Shown: positions 1-62,682 of the stretch, piece after piece | Position numbering within the stretch: position 1 is the stretch's first letter | Layout: each line of letters opens with the position of its first letter | Assembly: GCA_021788365.1 (NCBI GenBank) | Contig: JAJYKS010000006.1 | Location: 1 to 62,682, forward strand | Length of the DNA: 62,682 nucleotides | Direction: 5' to 3' | Origin: a bacterium | GTDB taxonomy: Bacteria > Patescibacteriota > Microgenomatia > UBA1400 > UBA12108 | Made by a program: the position numbers and the translations under genes | Notes under the pieces: generated by a model | What the model saw: only the letters and a program-made list of their open reading frames with translations | Told to the model about the DNA's origin: nothing | The model's database searches: none

Positions 1-63
1 TGGTATCCATACTATGTGGTATTGGTGTCTCCACATTCCATGTGCATTGAGCTTTGTTTTCAC
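1..63 (-). mobile_element. tnpA: IS200/IS605-family (HUH Y1) transposase TnpA, 5' end only (runs off window start)
   Basis: Minus strand from GTG at 63 reads MKTKLNAHGMWRHQYHIVWIP, matching the H..W...YHIVW.PKYR N-terminus of IS200-type TnpA; not in the ORF track. Confidence 0.75.
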
Positions 64-85
64 ATCCAAATTGTCTCACATTCAC

Positions 86-117
86 TCACGGGCTTACGCC
101 CGTGATCCTCTGTGAGG
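86..117 (-). repeat. Subterminal hairpins of the IS200/IS605-like element (putative left end)
   Basis: Perfect 8-bp stem TCACGGGC-ttac-GCCCGTGA (86-105) plus CCTC-tgt-GAGG (107-117), 23 nt upstream of the tnpA start. Confidence 0.6.
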
Positions 118-165
118 GGGTCAATAGTAACAAGATTTTGTAGTTGTTTCAATATGTCCTATAAC

Positions 166-194
166 TTGACAGTTAGCCTGGAATGTGCTATATT
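166..194 (+). promoter_or_regulatory. sigma70-type promoter
   Basis: TTGACA (166-171), 17 bp, TATATT (189-194) with extended TGn. Confidence 0.6.
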
Positions 195-402
195 TCTGTG
201 CGTCAGTATCCAGACAAAACCAGGCTAACGCAGTTTGTACTTTGTCTTCATACTAACAAAATCTTGCACATTAAAATGCGGAAGTTATCTCCTTTTCCAA
301 GTGGGTAATTTTGTGGGTATTATGGTATCTACAAAAATACCCACTTGGGTAGAAAAACGTTTTTCAATCCATTCTGTTCTGAGACAAAAAAAGGAGATCG
401 AC

Positions 403-717
403 ATGAATAAAAAAGTTGTTGGTTTAAGTTTCTCGTTTTGTGTTCGTGACATCGCGAGTGGTCGCATTGCACTCGACGAAGTCGAGAAGATTGTGGCCGC
501 AACCGCCGCAGACTCTCCCGCCGCGTGGGAAGAACTACTTGCCTCCTACAAGGAGACGTACTGGGACGACAATCCCGACGAGTGCGAGCGGATTGCGCGG
601 TACTTCATTGACAACGGCAAGGTTGAACAACCCCGCCTTTCAGGTCAGGAAGCGCATAACATCGCCGCAGGGCATTGGCTGGTAAACGGTCATCAGACCC
701 GCAATCCCCGCGAATAG
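403..717 (+). CDS. Hypothetical protein (104 aa)
   Basis: ORF 235-717; ATG 403 follows AAGGAG SD; protein-like composition. Confidence 0.7.
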   Translation: MNKKVVGLSFSFCVRDIASGRIALDEVEKIVAATAADSPAAWEELLASYKETYWDDNPDECERIARYFIDNGKVEQPRLSGQEAHNIAAGHWLVNGHQTRNPRE

Positions 718-947
718 CGAACCAAAACAACCAAATACATAAAAACCATGAATACATGGGTGGCGTAAGCCAACGGATTGTTCCGTTATAAACAATACTT
801 CCGCACAAGAAGTGCAAGAACCGCCCGCCCGAAGCTGGAAGTCTGTGATTACATCACAAATTTTCAGTTAGGGCGGTTCTTGTATCAAAAACTAATCGAC
901 AAATGTGCTAGCATATACTCATTAAGTCATTATTTAAGGAGTAAAAT

Positions 948-1475
948 ATGTCACCAAACTTAGTAAGTAGCACCTCATTTTTCTTATCAAATTTTGCCAA
1001 GAAATTAGCTGATGGCAAAACAACGCTTGATGAACTCAAGACACAAATGGAGGGTTCAGTTATTACTCCTGCCAGCAAATTCGATAATGCAGCCGACTTG
1101 GTTGAAGCTTATGGGGATTCGTATTTTCACGGGATTGACGGTAAGGTAGTTATGGATATCGCACAAACCTATATTGAGGGTGTGACCCAAGCAAAGGCGG
1201 AAGGCAGATATTTTGGTCGGAATCGAATGGAGGTTGAGGAAGTATATGGAGAGGACAGACAGAAGGCAGAAAATAGCTTGGTCGAATTCTATAACACGCA
1301 TGGTTTTGGTGTAATGCCAGAGGAACAGTTTCGAGAGGCTAAATTGGATAGTAGGCCAGTTGGTGTATATTTGATGGACTACTATAGCCCAGTTGAGGCG
1401 TTCACCAATAAACCAAGCATGCTAAATGGTGAACAAGTTAATCCTGGCGACATTAAGCCCTTACCCAGAGCATAA
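948..1475 (+). CDS. Hypothetical protein (175 aa)
   Basis: ORF with AAGGAG SD; G-rich plus strand, unlike its neighbours. Confidence 0.75.
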   Translation: MSPNLVSSTSFFLSNFAKKLADGKTTLDELKTQMEGSVITPASKFDNAADLVEAYGDSYFHGIDGKVVMDIAQTYIEGVTQAKAEGRYFGRNRMEVEEVYGEDRQKAENSLVEFYNTHGFGVMPEEQFREAKLDSRPVGVYLMDYYSPVEAFTNKPSMLNGEQVNPGDIKPLPRA

Positions 1476-1493
1476 ATTGTGTTATCATAATGT

Positions 1494-1588
1494 CGCCAGC
1501 AAAGCTGGCGGATCGCGCGCGAAAAAAACAAAATGACTGCGCGGCGCCCCGCACCGCCGCGCTCCTTATCAGGCCGCCGGAGGCGGCC
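1494..1588. repeat. Cluster of three GC-rich REP-like hairpins
   Basis: CGCCAGC-aaa-GCTGGCG (1494-1510); GCGCGGCG-8nt-CGCCGCGC (1539-1562); GGCCGCC-gga-GGCGGCC (1572-1588). Confidence 0.6.
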
Positions 1589-1652
1589 GCAGAGACCTTC
1601 TAACATCTACATAAAAGGCCACTTCATTTGACACCCGTGTATAATGGCTCCA

Positions 1653-1697
1653 ATGAAACTCGTAATCCGCATAACCACCACGACTACCATCCGCTAA
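1653..1697 (+). CDS. Thr-rich attenuator leader peptide MKLVIRITTTTTIR
   Basis: 14-codon ORF with five consecutive Thr codons (1674-1688), 7 nt after TATAAT, followed by mutually exclusive hairpins upstream of thrS. Confidence 0.9.
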   Translation: MKLVIRITTTTTIR

Positions 1698-1747
1698 CGC
1701 GGGGGAGTGTGTTGGATATGCTCACTCCCGCGCCACGCGGGAGTTTT
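1698..1747 (+). terminator. thrS attenuator: antiterminator/terminator pair
   Basis: Terminator ACTCCCGCG-cca-CGCGGGAGT-TTT (1724-1747); its 5' arm can alternatively pair with CGCGGGGGAGTG (1698-1709). Confidence 0.88.
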
Positions 1748-1781
1748 AGTATCTACCCATATACGCTAGAATAAGGAACAT

Positions 1782-3581
1782 ATGCAAAAACAAAAACAAG
1801 AAAGTCTAATACCAGATCTCCATCCGCTGCGCCACAGCGCGGAACACGTTCTCCACCAGGCGATGAAGGAACTCTATCCTTCGATACACCTGGCAATGGG
1901 CCCAGCAACAGACGAAGGCTTCTACTTTGACTTCGACGGCAAAGTCGATGGCAAGAGTGAGGTGGTTATCTCCGAGGCCGATTTCCCGAAAATCGAGAAA
2001 CGCATGGCAGAAATCATTAAAAAGGATCTCCCAATTACCAGATACGAAGTTTCTGAAAAAGAAGCTCGTAAACTCTTTGCCGACAACCCGTACAAACAGG
2101 AGTGGATCGACAAAGCCGTACAAGAGGGTAAAAACATCTCGATCTACTGGACCGGAGAACCAGAGAAACCGGGATCCATGGTGGACCTCTGCAAGGGCCC
2201 TCACGTCGAAAGCACGGGGAAGATAAAAGCGTTTAAGCTCCTCTCCGTGGCCGGTGCCTACTGGCACGGAGATGAGAAGAACAAAATGCTGACCCGTATC
2301 TATGGCACAGCCTTCTTCTCACAACAGGAGCTCGAGGAGCACTTGAAACGGCTAGAAGATGCCAAACTTCACGACCACCGTAAGCTTGGGCGTGATCTCA
2401 ACTTATTCGTTTTCTCCGATCTCGTTGGTAAAGGTCTTCCCATGCTCACGCCATACGGAACAACGATTCGTCGAGAGCTCGAACGATTTGTCGTCGACGA
2501 AGAGATACGACGTGGCTATCAGCACGTTATGACCCCGTCCCTCGCTAAGGTCGACCTCTACCGAACGAGTGGTCACTACCCATACTACAAAGACACTATG
2601 TATCCCCCAATGGTAGTCGACGAAGACGAGCTCATCTTGCGCCCGATGACCTGTCCGCATCACTTCCAGATGTACGTGAGCAGACCGAGGAGCTATCGGG
2701 AGCTTCCCATCCGCTACGCGGAGTTGGCAGACTTATTCCGATATGAGAAGAGTGGCGAGCTATCTGGGCTCATGCGTGTTCGCACGTTCTGCCTGGCAGA
2801 CGCCCACATTATCTGCACCAAGGAGCAAGCGGTGGGGGAGATAAACGCAGTTCTCGACCTCATCGAGTTCGTAAACAACACGCTCGGCATGAAAAAAGGT
2901 GTGGACTATCGCTATCGTCTCTCCTTGGGTGATCGCAGTGACACCAAAAAATATTACAAAGACGATTCCTCCTGGGATTACGCCGAAGGAGTACTACGAA
3001 GTGTCGTACAGTCGCGCGACGTTCCCTATTACGAAGCCGAAAACGAGGCCGCATTTTACGGCCCCAAAATCGATGTGCAGGTAAAAAATGTCGCCGGAAA
3101 AGAAGAGACTGCCTTTACCTGCCAATACGACTTCGTCATGCCTAAGCGCTTCAAGCTACGTTTTACCAATGCAGAAGGAGCAGAAGAAGAACCCATAGTG
3201 GTTCACCGGAGCAGCATCGGCGCATTCGAACGGACTATGGCATTTCTCATCGAGAAATACGCAGGGGCATTCCCGCTCTGGCTCTCGCCTGTACAGGTAA
3301 AGCTCGCCACTGTCTCAGAAAAAGAGCTGGGCGCTGCAGAAAAGGTAAAAACTGCTCTTAGTAGGGAAGGAATACGAGTGGAGCTCGATGATAGCAATCG
3401 TACGCTCGGGAAAAAGTCATCCGACGCACGAAGCGAAAAGGTTCCGTATTTTGCCATCGTAGGTGCAAAAGAGGCAGAGAACGGCACCGTCACGCTCAAG
3501 AATAGAGCGGGCGAACAGGTAGTACTCACCATAGACGAAGCAGTTGCCAAACTCAAGCAGGAAATAGTAAGCAAACAATAG
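1782..3581 (+). CDS. thrS: Threonyl-tRNA synthetase (lacks N-terminal TGS domain)
   Basis: HSAEH editing motif, DLCKGPHV, RPMTCPHH, AAFYGPKID, class II core and anticodon domain. Confidence 0.99.
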   Translation: MQKQKQESLIPDLHPLRHSAEHVLHQAMKELYPSIHLAMGPATDEGFYFDFDGKVDGKSEVVISEADFPKIEKRMAEIIKKDLPITRYEVSEKEARKLFADNPYKQEWIDKAVQEGKNISIYWTGEPEKPGSMVDLCKGPHVESTGKIKAFKLLSVAGAYWHGDEKNKMLTRIYGTAFFSQQELEEHLKRLEDAKLHDHRKLGRDLNLFVFSDLVGKGLPMLTPYGTTIRRELERFVVDEEIRRGYQHVMTPSLAKVDLYRTSGHYPYYKDTMYPPMVVDEDELILRPMTCPHHFQMYVSRPRSYRELPIRYAELADLFRYEKSGELSGLMRVRTFCLADAHIICTKEQAVGEINAVLDLIEFVNNTLGMKKGVDYRYRLSLGDRSDTKKYYKDDSSWDYAEGVLRSVVQSRDVPYYEAENEAAFYGPKIDVQVKNVAGKEETAFTCQYDFVMPKRFKLRFTNAEGAEEEPIVVHRSSIGAFERTMAFLIEKYAGAFPLWLSPVQVKLATVSEKELGAAEKVKTALSREGIRVELDDSNRTLGKKSSDARSEKVPYFAIVGAKEAENGTVTLKNRAGEQVVLTIDEAVAKLKQEIVSKQ

Positions 3582-3592
3582 TTACCAGATCA

Positions 3593-3626
3593 CATACCAG
3601 GTATGCAATATTGCATACCTGGTATG
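3593..3626. repeat. Perfect 34-bp palindrome
   Basis: CATACCAGGTATGCAAT/ATTGCATACCTGGTATG; a half-unit recurs at 61726-61749. Confidence 0.85.
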
Positions 3627-3670
3627 AAATTACATCACTAATAATCAAGAAATCCGCTATAATAAGCAAC

Positions 3671-4186
3671 ATGAAGTTTTACGCCATCAACCAATTTGTA
3701 AAAGGAACCGAGCTCCGTGTCGTGGACGAAACTGGCAAACAAATAGGCGTTATGAGCAAAACCGACGCCTTGGTTGAGGCCCAAAATCGCAATTTGGATC
3801 TAGTCGAAATCGCGCCTCTTGCCAAGCCTCCAGTTGCCAAGATTATAGATTTCAAGAAATTTAAGTATCTCGAGGCAAAAAAAGAGCGAGAGGGTCGCGC
3901 CAAAAGCGGCAAAGTAGAGCTTAAGGAAATCCGATTTACTCCATTTATTGCCACTGGTGATTTTGAGTCACGTGTAGGCCGCATGAAGGATATACTTGAG
4001 GATGGCGACCGAGTAAAGATTGTGGTAAAATTCACCGGTCGTCAAATCACGCACCCAGAGTTCGGACACGATCTTGTAAAAAAGATCCTGTCTTCACTTG
4101 AGGGAACAGCGGTTGCCGACGGAGTCGCAAAACTCCAAGGAAAGCAGTTGTTCTTGGTATTAAATCCGACCAAGAAGGCAAAATAA
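3671..4186 (+). CDS. infC: Translation initiation factor IF-3
   Basis: LRVVDETGKQIG, LDLVEIAP..PPVAKIIDFKKFKY, VELKEIRF; ATG 3671 is 7 nt after TATAAT. Confidence 0.97.
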   Translation: MKFYAINQFVKGTELRVVDETGKQIGVMSKTDALVEAQNRNLDLVEIAPLAKPPVAKIIDFKKFKYLEAKKEREGRAKSGKVELKEIRFTPFIATGDFESRVGRMKDILEDGDRVKIVVKFTGRQITHPEFGHDLVKKILSSLEGTAVADGVAKLQGKQLFLVLNPTKKAK

Positions 4187-4190
4187 ATCT

Positions 4191-4382
4191 ATGAAACGCA
4201 AAAGTAAGAAATCGCTGACAAAGCGAATCAAAGTGACAAAAAACGGTAAGATATTGCGTCGCACGCAGAACATGCGGCATCGCCGTTCACACAAGACTGC
4301 CGCCCAAGTCCGTCGTATGAAGGTAGTAAAAACCTTACACGGTCGCATTGCACGACGCGTAAAAAAGATTGTAGGAGCCTAG
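4191..4382 (+). CDS. rpmI: 50S ribosomal protein L35
   Basis: Basic 63 aa, KR.KVTKNGK..R, position in infC-rpmI-rplT. Confidence 0.93.
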   Translation: MKRKSKKSLTKRIKVTKNGKILRRTQNMRHRRSHKTAAQVRRMKVVKTLHGRIARRVKKIVGA

Positions 4383-4385
4383 AAT

Positions 4386-4739
4386 ATGACACGTGTTAAA
4401 AATAGCCCCACCAAACGTGCGCGCCACCACAAGGTGTTTGCACGAACCCGTGGGTTCCGCATGACCAAAAATCATCTGTGGAAAGTGGCACACGAAGCCT
4501 ACCTCCACGCCCTCGACTACTCCTTCCAAGGAAGGAAAGACCGCAAATCAGACATGAAATCACTCTGGATTGTGCGTCTCAATGCTGCACTTCGCGAGCT
4601 CGACCCCAAGTACACCTACAGTCGCTTTGTTGCCGATCTAAAAAAGAAAAACATCGTGCTCGATCGCAAGGTTTTGGCCGACGTCGCCGTTTCCGACACC
4701 CCAACTTTCAAGAAAATCGTCGAAGCAGCCTCAAAATAA
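4386..4739 (+). CDS. rplT: 50S ribosomal protein L20
   Basis: MTRVK, GRK.RK...KSLWIVRLNAA, YSRF..LKK.NI.LDRKVLAD. Confidence 0.98.
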   Translation: MTRVKNSPTKRARHHKVFARTRGFRMTKNHLWKVAHEAYLHALDYSFQGRKDRKSDMKSLWIVRLNAALRELDPKYTYSRFVADLKKKNIVLDRKVLADVAVSDTPTFKKIVEAASK

Positions 4740-4756
4740 TCCCATACATCGGGGTA

Positions 4757-4857
4757 TTGACAAAATTGCAGCCTGTAGTGTACTATGTGCGTCTTGCGAG
4801 AAGCAACCACTCCGGCAGCTATTGTATATATAGACTTGCCTACGAGAGGTTGCTTTT
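4757..4857 (+). ncRNA. Candidate small structured RNA (promoter followed by rod hairpin ending in U-run)
   Basis: TTGACA 4757-4762, 18 bp, TACTAT 4781-4786; hairpin AAGCAACC (4801-08)/GGTTGCTT (4848-55) with inner CTC/GAG, GGCA/TGCC, CTAT/ATAG; no ORF. Confidence 0.4.
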
Positions 4858-4875
4858 GGCGTATCTAGGGGTAAT

Positions 4876-4905
4876 TTGACAGGAAACAGTAACACGTAGT
4901 ATCCT
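4876..4905 (+). promoter_or_regulatory. Promoter of the pheST leader
   Basis: TTGACA 4876-4881, 18 bp, TATCCT 4900-4905, 8 nt before the leader ATG. Confidence 0.6.
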
Positions 4906-4913
4906 CTCCCCAC

Positions 4914-4958
4914 ATGAGTCACAAAGAAAATTTATTTTTCTTTTTTACCACCAGCTAA
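4914..4958 (+). CDS. Phe-rich attenuator leader peptide MSHKENLFFFFTTS (pheM-like)
   Basis: 14-codon ORF with four consecutive Phe codons (4935-4946) upstream of pheST attenuator hairpins. Confidence 0.9.
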   Translation: MSHKENLFFFFTTS

Positions 4959-4959
4959 A

Positions 4960-5006
4960 CGCGGGGAGGTAAACGTGCCTACCACCCCGCGGGAGCGGGG
5001 TTTTTT
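4960..5006 (+). terminator. pheST attenuator: antiterminator/terminator pair
   Basis: Terminator ACCCCGC-ggga-GCGGGGT-TTTTT (4984-5006); antiterminator GCGGGGAGGTA (4961-71)/TACCACCCCGC (4980-90); 1:2 pairing TTTACC (4944-49)/GGTAAA (4968-73). Confidence 0.88.
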
Positions 5007-5034
5007 GTGAGCACAAGATGTTACAATGAAACCT

Positions 5035-6039
5035 ATGCAAAACAAGATTGATACAATTAAAAATACCTTCATCGCAGACCTGGTTGCAGCAGCAACGCTC
5101 GAAGCTCTAGAAGCGATCCGAATAAAGTACCTCGGCAAATCGAAAGGGGAGACAACGCTTCTCCTCAAGGAATTACAATCGCTCTCACTCGACGATAAAA
5201 AGCACTATGGCCCCCTCCTCAACCAACTAAAGCACTATCAAGAGTCAGAACTAGAAAATAAATATAAAATACTAAATAGCGAAATAAAAAATGAAACAGA
5301 CCTCACTATTCCCGGCACTCCCCGTCCAGTCGGCCACCTACACCCCACCTCAGTTGTCATCCGAGAAATGAACGAATTCTTCCGCTACCACGGTTTCTCC
5401 ATAGGAGAAGGGCCTGAAATTGAAAATGCTGACTACAATTTCCGACGCTTAAATTTGCCGGAAGGGCATCCTGCGACAGATCTCCAGGACACACTCTTTA
5501 TCAAAGAGCCAGATATACTGCTGCGCACACACACCTCATCGGTAGAAACGCGCATACTTTCGGCGTACCACGACAAGCTACCCCTACGAGTCGTAGTCCC
5601 CGGCAAGTGCTACCGCAACGAGACAGGCAATGCCACCAACAATAGCTTCTTCTACCAATATCAAGGATTCGTTGTAGACAAGGGGATCACCATCCAGCAT
5701 CTAAAAGACGTCCTCACCAAATTCCACCAATTCTTGTTCGGCAAAGATGTAGTGCTACGCTTCCGCTACAAATACTACCCCGAGGTTTCTCCCGGTATGG
5801 GCGTCGACATGCAGTGCCAATTCTGCAAAGGGGTGGGGTGCGGCGTGTGTAAATATCGCGGCTATATCGAGGTTTTGGGGAGCGGCATGATCCACTACAA
5901 CACGCTTCTAGCTTGTGGTATCGATCCTGACATCTACACCGGTTTCGCCTGGGGCATGGGTTTAGACCGCCTCGTCATGAGTAAATTCGGTATCACTGAT
6001 ATTAGGAAACTTTATAGCGGAGATATCGTCTACCTATGA
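5035..6039 (+). CDS. pheS: Phenylalanyl-tRNA synthetase alpha subunit
   Basis: GHLHP, HPATDLQDT, LLRTHTSS, PGKCYRN, GFAWGMGLDRL; start 5035 (5026 alternative). Confidence 0.99.
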   Translation: MQNKIDTIKNTFIADLVAAATLEALEAIRIKYLGKSKGETTLLLKELQSLSLDDKKHYGPLLNQLKHYQESELENKYKILNSEIKNETDLTIPGTPRPVGHLHPTSVVIREMNEFFRYHGFSIGEGPEIENADYNFRRLNLPEGHPATDLQDTLFIKEPDILLRTHTSSVETRILSAYHDKLPLRVVVPGKCYRNETGNATNNSFFYQYQGFVVDKGITIQHLKDVLTKFHQFLFGKDVVLRFRYKYYPEVSPGMGVDMQCQFCKGVGCGVCKYRGYIEVLGSGMIHYNTLLACGIDPDIYTGFAWGMGLDRLVMSKFGITDIRKLYSGDIVYL

Positions 6040-7883
6040 AAATACCTATTACCTGGCTCAAAGACTACGTCGAAACCGATAAGAAACCGGCAGAAATTGC
6101 AAAAGTGTTCACGAGCCTCGGTCTCATGCTCGACAAGCCCATTGATGGTGATGTGCTAGATCTCGAGCATCGCATGGACCGTGCCGACTGGCTGAGCGTA
6201 ATAGGCTGTGCCCGCGACTTTGCAGCCTTTGAGGGATTAAAACTGCACGAGCAAAAAGTGTACGGCAAGCCCGGAAAATCAGTTGTTGCCAAAAAGCGCA
6301 TTACCATTACGGGTAAAACTACTGCCGCACATCGCTTCAACACGCGCGTATTCCGTGGCGTAAAAATCGGACCATCACCAAAGTGGCTCGTCGACCGTCT
6401 TGAAGCATACGGCATGGAGAGCAAAAATAACATCGTAGACATAACGAACTACACAATGGTGGAATACGGACAGCCGCTCCATGCACAAGACATTGCCAAG
6501 CTGCCGGCTCCCGAGATCACCTTACGCAAGGCGACTAGTGGAGAGACGATTACTACACTCCTTGGCACAACCGTGGTGCTTGATAGAGAAACAGATATTC
6601 TCGCTTCAGGAGGGAAGCCAGTCGTAATTATGGGGATAGTCGGTGGCGCAGAAACCGGAGTTACAGAGACTACCGTCGATATCCTCCTCGACGCCGGCAA
6701 TTACGACGCTCGAGTTATCCGCAAAACCTCCCGCCGCCTACGCATTATGAATGAAACCGTATCCAGATGCGACAAATTCCTCGACCCCAGGCTTACCGAG
6801 GTAGCACTCGCTCGTGCAACCGAACTCATCCTCGAAATTGCAGGTGGTACGTACTATGAAAACGAAGACTGGTATCCACACCCGAAGTTGCCACAATCGG
6901 AAGTACTGCACTTCGCACGCCTGGCACAGCTCAGCGGTATGGACATACCAATAGCACAAGTGAAAAGAACTCTCCGGGCACTTGAATATCAGATTATAGA
7001 AGAGAGTGACGACGCGCTCACCGTTGAAGTACCATATTTCCGCACCGACATCGAGGTGGAAGACGACCTCGTCGCAGACATACTCCGTATCGGTGACTAC
7101 ACCAATATTCCCGCCACTCCACTTGCCTCGCCTGTGCCCGTGGATATTACTTCAGCGCTGTATCGCTTCGAAGACCGGCTCCGCGATGTTTGCGCTGCCA
7201 TGGGTTGCGACGAGCATATCACCGACCCCTTAGTCAAAGCTACCGGCAGGGTAGGGGAAATCCACCTAGCTAACTCGTTGTCCGAAGATCAAAACGCACT
7301 GCGCACCTCGCTCGTCCCTGGACTCGTCCATGTGCAAAATACCTACAAAAAACACGGTATAGCGACGCCAGTATTCGAGCTCGGCTCCGTCTACGATGGA
7401 ACAGCTTCCACCCAAAGCGAAACACGGCAACTTACCGTTGTTGGTAGCGATCCGTCCGGTTACCTTGCAACTATTCTCTCCGCACTCGGGATAAAAAATT
7501 ATTCTCTCTCTTCACATGAGGCAGATCCTGTCCTTGTCTTAGTAAACCTCAAATTAGTCGGTACCATCAGTACCTCCTCATTTACTCTCAATACAGCGGC
7601 ACTCATCGAACATGTCTCTCCCTACCAAAGTCTCAAAACGGAAATCGCTCATGTACCGTCACTAGATATTTCGTTAACGCTGCCTACAGGTACTCACTTT
7701 GAGAAAGCAGCTAAAATTCTCGCAAAGTCCGCACCGAAGCCATCGTCCATTGCAGTTATCGAGCGCTATGAGAACTCGCTCCTTGTTCGTCTCACATGGG
7801 ACAAACAAATCGACGCGGACAAAGTCCGACTTTCATTGGTAAAAGCGCTGGAAGCAGCTGGTATCGCCACTCGATCGAAATAG
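6036..7883 (+). CDS. pheT: Phenylalanyl-tRNA synthetase beta subunit (short, no B2 OB domain)
   Basis: MKIPITWLKDYV, DRADWLS, NNIVDITNY.M.EYGQPLHA.D, PYFRTDI. Confidence 0.97.
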   Translation: MKIPITWLKDYVETDKKPAEIAKVFTSLGLMLDKPIDGDVLDLEHRMDRADWLSVIGCARDFAAFEGLKLHEQKVYGKPGKSVVAKKRITITGKTTAAHRFNTRVFRGVKIGPSPKWLVDRLEAYGMESKNNIVDITNYTMVEYGQPLHAQDIAKLPAPEITLRKATSGETITTLLGTTVVLDRETDILASGGKPVVIMGIVGGAETGVTETTVDILLDAGNYDARVIRKTSRRLRIMNETVSRCDKFLDPRLTEVALARATELILEIAGGTYYENEDWYPHPKLPQSEVLHFARLAQLSGMDIPIAQVKRTLRALEYQIIEESDDALTVEVPYFRTDIEVEDDLVADILRIGDYTNIPATPLASPVPVDITSALYRFEDRLRDVCAAMGCDEHITDPLVKATGRVGEIHLANSLSEDQNALRTSLVPGLVHVQNTYKKHGIATPVFELGSVYDGTASTQSETRQLTVVGSDPSGYLATILSALGIKNYSLSSHEADPVLVLVNLKLVGTISTSSFTLNTAALIEHVSPYQSLKTEIAHVPSLDISLTLPTGTHFEKAAKILAKSAPKPSSIAVIERYENSLLVRLTWDKQIDADKVRLSLVKALEAAGIATRSK

Positions 7884-7887
7884 GCCG

Positions 7888-10509
7888 CTAAGGAGTAGGT
7901 GAAGGAGAGGGGGATGGCGAGGGGCTCAGAGTAGGTGTGGGCGATGGCGATGGAGTGGGGGTGGGTGATGGCGAGGCGTCCCAGTTAGTTTGCACCCCAA
8001 CGTGAATAATTGTTTCTGCATCAGTGTTATCTTTCGTATGCACATGTGCCTTAAGTTCATACGTCCCCTTGGCGAGACTAGGCGCAGTCGTCGACACCAC
8101 CTTTTGCCCGTTGAATACTTCCCACTTCGTGCCGTTTATATAGGTAGTAATTGTATCGACATCCGAATTTGTACCCACGGTGATGTGTACGGGGAAATTA
8201 GACGCAAGGTTAGAGTCTTGATTGTGTGGTGAATCAAAGCCAATGGTTACGTCACTCGTGCTCCCACAGTATTGTGTCGGCACCTGATATCGGGGATCAG
8301 TCTGAGTTGCTAACCACCCCGGAATATCAGACTGCCACAACGGGTTATCATCTTTTGCCACAATAAACTCTTGGTTGTCATAGTAGTTGCGTGCCACATC
8401 CGCATCGTTCGCAAGCTTCGTGTGATCGCTCTTGCAAACTTTAACATTGGTATGCACTGGGTCGGGAGCTGTCGGTACGGTACCCTGGATAAAGTAATCT
8501 TGGCGAGAAGGGAACCCATCATGAGCAGGATACCCAGAGATTGCGTCAACATCTTGTTGCACAATATCTGATGGCTGGGTGAACTGATCACCCTTGTAGA
8601 GATCCCAAGCCTTTTGCATGATATAGCGCCATATCGGTGAAGCACCAGTCACTCCAGAGGCCACCTGTGTCATGGGCGAGTTATCGTTGTTGCCCACCCA
8701 CACGCCGACGACAGCGTTGGTACTCCAGCCAATAGTCCAGTTATCACGTTTGTCGTTGGTAGTACCGGTCTTCACAGCAATAGGTAGCCCATTCATATTG
8801 AGATAGCTATTTGGACCAAACGTAAGGAGCCGCGCGTTATTATCCGATAAAACGTTGTCGATAAGAAACGCCACTTCAGGCGATACGACTTGATCGCGTT
8901 TTCCAGGATTAGCCTGGTATATGGTCTTGCCATCTTTTTCCACTTTAAGTATAGAAATCGGGTCTACTTTATCGCCACCATTGGCAAAAGCGCTATAGGC
9001 ATGCACCAAGTCAAAGAGTCGTACTTCGCCACCACCCAAAGTCACCGAAAGACCAAGTCGAGACAAATTTGCCGCGGTGGGCTGCAGTGAATCAAACCCC
9101 ATTTGGTAGGCAAACGCCATCATGTTCTTAAGCCCCACCATGTCCAGAAGCTTTACCGCCGGAATATTGAGAGAGGATGCAAGCGAATAGCGGAGTTGCA
9201 CCGGTCCGTGATACTTGCCGTCATAGTTACCTGGCTCATAAAACTGATCGGATGTCGCACCGGGGAACTTCGTCGGCACGTCCCATACCATGGTAGCCGG
9301 AGAGTAGCCCTTAGAGAACGCCGCAGCGTACGTCACCGGTTTAATAGACGACCCTGGCTGCCGCAAGGACATGACCACATTTACCTGCCCATCGTAGTCC
9401 TTGGCAAAATAATCCTTGGAACCAACCATGGCCAGTATCTCCCCCGTCTGGGGATTCATAACCATCGCTGCCCCGTTACCAATATGGTATTTTGCCACTT
9501 TTGCCACCTCGGTAGCGACTGTCTGCTGGGCAAAGTCTTGTAACGTGGAGTCGAGCGTTGTAGTTACCGTATAGCCACCAGCAGAAACAAAGTTCTCGCC
9601 GAACATGGACACGAGTTGATCTTTTACATAAAAGACAAAGTGGGGTGCCTTTATCGAGACATCTTGCGGCTGAAACTGCACTAAGGGCAGTGCTTTCTCG
9701 GCATCACTTTCCTGCTGGGCGGTAATATATCCATTCGACTGCATAGCCTTAAGTACAGCTGTTGCACGGGCTACATACGCCTTGGGATTGCTACCATAGG
9801 GCGAGTAGAGTGACGGCGCCTGGGGCATACCAGCGAGGATTACCGCCTGCACGAGGTTTAGGTCTTTAGGTGCGACACCAAAATATTTCTGCGACGCCGC
9901 ACCGATTCCAACCGCTGTACCACCATACGGAACATCATTCAGGTACATTTGTAGGATCTGATCTTTCGTAAATTTACGCTCAATCTCGATCGCCAAGACA
10001 AGTTCCTTGAACTTGCGAACAAGCGTCCGATCATTGGTCAAAAGTTGATTTTTTACGAGCTGTTGGGTGAGAGTAGAACCACCCTCAGCACGCCCAGAAG
10101 TAAAAAGGCGAGAAAATCCGCGGAGGATACCGAGTACATCGTATCCAGGATGTGTATAAAAGTTCTTATCCTCGATAGATATCGTAGCTTCTCTAAGATA
10201 TACGGGAATATCAGAAAACGGGACAAAAACCTGATCATATTTCTGATAAAGATCGTACAAGGTATTGCCATTACGATCGAGTATTTTTGTAGAATAACCC
10301 CCTTGCTGTACCACCGTATCCGGATTGGGAAGGTACCGAGCGTAGTAGGCAAACATGCCAACAAACAAGAAAATCCCCAGAATCGTTGCAACGAGTGCAC
10401 CGAGCCCGAGATACTTTAGAAGATGTGCCCTGTCAAAATGTAGCTGCAGATGGAACTTCCCTCGCCTCCGCTCCCGTCTACTTTTCCACGTGTTAGCCCA
10501 ATCCTGCAT
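7888..10509 (-). CDS. Bifunctional penicillin-binding protein 1A family (GT51 + transpeptidase, C-terminal Ig-like domain and Pro/Ser/Thr tail)
   Basis: IEDKNFY.HPG, GGSTLTQQLVKN, RQPGSSIKP, SLN, KTGT; ATG 10509 is 7 nt after TATACT. Confidence 0.95.
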   Translation of the reverse strand: MQDWANTWKSRRERRRGKFHLQLHFDRAHLLKYLGLGALVATILGIFLFVGMFAYYARYLPNPDTVVQQGGYSTKILDRNGNTLYDLYQKYDQVFVPFSDIPVYLREATISIEDKNFYTHPGYDVLGILRGFSRLFTSGRAEGGSTLTQQLVKNQLLTNDRTLVRKFKELVLAIEIERKFTKDQILQMYLNDVPYGGTAVGIGAASQKYFGVAPKDLNLVQAVILAGMPQAPSLYSPYGSNPKAYVARATAVLKAMQSNGYITAQQESDAEKALPLVQFQPQDVSIKAPHFVFYVKDQLVSMFGENFVSAGGYTVTTTLDSTLQDFAQQTVATEVAKVAKYHIGNGAAMVMNPQTGEILAMVGSKDYFAKDYDGQVNVVMSLRQPGSSIKPVTYAAAFSKGYSPATMVWDVPTKFPGATSDQFYEPGNYDGKYHGPVQLRYSLASSLNIPAVKLLDMVGLKNMMAFAYQMGFDSLQPTAANLSRLGLSVTLGGGEVRLFDLVHAYSAFANGGDKVDPISILKVEKDGKTIYQANPGKRDQVVSPEVAFLIDNVLSDNNARLLTFGPNSYLNMNGLPIAVKTGTTNDKRDNWTIGWSTNAVVGVWVGNNDNSPMTQVASGVTGASPIWRYIMQKAWDLYKGDQFTQPSDIVQQDVDAISGYPAHDGFPSRQDYFIQGTVPTAPDPVHTNVKVCKSDHTKLANDADVARNYYDNQEFIVAKDDNPLWQSDIPGWLATQTDPRYQVPTQYCGSTSDVTIGFDSPHNQDSNLASNFPVHITVGTNSDVDTITTYINGTKWEVFNGQKVVSTTAPSLAKGTYELKAHVHTKDNTDAETIIHVGVQTNWDASPSPTPTPSPSPTPTLSPSPSPSPSPTP

Positions 10510-10574
10510 ATAGCCGAGTATAGAGCAGGCTAGACCCGTAGACAACTCCCCCCAGGCTTTCTATAATGAACGGC

Positions 10575-11726
10575 ATGAATGATGACCTCTTAACCCGCCG
10601 TGTTGCCAAGATTCTCCCCTCAAAAGAGGGACTTGAAGCACTCATAAAATCGAAGAAAAAAATCAGGCTCTACCAGGGATTCGATCCCACCTTTTCTGCA
10701 CTTCACCTCGGTCATACCATCGGTTTTCGCAAGCTCATGGATTTTGCAAAAGCAGGGCATGAAGTTATATTTTTGTTCGGTACGGGAACAGTTTTGGCCG
10801 GTGACCCATCGGAAAGAGATACGGGACGTAAATTAATTACACAAGAAGAAATAGATGAAAATATTAAAACATGGAAAGAGCAAGTCAGCAAAATTGTAGA
10901 CTTTGATCTGGTAAAGATCAGGCAAAACGGCGACTGGCTCACCAAGCTAACACTCAAGGACATAATAAACATCGCCAGCAACATTAGCGCCGTACAGCTA
11001 TTCAAGCGAGAAATGTTTACACGCCGCATAGCTCATGGAGACACTGTCTGGTATCACGAAACCATGTACCCACTTCTCCAGGGGTACGACTCGGTCGCAA
11101 TGGACGTAGACCTCGAAGTTGGCGGCACTGACCAAGAATTTAACATGCTCATCGGCCGTGAGCTGCAGCACAAAATGAATAATCATGAAAAATTTGTATT
11201 AACAACACCGATGATCAACGGCACGGATGGGAAGAAAATGAGTAAATCGGTGGGAAACTGTATATTTTTGACAGAACCACCAGAGGATGTGTATCGCAAG
11301 ATCATGGCGATGCACGACGAAATGATTCCCACGTACTATGAACTTTTAACCGACATACCTATGGATGAAATTGCAGCCTTAGATCCCAGTAAGCCTGTTG
11401 AAAACAAAAAACGACTTGCGTACGACATCACCCGACAGCTACATGGGGTAGAAGGCGCTCAAACAGCCGCAAAATTCTATGACTCATATGTTCAAACAAA
11501 ATTAGCCCCAGAAGATTCACCAGAAGTTATCCTAAAATCGGGCACTCCACTCCTCGAAGCGCTGAAAAACGCAGACCTTGGGGTAAGTAATAGTGACATT
11601 AAGCGAACACTCGAGCAGGGCGGGGTAGAATTAGACGGGGTCAGGCTTTCCGATCCTGTATCAGAAATAAAGGCCGGCACCCTCAAATTTGGCAAGCGCA
11701 CATTCAGAAAAATTGTGGTTAAATAA
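10575..11726 (+). CDS. tyrS: Tyrosyl-tRNA synthetase
   Basis: GFDPT..LHLGH, YPLLQGYD, GGTDQEFN, KKMSKS, C-terminal S4 domain. Confidence 0.99.
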   Translation: MNDDLLTRRVAKILPSKEGLEALIKSKKKIRLYQGFDPTFSALHLGHTIGFRKLMDFAKAGHEVIFLFGTGTVLAGDPSERDTGRKLITQEEIDENIKTWKEQVSKIVDFDLVKIRQNGDWLTKLTLKDIINIASNISAVQLFKREMFTRRIAHGDTVWYHETMYPLLQGYDSVAMDVDLEVGGTDQEFNMLIGRELQHKMNNHEKFVLTTPMINGTDGKKMSKSVGNCIFLTEPPEDVYRKIMAMHDEMIPTYYELLTDIPMDEIAALDPSKPVENKKRLAYDITRQLHGVEGAQTAAKFYDSYVQTKLAPEDSPEVILKSGTPLLEALKNADLGVSNSDIKRTLEQGGVELDGVRLSDPVSEIKAGTLKFGKRTFRKIVVK

Positions 11727-11733
11727 AGACACT

Positions 11734-11838
11734 ATGTCACTCACTAAAAAACAAAAAAAGATTTGGACAGTGATCACTGCAATCGCCTCGGTCGCGCTCC
11801 TTGCAATGTCATTCGCCCCCTTCTTCACCCTCAAATAA
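11734..11838 (+). CDS. Small single-pass membrane protein (34 aa)
   Basis: MSLTKKQKKIWTVITAIASVALLAMSFAPFFTLK fills the tyrS-recG gap; basic N-terminus plus hydrophobic helix. Confidence 0.65.
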   Translation: MSLTKKQKKIWTVITAIASVALLAMSFAPFFTLK

Positions 11839-11853
11839 GTTACACTATTAGCT

Positions 11854-13773
11854 ATGGATCTTATTGACCTTCCCGGCATCGGCGAGAAAACTGCTGCCAC
11901 ACTACGGACACACGGCATCGAAACCGCAGAAGCACTTAGTCATTACTACCCACGCGCGTACCGCACCTACTATGCAACATCTGCCGATAAACTTCCGATA
12001 GGGGAATATGTTTCTCTAATAGGCACCATCTCCCGCCCCGTTTCTCACCACACGGGGCACGTGAGTACACAGGTTGCTACCTTTAAGGACGATGGGGGCT
12101 CGCTCACCCTCCGTTGGTTCAACGCTCCGTATATCGTCAGGTCACTCCGAGTGGATACCACGTACCAGGTGCGAGGCAAGGTGGAAATTTTTGCAGGCAA
12201 ACGCCAAATGGTAAATCCTGAAACCCACCTGATTACCGGAGAATCGCCTCAACCGTCTGACCAAATTGTGCCCGTTTATACCGCTATTGGCACGGTAAAA
12301 TCCGGGAACCTCCGCAAAATAGTCGCCGAGGCGCTTAAACTCGCTGTCACTGACCCGCTCACTACAAAAATTCGTACAACGTACGGCCTTGTCGACCTCG
12401 AAACCGCGCTCCATAACATCCATTTTCCAAAAGACAACGACTCACTCGAAGCTGCTATACACCGTCTCGGCTTCGACGAGCTCTACGCACTCCAAATGGA
12501 GTCGCTAAAATCCGCCGAACATACCCACCCAGCAACCAACCCAATTCACTGCGATATGGGGATACTCCAAAACTGGATTACAAGCCTTCCCTTTGTCCCC
12601 ACTACTGCCCAAACACGAAGCATCGATGAAATCCTCAAAGATCTCGGAAACGGGGTGGCCATGCACCGCCTACTCCAAGGAGAGGTAGGAAGCGGCAAGA
12701 CGCTCGTAGCCGCAGCAGCCGCACTCACCGTCAAGCTCGCCGGCAAACAAACACTGGTCATGGCACCCACCCAGATACTCGCCGAGCAGTTGCACACGTC
12801 GCTCACCAGCTTCCTCCAAGACGCCGCCTCCATCTCATTGGTCACCCACGACGTGCACGGCGATACGACTGCCGACATAGTCGTTGGAACGCAAGCGCTC
12901 CTACAAGAAAAACACACATTTAGCACAATTGGGCTTGTCATTGTAGACGAGCAGCACCGTTTCGGCGTCGTGCAAAGACTACTACTGACACGTTTCGCCC
13001 CCGCACCCCATTTCCTCATGATGACCGCCACACCCATCCCACGCTCACTGGCCATGACCAGCCTAACAGGGTTAGATGTTTCCCATCTCGACGAGCTGCC
13101 AAAGAACCGTGTCCCAGTGAAGACGTATTATGTTACAGAAGAAAAGCGCAAGAACGCCTTCGATTGGATAAAGCGGGAGATACAGAGCGGCAACCAAGCA
13201 TTTGTTGTAGCTCCAGTTATAGACGAAGCGGAAGACGAGGAGGGAAACGCCAAAAAATCGGTGACGCTCTTAGAAAAAGAATTGACCACCCTCCTACCCG
13301 GCATCTCAGTGGATGTTATGCACGGCCGTATGAAAGAGCACGAGAAAACGGAGCACCTGCGAATGTTCCGTGATTGTCATACGCAAGTACTCGTAGCCAC
13401 CTCGATGGTCGAGGTAGGGATCGATATTCCAACGGCAAATATTATGGTCATAGAAGACGCCGAGCGGTTCGGCCTAGCCCAGTTACACCAGCTCCGAGGC
13501 AGGGTAGGGCGTGGCGGAGCACAAGGTCATTGCTTGCTTTTTTCCAAAATGAAATCAGAAAAGTCTCGTGAACGACTCACATACTTCGTGCGCGAAACCG
13601 ACGGGGCAAAGCTCGCAGAATATGATTTACGCACCCGCGGACCTGGCCAACTCTTTGGCCTAGTCCAGCATGGCTTCTTCTCCCTCCGTTTTGCCTCACT
13701 CTTTGACGAGCGTTTGCTCGAAGAAACTCATGCTGCCGCGCTTAGTGTTGCCAAATCGTCCATTTCCCCCTAA
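11854..13773 (+). CDS. recG: ATP-dependent DNA helicase RecG
   Basis: RLLQGEVGSGKT, DEQHRFGV, MTATPIPRSL, RFGLAQLHQLRGRVGRG. Confidence 0.98.
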   Translation: MDLIDLPGIGEKTAATLRTHGIETAEALSHYYPRAYRTYYATSADKLPIGEYVSLIGTISRPVSHHTGHVSTQVATFKDDGGSLTLRWFNAPYIVRSLRVDTTYQVRGKVEIFAGKRQMVNPETHLITGESPQPSDQIVPVYTAIGTVKSGNLRKIVAEALKLAVTDPLTTKIRTTYGLVDLETALHNIHFPKDNDSLEAAIHRLGFDELYALQMESLKSAEHTHPATNPIHCDMGILQNWITSLPFVPTTAQTRSIDEILKDLGNGVAMHRLLQGEVGSGKTLVAAAAALTVKLAGKQTLVMAPTQILAEQLHTSLTSFLQDAASISLVTHDVHGDTTADIVVGTQALLQEKHTFSTIGLVIVDEQHRFGVVQRLLLTRFAPAPHFLMMTATPIPRSLAMTSLTGLDVSHLDELPKNRVPVKTYYVTEEKRKNAFDWIKREIQSGNQAFVVAPVIDEAEDEEGNAKKSVTLLEKELTTLLPGISVDVMHGRMKEHEKTEHLRMFRDCHTQVLVATSMVEVGIDIPTANIMVIEDAERFGLAQLHQLRGRVGRGGAQGHCLLFSKMKSEKSRERLTYFVRETDGAKLAEYDLRTRGPGQLFGLVQHGFFSLRFASLFDERLLEETHAAALSVAKSSISP

Positions 13774-13787
13774 AATAACCATATTAT

Positions 13788-13815
13788 TTGCAAATTGTAA
13801 ATTGAGAATTGAAAA
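13788..13815 (+). repeat. Heptamer tandem array TTG(N)AAA x4
   Basis: TTGCAAA TTGTAAA TTGAGAA TTGAAAA between recG and rpmF. Confidence 0.7.
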
Positions 13816-13833
13816 TTTCTCCGTAGGAGATAT

Positions 13834-13983
13834 ATGACCCCCTTACCAAAACGCCGCTTTAGCACACGTCGCCAGGGTAAAAAACGCGCAAGCATTAAAT
13901 TAGCGCTCCCAAAACTCGTAAAATGCAAAAGCTGTGGCCAGATGAAAAAGTCGCATACCATCTGCAAAAACTGCGGCAAATAA
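13834..13983 (+). CDS. rpmF: 50S ribosomal protein L32 (Zn-ribbon form)
   Basis: MTPLPKRRFSTRRQGKKRA...CKSC...HTICKNCG; AGGAG SD; not in ORF track (49 aa). Confidence 0.95.
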   Translation: MTPLPKRRFSTRRQGKKRASIKLALPKLVKCKSCGQMKKSHTICKNCGK

Positions 13984-14005
13984 TCGTGCAATTCTCGACT
14001 ACGCT

Positions 14006-14356
14006 ATGAAAACTGCCACCGATCCTCGGCACAAAAAGCGCGAAGCCCGTGTCTCGGCACTCTTTGCGTACAGCTTCCAAAGCACAAACATTCCTGAGGG
14101 AATTACCGACATAATTGCAAAGCTAAGCGAGGTAGATAGTGTTGTTGCAAACGCTGCACCAGAGTGGCCGCTCCCAAAAATAAATAAAATAGATTTGGCA
14201 ATCCTGCGCGAAACGGTATATGAGCTTCTGTACGATAAATCAGTACCGCCCAAAGTCGTAGTAGACGAAGCCGTCGAGATAGCCAAGCGTTTCGGGAGCG
14301 ATGCCAGCCCTGGATTTGTAAACGGAGTCCTAGGTACCATTCTAAAGAAAGGATAA
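14006..14356 (+). CDS. nusB: Transcription antitermination factor NusB
   Basis: W.L.KINKIDLAILR, EAVEIAKRFG...S..FVNGVLG. Confidence 0.96.
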   Translation: MKTATDPRHKKREARVSALFAYSFQSTNIPEGITDIIAKLSEVDSVVANAAPEWPLPKINKIDLAILRETVYELLYDKSVPPKVVVDEAVEIAKRFGSDASPGFVNGVLGTILKKG

Positions 14357-14359
14357 TAT

Positions 14360-15052
14360 ATGAGCAGCGATCTTACAGCACTTGCAGATAGCCTTGGCTT
14401 AGCATTTAAAAACAGTCATCTCGTGGAGAATGCGTTTGTTCACCGCTCATATCTCAACGAATCAAAAGAATTTAGCGAGTCAAACGAGCGTCTAGAATAT
14501 TTGGGAGATGCAGTTCTAGAACTTGCTACATCTGATTTTCTCTACCGCACATTCCCTGATTACCAGGAGGGGATGCTGACAAACATCCGCGCCGCACTCG
14601 TGCGGACAGAGAGCCTTGCCGAGCTTGCCTCGTCGCTCAAATTTCCGAGCCTGATACGCATGAGCAAAGGTGAGGCAGCAGGGGGCGGTCGCGAAAATCA
14701 ATCCATTCTTGCCGATACATTCGAGGCATTCCTCGGTGCATTGTATCTGGATCTCGGATATGATTCATGTGTAGAGCTCCTTACCACACATCTTTTCCCT
14801 CACGTCGAGATGGTACTCAAAGAACAATCATACAAAGATAACAAGTCTCTCTTACAAGAAGTGGCACAATCTCGCCTCAAAGCAACGCCCCAATATATTC
14901 TTATCTCCGAATCCGGTCCAGATCATGACAAACACTTTGTCATGAAAGCGGTCATTGCCGGAACAGAGTACGCCGAAGGTGAAGGAAAGAGTAAGCAGGC
15001 TGCCCAGGAAGACGCTGCCAAACACACGCTTGAGCAAATGACGCGTACCTGA
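14360..15052 (+). CDS. rnc: Ribonuclease III
   Basis: ERLEYLGDAVL, ADTFEAFLGA, dsRBD. Confidence 0.98.
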   Translation: MSSDLTALADSLGLAFKNSHLVENAFVHRSYLNESKEFSESNERLEYLGDAVLELATSDFLYRTFPDYQEGMLTNIRAALVRTESLAELASSLKFPSLIRMSKGEAAGGGRENQSILADTFEAFLGALYLDLGYDSCVELLTTHLFPHVEMVLKEQSYKDNKSLLQEVAQSRLKATPQYILISESGPDHDKHFVMKAVIAGTEYAEGEGKSKQAAQEDAAKHTLEQMTRT

Positions 15053-15066
15053 TAAAATACAAACCT

Positions 15067-15303
15067 ATGCTAAAAGTTAAGTTAAGTCGCATCGGGAAAA
15101 AAGGTCAACCGCAATACCGCATAGTCGTCGCCGAGGCTAGATCAAACATGGGCGGCGTCTACGTTGCAGAGATCGGCTACTACAACCCGCTCACCAGTCC
15201 TCACACCTGGCAGCTGGATAAGGCAGCCTACGCGGCATGGCTCAAAAAAGGCGCCCAACCTACCGATACAGTCCGTAAATTAGCCGCAAGGGCCGCCAAG
15301 TAA
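15067..15303 (+). CDS. rpsP: 30S ribosomal protein S16
   Basis: MLKVKLSRIGKK.QP.YRIVVA, GAQPTDTV. Confidence 0.97.
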   Translation: MLKVKLSRIGKKGQPQYRIVVAEARSNMGGVYVAEIGYYNPLTSPHTWQLDKAAYAAWLKKGAQPTDTVRKLAARAAK

Positions 15304-15361
15304 TCTTTTTATACATGTACAATACGCATTACTTATTACCTAATACCAAATAAGGAGCCCC

Positions 15362-15727
15362 ATGAAAGACGTACTCGAATTCATCCTAAAGAACATTGTG
15401 ACTGTTCCCGACGACGTAAAAATTGAAGAAACAGATGAGGAGGGGACCACCAACTATATTGTGACCGTAAACCCCACTGACATCGGTCGTGTCATCGGCA
15501 AAGAAGGAAAAGTAATTAAAGCCATTCGGACAGTCATGCGCGTCATAGCAATCCAACGTGGAGTGCACGTCCGCGTTTCCATCGTTTCTGAGACAGACGG
15601 TGCCGCTCCCACAGATACATCCGTCACTGCGGAAATCCAGCCGGCTGAGGAAGAAAATAATGCCACCGCCCCAACTCCTTCCGTCGAAGCCGCCGAGGAT
15701 GAGAGAACCCTTTCAGTCGAAGTGTAA
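15362..15727 (+). CDS. khpA: KH-domain RNA-binding protein KhpA/YlqC with acidic tail
   Basis: DIGRVIGKEGKVIKAIR; conserved position after rpsP. Confidence 0.9.
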   Translation: MKDVLEFILKNIVTVPDDVKIEETDEEGTTNYIVTVNPTDIGRVIGKEGKVIKAIRTVMRVIAIQRGVHVRVSIVSETDGAAPTDTSVTAEIQPAEEENNATAPTPSVEAAEDERTLSVEV

Positions 15728-15735
15728 GTCGAAAA

Positions 15736-16470
15736 TTACGGAGCAAAGAGATCTCGTGCACCCGATGCCGCTGCACCCGTAGCTATCGGCACATCAGTGA
15801 GCGCTGGGTACTGATGATAGCTCTGCAGTGTCGTAAAGTAGGCCTGTTCCTTATCAGTAAATAGCGTAATCGGCCCATTTACATTTCCAACCGATGAGTC
15901 GGCCCACAACATACCCAAGTCTAGCGTAAGATCAAAACTGTCAGGCCCAGATACAGTCACCTTGACGTCTTTGATAAGCATGAGTGGCAGTGTTTGCTCG
16001 ACCGCTCGCAAGAATGAATAAACGTTATCTTTACTACCGGTTATTTTTACCGTTGTATCAAGTGTATGCAAACCTGGGGTCGCACGCGTGGCACTTGCGC
16101 CGGCCTGTGGCGTGAGTGTACCCGGAGACAGCGAAATGCCACCGAAATTAAGGTTGAGATCACGCGACAGGCCGTCGAGCGCCGAAAGATAGAGTAGAAG
16201 ATCTTTACCTGGAGGGAGCGCTGCATCCATGATTTTTACTCGATCAGAAAGCACCTGCGGATCGAGTCCCGTAAGTATTGCAACCCTACTCGAGAGGTCA
16301 CTTGATTGCTTCTGCTTTGCCGAAAGTTGTGACAAGGCCTTCTGGATATTGACTACTAGGGGGATGGCCGCAAACAAAACAAGCAGTGCGGCGGAAACAA
16401 AAATACTCACACCGCGAACCAATAATCCGTGACGTACAAGAATAGAATTGAGTGTTGGTGTTTCTGCCAT
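15736..16470 (-). CDS. pilO: Type IV pilus assembly protein PilO-like
   Basis: N-terminal TM helix, coiled coil, ferredoxin-like C-terminus; third gene of pilM-N-O. Confidence 0.7.
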   Translation of the reverse strand: MAETPTLNSILVRHGLLVRGVSIFVSAALLVLFAAIPLVVNIQKALSQLSAKQKQSSDLSSRVAILTGLDPQVLSDRVKIMDAALPPGKDLLLYLSALDGLSRDLNLNFGGISLSPGTLTPQAGASATRATPGLHTLDTTVKITGSKDNVYSFLRAVEQTLPLMLIKDVKVTVSGPDSFDLTLDLGMLWADSSVGNVNGPITLFTDKEQAYFTTLQSYHQYPALTDVPIATGAAASGARDLFAP

Positions 16471-16476
16471 ATGTCT

Positions 16477-17025
16477 TTACGTCCCATTCTTTGGAAGTGT
16501 CAAAATAAGTTGTAGCTGATAACTGCCTCCCTTTACCCGTTGTATCCCATTACTAACTACCTGGGTAAAAAATCCATTATCAGCTTGGTAATACGCGATC
16601 ACCTGGTTCAGAGACACAATATTGTCCGCAGTTACTTGCACGGCAAGCGTCATATCAGTAGGAAATGATGCACCGGTGATCTCAGATCCAGGTATCGATA
16701 ATGAAAATACGCGTTGTAGCGCTTCACGTGCAATAGAGCGATTATCGAGATAGGTGCTCATAAGCTGTAATCGACTCTTAAGATATATTTGTTGTGCGCT
16801 TGCCCGAGTCAAGCCAGACAAAGTGGTAGATGCTTTGGTTATCGACGAATCGAGCGCCGAAATACGGGTAGACAAAATGATCATAACAACAGACAAAGCC
16901 ACCGTCACAACCGTAACAATAACTACGGCAATCACGCTAAAGCGTAAAAGCTTTCGTTCCTGTTGATATTCCTTTTCGGAAAGCACCCGACGGTTTTTGA
17001 GCAAGTTCACGCCGATCGAGGCCAT
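16477..17025 (-). CDS. pilN: Type IV pilus assembly protein PilN-like
   Basis: INLL-like N-terminal motif (VNLL), TM helix, position after pilM. Confidence 0.75.
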   Translation of the reverse strand: MASIGVNLLKNRRVLSEKEYQQERKLLRFSVIAVVIVTVVTVALSVVMIILSTRISALDSSITKASTTLSGLTRASAQQIYLKSRLQLMSTYLDNRSIAREALQRVFSLSIPGSEITGASFPTDMTLAVQVTADNIVSLNQVIAYYQADNGFFTQVVSNGIQRVKGGSYQLQLILTLPKNGT

Positions 17026-17037
17026 AGGCTCATTCTC

Positions 17038-18063
17038 CTAGAATACTCGCAGCGCAAGTCCTGCTGCAACCGTATACACCGCACGCTCACGAGGAATAAT
17101 AACCCCTCGCCCAGGCTTTGCTGTCGCAAATGGATCAGCAACGGCGACCTCAGTACCACCAAACGCCTGAGAAAAGTAGGTAGTAAAATCGGGCAAATAG
17201 GCGCCGCCGCCGGAGAGAACTATTCGCGACACTCTGCTCTTGTTAGCGGTTGCATGATACTCGATAGCCTTACGCATCTCGCTGGCAATTTGTTCAACCA
17301 CAACCAGGAGACTTTTGCGTACCTTCCCTTCAAGCTGCGCAGCGTCGAGTCCGTAGGTACGCTTATATTCCTCAGCTTGGGGGAGGGGGATAGACAAAGA
17401 TTGTGAGAGAGCACGAGTCAAAGCAACCCCGCCTACCGTGGTTACATACGAAAACGTCAGAGTTACGCCGTCCACAATGGCGAGCACCGTCGACAGCGCG
17501 CCCATATGGACAATGAGTGTTGATGTCGGAGCTACGCCAAAAGTAAGTGCACGGGTTGTTGCTACCATCTCAGACTCGACGGCGATCGGGTCAAGTCCAC
17601 AGGATAAAAGAAAATCAACCAATGATTGTAAATATTTTTTTGGCGCTGCGACAAGATACACGAGCATTTTTTTGTCCGAAGCATGAGGGTCGGCAGGACG
17701 CACAATGGAATAATCTACCTCAACATCCGCAACAGGAACCGGCACAAACTGCTCCGCTTCCCACTGTATGGCGGAAGAAAGCTCCGCATCACTCATCGCC
17801 GGCATGGAGACAATGCGACTATAAACACGGGACTCAGGAATTGAGACAACAACGCGCCGATCACGTATCTTGGTTTCTTCCAAAAGTTTCTTGACTACCG
17901 GCTGCAATTTTGTTGTGACGACCTGATCTCCAAACTCAAGCGAACCTGCTGTGTTCGAGGCAAGCCCAACACTAGTCACGGTATAGTTCTTTGTGCCAAG
18001 AACTGTCGCCTGGCAAGCCTTTATACTCGAGCTGCCAAAATCGAGACCAAAATACGCACTCAT
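17038..18063 (-). CDS. pilM: Type IV pilus assembly protein PilM
   Basis: FGLDFGSSSIK, EAEQFVP, IVLSGGGA actin-like fold. Confidence 0.95.
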   Translation of the reverse strand: MSAYFGLDFGSSSIKACQATVLGTKNYTVTSVGLASNTAGSLEFGDQVVTTKLQPVVKKLLEETKIRDRRVVVSIPESRVYSRIVSMPAMSDAELSSAIQWEAEQFVPVPVADVEVDYSIVRPADPHASDKKMLVYLVAAPKKYLQSLVDFLLSCGLDPIAVESEMVATTRALTFGVAPTSTLIVHMGALSTVLAIVDGVTLTFSYVTTVGGVALTRALSQSLSIPLPQAEEYKRTYGLDAAQLEGKVRKSLLVVVEQIASEMRKAIEYHATANKSRVSRIVLSGGGAYLPDFTTYFSQAFGGTEVAVADPFATAKPGRGVIIPRERAVYTVAAGLALRVF

Positions 18064-18127
18064 GGGCAGGACTACTCCTTATAATAAGTTTATACGGTAT
18101 ACCATTGTACTATATACGATTATTCGA

Positions 18128-18898
18128 CTACTGTATCGTACCTCCAGAAAATAAAGCGTAATCAAATATCGACCCAGGTGCGTCGAGCGTCCGCTGCACC
18201 TGGATGTCGCTTTGCGCGCTCCCCCCCGAAGTACTAGACTGAATAAGATATAGCTGCGTAGACAATCCGGAGCCTGCTACAGAAACCGTACTATTTGAGT
18301 ATAGTGGCATAAGTCGCACAAACGTCGTCCCTGCAGGGGGTGTATACGAAACACTACTCAAGTAACCCCCAGTTCCTGCGCTCGCAGCAGCAAACCCATT
18401 CCCAGACAAGGTACACCCATAGGGATTGTAATACGCATAGTGCACCGTTCCTGCCGCGCCTTGATACGCAGCGATAGAAAGCGCAGCCGGAGCTTTGCCA
18501 TTCCCCTCGGATACGCAGGCCACATTCTCAGAAGCGTCAGATTTCTTTGTCCACATAATGGTGAGAGCACCCGATAGACCAGAGGTGTCTAAATGTGCTT
18601 GCTCACCCTCGCGAACAAACAATGAATAGGCCGCCAGAGTTTGAACAGTATATTGAGATGTAAACACTCCAGAGGTCTGAGTAGTAGCACCACTCGGGAC
18701 CGTTCCCTGTCGCAACTGATTAAGCGCAGACTCAACCCCGGACTCCGAAAGTTGAAAGGCGCTATTACTCTCGACATCCTGGCGTGAGAGAACAGTGTTA
18801 GAAAGGCTGCGTGAGGCGAGAGAGAGAACGAGTGCAACCACAACCGCCATGATAACAAGAAGCATAAGACCTATCTGGCCGGAAAACTGGCGTCGCAT
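18128..18898 (-). CDS. PilX-like minor pilin (no Glu5)
   Basis: SGQIGLMLLVIMAVVV..., AFQLSESGVESAL. Confidence 0.75.
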   Translation of the reverse strand: MRRQFSGQIGLMLLVIMAVVVALVLSLASRSLSNTVLSRQDVESNSAFQLSESGVESALNQLRQGTVPSGATTQTSGVFTSQYTVQTLAAYSLFVREGEQAHLDTSGLSGALTIMWTKKSDASENVACVSEGNGKAPAALSIAAYQGAAGTVHYAYYNPYGCTLSGNGFAAASAGTGGYLSSVSYTPPAGTTFVRLMPLYSNSTVSVAGSGLSTQLYLIQSSTSGGSAQSDIQVQRTLDAPGSIFDYALFSGGTIQ

Positions 18899-18954
18899 AT
18901 AGCTCTATCAAATCAGACTTGACCGCGCCAGTCAAATTCTTCATACTGACGGTA

Positions 18955-19422
18955 ATGTCCATAAAACAAGGGTTTACCCTCATAGAGCTACTGATTGTGA
19001 TGGCAATTATAGCCATATTAGCCTCCGTCAGTTTTGCCAATTTTCAAACAACACGAATTAAGGCCCGCGATGCACAGAGAAAATCAGATCTTGCAACCAT
19101 AGCCAAAAGCCTCGAAGCCTACGCCAACGATTACCAATCGTATCCACTATCAGATAGCTCCAACAAAATTATCTGCCAACCACCGAGTACGACGTGTGGT
19201 TGGGGTTCGCCATTTACCGACGGCAAATCAACCTATGTGGCGTCATTACCTACCGATCCAGGTAGCTACAGCTACGAATACACATCGACAACTGGTAAAA
19301 ACTTTACCCTATATGCCTATCTCGAGAACAGCAACGATCCTAGCATCATAACCATCACACCCACCGTCTCGTGTGGTGCGGTAGATTGTAATTACAAAGT
19401 AACGTCGAGCAACATCAAATGA
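18955..19422 (+). CDS. Type IV pilin/pseudopilin
   Basis: [19 protein letters not shown]; TTGACC-17-CATACT, 7 nt before ATG 18955. Confidence 0.92.
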
Positions 19423-19961
19423 GTTTACGATCTACCATCCGCCATCTACGACCTACAATCTACGACCTACGACCTGGCTTCACCCTCATCGAGCTCCTCA
19501 TCGTCATAGCCATTATCGGCATCCTAGCTAGCCTCATTTTAACGAACCTTACCGCTGTTCGCGAGCGCGCACGTGACGCGCGCAGAAAATCTGACCTCTC
19601 ATCACTACAACAGTCGCTACGTCTGTATTACAACGACGCAAGCCAGTTCCCAACAAGCGACACGAGCTATCGGATTGTTGGGTGCGGGACTATTGCCGCA
19701 CCAAGTACGTGCTCGTGGGGAGGAACATTCTCGACATCTACAAATACGTATATGAATTCGCTTCCCACCGACCCTGCTAGTAGCACAGGAAACACCATAA
19801 GCTATCAGTACTATCGAGTAAATGGTGATAGCTACCTCATAGTCGCCACACTTGAAAATCCTTCCGACGCGGACGCGACATCATCGCAGTCCCGTTGTAG
19901 TACACAATATGCTGCCTTTACCGGCACCAAAACGGCAACCGATTATGTTGTTTGCGAATAA
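19419..19961 (+). CDS. Type IV pilin/pseudopilin with heptamer-repeat leader
   Basis: [19 protein letters not shown]. Confidence 0.92.
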
Positions 19962-19965
19962 GCCT

Positions 19966-20433
19966 ATGACCATCGATGTACGATCTATCATCCACCATCT
20001 ACGATCCGGCCCATGGCCCCGAGCGAAGTCGAGGGGTTTTACCTTAATCGAGCTCCTGGTTGTCATCGCCATTATCGGCATCCTCGCCTCGATCGTCCTC
20101 GCAAGCTTCTCAACCGCCCAAAAACAAGCACGTGACGCTTCTCGTCGTCAAATTATCAGCAATGTACAAACGGCGTTTGAGCAATATTACGCAGAAAAGA
20201 ACCTATACCCAGAAAACGCTACACAAATTAGCGATGCGTTCCAAAACGGTGTGCAGCCCACAGACCCCAAAACGTCGACACCTCTCATCTGGAACGTCTC
20301 CCCAACAGGTGCGGGGTATTGTGTCTGTGCTACACTGGAGTCGGGTACAGGCAACGCCACCAGTCCTGGGGCTAGCTCCACCTGCAGTTGGTCAAATACG
20401 GGCACCTATTATTGTGCTCAGAATAAACAATGA
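19966..20433 (+). CDS. Type IV pilin/pseudopilin with repeat-containing leader
   Basis: [16 protein letters not shown]; start ATG 19966. Confidence 0.9.
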   Translation: MTIDVRSIIHHLRSGPWPRAKSRGFTLIELLVVIAIIGILASIVLASFSTAQKQARDASRRQIISNVQTAFEQYYAEKNLYPENATQISDAFQNGVQPTDPKTSTPLIWNVSPTGAGYCVCATLESGTGNATSPGASSTCSWSNTGTYYCAQNKQ

Positions 20434-20840
20434 TTATGAAAAGGCGTGGTTTTACCCTCATTGAGTTACTAGTCGTTATCTCCATAATTGGCATATTGGT
20501 CGCCGTAGGTGTAGTTAGTTACACACGTGCCATACAGATTTCCCGTGACGCCAAGCGCAAAACGGACCTAGAGCAAATTCGCCAAGCTCTAGAAACATAT
20601 CGTTCGGAGATTGGCGCGTACCCCGCAACCAGCGGCTGGCAGACGGCATTATCGCCAACATATATAACAACGATGCCAACCGATCCCAAAGGGGGATCGT
20701 ACGACTACAAGACTACCAGCACCCCAGCAACGACGTACATCGTGTGTGCTTCGTTAGAGTTGGGGGGGACAACAACACTCCCCGCCTGTTCCGGCCTCTC
20801 ATGTGGGGGAGTCTGTAACTACGACGTTACCAATCCTTAG
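20430..20840 (+). CDS. Type IV pilin/pseudopilin (GspG-like)
   Basis: [22 protein letters not shown]. Confidence 0.92.
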   Translation: MIMKRRGFTLIELLVVISIIGILVAVGVVSYTRAIQISRDAKRKTDLEQIRQALETYRSEIGAYPATSGWQTALSPTYITTMPTDPKGGSYDYKTTSTPATTYIVCASLELGGTTTLPACSGLSCGGVCNYDVTNP

Positions 20841-20877
20841 CTTGCGCTTTCCTCTGTTTTTCTCCATACTATTCCCA

Positions 20878-21390
20878 ATGCTCCCATATATTGGAAATTG
20901 GAAATTGGAAATTGGAAATTGCCGCCCGCAAAGGGCAGGGTACACGCTAGTCGAGCTACTGATCACCATGACGATCACGCTAACGCTCCTTACCTTTGGT
21001 CTATCGGCTTATCGTCAGATGCAGATGAGCCAACAGGTAACCGCGGCAGAAAGTAGCATTATTGGCGCGTTAACTGCCGCAGAAAAGCGCGCCACAGTAG
21101 GCGACAAAGATTGCACCGGTGGGCTGCTTGGCATCCAAGTTACAACAGCTGCAGGCGCAGGAACCATGACAACCCAAGCAATATGCCAGGCAAACGTGGG
21201 CACAGCCACACAAACGAACGTCGCCAACATCGCATTTACCACAGGATCTGTCCTCACATTTCAACCACTCGCCCAGGGCGTTAACTTTACCGGAGCCGAT
21301 CCACTAAACATAGATTATATGATAGGGGTAGCCAAGTATCGAGTGAGTGTGAGCAAATCCGGAACCATCCTTTATGGAGGCAAGCAATGA
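20878..21390 (+). CDS. Minor pilin (FimT/GspH-like) with TTGGAAA array in the leader
   Basis: GYTLVELL; ATG 20878 is 7 nt after CATACT. Confidence 0.85.
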   Translation: MLPYIGNWKLEIGNCRPQRAGYTLVELLITMTITLTLLTFGLSAYRQMQMSQQVTAAESSIIGALTAAEKRATVGDKDCTGGLLGIQVTTAAGAGTMTTQAICQANVGTATQTNVANIAFTTGSVLTFQPLAQGVNFTGADPLNIDYMIGVAKYRVSVSKSGTILYGGKQ

Positions 21391-21869
21391 AAACCTTGAG
21401 CGGTCAATCCATTGTAGAGACGGTGATTGCGACTGCCATTATCAGCATTGCAGTCGTCGCAGCGCTTTCACTTATGAACTATACGCAAAAACAGGCAAAC
21501 TATGCAAAAACACTTAACCTAGCGGTCGACTTTAATACGCAGGCTTCAGATTGGCTCCGACAAGAAAAAACTACGCTGGGGTGGGCTACTATTGCGGGCA
21601 AGATAGCGACCGACGCCGGCGCTGGGGGCTCGGTCACCTACTGCTTAAACGTCCTACCAACCGACGCCTCAGGCGGCTTTACAGCCCTAACAAGCGGTGC
21701 ATGTGGAACGGGGGCGTACATTAGCGGAACACTTTTTGTGAGGGAAGTAAGCTTTACCTCCAATACCATTTCCAGTGGTTCAACGGAAGCAACAGTTTCC
21801 GTCTCTTGGACCGACTCGAACACGACCCGTCAAAATACGACTACGCTGGAGCTCTCGCAATGGAATTAA
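21387..21869 (+). CDS. Minor pilin (PilV-like)
   Basis: GQSIVETVIA class III signal. Confidence 0.8.
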   Translation: MKTLSGQSIVETVIATAIISIAVVAALSLMNYTQKQANYAKTLNLAVDFNTQASDWLRQEKTTLGWATIAGKIATDAGAGGSVTYCLNVLPTDASGGFTALTSGACGTGAYISGTLFVREVSFTSNTISSGSTEATVSVSWTDSNTTRQNTTTLELSQWN

Positions 21870-21877
21870 ATAAAAGG

Positions 21878-22372
21878 ATGTCAATTCATACCCCAAAGCT
21901 GCCGATAAGAACAAAGGGATTTTCGGTTGTCGAACTCACGATTGTTATCGGCTTAGTCGCACTACTGTCACTCGCGCTATCTGCTGTCATGCTCACCACG
22001 CTGGCAAATAGCACCCGAATCCGCATGGCTACATCTGCCAAACAAACAGGGGATTATGCATTAGGCCAAATGCAAGAGCTTATTCGCAATGCCAAGGCGG
22101 TTACAAGCTGCAACACACTGGGAAATACCATTACCGTCACTAATCCAGACGGTGGTAATACAACATTTGCGTCGTCTGGTACCACGATTGCCTCAAATTC
22201 AGCATCGCTTACTGGGAGTGATATGTCTATTGCAAACTTTGTACTATCCTGCAACCCATCTGATGCAAGTCCTTCACTCGTAACAATTGCATTTGACGTA
22301 CAACCAACCGCCAACACCTACAGTCTCCAACCAATCCATTTCACAACATCAATTCAAGTGCGAAACCAGTAG
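21878..22372 (+). CDS. Minor pilin (PilW/GspJ-like)
   Basis: GFSVVELTI class III signal. Confidence 0.8.
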   Translation: MSIHTPKLPIRTKGFSVVELTIVIGLVALLSLALSAVMLTTLANSTRIRMATSAKQTGDYALGQMQELIRNAKAVTSCNTLGNTITVTNPDGGNTTFASSGTTIASNSASLTGSDMSIANFVLSCNPSDASPSLVTIAFDVQPTANTYSLQPIHFTTSIQVRNQ

Positions 22373-23170
22373 TTACATCCCGTATATCCGAAGAAGTGAA
22401 CCACCCCATACGAGGGCAATTATCGCCCCAGCAACAAGGAATGGTCCAAATGGCAGGGTATCGGTCCGTTTACGTATACCGGCTACCAAAAGACCTACAC
22501 CGACACTTGCTCCAACAATAAAGGATGCAAGAAAAGCAACGATTACCCTGGGCCACCCAACAACCAGAGCCACGAGAAACATAAGATACGGGTCACCATC
22601 ACCCATGCCCCGACCGTGCGTCACCCAGCGAAGCAGCTGAATAAAAAACGCCGAAACAATCGCTCCAACAAGTGCCGCTACAAAATCATTGAGGTGATAT
22701 CCACCCAAAAACAGAAGCACGATGCGGTACAAGAGTACCCATGCAACACTGACCCACAAGACTGGCATGAGTATGACGCCATATGCCCAATCAGCAATAG
22801 CCAACACTAAGAGAAGTACGCCAATACCAAGCCAAAACAGAGGCTGTATATACGTAAGCGGTTGAACAGCTAGCTGAAAAAAGAAAGTCCCCATAACCGC
22901 CCACCATATAAAAAGACTCCCAAGGATAAATTCCACAATCGGATAGCGCGCAGATAAGCGCTTGTGGCAACAACGACTTCTCCCTCGATAGAATAGGTAG
23001 CTTACGATCGGTACCATGTCATACCACGTGAGCGTTTTTTTACAATGATCACACCGCGACCGGCCCCCCACCCAATCAGTACCCTGTATTGTCCGATCGA
23101 TGAGCACATTAACAAAACTGCCAACCGATGCTCCCAAGAAAAAAATAATGACAAACAATAGCCAAGTCAT
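22373..23170 (-). CDS. pilD: Prepilin peptidase
   Basis: GSFVNV, RSRCDHC, MGDGD, LPFGPFL; ATG 23170 is 6 nt after TACAAT. Confidence 0.95.
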   Translation of the reverse strand: MTWLLFVIIFFLGASVGSFVNVLIDRTIQGTDWVGGRSRCDHCKKTLTWYDMVPIVSYLFYRGRSRCCHKRLSARYPIVEFILGSLFIWWAVMGTFFFQLAVQPLTYIQPLFWLGIGVLLLVLAIADWAYGVILMPVLWVSVAWVLLYRIVLLFLGGYHLNDFVAALVGAIVSAFFIQLLRWVTHGRGMGDGDPYLMFLVALVVGWPRVIVAFLASFIVGASVGVGLLVAGIRKRTDTLPFGPFLVAGAIIALVWGGSLLRIYGM

Positions 23171-23189
23171 AAGATTATTGTACCCCACA

Positions 23190-23216
23190 AAAACCCCTCG
23201 CTTGGGGAGGGGTTTT
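23190..23216. terminator. Intrinsic (bidirectional-type) terminator after the major pilin
   Basis: AAAACCCCTC-7nt-GAGGGGTTTT perfect 10-bp stem. Confidence 0.85.
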
Positions 23217-23239
23217 ATATATTCATATTATTTTGTAAC

Positions 23240-23866
23240 TTATGGCAAGCAGATGTAACAACCGGTTGCAGCATCGGCAGTACCAGCAGTCGCACACGTT
23301 GAAGTATTTGGGCACCCATCAGGAGGGAAGTCGGTAGGCAGCGTATTCAACCCAGTTCCATTGTTAGAACAACGCTTCCATGCCTCTTCTCGGAATGAAG
23401 CCGACTTGGGTATAAAACAGACATACGTACTCGAAGCGGAAATACCATTGTTATAGATCCACAGATAGTTATACGTCGAAGCAACGACACGGGTAATAAA
23501 GGATGATTTGAGCTCAGACGAGCCGCCACTCGAAAGATTTTGCAACATCTGCTGCGCGTCGCCACCAACCGTCTGAGTTGCAGAGGTGAGTTTGGTGAGT
23601 CCATTTGTACCGGTTCCATAGGTACTCGTATTAGTACTACTGGCACCGATTGCCCATGGATAGTACCCATGGTTAGCATAGTAACGATCTATTGCAGAGG
23701 AAAGCTGCTCAGCATCGGACCTTGATCCTGTATCTTTACCACGGTTAATCTGCTCGATTGGATTGATGGCGGCGAGCACTGCAACCGCCAAAATGCCCAA
23801 GACGGCAATGACAATTAAAAGCTCAATCATGGTGAAACCCCTAGTTATACGATGCAACAACTTCAT
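23240..23866 (-). CDS. Probable major type IV pilin
   Basis: GFTMIELL...AINPIEQIN; strong SD and own terminator. Confidence 0.88.
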   Translation of the reverse strand: MKLLHRITRGFTMIELLIVIAVLGILAVAVLAAINPIEQINRGKDTGSRSDAEQLSSAIDRYYANHGYYPWAIGASSTNTSTYGTGTNGLTKLTSATQTVGGDAQQMLQNLSSGGSSELKSSFITRVVASTYNYLWIYNNGISASSTYVCFIPKSASFREEAWKRCSNNGTGLNTLPTDFPPDGCPNTSTCATAGTADAATGCYICLP

Positions 23867-23936
23867 ACTATCCTCCTATTTCCTATTACCTATCACTACA
23901 CCACAATAGAATTTCACTGTCAACATTCATCCATTT

Positions 23937-25136
23937 CTAAAACGCACTCGTCAGATTGTAAATTGGCACAATGATGGCAACGACAAGAAAACCAACCCCA
24001 AGTCCAAGTACGATCATAATGAGAGGCTCGATTGCTGCCGAAAGATTTTTTATTTCATGCTCCGACTCAGTCTCAAAAAATGCCGCGACACGGTTTAGAA
24101 TCTCGTCGAGTTTGCCAGTCTGTTCACCGACCGAAACCATCTGGGAAACGATAAGGGGGAACGTTTGATGCTTTGCAATACTGGTCGCGAGTGAATTGCC
24201 TTTCTCTACATCCTTAGCCACAACCGACAGGTCTTCGGATAGAACAACGCTGTCCACAACGTCCTTAACAATGGTGAGGGCATCCACCAATGAAACACCA
24301 GCCGCTGCCAAGAGGGCGAGGGTGCGGGTAAACTCCGCCATCATCACCATAAGTTTAATTTTGCCATATATGGGGACCTTCAGAAGGATCGTATCGTACA
24401 TGACAGCACCTTGTTTAGTTTTGCGCCAGAGACCGAGGCCATAGATTGCACTAAAAATCCCAAGAATTACGATATACCAGTATTGCGACGTAAAGTTAGA
24501 AACGCCAATGAGTATTTTGGTGACAGTTGGCAGTTGGACGTTAAAATCCTTATACATCGATGTTAGCTTAGGCAATACAAAAATCATCATAACGGCAGCC
24601 ACAACCGTCATACCGATTACAACGATGACGGGATAGATAAGCGCACCTTTTGTTTTTGCCTGAAACTCACGCTGACTCTCCAGGTTATCTGCAAGACGTA
24701 GAAGTATGGTGTCCAGTACGCCAGCCGACTCTCCGGCCCGAATAAGCGCGATATAGACTTTAGAGAACGTATCGGAGTGCGCCGCCATGGCATCAGCGAG
24801 GGTAGAGCCCCCCTCCACTGCACGCAGTATTTGCGCTATTCTCGACTGCAGCGCCGGCGCCGCTTGTACTTGTAAGATGGACAATGCATCGGTCAAGGCA
24901 AGCCCTGCACCAACCATAGTAGACAACTGCCGAGTAAAGTTCACAATATCGTCAAATTTAACGCGATCCGCGAAATGAAAAAGCGATTCACTCCCAGCGG
25001 TCAGCTCGTGAAGCTCTATGATGACGAGCTGCTGGCTGCGCAATACCTCCACAGCCGACTTCTGGCTCTGCGCCTCTACAACACCTTTCCGAAGCTGGCC
25101 ATTCTCCGATCGAGCCTTAAAACGAAAACGCAACAT
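23937..25136 (-). CDS. pilC: Type IV pilus platform protein PilC (GspF family)
   Basis: FTRQLSTMV.AG, AGESAG.LD, GEQTGKLD, IEPL. Confidence 0.97.
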   Translation of the reverse strand: MLRFRFKARSENGQLRKGVVEAQSQKSAVEVLRSQQLVIIELHELTAGSESLFHFADRVKFDDIVNFTRQLSTMVGAGLALTDALSILQVQAAPALQSRIAQILRAVEGGSTLADAMAAHSDTFSKVYIALIRAGESAGVLDTILLRLADNLESQREFQAKTKGALIYPVIVVIGMTVVAAVMMIFVLPKLTSMYKDFNVQLPTVTKILIGVSNFTSQYWYIVILGIFSAIYGLGLWRKTKQGAVMYDTILLKVPIYGKIKLMVMMAEFTRTLALLAAAGVSLVDALTIVKDVVDSVVLSEDLSVVAKDVEKGNSLATSIAKHQTFPLIVSQMVSVGEQTGKLDEILNRVAAFFETESEHEIKNLSAAIEPLIMIVLGLGVGFLVVAIIVPIYNLTSAF

Positions 25137-25143
25137 ATTCCGT

Positions 25144-26211
25144 TTATCTCCCCGCCACTAATCTATTAAGTTCATCGAGGTTGAGTGCATAATCACGTGC
25201 CGTTTGCAGCGTGATCTTTTTTGCGAGATAGCTCTCTGTAAGTGCCATCTCTAACGTTCGCATACCGACGTCCGTAGATGTCTGCATCGTGTTCACCAAC
25301 ATGTGAGTTTTACCGTCGCGAATAAGCGATCGTACGGCAGGAGACGCCAAGAGAATCTCTTGGACCGCCACCTGACGATTGTCGATTGAGGGGATGAGCC
25401 GCTGCGCAACGACCGCTTCAAGAGAAAGGGATAATTGTTGCCGTATCTGCTGCTGCTGATCCTCAGGGAACACGCCAACAATACGATCGATAGTCTGTGC
25501 TGCCGAGTTGGTATGAAGTGTCGCAAACACAAGGTGACCGGTCTCGGCTATGGTGAGGGCGCTCTCAATCGTGTCATAGTCGCGCATTTCACCTATGAGG
25601 ACCACGTTCGGATCCTCTCGGAGTACACTCCGCAAAGCCACATTCCATGAGTGAGTGTCCGCATGAAGCTCACGCTGCGAAATGATGCTTTTCGCCGGCG
25701 TATAAACGAACTCGACAGGATCTTCAATGGTTATAATGTGATCAGGTCGCGACTCGTTGATGCGCTTGATCATCGCAGCCAAAGTTGTTGATTTGCCATG
25801 GCCAGTCGGTCCGGTGACAAGCACCAACCCTTGCTTAAGCTCGGTGAGCTCACCAAGGATCGGCGACAATCCCAGTTCTTCAATGGTGTGAATGGTAGAC
25901 GGCACATACCGCAGCGCTGCCGCCAGATTTCCCTTCTCATAGTACACGTTGACACGGAACCGCTCACCAGACGGGAGCGAATAAGAAAAATCAAGTTCAC
26001 GGTCAACAGTAACTTGCTCCTGCTGTTCAGAGGAGAGGAGGGGGGTCACCAGTTGCTTTGCGCTCTCCGGAGTGACAATAGCTGATTCAGGGACCGGTAA
26101 CAAATTGCCGTGAAGACGCAACGTTGGTTGATTACCCACCAAAATATGCACGTCAGAAGCCTGGTAGCGCACACACATTGTTAGTATTTCGTGTATATCC
26201 ATATGTTCCAC
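25144..26211 (-). CDS. pilT: Twitching/retraction ATPase PilT
   Basis: GPTGHGKSTT, TIEDPVE, AETGHLVFATLHT, IRQQLS (AIRxQL-like). Confidence 0.97.
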   Translation of the reverse strand: MEHMDIHEILTMCVRYQASDVHILVGNQPTLRLHGNLLPVPESAIVTPESAKQLVTPLLSSEQQEQVTVDRELDFSYSLPSGERFRVNVYYEKGNLAAALRYVPSTIHTIEELGLSPILGELTELKQGLVLVTGPTGHGKSTTLAAMIKRINESRPDHIITIEDPVEFVYTPAKSIISQRELHADTHSWNVALRSVLREDPNVVLIGEMRDYDTIESALTIAETGHLVFATLHTNSAAQTIDRIVGVFPEDQQQQIRQQLSLSLEAVVAQRLIPSIDNRQVAVQEILLASPAVRSLIRDGKTHMLVNTMQTSTDVGMRTLEMALTESYLAKKITLQTARDYALNLDELNRLVAGR

Positions 26212-26240
26212 GCTCCTCTCATATCTTCTAAAGTCTTGTT

Positions 26241-27956
26241 TTACGTTCTTGCCACACGCATAACTTCCTCGAGTGTGGTCACTCCCTCAAGCGCCTTGAG
26301 GTAGCCATCCTGTTCCATAAGCATCATGCCGTCGGTAACAGCCGCCTGCTCAATTGAGTCAGCTGGAGCATGCTCCAATATCAGTTTCCCGATTTTTTCG
26401 GTAACTTTCAATACCTCAAATATACCGACTCGACCCTGATACCCGGATTCGCCACACGCGTCGCACTTTCTCCCACGGGAAAGCTGGGGTACGTTGCCGC
26501 CGTGTTGTGCCACAAATGAATCATAGAGCGGGCCGAGTACGCGCTTGAGTTCAGTTATCATTTCGGCAGTCGGTGTATATGTCTCTTTGCACTTGTCACA
26601 AATCTTCCGGACCACACGCTGAGCAACAACGCAGGTCATAGTGGAAGCAAGAAGAAACGGTTCTGCCCGCATATCAAGGAGACGTGGGAGGGCGCCAGCA
26701 GAAGAGTTTGTGTGAAGGGTAGAAAATACGAGGTGACCAGTAAGAGACGCCTGTATGGCCAAGTCCGCCGTTTCGTTATCACGGATCTCGCCCACCATGA
26801 TGATATTGGGATCTTGTCGAAGAAACGATCGTAGCCCGTTTGCAAACGTGAGGCCTGCCTTGGGATTTATCTGCACTTGGTTCACACCATCAATTTGGTA
26901 CTCAACCGGATCCTCAAGGGTAGATATGTTTACCTTTGGCGTATTGAGGATGTGTAAAATAGAATAAAGCGTTGTCGTCTTACCTGAACCCGTCGGTCCA
27001 GTGATAAGAATAATACCGTGCGGCACACGGATAGATTCTTCAAGTATCTTAAGCGCCGTCCCCCGAAGTCCCAGATCTGCCATGGTGGGCACGTTGCTAC
27101 TTTTGCGAAGTAGTCGCATCACAATCTTCTCGCCGTCCACCGTAGGGAGCGACGACACACGCAAATCTACTTCCTGCTCGTCTGCCTTAAAGGTAAAGCG
27201 TCCGTCCTGCGGCACACGCCGTTCATCTATCTTCATATCCGACAAAATCTTGACACGAGATACCACGGCATCGTGTACCTTCTTGGGTAGTACCAATTTT
27301 TCCTGAAGTATACCGTCGATACGATACCGCACACGGGTGTGGTCCTCCAATGGTTCGATATGGACATCTGACGCACGGCTCTTGACCGCAAATTCAAGGA
27401 TAGTAGCCACAATCTTTGCGATAGGCGCCTCACGGATGACGTCTCCAATGTGTTCGACGTCCACGATGCGCTTGGCCATATCGGAGTCCTGCGTTTCCTT
27501 AAGCACTTGGGTGACTTCCGCGGACAAGCTCTGAGAGTAGCGCTTCGGTATTTCCTCTTTCAAGGCGTCAGCAAGCGCGAGACCAGGCAACACTTTCGTA
27601 TTCGATTTTGCCTCAAGAAAAGCGATCGTTGAAAGGTCGAGTGGATTTGCCATAGCGACAGAAAGTTGCCGTGTCTTAGGATCAAACGAATAGGGAAGTG
27701 CCTGATAGTATTCAGCAACAGATTCCGGAAATTTGGCGAGTGCCTCAGGAGAAGATGCAAGCGTATCGAGGTCGACGTACGGAACGTTGTATAGTTTTGC
27801 TCGAGCACGCGCAACCGCCTCAGGCGGAACCACACCAGAAGACACGACGAGATCGTCGAGCGGCGTACCACTGACATAACTTTCCTGCTGCAGACGTGAA
27901 TAATCAGAATCCGACAGCAAGCCATCCTTCTTCAGGATGAGGGCAAGATCTTGCAT
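26241..27956 (-). CDS. pilB: Pilus extension ATPase PilB (GspE family)
   Basis: ASDVHIEP, PQDGR, GPTGSGKTTT, LRQDP, CxxC Zn motif. Confidence 0.97.
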   Translation of the reverse strand: MQDLALILKKDGLLSDSDYSRLQQESYVSGTPLDDLVVSSGVVPPEAVARARAKLYNVPYVDLDTLASSPEALAKFPESVAEYYQALPYSFDPKTRQLSVAMANPLDLSTIAFLEAKSNTKVLPGLALADALKEEIPKRYSQSLSAEVTQVLKETQDSDMAKRIVDVEHIGDVIREAPIAKIVATILEFAVKSRASDVHIEPLEDHTRVRYRIDGILQEKLVLPKKVHDAVVSRVKILSDMKIDERRVPQDGRFTFKADEQEVDLRVSSLPTVDGEKIVMRLLRKSSNVPTMADLGLRGTALKILEESIRVPHGIILITGPTGSGKTTTLYSILHILNTPKVNISTLEDPVEYQIDGVNQVQINPKAGLTFANGLRSFLRQDPNIIMVGEIRDNETADLAIQASLTGHLVFSTLHTNSSAGALPRLLDMRAEPFLLASTMTCVVAQRVVRKICDKCKETYTPTAEMITELKRVLGPLYDSFVAQHGGNVPQLSRGRKCDACGESGYQGRVGIFEVLKVTEKIGKLILEHAPADSIEQAAVTDGMMLMEQDGYLKALEGVTTLEEVMRVART

Positions 27957-28018
27957 ATGGTTCTATATTAGACATATTTGTTCTATCCGTCCAATGGCAA
28001 TAGACATATAATGCAGGT

Positions 28019-28669
28019 ATGGCAGCATACATCGTCGATTATGGTACTTCTGAGTCGCGCGCCGCCTACGTAGCAAACGCCGCTGAAACTAAAGAACTCG
28101 TACGTGTAATTGCCGAAAAAACCTCGATCACCATTAAACAAGTACACGAAATTCGCCACGCACTCGCCACGCACAGCCGTTTAGGACGAATCATATGGAT
28201 AGAGGAAGCAAATCAACTGACAATCCCTGCACAGAACGCTCTGTTAAAAATGCTCGAAGAGGGGAATGCCGAATTTATCCTGACATGCGAGCTTGCTGGG
28301 TCACTCCTTGCAACAATCCGCTCCCGCTGTAGCGTAGTACATCTCAGTCGTGAAAAGAAAAAAGATACAAATACCGGTGAAGGGCACGATGCTCTGGGGC
28401 TCGTCAAAATGGCCATGTCCGCCCCCCTCGGCGAGCGGATAGCTCTCGCAGGAAGCGTGAGTACCGACCGCGAAGAAGCACTTGCTTGGATACGGAGACT
28501 TGGTCGAGCGCTTTCCGCAACGCTTGCAACAACAAATAACATTTCCTCTCAAGAGATTTTAGGGAAAATCGAGACGGGAGTGGGGGAGGCAGAACAACAG
28601 CTCTCGGCCAACTGTTCGGTAGCGCTCGCCATGCAACACTTCTTCCTTCACTTACCGAGGACAAAATGA
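28019..28669 (+). CDS. holB: DNA polymerase III delta'-like clamp loader subunit (short)
   Basis: IEEANQLT.PAQNALLKMLEE, LLATIRSRC. Confidence 0.8.
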   Translation: MAAYIVDYGTSESRAAYVANAAETKELVRVIAEKTSITIKQVHEIRHALATHSRLGRIIWIEEANQLTIPAQNALLKMLEEGNAEFILTCELAGSLLATIRSRCSVVHLSREKKKDTNTGEGHDALGLVKMAMSAPLGERIALAGSVSTDREEALAWIRRLGRALSATLATTNNISSQEILGKIETGVGEAEQQLSANCSVALAMQHFFLHLPRTK

Positions 28670-28746
28670 TTATAGGTCCGTGGACGCGTCCGGTTTAGCC
28701 TGCTAGAATGGCCTGTGTTATAGTGGTTACCTGCCCAATTCGATAA

Positions 28747-30705
<1,959 letters not shown>

Positions 30706-30724
30706 TACACAAAAAGGAGGTACT

Positions 30725-31222
30725 ATGTCCGATCCCATGCAAATCAAAGTTTTTATAGAAATCCCCGAGGGCTCACATGTCAAATATGAGCGCGACGAAG
30801 AAACGGGTATGATCATGGCAGATCGCATTCTGCACACTCCCATGGCCTTTCCCTTTAACTATGGTTTTGTCTTGGGTAGCAAGGGCCAGGATGGTGACCC
30901 CACCGATATCGTACTCTTAACCTCCGAAAAACTCGTCCCAGGAGTCGGGGTAAAAGCCCAACTCATCGGCATGCTGGAAATGACCGACGAAGAAGGGGTC
31001 GACACCAAATTGATCGCGGTCCCCGTAAAGAAGGTAGATCCATTATTTGGGGTCTGGACAGACGTTACCGATGTTCCGGAACACACCCGTGCGAAAATTA
31101 AACACTTCTTCGACCACTACAAAGATCTCGAGCCCGGCAAGTTTGTCAAAACCGGTGTATTCCTCGGTCGTGCTGAAGCAGAAAAAGTACTAGCAGAAGA
31201 TATGAAGAGGGGAGAAAAATAA
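30725..31222 (+). CDS. ppa: Inorganic pyrophosphatase, family I
   Basis: EIPEGS.VKYE, DGDPTD, DEEGVDTK; AGGAGG SD. Confidence 0.96.
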   Translation: MSDPMQIKVFIEIPEGSHVKYERDEETGMIMADRILHTPMAFPFNYGFVLGSKGQDGDPTDIVLLTSEKLVPGVGVKAQLIGMLEMTDEEGVDTKLIAVPVKKVDPLFGVWTDVTDVPEHTRAKIKHFFDHYKDLEPGKFVKTGVFLGRAEAEKVLAEDMKRGEK

Positions 31223-33931
31223 GTGGCAGACGACTCCATTCTAAAACCACTCGACCTCGGTGACGAATCGGTAACCGAGGTGACAGAGACGCTAGCCCCT
31301 GCACCAGCAGAGGGTGGCTTCACCATGAACACTTCGTTCACGACCGAAGATACTCCATACGGTCGCGTTGTTTCCCGCGAAGTAGTGGGGGAGATGAAAA
31401 AAGCATACCTTGACTACGCCATGAGCGTCATCGTCGCCCGTGCGCTCCCGGACGTACGCGACGGCATGAAACCGGTGCATCGTCGCATTCTGTACGGTAT
31501 GAAAGAGCTCGGGCTCTCATTCCCTGCAAAGTACAAGAAGTGTGCCCGTATCGTCGGTGAGGTTCTTGGCAAATACCATCCCCACGGTGATATGGCTGTG
31601 TATGACGCCCTCGCTCGCCTTGCCCAGGACTTCACCATGCGCTATATGCTGGTCGATGGTCAGGGTAACTTCGGCAGCATTGACGGTGATTCCCCCGCAG
31701 CCATGCGTTACACCGAAGCTCGGCTCGCCAAAATCACCGCCGAACTCTTGACGGATCTTGAAAAAGAAACGGTCGATTGGATCGATAACTTCGACGGTAC
31801 TCAGCAAGAGCCGACTGTTTTGCCAGCCAAGCTCCCCAACCTACTCCTTATGGGCTCAGACGGTATTGCCGTTGGCATGGCCACAAAGATCCCACCACAC
31901 AACCTAAACGAGGTTGTCGATGCGACCGTCGCACTCATCGCAAAGGGTAAATCAACTCGCACGGTAGAACTCGCCCAGGATATTCCCGAGGACGAACTGG
32001 CAAGCACTCCCTACACTAATCTCATGGGCTCGTTCGAGTCTTCCGCAGAGGTTGACGACCTCTTGGAAAATATTAAAGGTCCCGATTTCCCAACAGGTGG
32101 AGTCATCTACGATGCAAACGCAATTCGCGAAGTCTATGCTACCGGTAAAGGAAAAATCGTAACCCGCGCCGTGGCCGAAATCGAAGAAACGAAGAGTGGC
32201 AAGTTTCAGATCGTTGTCACCGAGATTCCGTACCAAGTCAACAAAGCAAAGATGATCGGTCGCATGGCCGACCTCGTCCGTGACAAAAAGTTAGACGGTA
32301 TAAGCGACCTTCGGGACGAATCTGACCGTGAGGGTTTACGGATAGTCATCGAGCTCAAAAAAGCCGCCAAACCAAAGAGTGTATTAAACAATCTCTGGAA
32401 ACACACCGAACTACAAAGCAGTTTCCCCGCCAACATGGTGGCTCTCGATGCCTCCGGCACTCCACACCTTATGAATCTAAAAACCATTTTGAGCCACTAT
32501 GTCACCCATCGTCAGATGGTTGTGGTACGTCGCAGCCAGTTTGAGCTAAAAGCTGCTCGCGCTCGCATCCACATACTGGAGGGATATATCAAAGCGCTCG
32601 ATCACTTAGACGAAGTAATAGAGACTATTAAAAAGAGTAAAGACACCGAAGATGCCAAGAAGAATCTTATTGAAAAATTTGGCTTCTCCGATATACAGGC
32701 AGTTGCTATCTTGGATCTACAGCTCCGGCGCCTCTCTGCCCTCGAACGTCAGAAGATAGAAGATGAATACAACGAACTCCTAAAAGTCATTAAAGCACTC
32801 GCTACACTGCTTAAAGACCCAGCTGCAATTCTCGCGACCATCGTCAAGGAGCTCGGCGAGCTTAAGAGTACGTTCGGCGACGAACGAAAGACCAAAGTGG
32901 TAAAGAGCAAGCTTGGAGAATTTTCGGAGGAAGATTTGGTAGCCAAGGAAGACAACCTCGTAGCCATAACCAAAGATGGCTACGTGAAGCGTATGCCGCT
33001 CTCTACCTATCGCACGCAGCGCCGCGGCGGCAAAGGAGTCGTGGGTATGACCACCAAAGAAGAAGATGAGATTATGCACATGACTGTCGCCAATACACAC
33101 GACTTCGTTTTGTTCTTTACCGATCTTGGCAAGGTCTACAGCCTACGCGCATTTGAGCTTCCCGAAGGCTCTCGCCAAGCCAAAGGTCAGGCAATCGTCA
33201 ATTTACTTTCCCTCGGTGACACGGAGCGAGTGCAAGCACTGCTCACACTCACCAAAGATACCTTCACCGACAAAAAGATGTTTATTACCATGGCAACCAA
33301 AAAGGGTATGGTAAAAAAGACGCCGCTCGCCGAATATGAAAACATCCGTGCCTCCGGCAAGATCGGCATCGCGCTCCGCAATGACGATAAGTTGGTGAAG
33401 ACGGTGCTATCAAACGGCGAAAACTATATTATCTTGGTTACTAAGCACGGCAAATCCATCAAATTCAAGGAGACCGACGTGAGTGCCACCGGCCGCGACA
33501 CCATGGGTGTCAAAGGCATAAATCTCAAGGATGGCGACGAAGTTATAGCCATGGAAACTGTCGAAGTAAATCCGGAAAAGCCCATGGATGGTCGCCGCAA
33601 ATTCTATCGCGAGATTCTCGTAGTCACCGAACACGGACTCGGCAAGCGCACAAGCGTCGATGAGTACCCCGAGCAAAATAGGGGAGGGCAGGGGGTAAAA
33701 GTCGCCGAGCTCTCTGAGAAGACGGGTAACATAGCCGCCGTTCGCATGGTAACGGAAGACGATCAGCAGGTGGTCATTAGTACCAAAGCTGCTCAGGTTA
33801 TCAAATTACCCCTGAAAAACATCAAAGTTTTGGGTCGAAGCACCCAGGGGGTCATTCTCATGCGGCCAAATGCAGGCGATCTAGTTACGACGGTTACAAC
33901 ACTGCAAGAATCAGAGGAAGAAGAAGTATAA
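31223..33931 (+). CDS. gyrA: DNA gyrase subunit A
   Basis: PDVRDG.KPVHRR, YHPHGD, AAMRYTE, GyrA box QRRGGKG; GTG start. Confidence 0.98.
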
Positions 33932-33941
33932 AGGAGGTAAT

Positions 33942-34139
33942 ATGAAACTAAAGAAAAATGTCGGGACAGTAGACAAAATTGTTCGATACGTGATCGCAAT
34001 TGTTGCGCTGATTGTCGCCATGCGCACCACCGGCTGGGTCGCAGGTGTAGCCTACGTAGTTACAGCAGTTGCTGCCTTGACGGCCACACTCGGCTACTGT
34101 CACCTCTACACATTGCTCGGCATAAATACCACAAAATAA
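33942..34139 (+). CDS. DUF2892/YgaP-like membrane protein
   Basis: KNVG.VD..VR, G.C.LY.LLGINT. Confidence 0.85.
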   Translation: MKLKKNVGTVDKIVRYVIAIVALIVAMRTTGWVAGVAYVVTAVAALTATLGYCHLYTLLGINTTK

Positions 34140-34222
34140 CGTGTGCGTATCTGTGTCATTTCACCGTAGACGCTCATGATATACTGTAGCTACCAATATA
34201 TAGTTTAAGATTGGGGGTAAGT

Positions 34223-34823
34223 ATGCTCACCGTTGGCGACATGATTCCAGACACAACTCTCGAGATTTACTACAAGGATGCCTTCTCAAAAGTAAACCTT
34301 TCCAACTATCGTGGTAAATGGCTCGTTCTCCTCTTCTATCTATCGTGGTAAATGGCTCGTTCTCCTCTTCTATCCCGCCGATTTCACCTTTGTCTGCCCC
34401 ACTGAACTCGAAGATGCCGCGCACCACTACGCAGCGTTCCAAAAAGAGGGAGCAGAGGTTGTCTCCATCTCAACCGACACCGCCTTTGTCCACAAGGCCT
34501 GGCATGATCACTCAAAGGCTATCAGTACCATCACATACCCAATGGCCGCCGACCCAACCGGCGCACTTTGTCGAGTTTTCGGTACCTATATAGAAGGAGA
34601 GGGCCTCTCTCGCCGGGGCAGTTTCATTATTGATCCCGATGGCAAACTCGTTTCCATAGAAATTCATGACAATAGCATTGGTCGCAATATTGAAGAAATC
34701 TTGCGCAAACTGCAGGCTGCAAAGTTTGTGCGTGAGAGCGGTGGCGCTGTTGTCTGCCCCGCCAACTGGCACCCGGGTGAAAAGACCTTAAAACCCGGCA
34801 TTGACCTCGTCGGGAAGATTTAA
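34223..34823 (+). pseudogene. ahpC: Peroxiredoxin AhpC, frameshifted by a 34-nt tandem duplication
   Basis: Frame 1 from 34223: MLTVGD...YRGKWLVLLFYLSW*; frame 2 continues YRGKWLVLLFYPADFTFVCPTE...VCPANW; 34307-34340 = 34341-34374. Confidence 0.85.
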
Positions 34824-34826
34824 CGT

Positions 34827-35048
34827 ATGCCCAAAACTACCCCTCCACAAAAACCCGCCGAACACATAAACACGTGCCACGCCCACTCGGCGGGCAGCAG
34901 CGCGCTCTACAGCCTCGGCACGATCGGCGCGCTTGTCTACTATCTTCCCGGTGCAAGCGGCGTGGGAGATTTTTTCTTTCGCCTTGGCAAGGCGATCGTC
35001 TGGCCAGCCCTTGTCATGTACCATCTCCTCACGCTCTGGAAATTATAA
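34827..35048 (+). CDS. Small hypothetical membrane protein
   Basis: ORF right after ahpC with two hydrophobic segments. Confidence 0.7.
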   Translation: MPKTTPPQKPAEHINTCHAHSAGSSALYSLGTIGALVYYLPGASGVGDFFFRLGKAIVWPALVMYHLLTLWKL

Positions 35049-35072
35049 AAGCTACGTGCAACCCAACTCATT

Positions 35073-35939
35073 TTACTCTGCCGCGATAGCCTCGGCGAGT
35101 GTGTTTGTCGTAGTACGTTTTGACCACTTCCGCGTTGCCAACCAAAAAGCGCCCATCGCGTAGAGCACACCGACAATGACGTCCAAGGCATAATGTTCAC
35201 CCAAATAGAGGACTGCAAACCACACCGCCACAACATAGAGACCTGCCAAAAGCCCCCACATCTTCCACCGACGCACGGCAAAAAGAGAGATCAGAAACGG
35301 CACAGCCGCGTGGAGTGACGGCATGGCGGCGACCGGATTGGCACGTAAAAAACTATAGAGCGTGGGGAGCGACTCCCCAGGGAGGAAATGAGCCATGACA
35401 AGCGGGGTAACTTCAGATACAGGCGGTATATAGCCAGCCTGTGCCGCCATCCACGGCGGCATCGCCGGAAACGCAATATAGGTCACAAACGAGAGGTAGG
35501 CGAGGCCAAGGAATGCCCTCGAAAAAGCAACGAAATCGCGTCGGTCGACAAGCCAGAACACATATGCAAGTAGCATCGGTGCAACAAAATACGAGATATA
35601 TGCGGTGACCGCAACAAAATCGTACCAATGAACCACTCCCGGGGTATACAGCCAATGCTGGAGAGAAACACCAGGTATCGAACCAAATACAAAGGTATCA
35701 AAATGTATCATAGGCCAAATATGCACAGCGGGGGAGATAAGCGGCACTATGCCACGCAGAAATTCGTAGGCAAAGTAAAAAAAGAGAAATGGTCCCCAGT
35801 CACGAATAAAGGCTTTTCCACGGCCCAGAATGAGCGCCCCAAAAATTGCAAAAACAAAAAACTGATCAGGAGAAAACCACATGCGGTGGCTTATCATAAA
35901 AGATGAGACCACCACCATGTATATGACGGCTAAATACAT
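35073..35939 (-). CDS. PAP2 superfamily membrane protein (Aur1/IPC synthase-like)
   Basis: AAMPSLHAA and HYALD motifs, multiple TM helices. Confidence 0.88.
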   Translation of the reverse strand: MYLAVIYMVVVSSFMISHRMWFSPDQFFVFAIFGALILGRGKAFIRDWGPFLFFYFAYEFLRGIVPLISPAVHIWPMIHFDTFVFGSIPGVSLQHWLYTPGVVHWYDFVAVTAYISYFVAPMLLAYVFWLVDRRDFVAFSRAFLGLAYLSFVTYIAFPAMPPWMAAQAGYIPPVSEVTPLVMAHFLPGESLPTLYSFLRANPVAAMPSLHAAVPFLISLFAVRRWKMWGLLAGLYVVAVWFAVLYLGEHYALDVIVGVLYAMGAFWLATRKWSKRTTTNTLAEAIAAE

Positions 35940-35983
35940 ATACCGTTTATTCTAAGGCATGCTGACTGACGAGTACCTTAAAT

Positions 35984-37108
35984 TTATTTTTTATAGAGGT
36001 AGAAGAAATCTTTATTGTACCCATGAAGGTAGGCAAACGAACCATCGTGGATATCTTTTACGAGCGTAGACGTCTTATATTGTCCATTGCCAATGGTATC
36101 AAAGATGTTGAAACGAACCCAGTAAGGATTTATGTCGAGTTGCATAGCGTTCTCAGCCCCCGCCATCTGGAGCGCAGTTGCAAGTGTGGTGGGCGTCAAA
36201 TTATTTCCAACAGCAAATAAAAGATTCCCGTTCTTGGTTAGACCCATCCCACTCCTCCAAGTATAAATACCAGCGGTAAGCGTTCTCCCCCACAGTTTTT
36301 TATCCTCCTGATTGGTTGTTGCGACACGGCCATCCGCAACAAGCATCGGACAATTTTGTCGGACAAAATCAACCTGCCCGGCAAGTGACTGTCCGGTATA
36401 GTTGAGAATCTTGAGCGATCCGTCTTTATAACCAACAATCGTTGCCAGATTATCCTTAAGCGGTAGGTAAGTGGTGTTGCCTACAATCATGCCATATTGA
36501 CCGTCGCGATACTGGAAACCACCGTCAAAAGCCGCGAGGAGCTTACCGGATGAGATAATGTCAGGTGGAACCACTCCCGGTCCCGGCATACCCACGGGAC
36601 CGCCTGGTTGTTGAGTACCGGCGGTAGCGCCCATCTTTACCTGCCGCATATCAAGTTGAAAAATAGTGACGTTCGCATACGGCCTTTCTGGGTCAGGTCG
36701 TACATAGGTATATGCCGCAACAGCTTGGTTGGGGAACGCGGCGAGCGGTCGTACCTGCCACACCCCCTCACCAGAATCGGCAGGATACGAATGGGTAACG
36801 GGAATCGGAGTAAGGTTGAGATCGCTTCCATGTATCGAAATGTTCGCCGTATTGCCAACATCGACAAATGTCACCCCAGTGTCACTCTTTGGGTTATACA
36901 TAGTTTGCTGTAACTTATCAGAAAAATTATAGTAAAACGCCTCAAGTGGAATAACGACGCCAGGTCCCAGTATCGGCCGCAATACGTTATCAGTAAATTC
37001 CGCCGCAGCAGGCGTGTCGTATTTGATGAAGAGACCAGCAGCTACGACAAGCGCCAAGCCAAACAGCCCGATAGAAAGGATAATTTTCTTTGTCCGTAGT
37101 TTTTTCAT
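35984..37108 (-). CDS. Phosphodiester glycosidase (NAGPA-like) family exported protein
   Basis: N-terminal anchor, AAFDGGF, WRSGMG, AMQLD. Confidence 0.75.
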   Translation of the reverse strand: MKKLRTKKIILSIGLFGLALVVAAGLFIKYDTPAAAEFTDNVLRPILGPGVVIPLEAFYYNFSDKLQQTMYNPKSDTGVTFVDVGNTANISIHGSDLNLTPIPVTHSYPADSGEGVWQVRPLAAFPNQAVAAYTYVRPDPERPYANVTIFQLDMRQVKMGATAGTQQPGGPVGMPGPGVVPPDIISSGKLLAAFDGGFQYRDGQYGMIVGNTTYLPLKDNLATIVGYKDGSLKILNYTGQSLAGQVDFVRQNCPMLVADGRVATTNQEDKKLWGRTLTAGIYTWRSGMGLTKNGNLLFAVGNNLTPTTLATALQMAGAENAMQLDINPYWVRFNIFDTIGNGQYKTSTLVKDIHDGSFAYLHGYNKDFFYLYKK

Positions 37109-37149
37109 GAGCTATTAGCGTATCACGACATTCTGCTAAAATACAAGAC

Positions 37150-37719
37150 ATGAAGCGAATTGTCATAATCCCGGGAAATGGTGGCTCCCACGTCGCAACC
37201 GACAATTGGTATCCTTGGATTCAGGCTGAATTACAAAAAAAAGGTTACACCGTTGTGGCAACCGACATGCCCGATCCTGTTGCCGCACACATGGACATAT
37301 GGCTTCCCTACATGGAGTCCACACTCAAAATGGGGGAAGAAACTATCGCTATCGGTCACTCTTCCGGTGCCGTCGCTATTCTTAGATATCTCGAAACTCA
37401 CAGGCTAGCTGGAGCAGTTCTCATAGGTGTCATGCACACGGACCTCGGGTTTGACGATGAAAAAGAAGCCGGCTGGTACAAAGATCCCTGGCAATGGGCA
37501 AAGATAAAGGAAAACGCCGGCTGGATAGAACAGTTCTATTCGACCGATGACCCCTTTATCCCAGTTGCCGAGCCAGAGCTTATTCACACGAGGACCAACT
37601 CCGTCGCGCACATTTTCCACGACCGTGGCCACTTTATGATAGATGACAAACACCCGAACGAAACGGTATTCCCAGAGCTTATCGAGGTAATACGTTCCCA
37701 TGATAAGGGAAACCTATGA
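37150..37719 (+). CDS. RBBP9/YdeN-family alpha/beta serine hydrolase
   Basis: IIPGNGG, NWYPW, GHSSG, DDPFIP, GHF. Confidence 0.92.
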   Translation: MKRIVIIPGNGGSHVATDNWYPWIQAELQKKGYTVVATDMPDPVAAHMDIWLPYMESTLKMGEETIAIGHSSGAVAILRYLETHRLAGAVLIGVMHTDLGFDDEKEAGWYKDPWQWAKIKENAGWIEQFYSTDDPFIPVAEPELIHTRTNSVAHIFHDRGHFMIDDKHPNETVFPELIEVIRSHDKGNL

Positions 37720-38909
37720 AAAATGAAAAAAGACTCCGTGTTGCGTTTATATACGGCGGGGTGAGCCCAGAACATGAAATCTCGGTCATTACCGGCGTAC
37801 AAGCCATGGCGGCAGCTAAAGGAGAGTTCGACGTCATCCCACTATACGTCGCCAAATCTGGCGAGCTCTACACCGGCGAAGCACTCAAGGACATCGGCAC
37901 GTATAGCAAACTTTCATTAATACCCAAACTCGCAAAGCACGCTGGGTTACCAGAGAAAAGCAGCCAGGCGGTAATACCACTTGCCGAGCCAAAGCCTTTT
38001 TCCGCAAAAGAGACACCGTTCGACGTGCTCTTTCCCTGCTTTCACGGCGGGGTAGGGGAGGGTGGCTGGATCCAGGGGATAGCAGAAGCACAAGGCATAC
38101 CGATGGTTGGCACGGGATTAACTGGCGCTGTAATCGGCATGGACAAGGTTGCTATGAAACATGCCTTTGCAGCGGCCGGAATACCACAAGCTTCCTACCT
38201 CTGGTTCTACCGACAGGAGTGGCAGGAGAAAAAGAACCCACTCCTAAAAACAATTACCGGTAAGTTCTCGTTCCCCCTGTTCGTAAAGCCGAGCCGCGGG
38301 GGCAGTAGTATTGGCACCACTATGGCGACAGACAAAGAATCGCTCATTCGCGCGATCGACCTCGCCGCGGCGCTCGACACACGTGTCGTGGTCGAGGAGG
38401 GGATAGAAAACGCCCGGGAATTTAATATATCAGTTATGGGGAACGCGGGGAGCACACTCGAAACATCTGTCGTCGAAGAAGTCTTTCACGGACAAAGCGA
38501 TTTCCTCGGGTTCGAAGAAAAATACCTCACGGGCGGTAAGACAAAGGGCATGGCAGGGACTGACCGACAGATTCCCGCAGAGGTGTCTGGGGACGTTGCC
38601 AAAAAGATAGCCGACATTGCCAAACAAGTGTTCCGCCTCTTTGATTGTGGCGGCCTTGTCCGCATCGACTTTTTGGCGAAGGGTAAACAGGTGTATTGTG
38701 TAGAAATAAACACCATTCCCGGATCGCTTAGTTTTTACATCTGGGATAAATCGGGTTATACCTACCCCGAGCTAATAAAACGCCTCGTTGACCTTGCGAC
38801 GATCCGCGATGCCGAGAATAGAAAAACGGCACGGTCATTTGCATCAAATGTGCTCGAGGACGCAGCCACTTCCCTTGGTAGCAAGCTCGGCAAGAAATTA
38901 TCTGGGTAG
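37716..38909 (+). CDS. ddl: D-alanine-D-alanine ligase
   Basis: GGVSPEHEIS, HGGVGE, FVKP..GGSSIG, EINTIPG. Confidence 0.95.
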   Translation: MKNEKRLRVAFIYGGVSPEHEISVITGVQAMAAAKGEFDVIPLYVAKSGELYTGEALKDIGTYSKLSLIPKLAKHAGLPEKSSQAVIPLAEPKPFSAKETPFDVLFPCFHGGVGEGGWIQGIAEAQGIPMVGTGLTGAVIGMDKVAMKHAFAAAGIPQASYLWFYRQEWQEKKNPLLKTITGKFSFPLFVKPSRGGSSIGTTMATDKESLIRAIDLAAALDTRVVVEEGIENAREFNISVMGNAGSTLETSVVEEVFHGQSDFLGFEEKYLTGGKTKGMAGTDRQIPAEVSGDVAKKIADIAKQVFRLFDCGGLVRIDFLAKGKQVYCVEINTIPGSLSFYIWDKSGYTYPELIKRLVDLATIRDAENRKTARSFASNVLEDAATSLGSKLGKKLSG

Positions 38910-38910
38910 T

Positions 38911-39906
38911 TTAGGCGTGTGTTTCCGGGATATCATTCTCCAAAAGCACCAGTGGCTCTTTGCGCAGTTTGAGCGCGGCAACCGCTCCCATAAAGTCTAG
39001 TGTTTTTGCAATAGTGATAGTTCGTACACCAGACGCGCCGGCGGTAAGCGCGCGCGTTTGTTCGGTATCACCTACCAGTATGAGGACGTCAGCATTGCCA
39101 TTCACCAATTTACCCAGTTTTTGGTGCACCGGCGCGGTCTCTCGCCCCAGTTCGAGTAGTCCTGGGGTAACAAGTATTCGCGTATATTTTTTCTGCCGCC
39201 CCAGGTACTGCACCGCTTCGACAAAGCTTTTCTCGTTACTGTTGTAGCTATCATCTATTACTTTCATCCCATACCGTGCCTCCGTCATCTCAAAGCGGTT
39301 TGGCACGGAACGAATATGTTGTTCGGCAGCTGCTATTTCCCGCTCGCTCATCCCACACGCCCGAGCAATCGCTCGGGCACCATTTTGGTTTACCTCCCCG
39401 CGGCTACCACCGGTATACCAGATAGATTCATGCACATGCGCGCGCACGGTCTCGTCACACCCATTGGCAATGAGAGTCCCACCATGACCATGTATATACT
39501 CCGCAATTTCGGTCTTTGCCCGGATAATATTTTCCCAGCTGCCAAAACGGGTGAGGTGCTGTCTGGCTATGCCGGTCATGACACCAACGTCCGGATGTAA
39601 GATGCGGCAAAACCACGCAATCTCACCCACGTGGTATGCACCTACTTCGAGTATGAGGAGCTCAGTAGTGGGGGCTACTTCATATCGAAGTGTCTTGGCG
39701 ATGCCAACGGGTGTGTTGTAGTTACCGCTCGTCTCGACAGTCCGGTACTTATGGCGGGTGAGATCATACGCCAGTTCCTTAACAGATGTTTTTCCGTATG
39801 AACCGGTTACAACGACCACCTTGCCTCCACGCCCGTGAAAGCGCCGTACTTCTCGAGCAATCCACTGACCGTAAAGCCAGTCACGTATACTTCTCAAAAA
39901 GTCCAT
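38911..39906 (-). CDS. murF: Mur ligase, MurF-like (short)
   Basis: VTGSYGKTS.KE, GNYNTPVG, DDSYNSN. Confidence 0.85.
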   Translation of the reverse strand: MDFLRSIRDWLYGQWIAREVRRFHGRGGKVVVVTGSYGKTSVKELAYDLTRHKYRTVETSGNYNTPVGIAKTLRYEVAPTTELLILEVGAYHVGEIAWFCRILHPDVGVMTGIARQHLTRFGSWENIIRAKTEIAEYIHGHGGTLIANGCDETVRAHVHESIWYTGGSRGEVNQNGARAIARACGMSEREIAAAEQHIRSVPNRFEMTEARYGMKVIDDSYNSNEKSFVEAVQYLGRQKKYTRILVTPGLLELGRETAPVHQKLGKLVNGNADVLILVGDTEQTRALTAGASGVRTITIAKTLDFMGAVAALKLRKEPLVLLENDIPETHA

Positions 39907-40631
39907 ATTTCCTCCAAAATCCGCATGAGCTTCTCAGCGTGTGACAACTGTGGATCGTGTCCCGCACCCCACACCACACGTATACGCACGTCTGGAATAA
40001 GCCGCTTGTATACATCGGTCTGTTCGAGGGGGAGAAGTGGATCTTTTTCTCCCCAGATTACATACGTCGGGCAAAGAATTCGAGACAAGTAAGGTGTAAG
40101 CTCGGTTTTCACAATTGCCCGATACAATGTGCGCAGTTCGGGTGAACTACGATAGTCCTCATCCATGATTCCCCCAACAACCCGAGCTCGTATAGAAGGT
40201 GGCACCCATCGGAAAAGAGCCGCAGCAGTCCTCAGGAAAGTTCGGCGGATAGATCGCGGCTTCACCCCCGCTGGATCCACCAGAACGAGTGCCTCAAATA
40301 CCTCCGGTCGGGTTGCCGCAAGCACAATACCCACACGTCCGCCCAAGGAGTGACCAACCAAACTAATTTTCTTAAGCTTCATATAGGTAAGCCATTGGAA
40401 AAAACGTTCAGTGTACTCCGTAATATCAGAAACGATGGGGATAGGCGAACCACCAAACCCTGGCAGATCGACTGTATACACTGGTCTGCCGGTTGCGATG
40501 TGCAGCCCCTGGGCAAAAGGAACCCACTCGCTACCACTGCGGCCCCAACCATGAAGAAAGACTATCGGGACTCCTTTGCCAGGAGTTACCGTATAGCTCC
40601 ATACCTGCCCCGAAACCGCCACTTGCCGCAT
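39894..40631 (-). CDS. Alpha/beta hydrolase
   Basis: FLHGWG, DLPGFG, GHSLGG, WGEKD; ATG 40631 is 6 nt after TATAAT. Confidence 0.92.
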   Translation of the reverse strand: MRQVAVSGQVWSYTVTPGKGVPIVFLHGWGRSGSEWVPFAQGLHIATGRPVYTVDLPGFGGSPIPIVSDITEYTERFFQWLTYMKLKKISLVGHSLGGRVGIVLAATRPEVFEALVLVDPAGVKPRSIRRTFLRTAAALFRWVPPSIRARVVGGIMDEDYRSSPELRTLYRAIVKTELTPYLSRILCPTYVIWGEKDPLLPLEQTDVYKRLIPDVRIRVVWGAGHDPQLSHAEKLMRILEEIWTF

Positions 40632-40650
40632 AGTGTGATTATATCCCTGT

Positions 40651-40700
40651 CTATCTATCAATATCTATCAATATTTGACAACATCTACCAATATCTTCTA
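40651..40700. repeat. Five degenerate 10-bp direct repeats overlapping divergent promoters
   Basis: CTATCTATCA ATATCTATCA ATATTTGACA ACATCTACCA ATATCTTCTA. Confidence 0.75.
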
Positions 40701-40710
40701 AAGTTGTTGC

Positions 40711-40965
40711 ATGGCAGATATTCACTCTCTTAAACAATCGTTGGCGCTCGCCGAGGCAGAGGCGCGGCTCCTTCCTCGGAGGCGTGCCATTCTCGAGACT
40801 ATCCGTGAGCAAGACACTGTTAGTTTCGATTATCTCTCACGTAACTTCGTCGGCACACCAAGTTCCACACTGCACTACGAGCTTGCAGCGCTCCAAAAAC
40901 TAGGACTGGTGAGAAAGCTGGGTGAGACCCGTGGTGCACTTTATGCTTCGTCGTTCCCCGAGTGA
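40711..40965 (+). CDS. Small winged-helix DNA-binding protein
   Basis: RRRAILETIRE...TLHYEL..LQKLGLVRKLG.TRG.LY wHTH pattern. Confidence 0.75.
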   Translation: MADIHSLKQSLALAEAEARLLPRRRAILETIREQDTVSFDYLSRNFVGTPSSTLHYELAALQKLGLVRKLGETRGALYASSFPE

Positions 40966-41903
40966 TATTTTTCGTGCACACTCTTTAGCTGTGGGTTCGT
41001 CACATGGGTGTATATCTGGGTAGTGGCAATATTCTTGTGCCCGAGCATCTCCTGCACCTCCCGAAGTCCCGCCCCGTGAGACAAAAGATCTGTCGCAAAC
41101 GAGTGCCGCAGTACATGGGGCGTTATCGCAATGGGAATATTCGCCAGTCGCCCATACTTGCCGATAATCCGCTGTACCGAGCGGGTGGTCAGGCGCAACT
41201 TTTCTCCAGCCTTAGGGTCATCAATGGCGGGTTTTTCGCGGGCATGGCGTATAAAGACGGGTGCATAGTGGTCATTCCGTTCTCGCAAGTACCGTTCAAC
41301 CCACCCAGCCGCACGTACCGAGAGAAAGACGACACGCACCTTTCGCCCCTTGCCAACAACCGCAAATTCCCGTGTCTCCAAGTTAATTGTCGACTTATTC
41401 AAAGAACAAAGTTCCGATACTCGCAGGCCTGTAGAAAAGAGTGTCTCCATGATAGCGCGGTCACGCAACCCGCGGATAGTCTCCAGATTGGCTGACTCTA
41501 TCATTCGTTCAACTGACTCGTAGTCGAGGAACTTGAGCGAGTGTTCTTTGCCCTTTGGTAGCTCCAAGCGCTCTGGAGATACGACCTCGTAATCCTGGCG
41601 GATAAGATAGCGCAGCATAGAACGAAGTGCTATTACATAATAACCCTGGGTGACCGGTGAAAGATATCGGCCGTCCTTATCCTGCATACGGGCAAGGTAC
41701 AACCGATACGTTTTAAGTATTTTTGTCGATAGATCGGCCAAACTCACATCAGAATAGTGCTTATCTAGCCACACAGCAAACTTTCGCAAGTAAAATCGAT
41801 AGTTGCGCACGGTAAATACCGACACTTGTCGTTCAATAGTGAGATACTCGAGGAACTCTTCGATCGCGTCCTCTAACGTAGGAGTAAGGTGGTTAGCACT
41901 CAT
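40941..41903 (-). CDS. Tyrosine recombinase, XerC/XerD family
   Basis: LFSTGLRVSEL, GKG.K.R, HVLRHSFAT.LL, LGH.NI.TTQIY. Confidence 0.95.
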   Translation of the reverse strand: MSANHLTPTLEDAIEEFLEYLTIERQVSVFTVRNYRFYLRKFAVWLDKHYSDVSLADLSTKILKTYRLYLARMQDKDGRYLSPVTQGYYVIALRSMLRYLIRQDYEVVSPERLELPKGKEHSLKFLDYESVERMIESANLETIRGLRDRAIMETLFSTGLRVSELCSLNKSTINLETREFAVVGKGRKVRVVFLSVRAAGWVERYLRERNDHYAPVFIRHAREKPAIDDPKAGEKLRLTTRSVQRIIGKYGRLANIPIAITPHVLRHSFATDLLSHGAGLREVQEMLGHKNIATTQIYTHVTNPQLKSVHEKYHSGNDEA

Positions 41904-42126
41904 AGTATTTCGACTGCCAAACAAGCGGAATAAATTTTGGGAAGGATATATCGCGCAAATTTCAACATACACACCCACCGCACATACCGAGTGTGGTACC
42001 ACAAACCCTATAGTGGTATTTGCTCGTATCCTATAGTCAGAGGGTGGAGGGAGAGAATTTGACTAAGGGACCCACCTTCATTGTGCGACATTGTTGGTGG
42101 CTTGTCAATCACGATATACTAAACGA

Positions 42127-42600
42127 ATGAAGCTGTACAGATATAGTCCAATCCACTCTCAAGAGTCGCTCGGAAAAGCAGTTGGCTATGTCGCAGAAAA
42201 ATCCCAGGAGCTATGTGCAAAACTTACCGCAGAGCATCTCGAGTTTAGTGGTGTTTTGACAATCTGTAGTCACTATTACGAAGAATATGATGTGCTAGCC
42301 AATATCCTGACAGAGATGGGAACTTTCGACAAAGAACACAACGGGCCACGTGTCGTACTCCACAAGCCGTTCAAAACGCCGTACGGGCAGATAGCTCGAC
42401 TTCGCATCCGTCATCCGGACCCGTACCGATACCAAGTAGGCGCCGGAGACTTCCGTGTCGCGGACTATGAACAATTCAAGCAAGCTCATCTAACAGACGA
42501 CAATCCTTACATCCGGGAGATTATTCGCCCCGATCTCACCATGCTCGAATTTTGGCATCCTGACTATGACATCGTAGGGTATATTGTAAAAAAGAAGTAA
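42127..42600 (+). CDS. Hypothetical protein (possibly VOC/YecM-like)
   Basis: ORF; ATG 42127 is 6 nt after TATACT; fold guess is weak. Confidence 0.7.
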   Translation: MKLYRYSPIHSQESLGKAVGYVAEKSQELCAKLTAEHLEFSGVLTICSHYYEEYDVLANILTEMGTFDKEHNGPRVVLHKPFKTPYGQIARLRIRHPDPYRYQVGAGDFRVADYEQFKQAHLTDDNPYIREIIRPDLTMLEFWHPDYDIVGYIVKKK

Positions 42601-42605
42601 AACGT

Positions 42606-43187
42606 ATGATCACGCCGCAACTAATTTCCCAGATTACAGATCTGGCAAAAGGGGAAATAACAAAATACAATGCACCGAGTCCCACCCACTTTGAGATGTC
42701 TCTCAAAAAAGGCAAGGAATTCGCCAAAAAGCTAAAAGCCAGACAAGATCTGGTAACGCTTGGCATCTGCCTCATGGACGTTAAGCTTGGCGAAGCGATG
42801 CACGCCGGAAAAATTACCGAACACGTCGCTATGTCCCTCGCATACACAAAAGAAATTCTGGAGCCGTCCCACGAGCTTACCGAGCAAGAGAAAGCTATCA
42901 TCTATAATGCCGTCGAGTCCCACCACGGTGCCGTCCCGCACACCAGCCTCGAATCCGAAATAGTGACAAACGCCGATTGCTACCGATTCATCCATCCCAC
43001 GGGCGTCACCGAATTTATACGAATGCTGTCAAAGCGCGAGCTCGATAGTGTCGTGGCAATCGTAGAAGCAGCCGAAGCCAAGCTGGACGAGAAATGGACA
43101 CTCGTAACACTGCCCGCAGTCAAAGCTGAGTTAGAGCCATACTACCGTGACTACAAAAAACTTTTTGCTATCGTCAAAAAGGGTTAA
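42606..43187 (+). CDS. HD-domain-like protein (HD dyad apparently degenerate)
   Basis: H..MS, LMDVK, ESHHG, IVTNADC layout of the HD fold. Confidence 0.65.
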   Translation: MITPQLISQITDLAKGEITKYNAPSPTHFEMSLKKGKEFAKKLKARQDLVTLGICLMDVKLGEAMHAGKITEHVAMSLAYTKEILEPSHELTEQEKAIIYNAVESHHGAVPHTSLESEIVTNADCYRFIHPTGVTEFIRMLSKRELDSVVAIVEAAEAKLDEKWTLVTLPAVKAELEPYYRDYKKLFAIVKKG

Positions 43188-43390
43188 GTCGCCTGTTTTC
43201 TCCACATACTACCAGAGGTAGAGACCGTAGAATCGCGTCTACGGCTAGTCGCCAGATACGCACGATTAGTTATATAGCCAAAATAGTGATTTTTCTACGG
43301 GTAAAGTTCGGAAATGGTCAAATCGACAGGCATGTAAAAGTGGGGGACAATTAAAAACGAAAAGTCGACGCAAAACAATTTCTTGCTATT

Positions 43391-43418
43391 TTGAAAATTG
43401 AAAATTGGAATTTGAAAA
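43391..43418 (+). repeat. Heptamer tandem array TTGAAAA-type x4
   Basis: TTGAAAA TTGAAAA TTGGAAT TTGAAAA. Confidence 0.7.
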
Positions 43419-43658
43419 TTTTTCAGCCCCCTCCCGATTATTGGCAATATGTCATAAAAGATATATTGTGCGACATATTATATATATGCTTCCCCACAGT
43501 CACATATCCATAAAACGGGGGAACGGCCAGAATGGACCAAATCCACACTCTACTCCATATACCATCAAATCCGTACTACACCCTTATATTTATTGGCGAT
43601 ACACCCAGAGTCGCGTGTACCCGCCAACGCTTCCAACCCTACGTGGCAATCTGCCATA

Positions 43659-43735
43659 CCAGATGTGACCTCTGGAAGTATGTCCCTGCTACACAGGATT
43701 AGCCCTAGTTCGTGAGCCCCAGATGTAACATCTGG
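43659..43735. repeat. Two 17-bp palindromes 60 bp apart
   Basis: CCAGATGTGACCTCTGG (43659-75) and CCAGATGTAACATCTGG (43719-35). Confidence 0.7.
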
Positions 43736-43938
43736 TGCTATCACTCGCCCGTCGAGATTTGCCAAAGCCAAATAATACGAACTATATCAACAGGATCACA
43801 CACCATTCGCAAAGATTGGGTACTTTTTTTCCACAATCGTGAAAAATTATAGGACTATTCGTGAAAACGTCGCAATTTATTATAGGTTATATAAAACTAT
43901 GGGACTACTCCCCTGCCCCTTTGCGTACAAGTAGTGGT

Positions 43939-44751
43939 TTACCCCATCCACCGCATAAAGACCGCGCCGGTCACAACCAAGAATACAATTGCAGCAAAGC
44001 CCACATATTCCTGTATTGTCCTGGGGAATAAACGCTCCTCGACATCATGCTGGAATATACCTAGGATTACGTACATCGCCATGGACAGCATCACGCTCGC
44101 CATCGGTATATCAATGAGCCAAAAAGACAGCGCCGTTGCTATCTCGGTAATAATGATGGCTCCTACCGTTGCATATCCCGTCTCCCGCTTGATACTACCC
44201 GTGAGACTATACGACCACACACCCTGCAACACTAGAGGAAATGTCGCTAAAAATACAAGTGGGGTAACGATACCAACAGACACGCGTAGCGAAAAAATGA
44301 CGTGGTAGAGAAACGCCGCCGACAACACGGTAAGAAGGAAGCCCACTGCCCGAGCCGCACGCAGCAGTTGAATAGTGCGAATGGAGGCAACGGCAAAAAT
44401 ATTAGCGGTAAGAAGTAGGCCGTACATCGAGATTGCAAAAAGCAGCGTCACAATCCATCGAGTAACCGACTCTGCGGGTAGCAGGAAATAAAAAAGTGCG
44501 ACCGATACGGGATAAAATGTCGGCAAAATCATGTTCGTAAGCCAAGCAGAACCACGAAGCTCAGAGAGGAGACTCCACGCAGTAAGAAAATAAGACGCAA
44601 CGGCAAAACCAATGATCGCGCCGTAGCGTTCTTCAATAGGCAGCCGCTGAATAACAACAAGACCGAGAGAGAGTAATAAAGAAACAAGCACAAACTTCCG
44701 TCGCTTGGTGAGAATAGGTCGTTTCTCAACCCGCCTAGGCCATGTTGGCAT
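43939..44751 (-). CDS. Multi-pass membrane protein of unknown function
   Basis: About 8 TM segments; ATG 44751 after AGGAGG, overlapping the yebC stop. Confidence 0.85.
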   Translation of the reverse strand: MPTWPRRVEKRPILTKRRKFVLVSLLLSLGLVVIQRLPIEERYGAIIGFAVASYFLTAWSLLSELRGSAWLTNMILPTFYPVSVALFYFLLPAESVTRWIVTLLFAISMYGLLLTANIFAVASIRTIQLLRAARAVGFLLTVLSAAFLYHVIFSLRVSVGIVTPLVFLATFPLVLQGVWSYSLTGSIKRETGYATVGAIIITEIATALSFWLIDIPMASVMLSMAMYVILGIFQHDVEERLFPRTIQEYVGFAAIVFLVVTGAVFMRWMG

Positions 44752-45448
44752 AGACCTCCTGCACGTCATCGTAATCTGACAGAGCCTCAAGAAAAGCAAT
44801 GGTCGTGTCTGGATTGCTCGCACTAGCAGTCACCTTAGGACGATATCCCAGACTACCCTCCACACCATCGACACCCGCCGAGGTGAGGTACGAGACAACA
44901 TCGTGCACCCTATCAGGAACGGTATAAACCGTACCTCCGCCTTCTTCGTCGGGGACAACATCGGTCATACCCAGATCAATAAGTGCAAGCTGGATATCTT
45001 CACTCAGCGCACCATTATATGGAACTATACCGCACGCCTCAAATTGGTACATAACGCTCCCCGGCTCTCCCATGCGCCCACCGTGCTTCTCAAAAAGATT
45101 CCTAAGTTCAGACACACTACGGTTGCGACTATCGGTAACAATCGTGGCGACAACCGAAACTCCACCAGGAGCAAATCCCTCAATGACAAGCTCCGCAAGA
45201 TCTGCGCCCGCCCCTTTATCCATCCCACGCTCAATGGCACGTTGAATGTTTTCCTTTGGCATGGAAACAGCTCTAGCTTTATCGACAGCCAGACGCAAAG
45301 AAAAATTCATATCTGGATCACCAACTCCGCCACCTTTTTTGACGGCAATCGCAATGGCATTAGCCATCTTGGTAAACACGCCACTGCGGACTGCGTCGTT
45401 TGCCGCCTTCTTATGCTTTATGGTGCTCCACTTACTGTGCCCCGACAT
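44735..45448 (-). CDS. yebC: YebC/PmpR family protein
   Basis: MSGHSKWSTIKHKK, MPKENI.RAI, DDVQEVY.N. Confidence 0.98.
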   Translation of the reverse strand: MSGHSKWSTIKHKKAANDAVRSGVFTKMANAIAIAVKKGGGVGDPDMNFSLRLAVDKARAVSMPKENIQRAIERGMDKGAGADLAELVIEGFAPGGVSVVATIVTDSRNRSVSELRNLFEKHGGRMGEPGSVMYQFEACGIVPYNGALSEDIQLALIDLGMTDVVPDEEGGGTVYTVPDRVHDVVSYLTSAGVDGVEGSLGYRPKVTASASNPDTTIAFLEALSDYDDVQEVYANMA

Positions 45449-45471
45449 ACCTTCATTTTACATCAATCTCT

Positions 45472-45587
45472 ATCCGGAAGTCATATTTACAAAGAAAAAT
45501 ATTGCGCAGGATTGATCCGAGCACAAGATCGCTGCGACACCAGTCGCAGATAGATCGGTTTTTCACTTGGAAATATGACTTCCGGAT
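45472..45587. repeat. Structured dispersed element, copy 1 (terminal inverted repeats, three-way junction)
   Basis: 21-bp TIR (20/21 match); 103-nt core 95/103 identical to 51116-51218. Confidence 0.9.
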
Positions 45588-45640
45588 TTCTGCAATCCCA
45601 TTGACAACTCACCCCTTACTCTCGATAATAATGCGAATAC

Positions 45641-46240
45641 ATGCGCGAACTACAAGAACAAGCCATCCGTGCCGCCTTAGGGGGCAATTGGGAACTCGCC
45701 ATCGAACTAAACGCCGAAATTTTAGCAGAGAATCCCGATGACATCCCCGCTCTCAATCGACTAGCAAGAGCGTATACGGAAATGGGACAAAAAGACGAAG
45801 CTAAGGTTATGTATCAACGGGTTCTTACCCTCGACAAATACAATCCCATTGCCACAAAAAATCTCAAAGTCCTTCCCCACCAAAAAAACGGGACTACACC
45901 TCAGGTGACCACTGATGAAGATTTTATTGAACAACCCGGTCTCACCAAAGCCGTAAGTTTGATAAAAGTCGCGAGCCGTGAAACACTACTCTGCCTGTCC
46001 TGTAAACAAAAGGTGACGTTTGCACCCCGCTCACGCCTAATCTCGGTAACAACCGACGACAAAGTCTACCTTGGCTCCCTCCCAGACGACCTCTCGCTCA
46101 AACTGACTAAATGCATAAAACGAGGTTATGCCTATGCGGCATGTGTAAAAAATACCACTGACAGCGCCATTTCTATTTTTATCCGTGAGACAAAGCGGCC
46201 TCAACGTGCTGGCTACGCGCCTTCATTTATCACTCGCTAA
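45641..46240 (+). CDS. TPR-repeat protein
   Basis: A..GNWELA..N..IL...P.DI.ALNRLARAY; TTGACA-17-GATAAT upstream. Confidence 0.85.
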   Translation: MRELQEQAIRAALGGNWELAIELNAEILAENPDDIPALNRLARAYTEMGQKDEAKVMYQRVLTLDKYNPIATKNLKVLPHQKNGTTPQVTTDEDFIEQPGLTKAVSLIKVASRETLLCLSCKQKVTFAPRSRLISVTTDDKVYLGSLPDDLSLKLTKCIKRGYAYAACVKNTTDSAISIFIRETKRPQRAGYAPSFITR

Positions 46241-47190
46241 AACAAGTCTTGTGCGTCTGTCCCGACTGTAACGACTATTTGCGCCCGATACTGGTCGGTC
46301 GAACCTATTCTAACGTTGGTAAATCCAAACAACGATTTCATAATAACAAGTATCGAGTCGATTTCCCTGGTATGTGACGATATAGTGACGACGGTGCTCG
46401 TCGCGTCGAGAGTACCCGAGCGTACTGCGACAACATCGAGACCTATGTTGGTAAGGAAATCAGCCACATCATTACCCAATCCATTTAGGCCACTGTCGTT
46501 GACAACAGCAACAGTCACCCCCTCGCTCCCCACGCCCCAATCGAACAATCGAGTTCCAACATATTGTTGTAAACGCTCGGGGTGGTACAAATAATCTGCT
46601 CCACGCTGCTCAAAAACCCCTGCACGTACGAGATCATCCACCGTCGCCACTTTCCAGAGATAGCTATAGGCACGGGTAAGAAGAACAGCACTATCTAGTC
46701 TAGAGAGGTTTGTTTTCTTCTGCAAAAATGCATTCCATAAACCACGCTGCAGGTCACTCGCGGTGGTTTCAGCAACACCGGTCACGAGGTAACCCGGTAT
46801 CGGCACTTTCATAAATCCCTGCACTTTACGTCGGGTAAACTCTCCCCCACTCCCTCCACCGTACGAACCCAATGAATAGAGTGCCCCCATCCGATACTCA
46901 CCAACAGATCGAGAACGGATAGACAGATTTGACGGAAACGGAAGCACAAAAACACGACGAAGCACTGGGTCAAACGAAAGAAAGTCCACCTGGCCACCAG
47001 CTCCCACCTCGATCATGTTGAAGCGATGCGGGTTGCCAAACACGAGTGACCGTCGCGCCTCCTGATATACCCATCCAGCAAGACACATAAAAAGGAGTAA
47101 AACTCCGGCAACGAAGCCATAGGTTATACGCGGATCACGCGGGATCTGCACCCGCTCACGCCGCTCACGTCTACCACCCCGTCCCATCAT
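46237..47190 (-). CDS. Membrane-anchored protein with LytR C-terminal domain
   Basis: VAVVNDSG..GLGN.VA..L...G, IVVTVG.D. Confidence 0.8.
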   Translation of the reverse strand: MMGRGGRRERRERVQIPRDPRITYGFVAGVLLLFMCLAGWVYQEARRSLVFGNPHRFNMIEVGAGGQVDFLSFDPVLRRVFVLPFPSNLSIRSRSVGEYRMGALYSLGSYGGGSGGEFTRRKVQGFMKVPIPGYLVTGVAETTASDLQRGLWNAFLQKKTNLSRLDSAVLLTRAYSYLWKVATVDDLVRAGVFEQRGADYLYHPERLQQYVGTRLFDWGVGSEGVTVAVVNDSGLNGLGNDVADFLTNIGLDVVAVRSGTLDATSTVVTISSHTREIDSILVIMKSLFGFTNVRIGSTDQYRAQIVVTVGTDAQDLF

Positions 47191-47237
47191 CCTTCCATGC
47201 TACCACGTAGAGAGCGTATGGCGTACAATGAGTGGCC

Positions 47238-48371
47238 ATGTTGACACTAGACCAATTTCAGTACGATCTACCCACAAAGTGTATTGCCCAAGAACCCGCA
47301 CATCCGAGGGATCATGCCCGACTCATGCTTATACACCGACAAGAGGGTACCATTTCTCACCACCACGTTTATGACTTACCCTCACTGCTACCAAGCGGCT
47401 ACGACATAGTCGCCAACAATACCAAGGTTTTCCCTGCCCGTTTGCGCGGGACAAAAGCGACAGGTGGCCAGGTCGAAATACTCTTACTCGCTCCACTCGG
47501 CCACTCCCGCTACCACTGCCTGACCCGTCCGGGACTCAAAGTCGGTGACGTGGTCCAATTTGCAGCTACGGGAACTGTCCTTGAAAGGAATTCACGGCTG
47601 CAAGCCGAGAAGGGCTCGCCGGCAGACGAAAGGACAGTGCCCCAAGTATTATCCGGATCAATCACCCATCTTGAAAAAGATGGCATGGAACGCACGATCG
47701 CGTTTGACTGCAACGAGGGGGAATTAAAAGCAGCAATAGCCGAAGTCGGCACTATGCCGACACCACCATACATCAAGAAAATGGTAAAGAATCCCAACGA
47801 CTACCAGACTATTTACGCCAAATATGGTTTCTCCGCAGCAGCCCCCACCGCAGGCCTCCATTTCACCCCACAGCTATTGCAGAAACTAAAGCATGCCCAC
47901 CGCTGGGATGAGCTTACCTTAAATGTTGGGCTCGGCACTTTCCTTCCGGTAAAAACAGAGTATGTCACTGAGCACCCCATGCACAGCGAGTCATTTACCA
48001 TTTCTAGCTCTGCTGCTGCCGCCATGAATGCCTCACGCCGATCAGGTAATAGACGGCTAGTTGTAGGTACGACCACGCTCCGTGCCCTGGAATCTGCCGT
48101 CGACGAGTTGGGTAGTATTACACCTGTCAGTAAAAGCACCAAGATCTATATCTACCCACCCTATCGTTTTCGGGCGACCGATGCCTTGATGACAAATTTT
48201 CATCTTCCAGGGAGTACCCTCCTCATGCTCGTCTCTGCGTTCGTGAGCTACCCGCAGACGGATACCCACTTCACAAACTTCCACGATGCGCTGTTGGGGT
48301 ACGCCTACGCCGAAGCCGTGCGCCTGGGCTATCGCTTCTTCTCCTTTGGCGACGCCATGCTCATTCTGTAG
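47238..48371 (+). CDS. queA: S-adenosylmethionine:tRNA ribosyltransferase-isomerase QueA (with ~25-aa insertion)
   Basis: IAQEP, NNTKVFPARL, PPYI, YQTIYA, AAPTAGLHFT, FFSFGDAM. Confidence 0.98.
   Translation: MLTLDQFQYDLPTKCIAQEPAHPRDHARLMLIHRQEGTISHHHVYDLPSLLPSGYDIVANNTKVFPARLRGTKATGGQVEILLLAPLGHSRYHCLTRPGLKVGDVVQFAATGTVLERNSRLQAEKGSPADERTVPQVLSGSITHLEKDGMERTIAFDCNEGELKAAIAEVGTMPTPPYIKKMVKNPNDYQTIYAKYGFSAAAPTAGLHFTPQLLQKLKHAHRWDELTLNVGLGTFLPVKTEYVTEHPMHSESFTISSSAAAAMNASRRSGNRRLVVGTTTLRALESAVDELGSITPVSKSTKIYIYPPYRFRATDALMTNFHLPGSTLLMLVSAFVSYPQTDTHFTNFHDALLGYAYAEAVRLGYRFFSFGDAMLIL
47570..47642. repeat. Palindromic element inserted in frame in queA
   Basis: GGGAACTGTCCTT (47570-82)/AAGGACAGTGCCC (47630-42) 12/13 inverted repeat enclosing CGGCT-gca-AGCCG. 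Confidence 0.8.
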
Positions 48372-49119
48372 GAAAATATTTTTGTACGTGAGCCAAAAGG
48401 TCTTGCCGCGTCTCCCACTTTATTCGCTCATGGGTCACGGGGTGCACGAGCTCGAGTGATTGTGCCGACAGCATGACGCGTGTGGCCCATTTTCTATCTT
48501 CCCTGCTCCGCTTTCTCCCGGCGTACAGGTTATCGCCAACCAAGGGGTGTCCCACGTGCTGCGCATGTACTCGTATCTGGTGAGTCCGCCCCGTCTTTGG
48601 ACGAAACGTAACCAATGAAAATCCACCATACCCTCGGTCATCCACGTGAAGCTCTCGGGGAAACTGCCAGGTCTTCCAGAATTCCTGTACAGTGTACGCC
48701 GTCGTACTCTCCCGACCGTCTTCACGCACGCCGTAGCGCGTACGATTGTGATGCATACGTCCCAACGGGAGCGTTATCTCGCCTTCCGGCGCCTTCCACA
48801 CGCCGTGGGTGAGAGCCAGATAGGTCTTGGTGACTTCCCGCTCCTTAAACTGCCGCAGAAGCTCCACAAACGCTTGTGGCGTCTTGGAGAGTATCATCAC
48901 CCCGCTCGTTTCCTTATCCAGCCTATGCACTAGTCCACTCCGCTCCTGGAAATAGGTACCCTCCTCACTCATAAATCGTAAATCTTGAATCTTGTATCTT
49001 GTATCCATCCAATCCTGCACCGTCTCCGTCTTTACCGTCTCGGCACGGTTCACCACCACCCCGCTCGGCTTGTCTATAACAACAATATCGTCGTCTTCAA
49101 ATAAAATCGGAATCTCCAT
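48361..49119 (-). CDS. RluA/RluD-family pseudouridine synthase
   Basis: VIDKPSG, GLVHRLDKETSG, TGRTHQIRVH, GHPLVGD. Confidence 0.95.
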   Translation of the reverse strand: MEIPILFEDDDIVVIDKPSGVVVNRAETVKTETVQDWMDTRYKIQDLRFMSEEGTYFQERSGLVHRLDKETSGVMILSKTPQAFVELLRQFKEREVTKTYLALTHGVWKAPEGEITLPLGRMHHNRTRYGVREDGRESTTAYTVQEFWKTWQFPRELHVDDRGYGGFSLVTFRPKTGRTHQIRVHAQHVGHPLVGDNLYAGRKRSREDRKWATRVMLSAQSLELVHPVTHERIKWETRQDLLAHVQKYFPTE

Positions 49120-49137
49120 AGTATGTGGAATTGTACC

Positions 49138-49428
49138 TCATATATGGAAAACGAGGCTTGCCAAAGCATACCAGACAACTCCGCCGAAAATAAGGTAATC
49201 GGCGAAGTTATTATAAAAGAGTCCAAAGAAATTCCACGGATCAGCCACCGCTCCCCCTGTAATGCGGCTCCACAAATTTACGGCTCCACCAACAAAAATA
49301 AGCACAAGTGGTCCCCGGCGAGTTTTTTCTTTTACAAAAAGATACAGAACGACAAACTCTGCCAAAACAATTACCGCAAGTGGTACGGGAATACCACCAC
49401 TCACCCCAACATTGAGGATGCCGGTCAT
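49138..49428 (-). CDS. lspA: Minimal lipoprotein signal peptidase II-like protein
   Basis: LNVGVSGG, GGAVNL..R, V.D, N.AD; ATG 49428 overlaps the upstream stop. Confidence 0.6.
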   Translation of the reverse strand: MTGILNVGVSGGIPVPLAVIVLAEFVVLYLFVKEKTRRGPLVLIFVGGAVNLWSRITGGAVADPWNFFGLFYNNFADYLIFGGVVWYALASLVFHI

Positions 49429-49781
49429 TTTGCCTTTTTGGCACAGCTCATGCAAAGCTCCGCCGTGGGGTCCACTCCCAGACGGTCGGTATCGATCATA
49501 GCGCCGCACTTTGTGCACTTACCATAGGTACCATCATCAACTCGTTTCATGGCTGCCCGTATGCGCGTAAGTGCCGCTTCTGTTTCTTTCGACATTGCTT
49601 GGGATTGTTCGTGGCCAAACTGCTCCGTTGCCTCGACGTCATCGCTACGCTGCGAAGTAAAGCGAGACGCGTCACTATACGGATCCTCACCGTCCAAAGC
49701 GCGTTTGCGGTGCAAAAGATCATCCTCTGCTTTCTTGAGGTAGTCCCACACCGACTGTAATATATTCCTTGGATACTGCAT
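49425..49781 (-). CDS. TraR/DksA C4-type zinc-finger protein
   Basis: YGKCTKCG..I...RL...P.AELCMSC. Confidence 0.92.
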   Translation of the reverse strand: MQYPRNILQSVWDYLKKAEDDLLHRKRALDGEDPYSDASRFTSQRSDDVEATEQFGHEQSQAMSKETEAALTRIRAAMKRVDDGTYGKCTKCGAMIDTDRLGVDPTAELCMSCAKKAK

Positions 49782-49796
49782 GCTTCCTCCCTTTCT

Positions 49797-50597
49797 CTAT
49801 GTGTGTTTCCATTGTAACAAACCATTGGTAATGCGCCCACTCCCACCGCGCTGCAAAAGAATCCCCACAATGGCAATAATGATAAGACCAACACCAATAA
49901 TGCTCATCAAGGGAACAGGTCCCAGGCGCACGGTCTGAACTGTAATCCACCCCATAACGCCGTAAAAAAGCCCCGAAAAAGCCACAAATACGAGCGCCGC
50001 AAGTCCATCTTTAGCAACCGTCGACTCTCTCCGATACCACGCATAAAACCGAAAATTTTTACGCACGGCAAAGACGATCACGTAGGCAAGAATTGCCCAC
50101 ACGACGCTCCACACATCTGCCGGAAACCGCCGCACGGCGTCCACCTGAGTAACAATACCCCATCGCCAAGGAATACCAACACTCATGCCTGAAAGAAGTG
50201 CCCCGATAGCCCCAAAGACCAGCACCATTGTAAGTGCAACCGCCGCCCCGTCCCACGTCTTCCGTACTTCCCACCCCTGCTGATGGGAAAAGAAACCAAG
50301 AAACACGGTAGCGCCACCAATCCCTAGTGGATAAGACAGCCCGGGATACGACAGTACACCAATCGCCCGCCACCACACATGCATATCGGCCCAATTGAGA
50401 GCAATATACCCAATGCGGCCGACAACAAAAAATACTAGTAGGGAGAGGAAAAAGGCGTCAAACAACGAGATCTCCTCCCAATGCTCGTCACGACCCAACT
50501 TCCACCAAGTGTACAGTCCAAAAAGCAAACCAAAAAAGAGGCAAACTCCAAATGAATAAATTGTTAGCGGTCCCACATGTAACAAAACTGGTAACAT
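49797..50597 (-). CDS. lgt: Lgt-like membrane protein (signature motifs divergent)
   Basis: MLPVLLHVGPLTIYSFG N-terminus, GLS..G, GIPW..G; gene context with dksA-lspA-rluA. Confidence 0.65.
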   Translation of the reverse strand: MLPVLLHVGPLTIYSFGVCLFFGLLFGLYTWWKLGRDEHWEEISLFDAFFLSLLVFFVVGRIGYIALNWADMHVWWRAIGVLSYPGLSYPLGIGGATVFLGFFSHQQGWEVRKTWDGAAVALTMVLVFGAIGALLSGMSVGIPWRWGIVTQVDAVRRFPADVWSVVWAILAYVIVFAVRKNFRFYAWYRRESTVAKDGLAALVFVAFSGLFYGVMGWITVQTVRLGPVPLMSIIGVGLIIIAIVGILLQRGGSGRITNGLLQWKHT

Positions 50598-50648
50598 AGT
50601 CCCTCCACAGGCTTTACACTATACACTATTCACTTTACACTATTCCCT

Positions 50649-51113
50649 ATGCTTTCCATTTCCCACGCCGCAACCGGCGCTTTTATTGCAGTAAAGATTG
50701 GCAACCCACTCCTCGCGGTCCCGCTCATCCTCGCTTCGCACTACGTTGAAGATGCCGTTCCTCATTGGGACGCTGGTACTGGTTTATCCAAAGGCAAGAA
50801 GACACCAAAGGCAGCCTTCCGCGACGAAATTATAGACATTATCGTAGCCGGCATCATAGTTCTTATTCTGTTCCCCGTTCATATATCGTTAACTTCACCG
50901 CTTACCGCCCTACTCGCTGCCCCAGTCTGGGGAGCATTCTTTGGACTCCTCCCCGATTTTCTCGAAGCTCCCCGTAACTTCCTCAAATACGAGCCTCGCT
51001 GGCTCCGCCCTATAAACAAATTCCATGGCCGATTTCACCACTCGATCCCCAATGTTTGGGCCGGCCTCGCCCCCCAAGTACTCCTCCTCAGTCTCATCTG
51101 GGCGTTTCGGTAG
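50649..51113 (+). CDS. Putative membrane-bound metal-dependent hydrolase (YdjM-like)
   Basis: SHAATG, SHYVED..PHWD, LPDF, H..FHH. Confidence 0.6.
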   Translation: MLSISHAATGAFIAVKIGNPLLAVPLILASHYVEDAVPHWDAGTGLSKGKKTPKAAFRDEIIDIIVAGIIVLILFPVHISLTSPLTALLAAPVWGAFFGLLPDFLEAPRNFLKYEPRWLRPINKFHGRFHHSIPNVWAGLAPQVLLLSLIWAFR

Positions 51114-51226
51114 ACGAAGTCATATTTACAAAGCAAAATATTGCGCAGGATTGTTCCGAGCACAAGATCGCTGCGCGACCACGCGCAGACAGATCGGTTT
51201 TGCACTTGGAAATATGACGAGTCTAC
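51110..51226. repeat. Structured dispersed element, copy 2
   Basis: Same core as 45477-45579; outer stem GTAGAC/GTCTAC replaces ATCCG/CGGAT. Confidence 0.9.
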
Positions 51227-51264
51227 CTAGAGAGAAGCATAAAACTAACGTATAATACCCCTGC

Positions 51265-51349
51265 GCCTAGGTGGCGGAATTGGTATACGCGCAGGTCTCA
51301 AAAACCTGTGGTCTCAACAACCTTGAGGGTCCGAGTCCCTCCCTAGGCA
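51265..51349 (+). tRNA. tRNA-Leu(CAA)
   Basis: Acceptor GCCTAGG/CCTAGGC, D arm GCG..CGC, anticodon stem CAGGT/ACCTG with CAA at 51299-51301, long variable arm, T stem GAGGG/CCCTC; CCA not encoded. Confidence 0.93.
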
Positions 51350-51351
51350 CA

Positions 51352-52665
51352 CTATCCCCTCGCGCGGTCTACGCCATAAAATCGTACGCGATCCCCACGG
51401 AATCGAAGGTCTATGGTGCGCAGAGCGCCATTACGATGTTTGGCTATATTGAGCTTCACATTTTCAAGATCCTCAGCATCCTCGCGATACAAGAACATGA
51501 CAACGTCCGCATCCTGCTCGATGCTACCCGACTCACGGAGGTCCGCCAGTTGTGGCGTACTCCCACTCCCACGGTGTTCGATCGCACGCGACAATTGCGA
51601 CAAAGCCAGAACCGGTATCTTTAGTTCGCGAGCCAAATTCTTCAAACCCTGCGATATCTCTGCCACTTCCTGCACGCGGTTTTCCAAATTGCGACCACGC
51701 ATAAGCTGGAGATAGTCCACTACAATAAGCCCTATCTCATGTTCTGATTTGAGGCGGCGAGCTTTGGTACGCATCTCAAGAACTGAAAGTCCTGGTGTGT
51801 CATCGATGTAAAGCGGTGCCTCGGCGAGAACGCCCATAGCATCCGAGAGCTTGCCAAAGTCTTCACTCGACAATTTTCCGGTTTTGAGACGCCATGCATC
51901 AATGTCTGCCTGTGATACTAGGAGGCGATCCACGAGCTCTTCTTTGCTCATTTCTAGCGCAAAAAATCCAACCCCTACCTTTGACACAGCACTTGCGTAT
52001 TGGGCTATGTTCAGGGCAAACGCTGTTTTCCCCATACCAGGACGCGCGGCGAGGATTATCAAGTTCGAGTCTTGCATCCCCGCGAGACAGTTGTCCAGAT
52101 CAGTAAATCCGGTTGCAACACCCCGCAAAGATCCAGATTTCTTCGACAGCTCATCGAGTCGATCAAAACTCTCCGCAAGTATCGATCGTAAGGGCGTAAA
52201 TCCTTGCTTCATCTGCTGCTGCGAAAGCCCAAACACCTTCTGCTCCGCGCTATCCAAAATGGTGCCAATTTCCGCCCCCTCATCAAACGACAATTCGATC
52301 ATGGCCGAACTATCGGCAATGAGTTTACGCCTGGTGTAATAGTCTCGAATGATCTCACCGTAATGCTTTATGTTTGCGGAACTGGGGACGCCCTCAGCGA
52401 GCGACGAAATGTATGACACGCCGCCGACTTTCTCGAGCAACTTCATTGTTTTTAATTTCTGGGGGAGTGTAACCAAGTCGATCGGCTCGCGACTCTCAAA
52501 AAGCGAGATCATGGCTCGATAGATATCACCATGACGATCCTGGTAAAAAAACTCAGGTAAGAGAAATTCAGATACCTGAACTATTGCGTCCTTATCGATG
52601 AGAATAGATCCAAGTACCGATACTTCTGCCTCATCACTATGCGGGGGGACTTTGTTTCCTGCCAT
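51352..52665 (-). CDS. dnaB: Replicative DNA helicase DnaB
   Basis: PPHS.EAE.SVLG, AARPGMGKT, VDYLQL, SQLSR, DLRESGSIEQDAD. Confidence 0.99.
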   Translation of the reverse strand: MAGNKVPPHSDEAEVSVLGSILIDKDAIVQVSEFLLPEFFYQDRHGDIYRAMISLFESREPIDLVTLPQKLKTMKLLEKVGGVSYISSLAEGVPSSANIKHYGEIIRDYYTRRKLIADSSAMIELSFDEGAEIGTILDSAEQKVFGLSQQQMKQGFTPLRSILAESFDRLDELSKKSGSLRGVATGFTDLDNCLAGMQDSNLIILAARPGMGKTAFALNIAQYASAVSKVGVGFFALEMSKEELVDRLLVSQADIDAWRLKTGKLSSEDFGKLSDAMGVLAEAPLYIDDTPGLSVLEMRTKARRLKSEHEIGLIVVDYLQLMRGRNLENRVQEVAEISQGLKNLARELKIPVLALSQLSRAIEHRGSGSTPQLADLRESGSIEQDADVVMFLYREDAEDLENVKLNIAKHRNGALRTIDLRFRGDRVRFYGVDRARG

Positions 52666-52731
52666 GCTCACATTTTACCGGAAAAACAGCACACCCAAAA
52701 CCGTGTACTATCTACCCGTACTATATACAAA

Positions 52732-53388
52732 TTACTCAAAGAGAATCACTTCAGTACTATCCGCGGGCAGGGATTGGGCGGTAATGGAGAGAGTCTTCAC
52801 GGTTCTCGATCCATGGCCATACGCTGCAACAAAGGTTTCAACACCCCCCACCTCGCCAAATGTCTTCTCGTCGTGGCGATCCGTACGATAGTGCATAGGC
52901 AACACATAGGTTGGCTCAATTTGCGCGGCAACGTCACCGGCCTGTTTTGCATCGATTGTATAAAACCCTCCCACCGGCACCATGAGGACGTCAACAGTGT
53001 CAAGCTCGTCCACAAGTTTTTCAGATAAGGGGTGCCCCAAATCACCAAGGTGTAACACCCGTAGGCCTTCGGCTTGCACAACATAAATAGTATTTGCCCC
53101 CCGCTCCGCACCTTCCTTAGCATCGTGATACGTCGGATAGCCAAATACCGATATACCCTCCACTTCATACTCCCCCGGCTCTTGGATCACAAACGGCTGG
53201 GGACGACGCGCAGTGCCAGACACCGCAGCAGCGTTATTATGATCCGAATGCTGGTGGGACAAGGTAACAATATCGGCAGAAACAGTCGGCATCTTAAGAG
53301 ATCCTATATTGCCATACGGATCCATAACCACCACACCTGTTTTTGTCTTTACGCGAAAACACGAGTGTCCGAGATAGCTAATTTCCAT
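52732..53388 (-). CDS. Metallo-beta-lactamase-fold hydrolase
   Basis: YLGHSCF, SHQHSDH, HLGDLGH, PMHY. Confidence 0.93.
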   Translation of the reverse strand: MEISYLGHSCFRVKTKTGVVVMDPYGNIGSLKMPTVSADIVTLSHQHSDHNNAAAVSGTARRPQPFVIQEPGEYEVEGISVFGYPTYHDAKEGAERGANTIYVVQAEGLRVLHLGDLGHPLSEKLVDELDTVDVLMVPVGGFYTIDAKQAGDVAAQIEPTYVLPMHYRTDRHDEKTFGEVGGVETFVAAYGHGSRTVKTLSITAQSLPADSTEVILFE

Positions 53389-53593
53389 ATTCCCTATATT
53401 ACCACACCGAGTTCACCCGACAGCGAAGTCGTATTAAAAAATAAATAAGGCACACACGAGCAGAGCAATTTTCAGCGCGGAACGTCGAACTGGTCCCTCC
53501 AGTAAGCTGTGAGCACTGCAAAATTGTGTCGCGAGTATGTACAACAACAACAAAGTCTTTACGATTCCCCCCTCTTGCGCTACACTCGCTCTA

Positions 53594-54031
53594 ATGAAAG
53601 TCCGCAAAGAAGCCACTGTAGCAGTCATTATAGGTCTCGTATTGGGACTTATTGTCGTCGGCGGGGTTGTGCGAGCTCGCCAAGCATTACAACAAATGCA
53701 AAAAGAAAATAGTGAAGCCTCTTCAGTTGGCCAAAGTGGTCCTACCCCTTTGGGAGCACCATCCGGCCTCTTCCTCACGATAGAGACTCCCGACAACTCC
53801 GTGTCAAAAGACGCTGCGCTTACGGTAAGTGGAAAGACGCTCGCCGGTACATATGTTGCCATTACCGGTGAAAAGGGCGAATATCTTATAGTGCCAAACA
53901 GTCTTGGTTCATTTAGTCAGGACGTGACGCTCGCTGGAGGCGCCAACACCATTACGATAACCGTCTACCAGGCAGACGGCACTCACGTTGCCAAAACACT
54001 TAATGCGGTATACACAACCGCGGGGTTGTGA
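53594..54031 (+). CDS. Membrane-anchored Ig-like domain protein
   Basis: TM helix, then TVSGKT...FS.DVTL..GANTITIT; ATG 7 nt after TACACT. Confidence 0.75.
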   Translation: MKVRKEATVAVIIGLVLGLIVVGGVVRARQALQQMQKENSEASSVGQSGPTPLGAPSGLFLTIETPDNSVSKDAALTVSGKTLAGTYVAITGEKGEYLIVPNSLGSFSQDVTLAGGANTITITVYQADGTHVAKTLNAVYTTAGL

Positions 54032-54049
54032 TACAGTCTATCCCTGTCT

Positions 54050-54790
54050 ATGAAGAAAAAAGCACTATTTGCCGCCACTATTGCACTTACTGTTGTAATA
54101 CTGGCTCCGATTCCTGTCTCATTCGCAGCTTCCCCGACGCCTACACCCGATGCCACAGCAAGCAACAGCGCCACCATTAACGAAATTACCGATAACCTCA
54201 AACAACGTTTGCAAGAGACAATACAAAACGCCAGTAGCTCAGCAACGGCGACGGCTGTTGCCTACATTGGTTCGGTAAAGGATGTCGTAAACGACACAAT
54301 CGTCATGGACACCAAAGACGGCCGCAAGAACATCGCAGTTGGCAGCGATACCACAATCGTCCGTACCCCGGGACAACGCACAATAAAGATAGATAACGTC
54401 CAAATCGGCGACTCGGCGATCGCGATCGGCACACCAAGTGCAGAGGATGAGCTCGCCGGTACCCGAATTGTAGTGAGCACCGACCCCATCACCCCCCCTG
54501 CCAAAACCAGCGGCTATGGCACCATAACCAAAATAGCACGTGGCTCGTTGTCATTATTTGTTCCTGGCCAATCCGACCCTGTCGTAGTAGGAGTAGATGG
54601 GAACACGATTATAAAAACGCCATCAGATCTCCTTACTCTCAAAGACCTTGCGCTCGGCGATACCATCGTCTACACCGCCGATCTAGATAAAAATAACAAC
54701 CAGACAGCAACTATAATCATGCAAATCTCAACAGCTTCTCCCACTCCCTCCCCAGAGACCTCAGCCTCGCCTGCTGCCAAGAAAAAATAA
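54050..54790 (+). CDS. Secreted protein with repeated beta-rich (DUF5666-like) domains
   Basis: Signal peptide, PT linker, two G.V..V...T.I.......L.VGD.V-type units. Confidence 0.7.
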   Translation: MKKKALFAATIALTVVILAPIPVSFAASPTPTPDATASNSATINEITDNLKQRLQETIQNASSSATATAVAYIGSVKDVVNDTIVMDTKDGRKNIAVGSDTTIVRTPGQRTIKIDNVQIGDSAIAIGTPSAEDELAGTRIVVSTDPITPPAKTSGYGTITKIARGSLSLFVPGQSDPVVVGVDGNTIIKTPSDLLTLKDLALGDTIVYTADLDKNNNQTATIIMQISTASPTPSPETSASPAAKKK

Positions 54791-54793
54791 AAT

Positions 54794-54821
54794 TTGACAA
54801 GCCGTCACAATTTGCTATTAT
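54794..54821 (+). promoter_or_regulatory. Promoter of the hisS-operon leader
   Basis: TTGACA 54794-99, 16 bp, TGc-TATTAT 54816-21, 8 nt before ATG 54830. Confidence 0.7.
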
Positions 54822-54829
54822 CCACCTCA

Positions 54830-54919
54830 ATGAACACCTACACTCTAGCCACTGTAGCCCTGAGCTTGTCGAAGGGTCATAGCTCCCACACATTTGTGGC
54901 GGGAGCGCTTTTCGCGTAA
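54830..54919 (+). CDS. Candidate attenuator leader peptide (29 aa, His codons at 54878 and 54887)
   Basis: MNTYTLATVALSLSKGHSSHTFVAGALFA; its 3' part GTGGCGGG is complementary to the terminator 5' arm. Confidence 0.6.
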   Translation: MNTYTLATVALSLSKGHSSHTFVAGALFA

Positions 54920-54968
54920 AAAAGAAATAATTAGTTTCTTCCCATACCCCGCCACCAGGCGGGTTTTT
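54896..54968 (+). terminator. Attenuator-type antiterminator/terminator
   Basis: Terminator CCCGCC-acca-GGCGGG-TTTTT (54948-68); GTGGCGGG (54896-903) pairs perfectly with CCCGCCAC (54948-55). Confidence 0.8.
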
Positions 54969-54989
54969 CGTATTTATTAAAGGAAATAT

Positions 54990-55181
54990 ATGACATACGT
55001 TCCAGAGAAAAGACCAAATTGGGTCACTAATCCAAAAACTCCCCAGGAGTTAATTGATCAACAATACAATCAAAGCGTAGCACCAGATCAACGCTATTTT
55101 AAACCTCCCGAAACGGAGGAAGAGTCGGCAACGTATGTGGAACGCCTCGCTACCTGGCTCGCCAAATGGAGGGAGACATAA
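54990..55181 (+). CDS. Small hypothetical protein (63 aa)
   Basis: AAGGA SD; first ORF after the attenuator. Confidence 0.65.
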   Translation: MTYVPEKRPNWVTNPKTPQELIDQQYNQSVAPDQRYFKPPETEEESATYVERLATWLAKWRET

Positions 55182-55183
55182 AT

Positions 55184-56287
55184 ATGACCAATACCATCGA
55201 TCTCACTAAACAGCTCATCACCATCCCCTCTTGGGTTGGCCCAGGATGCGATGAAATCAAAGTCGGGCAGTTTATTCACGACTGGCTCAGACAAAATACC
55301 ACTCTCGCGGTCGTCAAACAGCTAGTTGTAAATGGCCGCTTTAACGTGATTGCCACTGGAGCAGGTTCTATTAAGACTCTCCTTGTAGGTCACATAGATA
55401 CTGTCGAAAATCGCGCTGGCTGGATCAGTAATCCATGGACGCCAGTCATCAAAAATGACCGGCTCTACGGCCTAGGCTCGACCGACATGAAGGGGTCATT
55501 AGCTGCCATGCTCACAGCTATCTCTGAAATTAAAAGTACTGATGGTCTCATGATTCTCTGCTACATCGACGAGGAGTACGACTTTGCCGGCATGCGCCAA
55601 TTTATCAAAGAGTATCGTGGCAAAATCGAACCCAAACAAATTATCTCCCTCGATGGTTCTGTGGACCAAATCGGGACCGGTTGCCGAGGCCTCATCGAGG
55701 TCAGCTTTCAGCTTCGCGGCCAGACTGGTCACGCAGGCCGCCCCGAAGCCGGGGTCAACGCCATCGTCAGCGGCCTCAACTGTGTAAATAAGCTCAAGCG
55801 ACAACTCGCGACTAAATATATGGATCCCAATCTCGGTATCACCACTCTCAATGTCGCCTACTGCCAGGGCGGGCTGGACAACGGTCAGGGAGGATACGGG
55901 AGACAGGGTAACAACATCGCTGACCTCGCCGAATTTGTGCTCGATATTCGGACGGCGTCTAACGTCCTCAACTCAGAGAAAATTCGTGAGCTACTTTTAT
56001 CATATGCTCGTGCAGCCAAGCTCAAGCTCGAGAACTGGTCCGTCCGCCACGACCTGGGGATGTGGTCAACTCCTGTAGAGTACCTGATTCCACTTTTTGG
56101 TAACGCTTACCGATACGAGTCCTCACTCGGTTATATCGATACTCAAATGTTGTGGGAGGCGTTTGGACAAATTCCTTGTGCCACCATCGGAGCAGGCAAC
56201 CTCGCCCTGGCCCACCAACCAAATGAATATGTAGAAACTGCTAATCTAGAAAAAACTAAGGAGCTTGTATGTCAAATCTTGAAATAG
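55184..56287 (+). CDS. M20 metallopeptidase, ArgE/DapE-like
   Basis: GHIDTV, YGLGSTDMKG, DEE, GHAG.PE.G.NAI, AHQPNEYV. Confidence 0.92.
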   Translation: MTNTIDLTKQLITIPSWVGPGCDEIKVGQFIHDWLRQNTTLAVVKQLVVNGRFNVIATGAGSIKTLLVGHIDTVENRAGWISNPWTPVIKNDRLYGLGSTDMKGSLAAMLTAISEIKSTDGLMILCYIDEEYDFAGMRQFIKEYRGKIEPKQIISLDGSVDQIGTGCRGLIEVSFQLRGQTGHAGRPEAGVNAIVSGLNCVNKLKRQLATKYMDPNLGITTLNVAYCQGGLDNGQGGYGRQGNNIADLAEFVLDIRTASNVLNSEKIRELLLSYARAAKLKLENWSVRHDLGMWSTPVEYLIPLFGNAYRYESSLGYIDTQMLWEAFGQIPCATIGAGNLALAHQPNEYVETANLEKTKELVCQILK

Positions 56288-56934
56288 AAGAACTTCGTGC
56301 TTCTACCGCCTCATTAGTCGCCCCCCTTTATGCAGCTTGTTTTGGTGAGGGAAGTACGCCAGCGGAAGGTTGGGGAGAACGCGCTGCCTGCTGGGAAACA
56401 GGATGTCTCGAGGATGGGAAACAAAAAATTATTCCGTACGTAGAAGTTGGCACGCCTTGCCCGCAATGTGCAACTCCCATGACCGAGGCCTACCCCCTTG
56501 AGTGGACATCCAGATATATCAAGAGCGAACTTTCATATCCGGGAACAATCGCACTCTTAGGATATATTGATCGTATAGTTGCTGCTGCCTGGGCGTATGA
56601 GGGTGAGATTGGCACAATCGCAACAAGAAAATATCCCAACAATCCATCTATGGCGGCCAAAGTGGTAGCCACCTACGGCAGAGTCTGGCCTAAGGAATCC
56701 AAAACGTTCTATATTTCCGAAGTATTTGTATCACCGGATAAGCGTGGCAATAATTATGCTCAAGAACTTATCAATAAAATGCTAAGCCAGGCGCGATACC
56801 CCGTGACTAGCCGCACACTCGACACGTCACCAATGACCACAGTCTTTACCAAAGCGGGATTAAAGAAAATCCTCAGTGCAGGCAGTGATCCCGAAAATAA
56901 TTTACGTGTTTTCTACGCTAGCCCAAGAAACTAA
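56269..56934 (+). CDS. GNAT-family N-acetyltransferase with a Cys-rich insert
   Basis: YISEVFVSPDKRGNNYA acetyl-CoA motif A; CWETGC...CPQC. Confidence 0.8.
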   Translation: MSNLEIEELRASTASLVAPLYAACFGEGSTPAEGWGERAACWETGCLEDGKQKIIPYVEVGTPCPQCATPMTEAYPLEWTSRYIKSELSYPGTIALLGYIDRIVAAAWAYEGEIGTIATRKYPNNPSMAAKVVATYGRVWPKESKTFYISEVFVSPDKRGNNYAQELINKMLSQARYPVTSRTLDTSPMTTVFTKAGLKKILSAGSDPENNLRVFYASPRN

Positions 56935-56946
56935 AAGGAGGATATA

Positions 56947-58194
56947 ATGAAACCCATGCAAAAACAAAATTTACAGACACTCAAAGGTTTTCGCGATTTT
57001 CTCCCCCAGGAAAAGCGCATCCGCGACGTGGTCTCGGAAAAGATTCGCCGTACATTCGAGCGCTACGGCTTCGAGCCGCTCGAGACCCCAACGCTCGAGT
57101 ACGCCGACCTGCTGCTCGGTAAATACGGCAACGAGGCCGACAAGCTCGTCTACCGCTTCACCGACCGAGGCGGGCGTGACATCGCCCTTCGCTACGACCA
57201 GACGGTCCCGACAGCCCGCGTCCTCGCCCAAAACCAAGATAAACTGGGGGTTGGCTTCCGCCGCTACCAAATCCAAAATGTCTTCCGCGCCGACAAGCCA
57301 CAGAGGGGCCGCTACCGCGAATTCACCCAGTGCGACGCCGATATTTTTGGCATCTCGTCTCCCCTCGCCGACGCCGAGATCTTGGCCGTCTACTACAATA
57401 TTTACAAAGATCTTGGCCTATCCGACATAAAAATTTATTTAAATGATCGGGAAACTCTAATTACAACGCTCTCTCCCTTTACCACCTCTACGGTCGATGT
57501 TTTCTCGCTAATCCAGTCTATAGACAAGTTAGACAAAATGGACAGAAATAACGTAGAAGCAGAACTTGTCGAAAAAGGAATTACAGCACGTAACGCAACC
57601 ATGGTGCTGAACTCCATACTCAGCGCAACTGCAAGTGCAAGTCTTCTCGAAATAACGGTTGCTGCAGAGTACTTAGGAATTCCAAAAGAAGTGGTTGTTT
57701 TTAGTCCCACGCTCGCCCGCGGCCTCGACTACTACACCGGCATGATTTTCGAGGGCAAGGTTCCGGGAGAGTCCGGCTCGGTCGGCGGTGGCGGCCGCTA
57801 CGATCGTCTCATCGAAAGCATTGGTGGCCCCGCAATCCCCGCTGTCGGCTTCGGCCTAGGTTTCGATCGCACAGTCGAAGTGCTGGTCGCAAAAGGTCTG
57901 GTCACACCGAGCGCGGCAACTCGCGCCCTGGTCACCATCTTTGCCCCAAACCTACAGGATAAAGCCTTGCAAGCTGCCCGTGCGCTCCGCGAAGCCGGCG
58001 TAAATACCGAGCTCTACCCAGATAGTTCTGCCAAGCTCGAGAAACAGCTCAAATACGCGGACAAAAAAGGCATCCCCTACGCCATTGTGATCGGCGAGGA
58101 CGAGGCCGGGAAAGGCGTCGTCACGGTGAAGAACCTCGCCACGCGACAACAGCAAACGGTTTCGCTTGACGAAGCGGCAAGTCTCCTGCAATAG
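56947..58194 (+). CDS. hisS: Histidyl-tRNA synthetase
   Basis: KGFRDF, LRYDQTVP, GRYREFTQCD, RGLDYYTG, GFGLGFDR, KQLKYADK. Confidence 0.99.
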   Translation: MKPMQKQNLQTLKGFRDFLPQEKRIRDVVSEKIRRTFERYGFEPLETPTLEYADLLLGKYGNEADKLVYRFTDRGGRDIALRYDQTVPTARVLAQNQDKLGVGFRRYQIQNVFRADKPQRGRYREFTQCDADIFGISSPLADAEILAVYYNIYKDLGLSDIKIYLNDRETLITTLSPFTTSTVDVFSLIQSIDKLDKMDRNNVEAELVEKGITARNATMVLNSILSATASASLLEITVAAEYLGIPKEVVVFSPTLARGLDYYTGMIFEGKVPGESGSVGGGGRYDRLIESIGGPAIPAVGFGLGFDRTVEVLVAKGLVTPSAATRALVTIFAPNLQDKALQAARALREAGVNTELYPDSSAKLEKQLKYADKKGIPYAIVIGEDEAGKGVVTVKNLATRQQQTVSLDEAASLLQ

Positions 58195-58201
58195 TAAAAG
58201 G

Positions 58202-59125
58202 ATGTCTCGCTCCCGCCGCTTGGCCTATCTCGCCCTCGTGGTAAACGCAGTGATCTGGGGTGCCGCGTTCCCCATAATCAAGCCGTCACTTTCGTTTATC
58301 TCGCCGCTCCAGTATCTCTACCTTCGTTATCTGGTAGCGAGTATCTTCGGCATCCCTATCGTTGTCTATTTTTATATCAAAAGTAGACCAAAGATATCTT
58401 ATATCATCAAAGTATTACTTATAGAATCTATCCAACTCATCTCACTTCCCCTGCTCTACATCGGGCTCGCGAGAACAAGCGCGCTTGACGCCTCGCTTAT
58501 TGGAGCCACAGGACCAGTGTTTGTTGTCCTCGGTGGTTTTATCTTTCTCCATGAACACGAGCGTAAACGCGAGTGGCAGGGCATGGTTATCTCACTTTTA
58601 GGGTCAATTGCCCTTGTTGTAGGTCCACTCCTAGATGGCCATGGTTTTGACCCGGGATCCTTCTCTGGCAACACGGCAATCATTGCCTATAACGTACTCT
58701 ATACAGTCTACGCCCTGACCGCCAAACACTTTTACAAACAGCGCCCACCGCTATATCTTGGCTCGATAATTTATCTGTTGGCGTCCGTCATGTACGGCTC
58801 TTGGCTGTACATAGGTGGAACGCTACCCCCACTCACACTGCTTATGGCAAACCGTGAGGTAGCACTTGCTGTCTTCTACATGGGACTTCTCGGGTCACTC
58901 CTCGCCTTCGCGCTCTACTTGTATGGTCAAAGCAAAATAGAAGTATCGGAGGCAAACCTCTTTACATACCTAAACGGCGTCGTAGCAATACCCGCAGCTT
59001 TTCTTATTCTCGGCGAGCGCCCCACCTGGTACATGCTTGCGGCTATCGTTGTTGTGGCCTACGGGGTCTGGCGTGCAGAGACTCGCTCCCGCCGCACTTC
59101 TCGAAAAGCCAAAGTGCTGCTATAA
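58202..59125 (+). CDS. DMT/EamA-family transporter
   Basis: [10 protein letters not shown], 10 TM helices in two repeats, ILGER. Confidence 0.92.
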
Positions 59126-59133
59126 TTCTCCCC

Positions 59134-59418
59134 ATGAAAGCCAACATCCATCCAAAATATCAGACTGTTACAATAACCTGCAGTTGCGGCGCCAGTTTTA
59201 CGACCGGCAGTACCAAGGGTGATTTTCCAGTCGATATCTGCAGTAAATGCCACCCATTCTTCACCGGTGAGCAGCGCTTTGTCGACACGCTCGGCCGTGT
59301 TGAGCGTTTCAAGGCCAAACAAACCAGTGCTACAGGCAAAAAAGCTAAAAAAGACCGCAAAACCGCGCAGTCTGGTCCTCGCACACTTTCCGACATTCGC
59401 GCCGCGCAAGGCAAATAG
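59134..59418 (+). CDS. rpmE: 50S ribosomal protein L31
   Basis: [29 protein letters not shown]. Confidence 0.98.
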
Positions 59419-59433
59419 ATTTATACTATTCCT

Positions 59434-60453
59434 ATGGATTACGCCTCGCTCGTATCAGAGTACGACCATCTTGTCGCCGAATCTGCCGATCCGACAAATG
59501 CCGCTCGGCTCGGCGAGATCGGCGAAGCCATCAGTGAACTGGAACCAAAGGTTGGTATTGCTCGAGAACTCGTCTCCCTTGATACTCAAATCGCCGATTC
59601 GACAAGTTTGGCGAATGATCCCGAATTAGGCAAATTAGCCAAGGACGAAGTCGTAGAACTCAAAGAAATACGTGAAGCCAAGCTCGCCGCGCTCCAGGCG
59701 CTCGAATCGAGCCCGGACACCGCCGAAGACAAGCGCCCCGCGATAGTGGAGTTCCGCCCTGGTGCAGGCGGTGAAGAAGCAAAAATCTGGGTAAATGATC
59801 TCTTTCGCATGTATACTCGCTTTGCCGACCTCGTCGGTCTCAAATACGAAACATTGGACGAGGGCACCTACCTCTTCAGCGGTCGCCCCAACGACCCCAC
59901 ACTGCCCCAAGGCGCCTATGGCCTCCTTAAGTGGGAGTCCGGCGTCCACCGGGTGCAGCGCGTGCCGGAGACCGAAGCACAGGGGCGTATCCACACTTCA
60001 ACTGCCAGTGTTGCCGTGCTACCAAAGGTAGACCCGCAGAAGATTACCGTTCGCGACGAAGATTTGGAGTGGCAGTTCTTTCGTGCAGGGGGACACGGTG
60101 GCCAAAACGTGAACAAGGTTAGTACAGCCGTACGTCTCATCCACAAGCCAACCGGCATCACCGTCGTCTCTACCCAAGAGCGATACCAAGAGCGCAATCG
60201 CCAGATCTGTCTGGACTACCTCCGCGCCCAGTTGTGGGAACGGCAGGAAGAGGAGCGGCTCGCCAAACAGAAGAATACCCGCCGCGCGGCGGTTGGCCGC
60301 GGGATGCGTGCGGAAAAGATCAGGACCTACAACTACCCCCAAAATCGCGTCACCGATCATCGGATCGGTGTATCTTGGCACAATCTCGAAGCAATCCTCG
60401 AGGGCAGTCTCACCGAGCTCCTGAAAACCGTCCACATGGAAATGAATAAATAA
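59434..60453 (+). CDS. prfA: Peptide chain release factor 1
   Basis: [14 protein letters not shown] (PxT), [21 protein letters not shown]. Confidence 0.97.
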
Positions 60454-60474
60454 AACTAATTACCAAACTCGAAA

Positions 60475-61665
60475 TTACTGAGACTGCGGCTCGGCCTTGA
60501 GAGTTACGGTCAAAGGTATCGTTCCCCCATTGCGGTAGACCGTCACCGCCACCTTGTCCCCTATCTTTTTAGTGAGGAGGAGCTGTGCCAAGCCGCCAGA
60601 TGATTCAGCAACATTCTTTCCGTCAAACGTTGTCACAATATCGCCTTGTTGCACCCCAGCATCGGCGGCAGAGCTACCGGGGACCACAGAGACTACATAG
60701 GCACCAGCCGGCACATTGTTGAGGAGTGCTACATCCTTCGAGATGGATTTATACTGTACCCCAAGGAAGGCACGATCAAACTTACCGGTTGTATTAAAGG
60801 TGTTTAAGGTATCTTTTACCACGTTTATGGGGAGTGCAAAGCCTATGTTCTGCCCTGCCTGTGACACCGCTACGTTCACCCCCACAACTTGTCCCACCGA
60901 GTTTAGAAGTGGTCCTCCAGAATTACCAGGGTTTATGGCTGCGTCAGTCTGAATCACATTGGAGAGTTGCTCCGACATACCGCCCATTGCGTCCCCTGCC
61001 GTTATCCCACGCCCCAAGCCAGATACGACGCCGGTAGTTACCGTATCGCGGAACTCGCCGAGTGCGGTCCCAATGGCGATCACAAACTGTCCCACTTGCA
61101 GGTTATTAGAGTCGCCCATGGCGACAACCGGCAGATTGCTTGCATCTATCTTGAGGATGGCCAGATCGTTTACGGGATCTCGCCAGATTTGCTGCACGGT
61201 ATATGTCTTATTGTCTTTGGTGACTACCTTATACTGGCTGGGACTGCCGGTCGCGACAACGTGTTTGTTGGTCACAATAAGTCCGTCGGCGGCGACTATA
61301 AAACCACTGCCTATGTCTACCGTTTGGGGCGTAGTGTTCTGGCTGCCCTGCTGACCACCAGGAACAGAAAACACGCCAAAGGGATCAAGGAAAAAGGGAG
61401 CTAGGTTTTGCTGTGGCTGCTGTGTCATAGACACGGTAACGACGGCAGGAGATACGTTTTTAGCAACATCGATGACTACGGACTCTTCGGTAAGAACTTT
61501 TTGTTGCAATGCCTGCCCAGTACTTGCTGTCTGCTTTGGTAACACTTTGTCGAGAAACGGCAATGTCCATACTCGGTCGGATACCGCTCCCGACACGAAC
61601 ACTACCATCACAAACACACCCGAGAGTACGCCGATTAAAAATGTCGAAAAACCCGTGCGTTTCAT
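60475..61665 (-). CDS. HtrA/DegP-family serine protease with PDZ
   Basis: GSGFI, TNKHVV, DLAIL, QTDAAINPGNSGGPL. Confidence 0.96.
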   Translation of the reverse strand: MKRTGFSTFLIGVLSGVFVMVVFVSGAVSDRVWTLPFLDKVLPKQTASTGQALQQKVLTEESVVIDVAKNVSPAVVTVSMTQQPQQNLAPFFLDPFGVFSVPGGQQGSQNTTPQTVDIGSGFIVAADGLIVTNKHVVATGSPSQYKVVTKDNKTYTVQQIWRDPVNDLAILKIDASNLPVVAMGDSNNLQVGQFVIAIGTALGEFRDTVTTGVVSGLGRGITAGDAMGGMSEQLSNVIQTDAAINPGNSGGPLLNSVGQVVGVNVAVSQAGQNIGFALPINVVKDTLNTFNTTGKFDRAFLGVQYKSISKDVALLNNVPAGAYVVSVVPGSSAADAGVQQGDIVTTFDGKNVAESSGGLAQLLLTKKIGDKVAVTVYRNGGTIPLTVTLKAEPQSQ

Positions 61666-61725
61666 AGATTAAATATATCATTACCTCGCCGCACTGAAAA
61701 AAAACTGAAACAGATACCTCAAAAC

Positions 61726-61749
61726 ACCAGATCACATACCTGGTATGCA
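61726..61749. repeat. Second copy of the ACCAGATCACATACCWGGTATGCA unit
   Basis: 23/24 identical to 3584-3607. Confidence 0.85.
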
Positions 61750-61752
61750 GTG

Positions 61753-62682
61753 TTACTTTACCAAAAGCTTTACCGCAGCGTCGAGTTGCAGGTCTTTGGC
61801 GGGATCATCTCCTGACGCGACCTTCATATCTGGCGTTATCCCCTCTTTACCAATCCAGCGACCCGATGGCAAGAGCCAGTGGGCGATTGTTACGTGCAAG
61901 CTGGATCCGTCGGGGAGGTCTTGTATTTCCTGTACCGTTCCCTTTCCGAATGACTGCTCGCCTACAATGGTCGCCCGTTTATGATCTTGGAGTGCCCCAG
62001 CAGTTATTTCAGCCGCAGAAGCGGAGCCACCGTTTATAAGAACGGTCATAGGGATAGATAAGAGGCTACCATGACGATTCACCGTATAGGTATCCGTGTT
62101 TGTTCTGCCTTGCTGCTGCACCACGACCCCGCTATCCACAAACTCAGACACAATGTACACAGCCTCATCCAGATATCCACCTGGGTTATCACGAAGGTCA
62201 AGAACCAGTCCATCAACATGGTTCGCCTGTATCTCGGCGATTTTTTGTGCCCACTCGGATTCAGTGTTCCCACCAAACTGGTGCAAAGATAGGTGCGCGA
62301 TGGTCTTACCACCCTGTTTCACATACGAAAGCTCGACAGAAGGCACGGTTATGGTGTCACGGGTAATATCTAGAGGAGTTGTTTTTGTTGCCCCCGTATG
62401 AAGTACTGTCAATGTCACCACGGTCCCCTTATCACCCCTAATATCGGTCACGGCGGTGGGCAAAGTCATATTTGTTGTATCGACATCCAGATTTTTCTTT
62501 GCATCTTTTATGTGCAAAATTAGGTCGCCGGCCTTAATCCCAGCTTTCTCCGCCGGACTACCGGCTATGGGCGAAACTACCGCCAATACACTATCCTTAT
62601 ACCCAAGCTCAATTCCTACACCATAAAAAGAACCGGAAAGGTTTTCATTTGCTTGCTTGTTCTCGTCGGGTGTTAGGTACTG
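61753..62682 (-). CDS. S41 family C-terminal processing protease (CtpA/Prc-like), 5' end beyond window
   Basis: F.GVGIEL, PDZ, DLRDNPGG, SASAAEI, GEQSFGKG; frame open to the window end. Confidence 0.96.
   Translation of the reverse strand, partial: QYLTPDENKQANENLSGSFYGVGIELGYKDSVLAVVSPIAGSPAEKAGIKAGDLILHIKDAKKNLDVDTTNMTLPTAVTDIRGDKGTVVTLTVLHTGATKTTPLDITRDTITVPSVELSYVKQGGKTIAHLSLHQFGGNTESEWAQKIAEIQANHVDGLVLDLRDNPGGYLDEAVYIVSEFVDSGVVVQQQGRTNTDTYTVNRHGSLLSIPMTVLINGGSASAAEITAGALQDHKRATIVGEQSFGKGTVQEIQDLPDGSSLHVTIAHWLLPSGRWIGKEGITPDMKVASGDDPAKDLQLDAAVKLLVK

Follow-up and report, generated by a model that had tools for sequence, protein, structure and literature searches.

The stretch of DNA analysed here, a window of 62,682 nucleotides, carries two copies of a structured non-coding element, referred to as copy A and copy B, which are both intergenic and in the same orientation, as the initial annotation had them, and read on the + strand (Table 1). 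Copy A lies between two divergent genes, yebC (44735-45448, -) and one for a TPR protein (45641-46240, +). Copy B starts at the stop of a conserved 154-aa ORF (50649-51113), whose TAG is included in the outer stem, and is separated by a gap of 38 nt from the gene for tRNA-Leu(CAA); the synteny of this tRNA gene with dnaB is conserved in the bacterial family, mostly without the element. Promoter-like sites follow copy A (45601-45629, 11/12 matches) and copy B (51228-51256, 10/12 matches), so that the promoter motif initially described 3' of each copy stands for the window, but not as a feature of the element at large: no promoter was found at a fixed distance in the flanks of family members. 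No terminator-like site was called at either copy.

When compared across 103 nt (45477-45579 and 51116-51218), the two copies are 92% identical. The eight core differences first counted were all recovered: six of them form three compensatory pairs, and the other two fall in a loop and a bulge. The outermost stem is likewise exchanged, reading ATCCG/CGGAT in copy A and GTAGAC/GTCTAC in copy B, with pairing in both. The proposed fold, a long closing stem with two arms, was obtained for copy A (-51.9 kcal/mol, z = -9.1) as well as for copy B (-46.7 kcal/mol, z = -6.9), and none of 200 shuffles folded as stably.

Table 1. Positions of the two element copies, their structural parts, the differences between them and the neighbouring tRNA gene.
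Feature	Position	Strand	Remarks
Copy A, whole element, type 1	45472..45587	+	105.9 bits
Copy A, P1 5' arm	45472..45487	+	Partner 45572-45587; fold, helix 1
Copy A, P2 5' arm, GAAAAAT	45494..45500	+	Partner 45558-45564; contains 45495:45563; helix 3
Copy A, P2a arm	45502..45526	+	Near-invariant C-GCA-G ... C-GA-G 3x2 internal loop and terminal loop
Copy A, P3 arm	45527..45556	+	GATC-G-CTGCGAC-ACCA-GTCGCAG-ATA-GATC; fold, helices 7-8
Copy A, P1 3' arm	45572..45587	+	Fold
Compensated pair 45495:45563	45495 A>C with 45563 T>G	+	Copy A versus copy B
Two compensated pairs	45537-38 AC>CG with 45543-44 GT>CG	+	Copy A versus copy B
P2a loop difference	45515 A>T	+	Copy A versus copy B
P3 bulge difference	45551 T>C	+	Copy A versus copy B
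Copy B, whole element, type 1	51111..51226	+	98.7 bits
Copy B, P2a arm	51141..51165	+	Copy comparison, fold
Copy B, P3 arm, stem CTGCGCG/CGCGCAG	51166..51195	+	Copy comparison, fold
tRNA-Leu(CAA), neighbour, outside the element	51265..51350	+	Rfam match

Copies A and B are members of an undescribed family of folded non-coding elements of about 130 nt from very small, uncultured bacteria of the Microgenomates, and a literature search aimed at the element retrieved no paper describing it. The element had been presented as two-copy, which is true within the window only, the source genome (1.09 Mb) having 14 copies. Among related genomes of the same bacterial family, 22 of 23 have between 1 and 16 copies each, with 162 matches across 24 genomes of that family, and longer variants occur in three further families of the order.

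The common architecture was derived from a covariation set of 93 aligned copies (MAFFT applied to trimmed cores misaligned two subtypes). P1 is a long closing stem of site-specific sequence, usually with a G-N-A/G-A internal loop; in copy A this loop, GAA/GA, is closed. On top of P1 sits a conserved three-way junction made up of P2, with the family sequence GCAAAAC/GTTTTGC, of P2a, which carries the C-GCA-G...C-GA-G loop (CGCAG in 75/93 copies and CGAG in 85/93), and of P3, a hairpin that has a bulge and an ANYA loop; helices 7-8 of P3 are paired at 98% and its 7-bp stem is compensated throughout the family. A GGGTA/GNNNA loop and two G-N-A/G-A loops belong to the element. Random, non-compensatory variation in further copies had been named as the outcome that would speak against a selected structure. 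Instead, 92% of cells are paired and double changes occur at 36 of the 39 pairs. The covariation score is 0.633; shuffles score 0.153 and slid controls 0.05-0.09. The forward strand has the more stable fold in 87 of 91 copies (p = 6e-16). G:T pairs outnumber A:C pairs, 142 to 54 overall and 89 to 15 in P1 alone, and this excess opposes the direction of mutation bias. Purifying selection keeps the fold on one strand only, the one given here for copies A and B, and the strong selection on a single-stranded structure put forward in the initial annotation is strongly backed by the covariation score and the stability of the forward strand.

The strand of the element follows the composition of the chromosome. 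The C-rich strand carries all 105 copies checked (93/93 of the alignment set and 12/12 of the closed genome G054), regardless of the direction of neighbouring genes, and strand is uniform in every contig with at least two matches. The 14 copies of the source genome are all on strongly skewed contigs, and 11 of the 12 copies of the closed relative G054 fall within its high-skew arc, the most skewed half of the chromosome. A mixed metagenomic bin as the cause of this restriction to certain contigs was rejected, as single-copy tRNA species are split between both contig classes; it is also contradicted by G012 and the closed G054, in each of which a single contig contains both compartments. tRNA genes are divided about evenly between the strands (25 + and 23 - in G054; 13 versus 7 on the skewed contigs of the source genome). 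To our knowledge, no RNA gene or repeat family is fixed to one DNA strand whatever the neighbouring genes do. The G-rich strand is usually the leading strand, and the orientation of tRNA and r-protein genes, when taken as a proxy for fork direction, is ambiguous. No switch of GC skew was found at dnaA in six genomes, and in G054 the skew is monotonic around the chromosome, its sign never changing; the link to replication is thus drawn from composition, because the skew shows no switch at dnaA and is monotonic in a closed genome (PMC7143001). In closed genomes from the Microgenomates order UBA1400, a G/C disparity between the strands of the whole chromosome, so far unexplained, has been described (PMC7143001).

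Gene context was classified for 82 copies: 49 run antisense to the genes on both sides and 11 in the sense direction, another 13 stand between convergent genes and 9 between divergent ones. Twenty-four of the 82, copy B being one of them, are situated 3-26 nt after the stop codon of a same-strand gene, and where the gene order is tandem (49 contexts) or convergent (13), the border of the element is found at -7 to +26 nt from the stop of the incoming gene. T is not enriched after the element on either strand. A riboswitch or 5' leader would be expected in sense orientation within the 5' UTR of its target and repeatedly ahead of one gene class, whereas 49 copies are antisense and only 9 lie between divergent genes; such a role for yebC, the TPR gene or tRNA-Leu was rejected, since these sites are empty in most relatives and the orientation of the element ignores the genes. 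The element is not a regulator of adjacent genes.

The same intergenic site may be occupied in up to 6 genomes from 4 genera, at 41-70% identity and with the fold intact. Cores nevertheless resemble other copies of the same genome more than same-site copies elsewhere, the identity of paralogues within a genome reaching 98-99%, but in the core alone; this greater likeness within genomes than at shared sites indicates concerted evolution, the cores being homogenised among the copies of one genome. The site of copy A at yebC is empty in about 21 relatives, and that of copy B is occupied only in the source genome and in G020, by different subtypes. No near-identical strain that could show exact empty sites was found in the metagenome collection, where the highest amino-acid identity was 74%. 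Short inverted repeats (ATCCG/CGGAT, GGTAGAC/GTCTACC, AAAAGC/GCTTTT) stand on both sides of recent type-1 copies. Conserved terminal inverted repeats were not found, nor were target duplications or direct repeats in the flanks, and outer helices differ even between near-identical copies.

Several known groups share some of these features. A match to a known Rfam family had been considered at the outset, and no family matches the element: at the gathering score, Rfam 15 returned tRNA-Leu only for the window, and at E<=10 the loci around seven copies gave, at or near the element, only a chance-level snoZ173 (22 bits, where the gathering score is 70; E = 6.1). REPs are palindromes of about 20-40 nt with a conserved sequence, dependent on a RAYT (Y1 HUH) gene. 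The element resembles REP/BIME and REPIN repeats in being a dispersed intergenic hairpin repeat with tens of copies, usually after genes and vertically inherited in the lineage, but differs in its length of about 130 nt, its variable closing stem, its conserved three-way junction, its absolute strand orientation and the lack of any Y1 transposase in genomes with 7-14 copies. Rather than one short palindrome conserved at all copies, it has a closing stem that differs at each site and conservation of the inner core only. ERIC, Correia, BOX and bcr1-type repeats, imperfect palindromes of 100-150 nt, are similar in size, intergenic position and long imperfect hairpin; their ends are conserved or they have target duplications, they are found in both orientations, and we know of no report of a strand rule or of a covariation-supported three-way junction among them. 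The ssi, sso and phage G4 or M13 complementary-strand origins are also branched folds of 100-200 nt in one orientation and on one strand; these are known from plasmids and phages, not as copies dispersed over chromosomes, and they fold in the template strand, whereas the folded strand of the element is the complement of the G/T-rich strand.

Precedents for strand-oriented structures of single-stranded DNA (ssDNA) do exist. In the attC sites of sedentary chromosomal integrons, structure is conserved while sequence varies, one strand folds, orientation is uniform and the folding strand is mostly on the leading-strand template (PMC5371416), which would hold for the element too if the G-rich strand is the leading one. 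In contrast to attC sites, which form tight cassette arrays beside intI and have a simple hairpin with R/L boxes at its base, copies of the element are 5-60 kb apart among housekeeping genes (yebC, dnaB, tRNA-Leu), the tip is the conserved part, and no RYYYAAC/GTTRRRY boxes were found at the base of the stem. IS200/IS605 elements share the single-strand biology and a strong bias of orientation relative to replication (PMC5027513). An IS200/IS605-derived MITE (PATE) would be expected to have conserved subterminal hairpins at both ends and its active strand on the lagging-strand template; in the element the ends are not conserved, the folded strand is C-rich and the skew has no switch that would mark the lagging-strand template.

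How, then, can the element be explained? A selfish, non-autonomous repeat of REPIN or MITE type, spreading as ssDNA at the replication fork through a non-Y1 enzyme whose needs alone keep the fold, would account for the lineage-specific subfamilies with near-identical cores within a genome, for the intergenic location of all copies, for the sparse occupation of the sites of copies A and B and for a polarity like that of IS200/IS605 (PMC5027513); the short inverted repeats around recent type-1 copies would fit insertion into small palindromes. It is unlikely in view of the termini, which are the variable part and lack conserved repeats and target duplications, and of sites shared across genera with paired, site-specific P1 stems, unlike decaying relics. 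The REPIN/IS200-TnpA idea of the initial annotation is not supported, since the presence of Y1 transposases is unrelated to that of the element: of the 286 genomes of the order, 35 have the element and 123 have PF01797, which occurs in many families without the element and is absent from G012 (14 copies), G014, G016, G003 and G023, so that genomes with 7-14 copies have no Y1. A RAYT/IS200 partner was ruled out by this lack of co-occurrence. As for a one-directional transcription terminator or insulator after genes, it would agree with the close spacing to incoming stops and with the opposite-strand T-run seen at some copies (e.g., C14:71953). We regard it as very improbable, because a T-run is not general on either side, the better-folding strand is mostly antisense to the preceding gene, orientation ignores gene direction and termination needs no conserved three-way junction.

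A structured non-coding RNA of a new class, whose sequence is that of the C-rich strand, is conceivable, although we have our doubts. Such an RNA, compact and built of a three-way junction and a variable P1, would be made by read-through or from neighbouring divergent promoters, and its core would act through protein binding or by an activity of its own. The anatomy is RNA-like (variable closing stem, conserved junctions and the loops described above), G:U pairs are tolerated and A:C pairs purged, selection acts per locus across genera, and the 24 copies shortly past a same-strand stop would be co-transcribed. Against this stand the lack of a promoter or terminator at a fixed distance, the 49 copies antisense to both neighbours, the absence of a matching Rfam family and the strict confinement to one DNA strand in genomes whose tRNA genes are nearly evenly distributed.

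The reading we tentatively put first is that the host keeps the element as a signal which acts in the form of single-stranded DNA and is linked to strand asymmetry. The element would be a strand-specific signal at the DNA level, folding when the C-rich strand becomes single-stranded or during synthesis of the matching nascent strand, and a putative replication, repair or recombination protein would recognise the conserved junction core. The same strand-specific process may set the orientation and probably also drives conversion of cores from copy to copy. Some points run against it. If the G-rich strand is the leading one, folding takes place on the leading-strand template, the strand less exposed as ssDNA, and the combination of a three-way junction, a GNNNA loop and tandem G-A loops resembles RNA more than known DNA sites.

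Dispersed hairpin repeats are common in bacteria; what sets this family apart is the combination of a fold proved by covariation, with its three-way junction, retention of sites across genera, homogenisation of cores within genomes and a strand rule without exception. If it is an RNA, it would add a new structured class from the candidate phyla radiation, from which few are known to us. A further and rather improbable suggestion is that the element, as a dispersed structured signal of the C-rich strand, either functions within the whole-chromosome G/C disparity or is adapted to it. Synthesis on a G/T-rich strand that stays exposed for long could then start or restart at the element, for instance from a structured primer transcript, or the element could exert polar control of fork direction; both would help to explain how strand asymmetry persists around the whole circle. 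Since a strand-ruled family is found in a lineage with a published and unexplained disparity, the element provides a concrete, searchable marker for studies of replication and strand asymmetry.

The two window copies of the element, A and B, are 92% identical over 103 nt in the window repeat comparison and differ at eight positions, six of which form three compensated pairs: 45495 A>C with 45563 T>G, and 45537-38 AC>CG with 45543-44 GT>CG. The two uncompensated differences fall in a hairpin loop (45515 A>T) and a bulge (45551 T>C), and the outermost helices (ATCCG/CGGAT in copy A, GTAGAC/GTCTAC in copy B) have no common sequence, yet both are paired. Since the 116-nt copies also fold far better than their shuffles, with -51.9 kcal/mol (z = -9.1) for A and -46.7 kcal/mol (z = -6.9) for B, the initial annotation described them accurately, within the window, as a two-copy repeat with mostly compensatory differences. 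Its placement of both copies between genes needs a small correction, as a genuine, conserved membrane-protein ORF has its TAG stop inside the outer stem of copy B. The promoter-like motifs noted after each copy are indeed present, but they belong to the downstream TPR gene and tRNA-Leu, as promoters of those genes, and are not a feature of the family.

Coordinates of the element, its compartments and neighbouring features (window positions unless a genome or contig is named; G000 is the genome of the window)
Feature	Location	Strand	Detail
Copy A	45472-45587	+	
Copy B	51111-51226	+	
Direct repeat within A and B	45477-45579; 51116-51218		
Membrane-protein ORF	50649-51113		154 aa
dnaB of the window	51352-52671		uninterrupted
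Deletion variant	C2:73251-73349	-	whole P3 hairpin missing
Strong-skew contigs, G000	C2, C14, C7, C10, C15, C16, C23		
Weak-skew contigs, G000	C1, C8, C9, C12, C17, C20		
Two-piece DnaB (L324-L326)	G011:C10:26369-29137; G005:C24:5705-8473		one open frame, 926 aa
Type IV pilin N-termini	18970-20500		four paralogs, spacing about 400-560 nt
Tandem pair	34300-34367		34-nt units, 94% identity

A covariance-model search, as the annotation had proposed, uncovered a family with further copies in relatives; the 1.09-Mb genome of the window holds 14 (blastn, nhmmer and covariance model), which form two subtypes built on the same core. One of them, a natural deletion variant, retains the helices P1, P2 and P2a and still has a stable fold (-39.6 kcal/mol). 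Model R1 gave 162 matches, spread over 24 genomes that all belong to the GTDB family of G000, with 1-16 copies per genome in 22 of the 23 relatives, spanning 10 genera. The broader model R2 added three further families of the order, where the variants are longer (165-172 nt) and match more weakly. No Rfam family matches the element, which rules out a known RNA family. The closing stem P1 (11-17 bp) has a sequence particular to each site and often includes a 3x2 internal loop, in which G-N-A of the 5' arm faces G-A of the 3' arm, plus a short outer helix. There follow a short helix, CAAG/TTTG, the helix P2 (GCAAAAC/GTTTTGC) and a three-way junction bearing P2a, C-GCA-G ... C-GA-G enclosing a hairpin with a GGGTA-type loop, and P3, GGTC-G-[7 bp]-ANYA loop-[7 bp]-ATA-GACC. 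Among 93 model-aligned copies, 92% of cells pair (64% in shuffles), both sides have changed at 36 of 39 pairs, and covariation scores 0.633, where shuffles reach 0.153 and slid controls 0.05-0.09. The P3 stem, for instance, occurs as CTGCGAC, CTGAGTC, AATTTTG, CCCCGCC and others, the partner strand always matching.

Selection on the fold acts on one strand only, in the orientation of copies A and B, because G:T outnumber A:C among the non-Watson-Crick pairs of that orientation (142 vs. 54; 89 vs. 15 in P1 alone), the opposite of what the mutation bias of these genomes predicts, and because 87 of 91 copies fold more stably on that strand than on its complement (mean difference 5.8 kcal/mol; p = 6e-16). 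The locally C-rich strand carries all 14 copies of G000 and every one of 93 copies from 16 genomes (local skew 0.05-0.39), and every contig with at least two matches has them on one strand throughout. This polarity is not simply a consequence of gene direction, since the contexts are mixed: 49 copies are antisense to both neighbouring genes, 11 are sense to both, 13 have convergent and 9 divergent neighbours. Where the element is antisense or sits between convergent genes, about -7 to +26 nt separate its 3' edge from the stop codon of the gene reading towards it, and the next gene on the other side is 14-800 nt away. The flanks hold neither a positioned -10 box nor a T-run. A leader or riboswitch for the neighbours is ruled out by the gene-independent orientation, together with the empty copy A and copy B sites of relatives.

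The data show the element always on the C-rich strand and concentrated where the disparity is strongest; an orientation by replication is an inference. The contigs of G000 form two compositional classes: the strong-skew contigs (absolute skew 0.08-0.19; third-position skew about +-0.26) have genes on both strands and all 14 copies, an outcome with a chance of about 2e-6 under even spread, and the weak-skew contigs, which include the ribosomal-protein operon and place 70-100% of their genes on a single strand, have none. A mixed bin is rejected as the source of these classes, because single-copy tRNA species are divided between both and the two compartments share one contig in a relative (G012:C7). 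The skew sign is unchanged across dnaA in six genomes. The closed genome G054 (905,201 bp), from another family of the order, has 12 copies, all on the - strand (model R3, for the long variant), and its GC skew is positive nearly all round the circle, except in one 20-kb window at -0.03. Its strong arc (+0.19 to +0.34 over about 485 kb) contains dnaA, genes on both strands and 11 of the 12 copies; its weak arc (+0.03 to +0.13 over about 420 kb) contains rplB, about 90% of genes on the - strand and a single copy, also on the C-rich strand despite a gene orientation suggesting the opposite fork direction. The near-constant sign agrees with what has been published on closed genomes from UBA1400, a Microgenomates order: their cumulative skew is monotonic, and a G/C disparity of no established cause runs along the whole strand (PMC7143001).

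Flanking-gene clustering found that as many as six genomes, belonging to four genera, share an occupied gene-to-gene site. Copies at shared sites are only 41-70% identical, keep the full fold and are nearer to other-site copies of their own genome, with cores up to 98-99% alike. In type-2 copies of G000, identity ends exactly at the core edges, and P1 is unrelated between sites. The simplest account would combine long vertical retention, core conversion between copies and separate selection for a paired P1 at each site. Copy gains occur too. About 21 relatives lack an element at the copy A site, which lies upstream of yebC, and the copy B site is occupied only in G000 and G020, with a different subtype in the latter; empty copy B sites read stop codon, about 10 nt, TATAAT and tRNA-Leu. 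The four type-1 copies of G000 are 90-92% alike and have short flanking inverted repeats that differ by site. The metagenome collection yielded no near-identical strain (best 74% amino-acid identity), so exact empty sites are not definable.

As for what the element does, we tentatively prefer a strand-specific signal kept by the host, whose working form would be single-stranded DNA or the nascent strand. A putative protein of DNA metabolism would read it via the junction core, and one strand-specific process would account both for the strand rule and for the core conversion. The RNA-like anatomy would suit a new structured RNA. We rate this reading somewhat less likely, since the copies obey the strand rule, are mostly antisense and lack transcription signals. 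That the element is a selfish repeat, moved by some enzyme yet to be named, we consider improbable. The specific link to REPINs or IS200-type TnpA drawn in the initial annotation did not hold: the 123 genomes with Y1 transposases, out of 286, bear no relation to those with the element, none of these enzymes is present in genomes with 7-14 copies, and conservation is lowest at the ends of the element. A terminator or insulator is very improbable; an intrinsic terminator is ruled out by the flanks devoid of T-runs and by the lack of a terminator-like site at either window copy.

Among loci other than the element, the YebC/TACO1 homologue in L212-L220 (G002, G007, G017, G015, G004, G012, G014, G016 and G010) aligns with the window protein over residues 1-138 only, in an open frame of about 180 aa vs. 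237 in the window; its C-terminal domain may be shortened or diverged. In G011 and G005, the match to DnaB is split between residues 3-217 and residues 214-438, which suggests an intein within their replicative helicase. In G004 (L317) and G012 (L318), a decayed copy of the tRNA-Leu 5' part (GCCTGGGTGGCG...) followed by a GC-rich hairpin lies about 110 nt upstream of the real tRNA-Leu(CAA) gene. Finally, the window repeat comparison includes the direct-repeat family D1, formed by the pilin N-termini with their GFTLIELL... motif, and the window also contains the tandem pair of TTCCAACTATCGTGGTAAATGGCTCGTTCTCCTC.

Follow-up and report, generated by a model that had tools for sequence, protein, structure and literature searches.

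Sequence and comparative analysis of a probable histidine-codon attenuator ahead of hisS in an uncultured Microgenomates bacterium

The region upstream of hisS in an uncultured Microgenomates bacterium very probably holds a ribosome-mediated leader-peptide attenuator, which would read the charging of tRNA-His and set read-through into the operon p63-M20-GNAT-hisS-eamA-rpmE-prfA. Sensing of His-tRNA had been proposed in an initial annotation of this DNA and is supported by the orthologous leaders, since a His block of the form HH, HHH, HHHH, HHxxH or HHHxH was found in 28 of 28 leaders and hisS lies downstream wherever the contig is long enough, except at a single locus (G257:C13). In functional type the element is an attenuator of the hisL/pheM kind. 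The points of interest are its lineage, its spread across the class, a matching Phe leader and the puzzle posed by histidine ammonia-lyase (hutH) as a downstream gene.

The window, by which we mean the whole stretch of 62,682 nucleotides that was analysed, is part of a 1.09-Mb genome in 26 contigs (labelled G000). The promoter of the hisS leader matches 11 of 12 consensus positions and was the top promoter-like site in a scan of about 7 kb (53500-60600). The short upstream open reading frame (uORF) that follows it encodes the 29-aa product MNTYTLATVALSLSKGHSSHTFVAGALFA. The ATG of this uORF stands 8 nt past the -10 box, and because this spacing is too short to accommodate a ribosome-binding site, the uORF is probably leaderless. 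Both the promoter and the leaderless 29-aa uORF had been described previously and both were found again, the leaderless character being read from the spacing. Each of the 28 tabulated leaders retains the ORF, with every insertion in frame, and in nearly all of them (26 of 28) the start codon follows a -10-like box by 5-10 nt.

Table 1. Coordinates of the predicted leader elements and of the genes discussed
Feature	Position	Strand	Description
Phe leader	4876-5008		Same window; promoter 4876, ATG 4914, stop 4958; encodes MSHKENLFFFFTTS (FFFF)
pheS	5026-6039		After the terminator of the Phe leader
pheT	6036-7883		Follows pheS
Sigma-70-type promoter	54794-54821	+	TTGACA 54794-54799, TATTAT 54816-54821, 16-nt spacer, extended TGn 54813-54815
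Leader-peptide uORF	54830-54919	+	29 codons; start ATG 54830, TAA 54917-54919
REP-like hairpin	54857-54877	+	GCCCU-GAGCUUGUCGA-AGGGU; in-frame insert in the uORF, encodes ALSLSKG
His codon 17 (CAT)	54878-54880	+	A-site stall here predicted to free segment 2
His codon 20 (CAC)	54887-54889	+	Inside segment 1; CAY in all family members
Segment 1	54882-54891	+	5' strand of the putative anti-antiterminator (GCUCCC..CAC); from folds and the 28-sequence alignment
Segment 2	54896-54906	+	GUGGCGGGAGC; predicted partner is segment 1 or the terminator 5' arm; in the uORF, 13 nt before the stop
Hairpin Pa	54905-54917	+	CGC-UUUUC-GCG; ends at the U of the stop codon; compensatory changes in 3 of 4 pairs (CG<->UA, GC<->CG)
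Hairpin Pb	54924-54938	+	GAAAU-AAUUA-GUUUC; compensatory changes in 3 of 5 pairs; loop AAUUAG kept in the family
Intrinsic terminator	54948-54968	+	Segment 3 CCCGCC(AC), loop ACCA, segment 4 GGCGGG (to 54963), T5 54964-54968
p63	54990-55181	+	First operon gene, 63 aa; no family match, homologues only in G008 and G013
M20 metallo-hydrolase	55166-56287	+	ArgE/DapE family; profile score below equivalog cut-offs
221-aa protein	56269-56934	+	Weak GNAT match
hisS	56947-58194	+	Histidine--tRNA ligase; TIGR00442, 394 bits against a cut-off of 287; single copy in genome
EamA transporter	58166-59125	+	Operon gene after hisS
rpmE	59134-59418	+	Operon gene
prfA	59434-60453	+	Last of the seven operon genes

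A complete set of alternative pairings had been proposed for the leader RNA. Pairing 2:3 joins GTGGCGGG (54896-54903) to CCCGCCAC (54948-54955) at 8 of 8 positions as claimed, and the 3:4 terminator with its U5 tract was likewise confirmed. The terminator stem, of 6 bp that are all GC, is the sole terminator-like site on the + strand in 53500-60600, and each of the 28 leaders has a terminator, 21-51 nt past the uORF stop. Pairing 1:2 is also present, as a helix of 54883-54891 with 54896-54905 (CUCCC/GGGAG plus CAC/GUG), but the two components first assigned to it, GCTCCC/GGGAGC and CCAC/GTGG, overlap at C54886-87, so that the two are never complete at the same time. Two hairpins, Pa and Pb, lie between segments 2 and 3, and the UUCCC directly after Pb (54939-54943) is invariant in the family. 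The leader as a whole folds at z = -2.6 against shuffled sequences, that is, 2.6 standard deviations better.

The effect of a ribosome on these pairings was modelled by mask folding. With a mask extending to 54891, which places the A site on His17, the minimum-energy fold of the full-length leader was the 2:3 antiterminator enclosing Pa and Pb, at -25.6 kcal/mol and with the terminator absent. The terminator formed with the ribosome at His20, at the stop codon, or without a ribosome, in which case 1:2 was paired. In this simple footprint model, then, antitermination would follow from a stall at His17 only, of the two His codons. The earlier proposal that stalling at His frees segment 2 is borne out by the folding for His17 and not for His20, where the terminator forms. 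Of the two His codons that had been placed in segment 1, His20 does lie within it, but His17 is 2 nt upstream.

A mechanism can be drawn from sequence, comparison and thermodynamics. The transcript would start at AUG 54830 or no more than 2 nt from it, and a ribosome would load on the 5'-terminal AUG. Were His-tRNA plentiful, the ribosome would reach the stop codon at 54917 and mask segment 2, so that the 3:4 terminator forms and transcription ends near 54968. Were no ribosome engaged, segments 1 and 2 would pair and the terminator would again form, with an end at the same place. When His-tRNA is scarce, the ribosome would be expected to stall within the His block, which means codon 17 in this genome and codons 11-12 in relatives without an insertion, melting segment 1 and leaving segment 2 free. 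GUGGCGGG could then pair with CCCGCCAC as the latter emerges, blocking the terminator and admitting RNA polymerase to the operon. Pausing may occur, perhaps at 1:2, Pa or Pb. In a histidine auxotroph the output would be more HisRS and possibly scavenging hydrolases and a transporter, and not biosynthetic enzymes.

The presence of two His codons among the 29 of this uORF is not significant when taken alone (P = 0.12 against a background of 2.1%), in agreement with the initial caveat that two are few; insertion-free relatives have HHxxH or more. The comparison was made over 28 tabulated leaders, which represent six families of the order. Searching with a covariance model of the family sequences brought up divergent copies in a further two family members (HHTH) and others in families f3, f4, f8, f13 and f14 of the order, while a second covariance model yielded about nine more leaders elsewhere in the class, in other orders. 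Examination of the DNA ahead of hisS brought in G015, G020 and a second leader for G257 (HHHHTHAH). Covariance matches L059, L081, L083-85, L101, L105, probably L114, L119 and L120 were dropped as plain terminators behind coding genes. A strict scan of the 3.7-5 kb upstream of hisS in G005, G006, G010 and G012 returned no leader, which may reflect the sensitivity of the scan.

The initial annotation had looked to the leaders of relatives for its test, and in these leaders His is enriched. The 28 leader ORFs are 17-37 codons long, and His accounts for 81 of their 701 codons (11.6%) compared with 2.1% in the proteome, with both CAT and CAC in use. Each of the 28 contains at least two His within five codons, an arrangement expected in 3.4% of random 24-codon ORFs. 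The pooled probability of about 1e-34 overstates independence, the leaders being related to one another. The His block persists while the N-terminal part of the uORF diverges past alignment, and its place is constrained: across the 28 leaders, segment 2, which is G-rich, is preceded by the first His at a distance of 13-22 nt and by the last at 6-15 nt. In 27 of 28 leaders this segment is contained in the ORF and finishes 2-15 nt ahead of the stop codon; in G156 it straddles the stop. Without an insertion, the block begins at codon 10-12, or at codon 15 in the case of G001. The common insertion-free uORF of the family has 24 codons and ends in L/I-H-H-x-x-H-T-x-V-A-G-x-x-x-A/G-stop. It is the comparison with relatives that decides the case, the window genome by itself making a weak one.

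The low number of His codons in the window genome appears to have a simple history. Relatives lacking the REP-like hairpin carry CAT CAT at the place where the window genome has its repeat. Comparison of these sequences indicates that the repeat replaced the first His of an ancestral HHxxH block, and that the leader has only two His codons because of this insertion. The insert belongs to a dispersed hairpin family (CCTGAGCTTGTCGAAGG core) with 11-19 copies in G000 and covarying stem ends, and matches to the family were found across the order. Palindromic repeats stand within the uORF, directly 5' of the His block, in four lineages, where they alter the length relative to the insertion-free form by +15 (window genome), +39 (G011/G016), +36 (G007) and +21 nt (G064). 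All four values are multiples of 3, a result that chance would give about once in 81 tries. These insertions thereby offer a rare direct view of selection on the reading frame of a leader peptide. With one His codon in a productive position, the switch of the window genome may be a weakened copy, perhaps less sensitive than those of its relatives.

A hidden His-rich frame combined with a 19-nt insertion was not adopted as an account of this leader, the repeat stem including its flanking G and T being 21 nt long and in frame. The ATG frame of the window uORF starts MNT, like the Met4 frame of G017. Among the tabulated leaders, no His was found in the N-terminal parts of the relatives' uORFs, which also counts against a hidden His-rich frame.

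The seven genes that follow the leader on the + strand overlap or stand no more than 20 nt apart, and the stretch from the leader to hisS contains only overlaps or gaps of at most 12 nt. A sequence scan between the leader and hisS revealed no + strand promoter-like site matching at least 9 of 12 positions. The placement of hisS as the fourth downstream gene, as first annotated, was confirmed. In 11 of 11 relatives examined, 0-5 variable genes come after the leader and before hisS-eamA-rpmE-prfA; hisS comes directly after the leader in G043, in G027 and at G257:C7, the second leader of that genome and the one that precedes its hisS. The genes between leader and hisS vary and include M20, GNAT, AstE/AspA-like, M29-like and M15 proteins, an FAD oxidase, nucleoside hydrolases, a HAD-PRTase and a PLP enzyme. 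Some of these could free histidine from conjugates; others seem unrelated. Assignment of the M20 protein as an Xaa-His dipeptidase was rejected, as it matched only the generic ArgE/DapE subfamily, below cut-offs, and we make no claim as to its substrate. Two of the operon genes, rpmE and prfA, are without an obvious link to histidine, and their presence counts against reading the leader as a His sensor.

In six leader-bearing genomes (G017, G003, G174, G164, G248 and G645), from three families in at least two orders, hutH is the gene that immediately follows the leader, scoring above the equivalog cut-off in 3 of 3 tested. In G017, hutH overlaps the next gene, whose stop is 13 nt before hisS. 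The position of hutH after the leader ties the leader more closely to histidine. It would nevertheless be a paradox if starvation induced an operon for the destruction of histidine; this is counter-intuitive and counts against a simple His-attenuator logic. No urocanase was found in the six hutH-leader genomes. If the orphan hutH serves in salvage, it might do so by, for example, urocanate amination or action on a histidine derivative, and not by catabolism. Among the 24 family genomes, hisA/F is absent from all and hisD from 23. Since the family is without histidine biosynthesis, the attenuator cannot regulate it.

Leaders with Phe codons provided a control for the specificity of the His block. 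A strict genome-wide scan of G000 for a promoter, a leaderless short ORF and a terminator, which is not a census, returned three loci, namely the His leader, a Phe leader in the same window and one on contig C20. The Phe leader has the pairing CGCGGGG/CCCCGCG and the terminator CCCCGC-GGGA-GCGGGG-U6, and precedes pheST. Phe-codon leaders were also matched by covariance model ahead of pheST in G020 and of pheS in G169. With Phe codons before pheST and His codons before hisS, the amino acid encoded 5' of segment 2 thus follows the synthetase that lies downstream.

These observations bear on the possibility that the attenuator senses general translation capacity, through ribosome availability or coupling, and that the His codons are not the sensor. 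Such a function would suit an operon encoding L31 and RF1, and rpmE and prfA are conserved members of it; the window genome has one or two effective His codons, and the covariance model also matches similar uORF-terminator leaders without an evidently enriched amino acid (for example G008:C5, G193 and G126). However, a general sensor would not account for a His block that every one of the 28 leaders keeps at a set distance from segment 2 despite drift in the other codons, for Phe codons at the equivalent position in pheST leaders, or for a conserved cargo of hisS and hutH. We regard this explanation as improbable.

Conservation of the leader was examined at the level of RNA structure. The 3' 118 nt of the leader are 77-91% identical in five other genera of the family, as found by a DNA search of 60 relatives, whereas the adjoining M20 protein is just 53-71% identical. 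In a 12-leader alignment, 90% of cells were paired in the terminator-state structure compared with about 40% when partners were slid. The corresponding values for the 28-leader alignment A2 were 86.5% and at most 56%; this alignment was fitted to the model, so that its pair counts lean towards the structure. Compensatory changes were observed in Pa, Pb, helix 1:2 and the terminator. Helix 1:2 has standard pairs in 84-90% of cells, with double-sided changes in the model-fitted A2, and the number of covarying pairs in the terminator is one for the 12 sequences and three for the model-fitted alignment of 28. The 2:3 pairs are nearly invariant, and covariation is therefore uninformative on the antiterminator. 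Duplex energies between segment 2 and the terminator 5' arm range from -13 to -22 kcal/mol over all 28 leaders.

The covariation of Pa and Pb, together with the family-invariant AAUUAG loop and UUCCC box, is more than a plain spacer would need, and many relatives carry an TTAACnnGTTAA-like palindrome near the promoter. These features would fit a ligand- or protein-binding RNA switch that senses through Pa, Pb and the UUCCC box and to which the ORF is incidental. Outside the family, though, the Pa/Pb region is AT-rich and unconserved, and what is conserved is the uORF, its His block and segment 2. The ORF, its start relative to the -10 box and its frame are all kept, even through the four insertions. 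A search of Rfam gave no family match at the leader, the best being Trp_leader at 19 bits (E = 1.7), and no T-box or riboswitch. We regard a switch of this kind as similarly improbable.

Least probable is that the terminated transcript of about 140 nt or the 29-aa peptide is itself the product, as a trans-acting sRNA or small His-containing protein, with the proximity of hisS a coincidence. A strong promoter and a strong terminator do bound a discrete short transcript, and there are known cases of sRNAs derived from attenuators and of leader peptides with an activity of their own, such as rnTrpL/peTrpL of Sinorhizobium (PMC7968998, PMC7298713). Against this, conservation of the peptide is confined to the part that overlaps RNA pairing, while its N-terminus varies and tolerates insertions of 5-13 codons, the linkage to hisS is kept across orders, and such a function would add to attenuation and not replace it.

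A leader-peptide attenuator responsive to His-tRNA, the favoured reading, has its closest functional counterpart in the hisL attenuator of E. coli and Salmonella (Rfam His_leader, RF00514). The two share a His-codon leader ORF, alternative 1:2, 2:3 and 3:4 pairings and an intrinsic terminator, and read-through would in both be expected when His-tRNA is scarce. The window leader nevertheless has no sequence or covariance-model similarity to hisL; His_leader gave no match in an Rfam cmscan of 53500-56500 at E <= 10, and the sole resemblance to an Rfam leader at the locus, that to Trp_leader, is driven by the terminator and compares with a gathering score of 41. Where hisL has seven His codons in a row, the leaders described here have 2-5, or 7-8 at most (G257). 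Their uORF, apparently leaderless and with no Shine-Dalgarno sequence, extends past segment 2 before it reaches a stop codon, and two extra conserved hairpins stand between segments 2 and 3. The target also differs, being hisS in a histidine auxotroph in place of the biosynthetic genes controlled by hisL.

Attenuation of a synthetase operon by its cognate leader is known from pheM-pheST of E. coli, where transcription of the synthetase genes is attenuated through a leader peptide with many residues of the amino acid that the enzyme charges. The hisS leader resembles this system in having a synthetase operon under a cognate leader, and the FFFF leader before pheST in the same genome is directly analogous to it. 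The hisS leader concerns another amino acid in another lineage and has no sequence relationship to pheM. Leaderless short regulatory ORFs are found in Actinobacteria, in which leader-peptide attenuators have reportedly been surveyed. The hisS uORF, as its spacing suggests, is similar to these in being a regulatory ORF at the 5' end of the transcript without a ribosome-binding site, in a different phylum and with different targets.

A further parallel comes from comparative analysis of Bacillus, where a His-codon leader with a premature terminator was predicted before a hisS paralogue and before hisZ (Naville & Gautheret 2010, PMC2965389). A His-codon ORF and a terminator precede a hisS-family gene in both cases. 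The Firmicutes genes are a paralogue and hisZ tied to His biosynthesis, whereas the gene considered here is the sole housekeeping hisS of an organism without a His pathway.

The window genome belongs to the CPR/Patescibacteria, a group with minimal genomes and few recognisable regulators in which gene control is almost unknown. In a literature search, no paper dealing with attenuators or leader peptides of Patescibacteria came up. If the leader works as proposed, these auxotrophs would monitor tRNA charging via the ribosome and respond with more synthetase, perhaps together with a transporter and enzymes for scavenging. A broader reading holds that leaderless attenuation is class-wide in Microgenomates for hisS and pheST at least, and in addition that its polarity or logic is unusual or that HutH has a role in salvage; we consider this speculative and unlikely as a whole. 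Were it true, CPR bacteria with few regulators and no amino-acid synthesis would be tuning their synthetases to a scavenged supply. The leaders are unannotated genes of 17-37 codons that annotation pipelines have overlooked, and they could serve as a natural read-out of the amino acids that limit uncultured organisms.

In Firmicutes, hisS can be controlled by a T-box (RF00230), in which uncharged tRNA-His raises hisS through a choice between terminator and antiterminator. The leader described here would make a similar choice, but it has no specifier loop or T-box sequence, and sensing is proposed to take place via the ribosome and not by direct binding of tRNA. A T-box was rejected as the regulator of hisS, there being no T-box match at the leader and none on contig C23 near 54.8 kb. 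T-box-like elements are present at sites other than hisS in 19 of 24 family genomes, scoring below the Rfam gathering score with E-values down to 1e-21.

The window contains a second predicted leaderless leader-peptide attenuator, which consists of a promoter (TTGACA-18-TATCCT), a uORF, an antiterminator and a terminator. The uORF runs from an ATG at 4914 to a TAA at 4958 and encodes MSHKENLFFFFTTS. The antiterminator pairs CGCGGGG with CCCCGCG, and the terminator reads CCCCGC-GGGA-GCGGGG-T6. Placed directly before pheS-pheT, this Phe leader has its analogue in pheM of E. coli.

A third locus in the same genome, outside the window, combines a promoter, a leaderless short ORF and a terminator, and the gene downstream encodes a 187-aa protein that is probably secreted; no amino-acid enrichment was evident in the short ORF. 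The covariance models built from His leaders also matched leaders without a His block before other genes, in which a short ORF ends just past a G-rich segment complementary to the terminator. T-box-like elements were found in 19 of the 24 family genomes, with scores below the Rfam gathering score and E-values down to 1e-21. Thus, T-boxes and leader peptides both appear to be in use in the same organisms, where they would serve different genes.

Two His leaders were detected in one relative, G257. L124 lies ~100 nt upstream of hisS, directly before it, and its peptide begins MALTNRFNHHHHTHAHAEVV. L095, with the peptide MLINRNTNSVTHHYHATSGVI, precedes a 306-aa protein without an assigned family, a SLOG-cluster4 protein and others, and hisS was absent within 8.5 kb of it. 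At six further loci, the first gene after the His leader was an orphan hutH (histidine ammonia-lyase) in the same orientation as hisS; in G017 these two genes are tightly packed. No urocanase was found in the six genomes with this arrangement, and no histidine biosynthesis was found in the four family or order genomes checked that have the leader and hisS. The regulatory logic of hutH behind a putatively starvation-induced attenuator is paradoxical.

Features of the leaders, their surroundings and related loci
Feature	Location	Remarks
Phe leader	window 4876-5008	predicted
pheS, pheT	window 5026-7883	directly 3' of Phe leader
Third leader-like locus	G000:C20:39984-40160	peptide MLPKIVCNPRGWPCKDL
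Leaders without His block	L058 (G008:C5:1705-1799), L102 (G194), L106 (G193), L107 (G126), L082 (G140)	covariance-model matches
T-box-like elements, examples	G011:C11:33612-33919, G021:C3:17375-17656	
T-box-like elements, window's genome	G000:C12:21333-21411, C20:96027-96148	weak
His leaders of G257	L095 (C13:47-147), L124 (C7)	
hutH-carrying loci	L031 (G017), L037 (G003), L092 (G174), L096 (G164), L104 (G248), L109 (G645)	
246-aa gene	window 54050-54790 (+)	ends 4 nt before -35 box
Promoter palindromes, examples	L074 (G065), L075 (G175), L086 (G025), L088 (G160), L108 (G653)	
Dispersed hairpin repeat	window 54857-54877	inside His-leader uORF; core CCTGAGCTTGTCGAAGG
Further repeat copies, examples	G000:C1:75725, C2:104956, C20:22171 (minus strand)	

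The 246-aa gene upstream of the His leader had no family match, yet its place ahead of the leader is conserved across several families, with tblastn matches in G008, G013, G018, G043, G065, G064, G027 and G379. Since no terminator separates this gene from the leader promoter, read-through transcripts carrying a non-leaderless uORF are possible. In many relatives, a palindrome of the TTAAC-nn-GTTAA type (also GTTACCATGGTAAC) adjoins the leader promoter or lies within it; it was not seen in the window. This palindrome may serve as an operator to which a protein binds, or it may be a motif commonly associated with promoters.

The hairpin repeat within the His-leader uORF is present in 11-19 copies in the window's genome, with covarying stem ends, and in many copies across the order. 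Several lineages independently carry such repeats, or other palindromes, in frame within the leader uORF, where they immediately precede the regulatory codons on the 5' side; these are G000, G011/G016, G007 and G064, plus G020 in its Phe leader.
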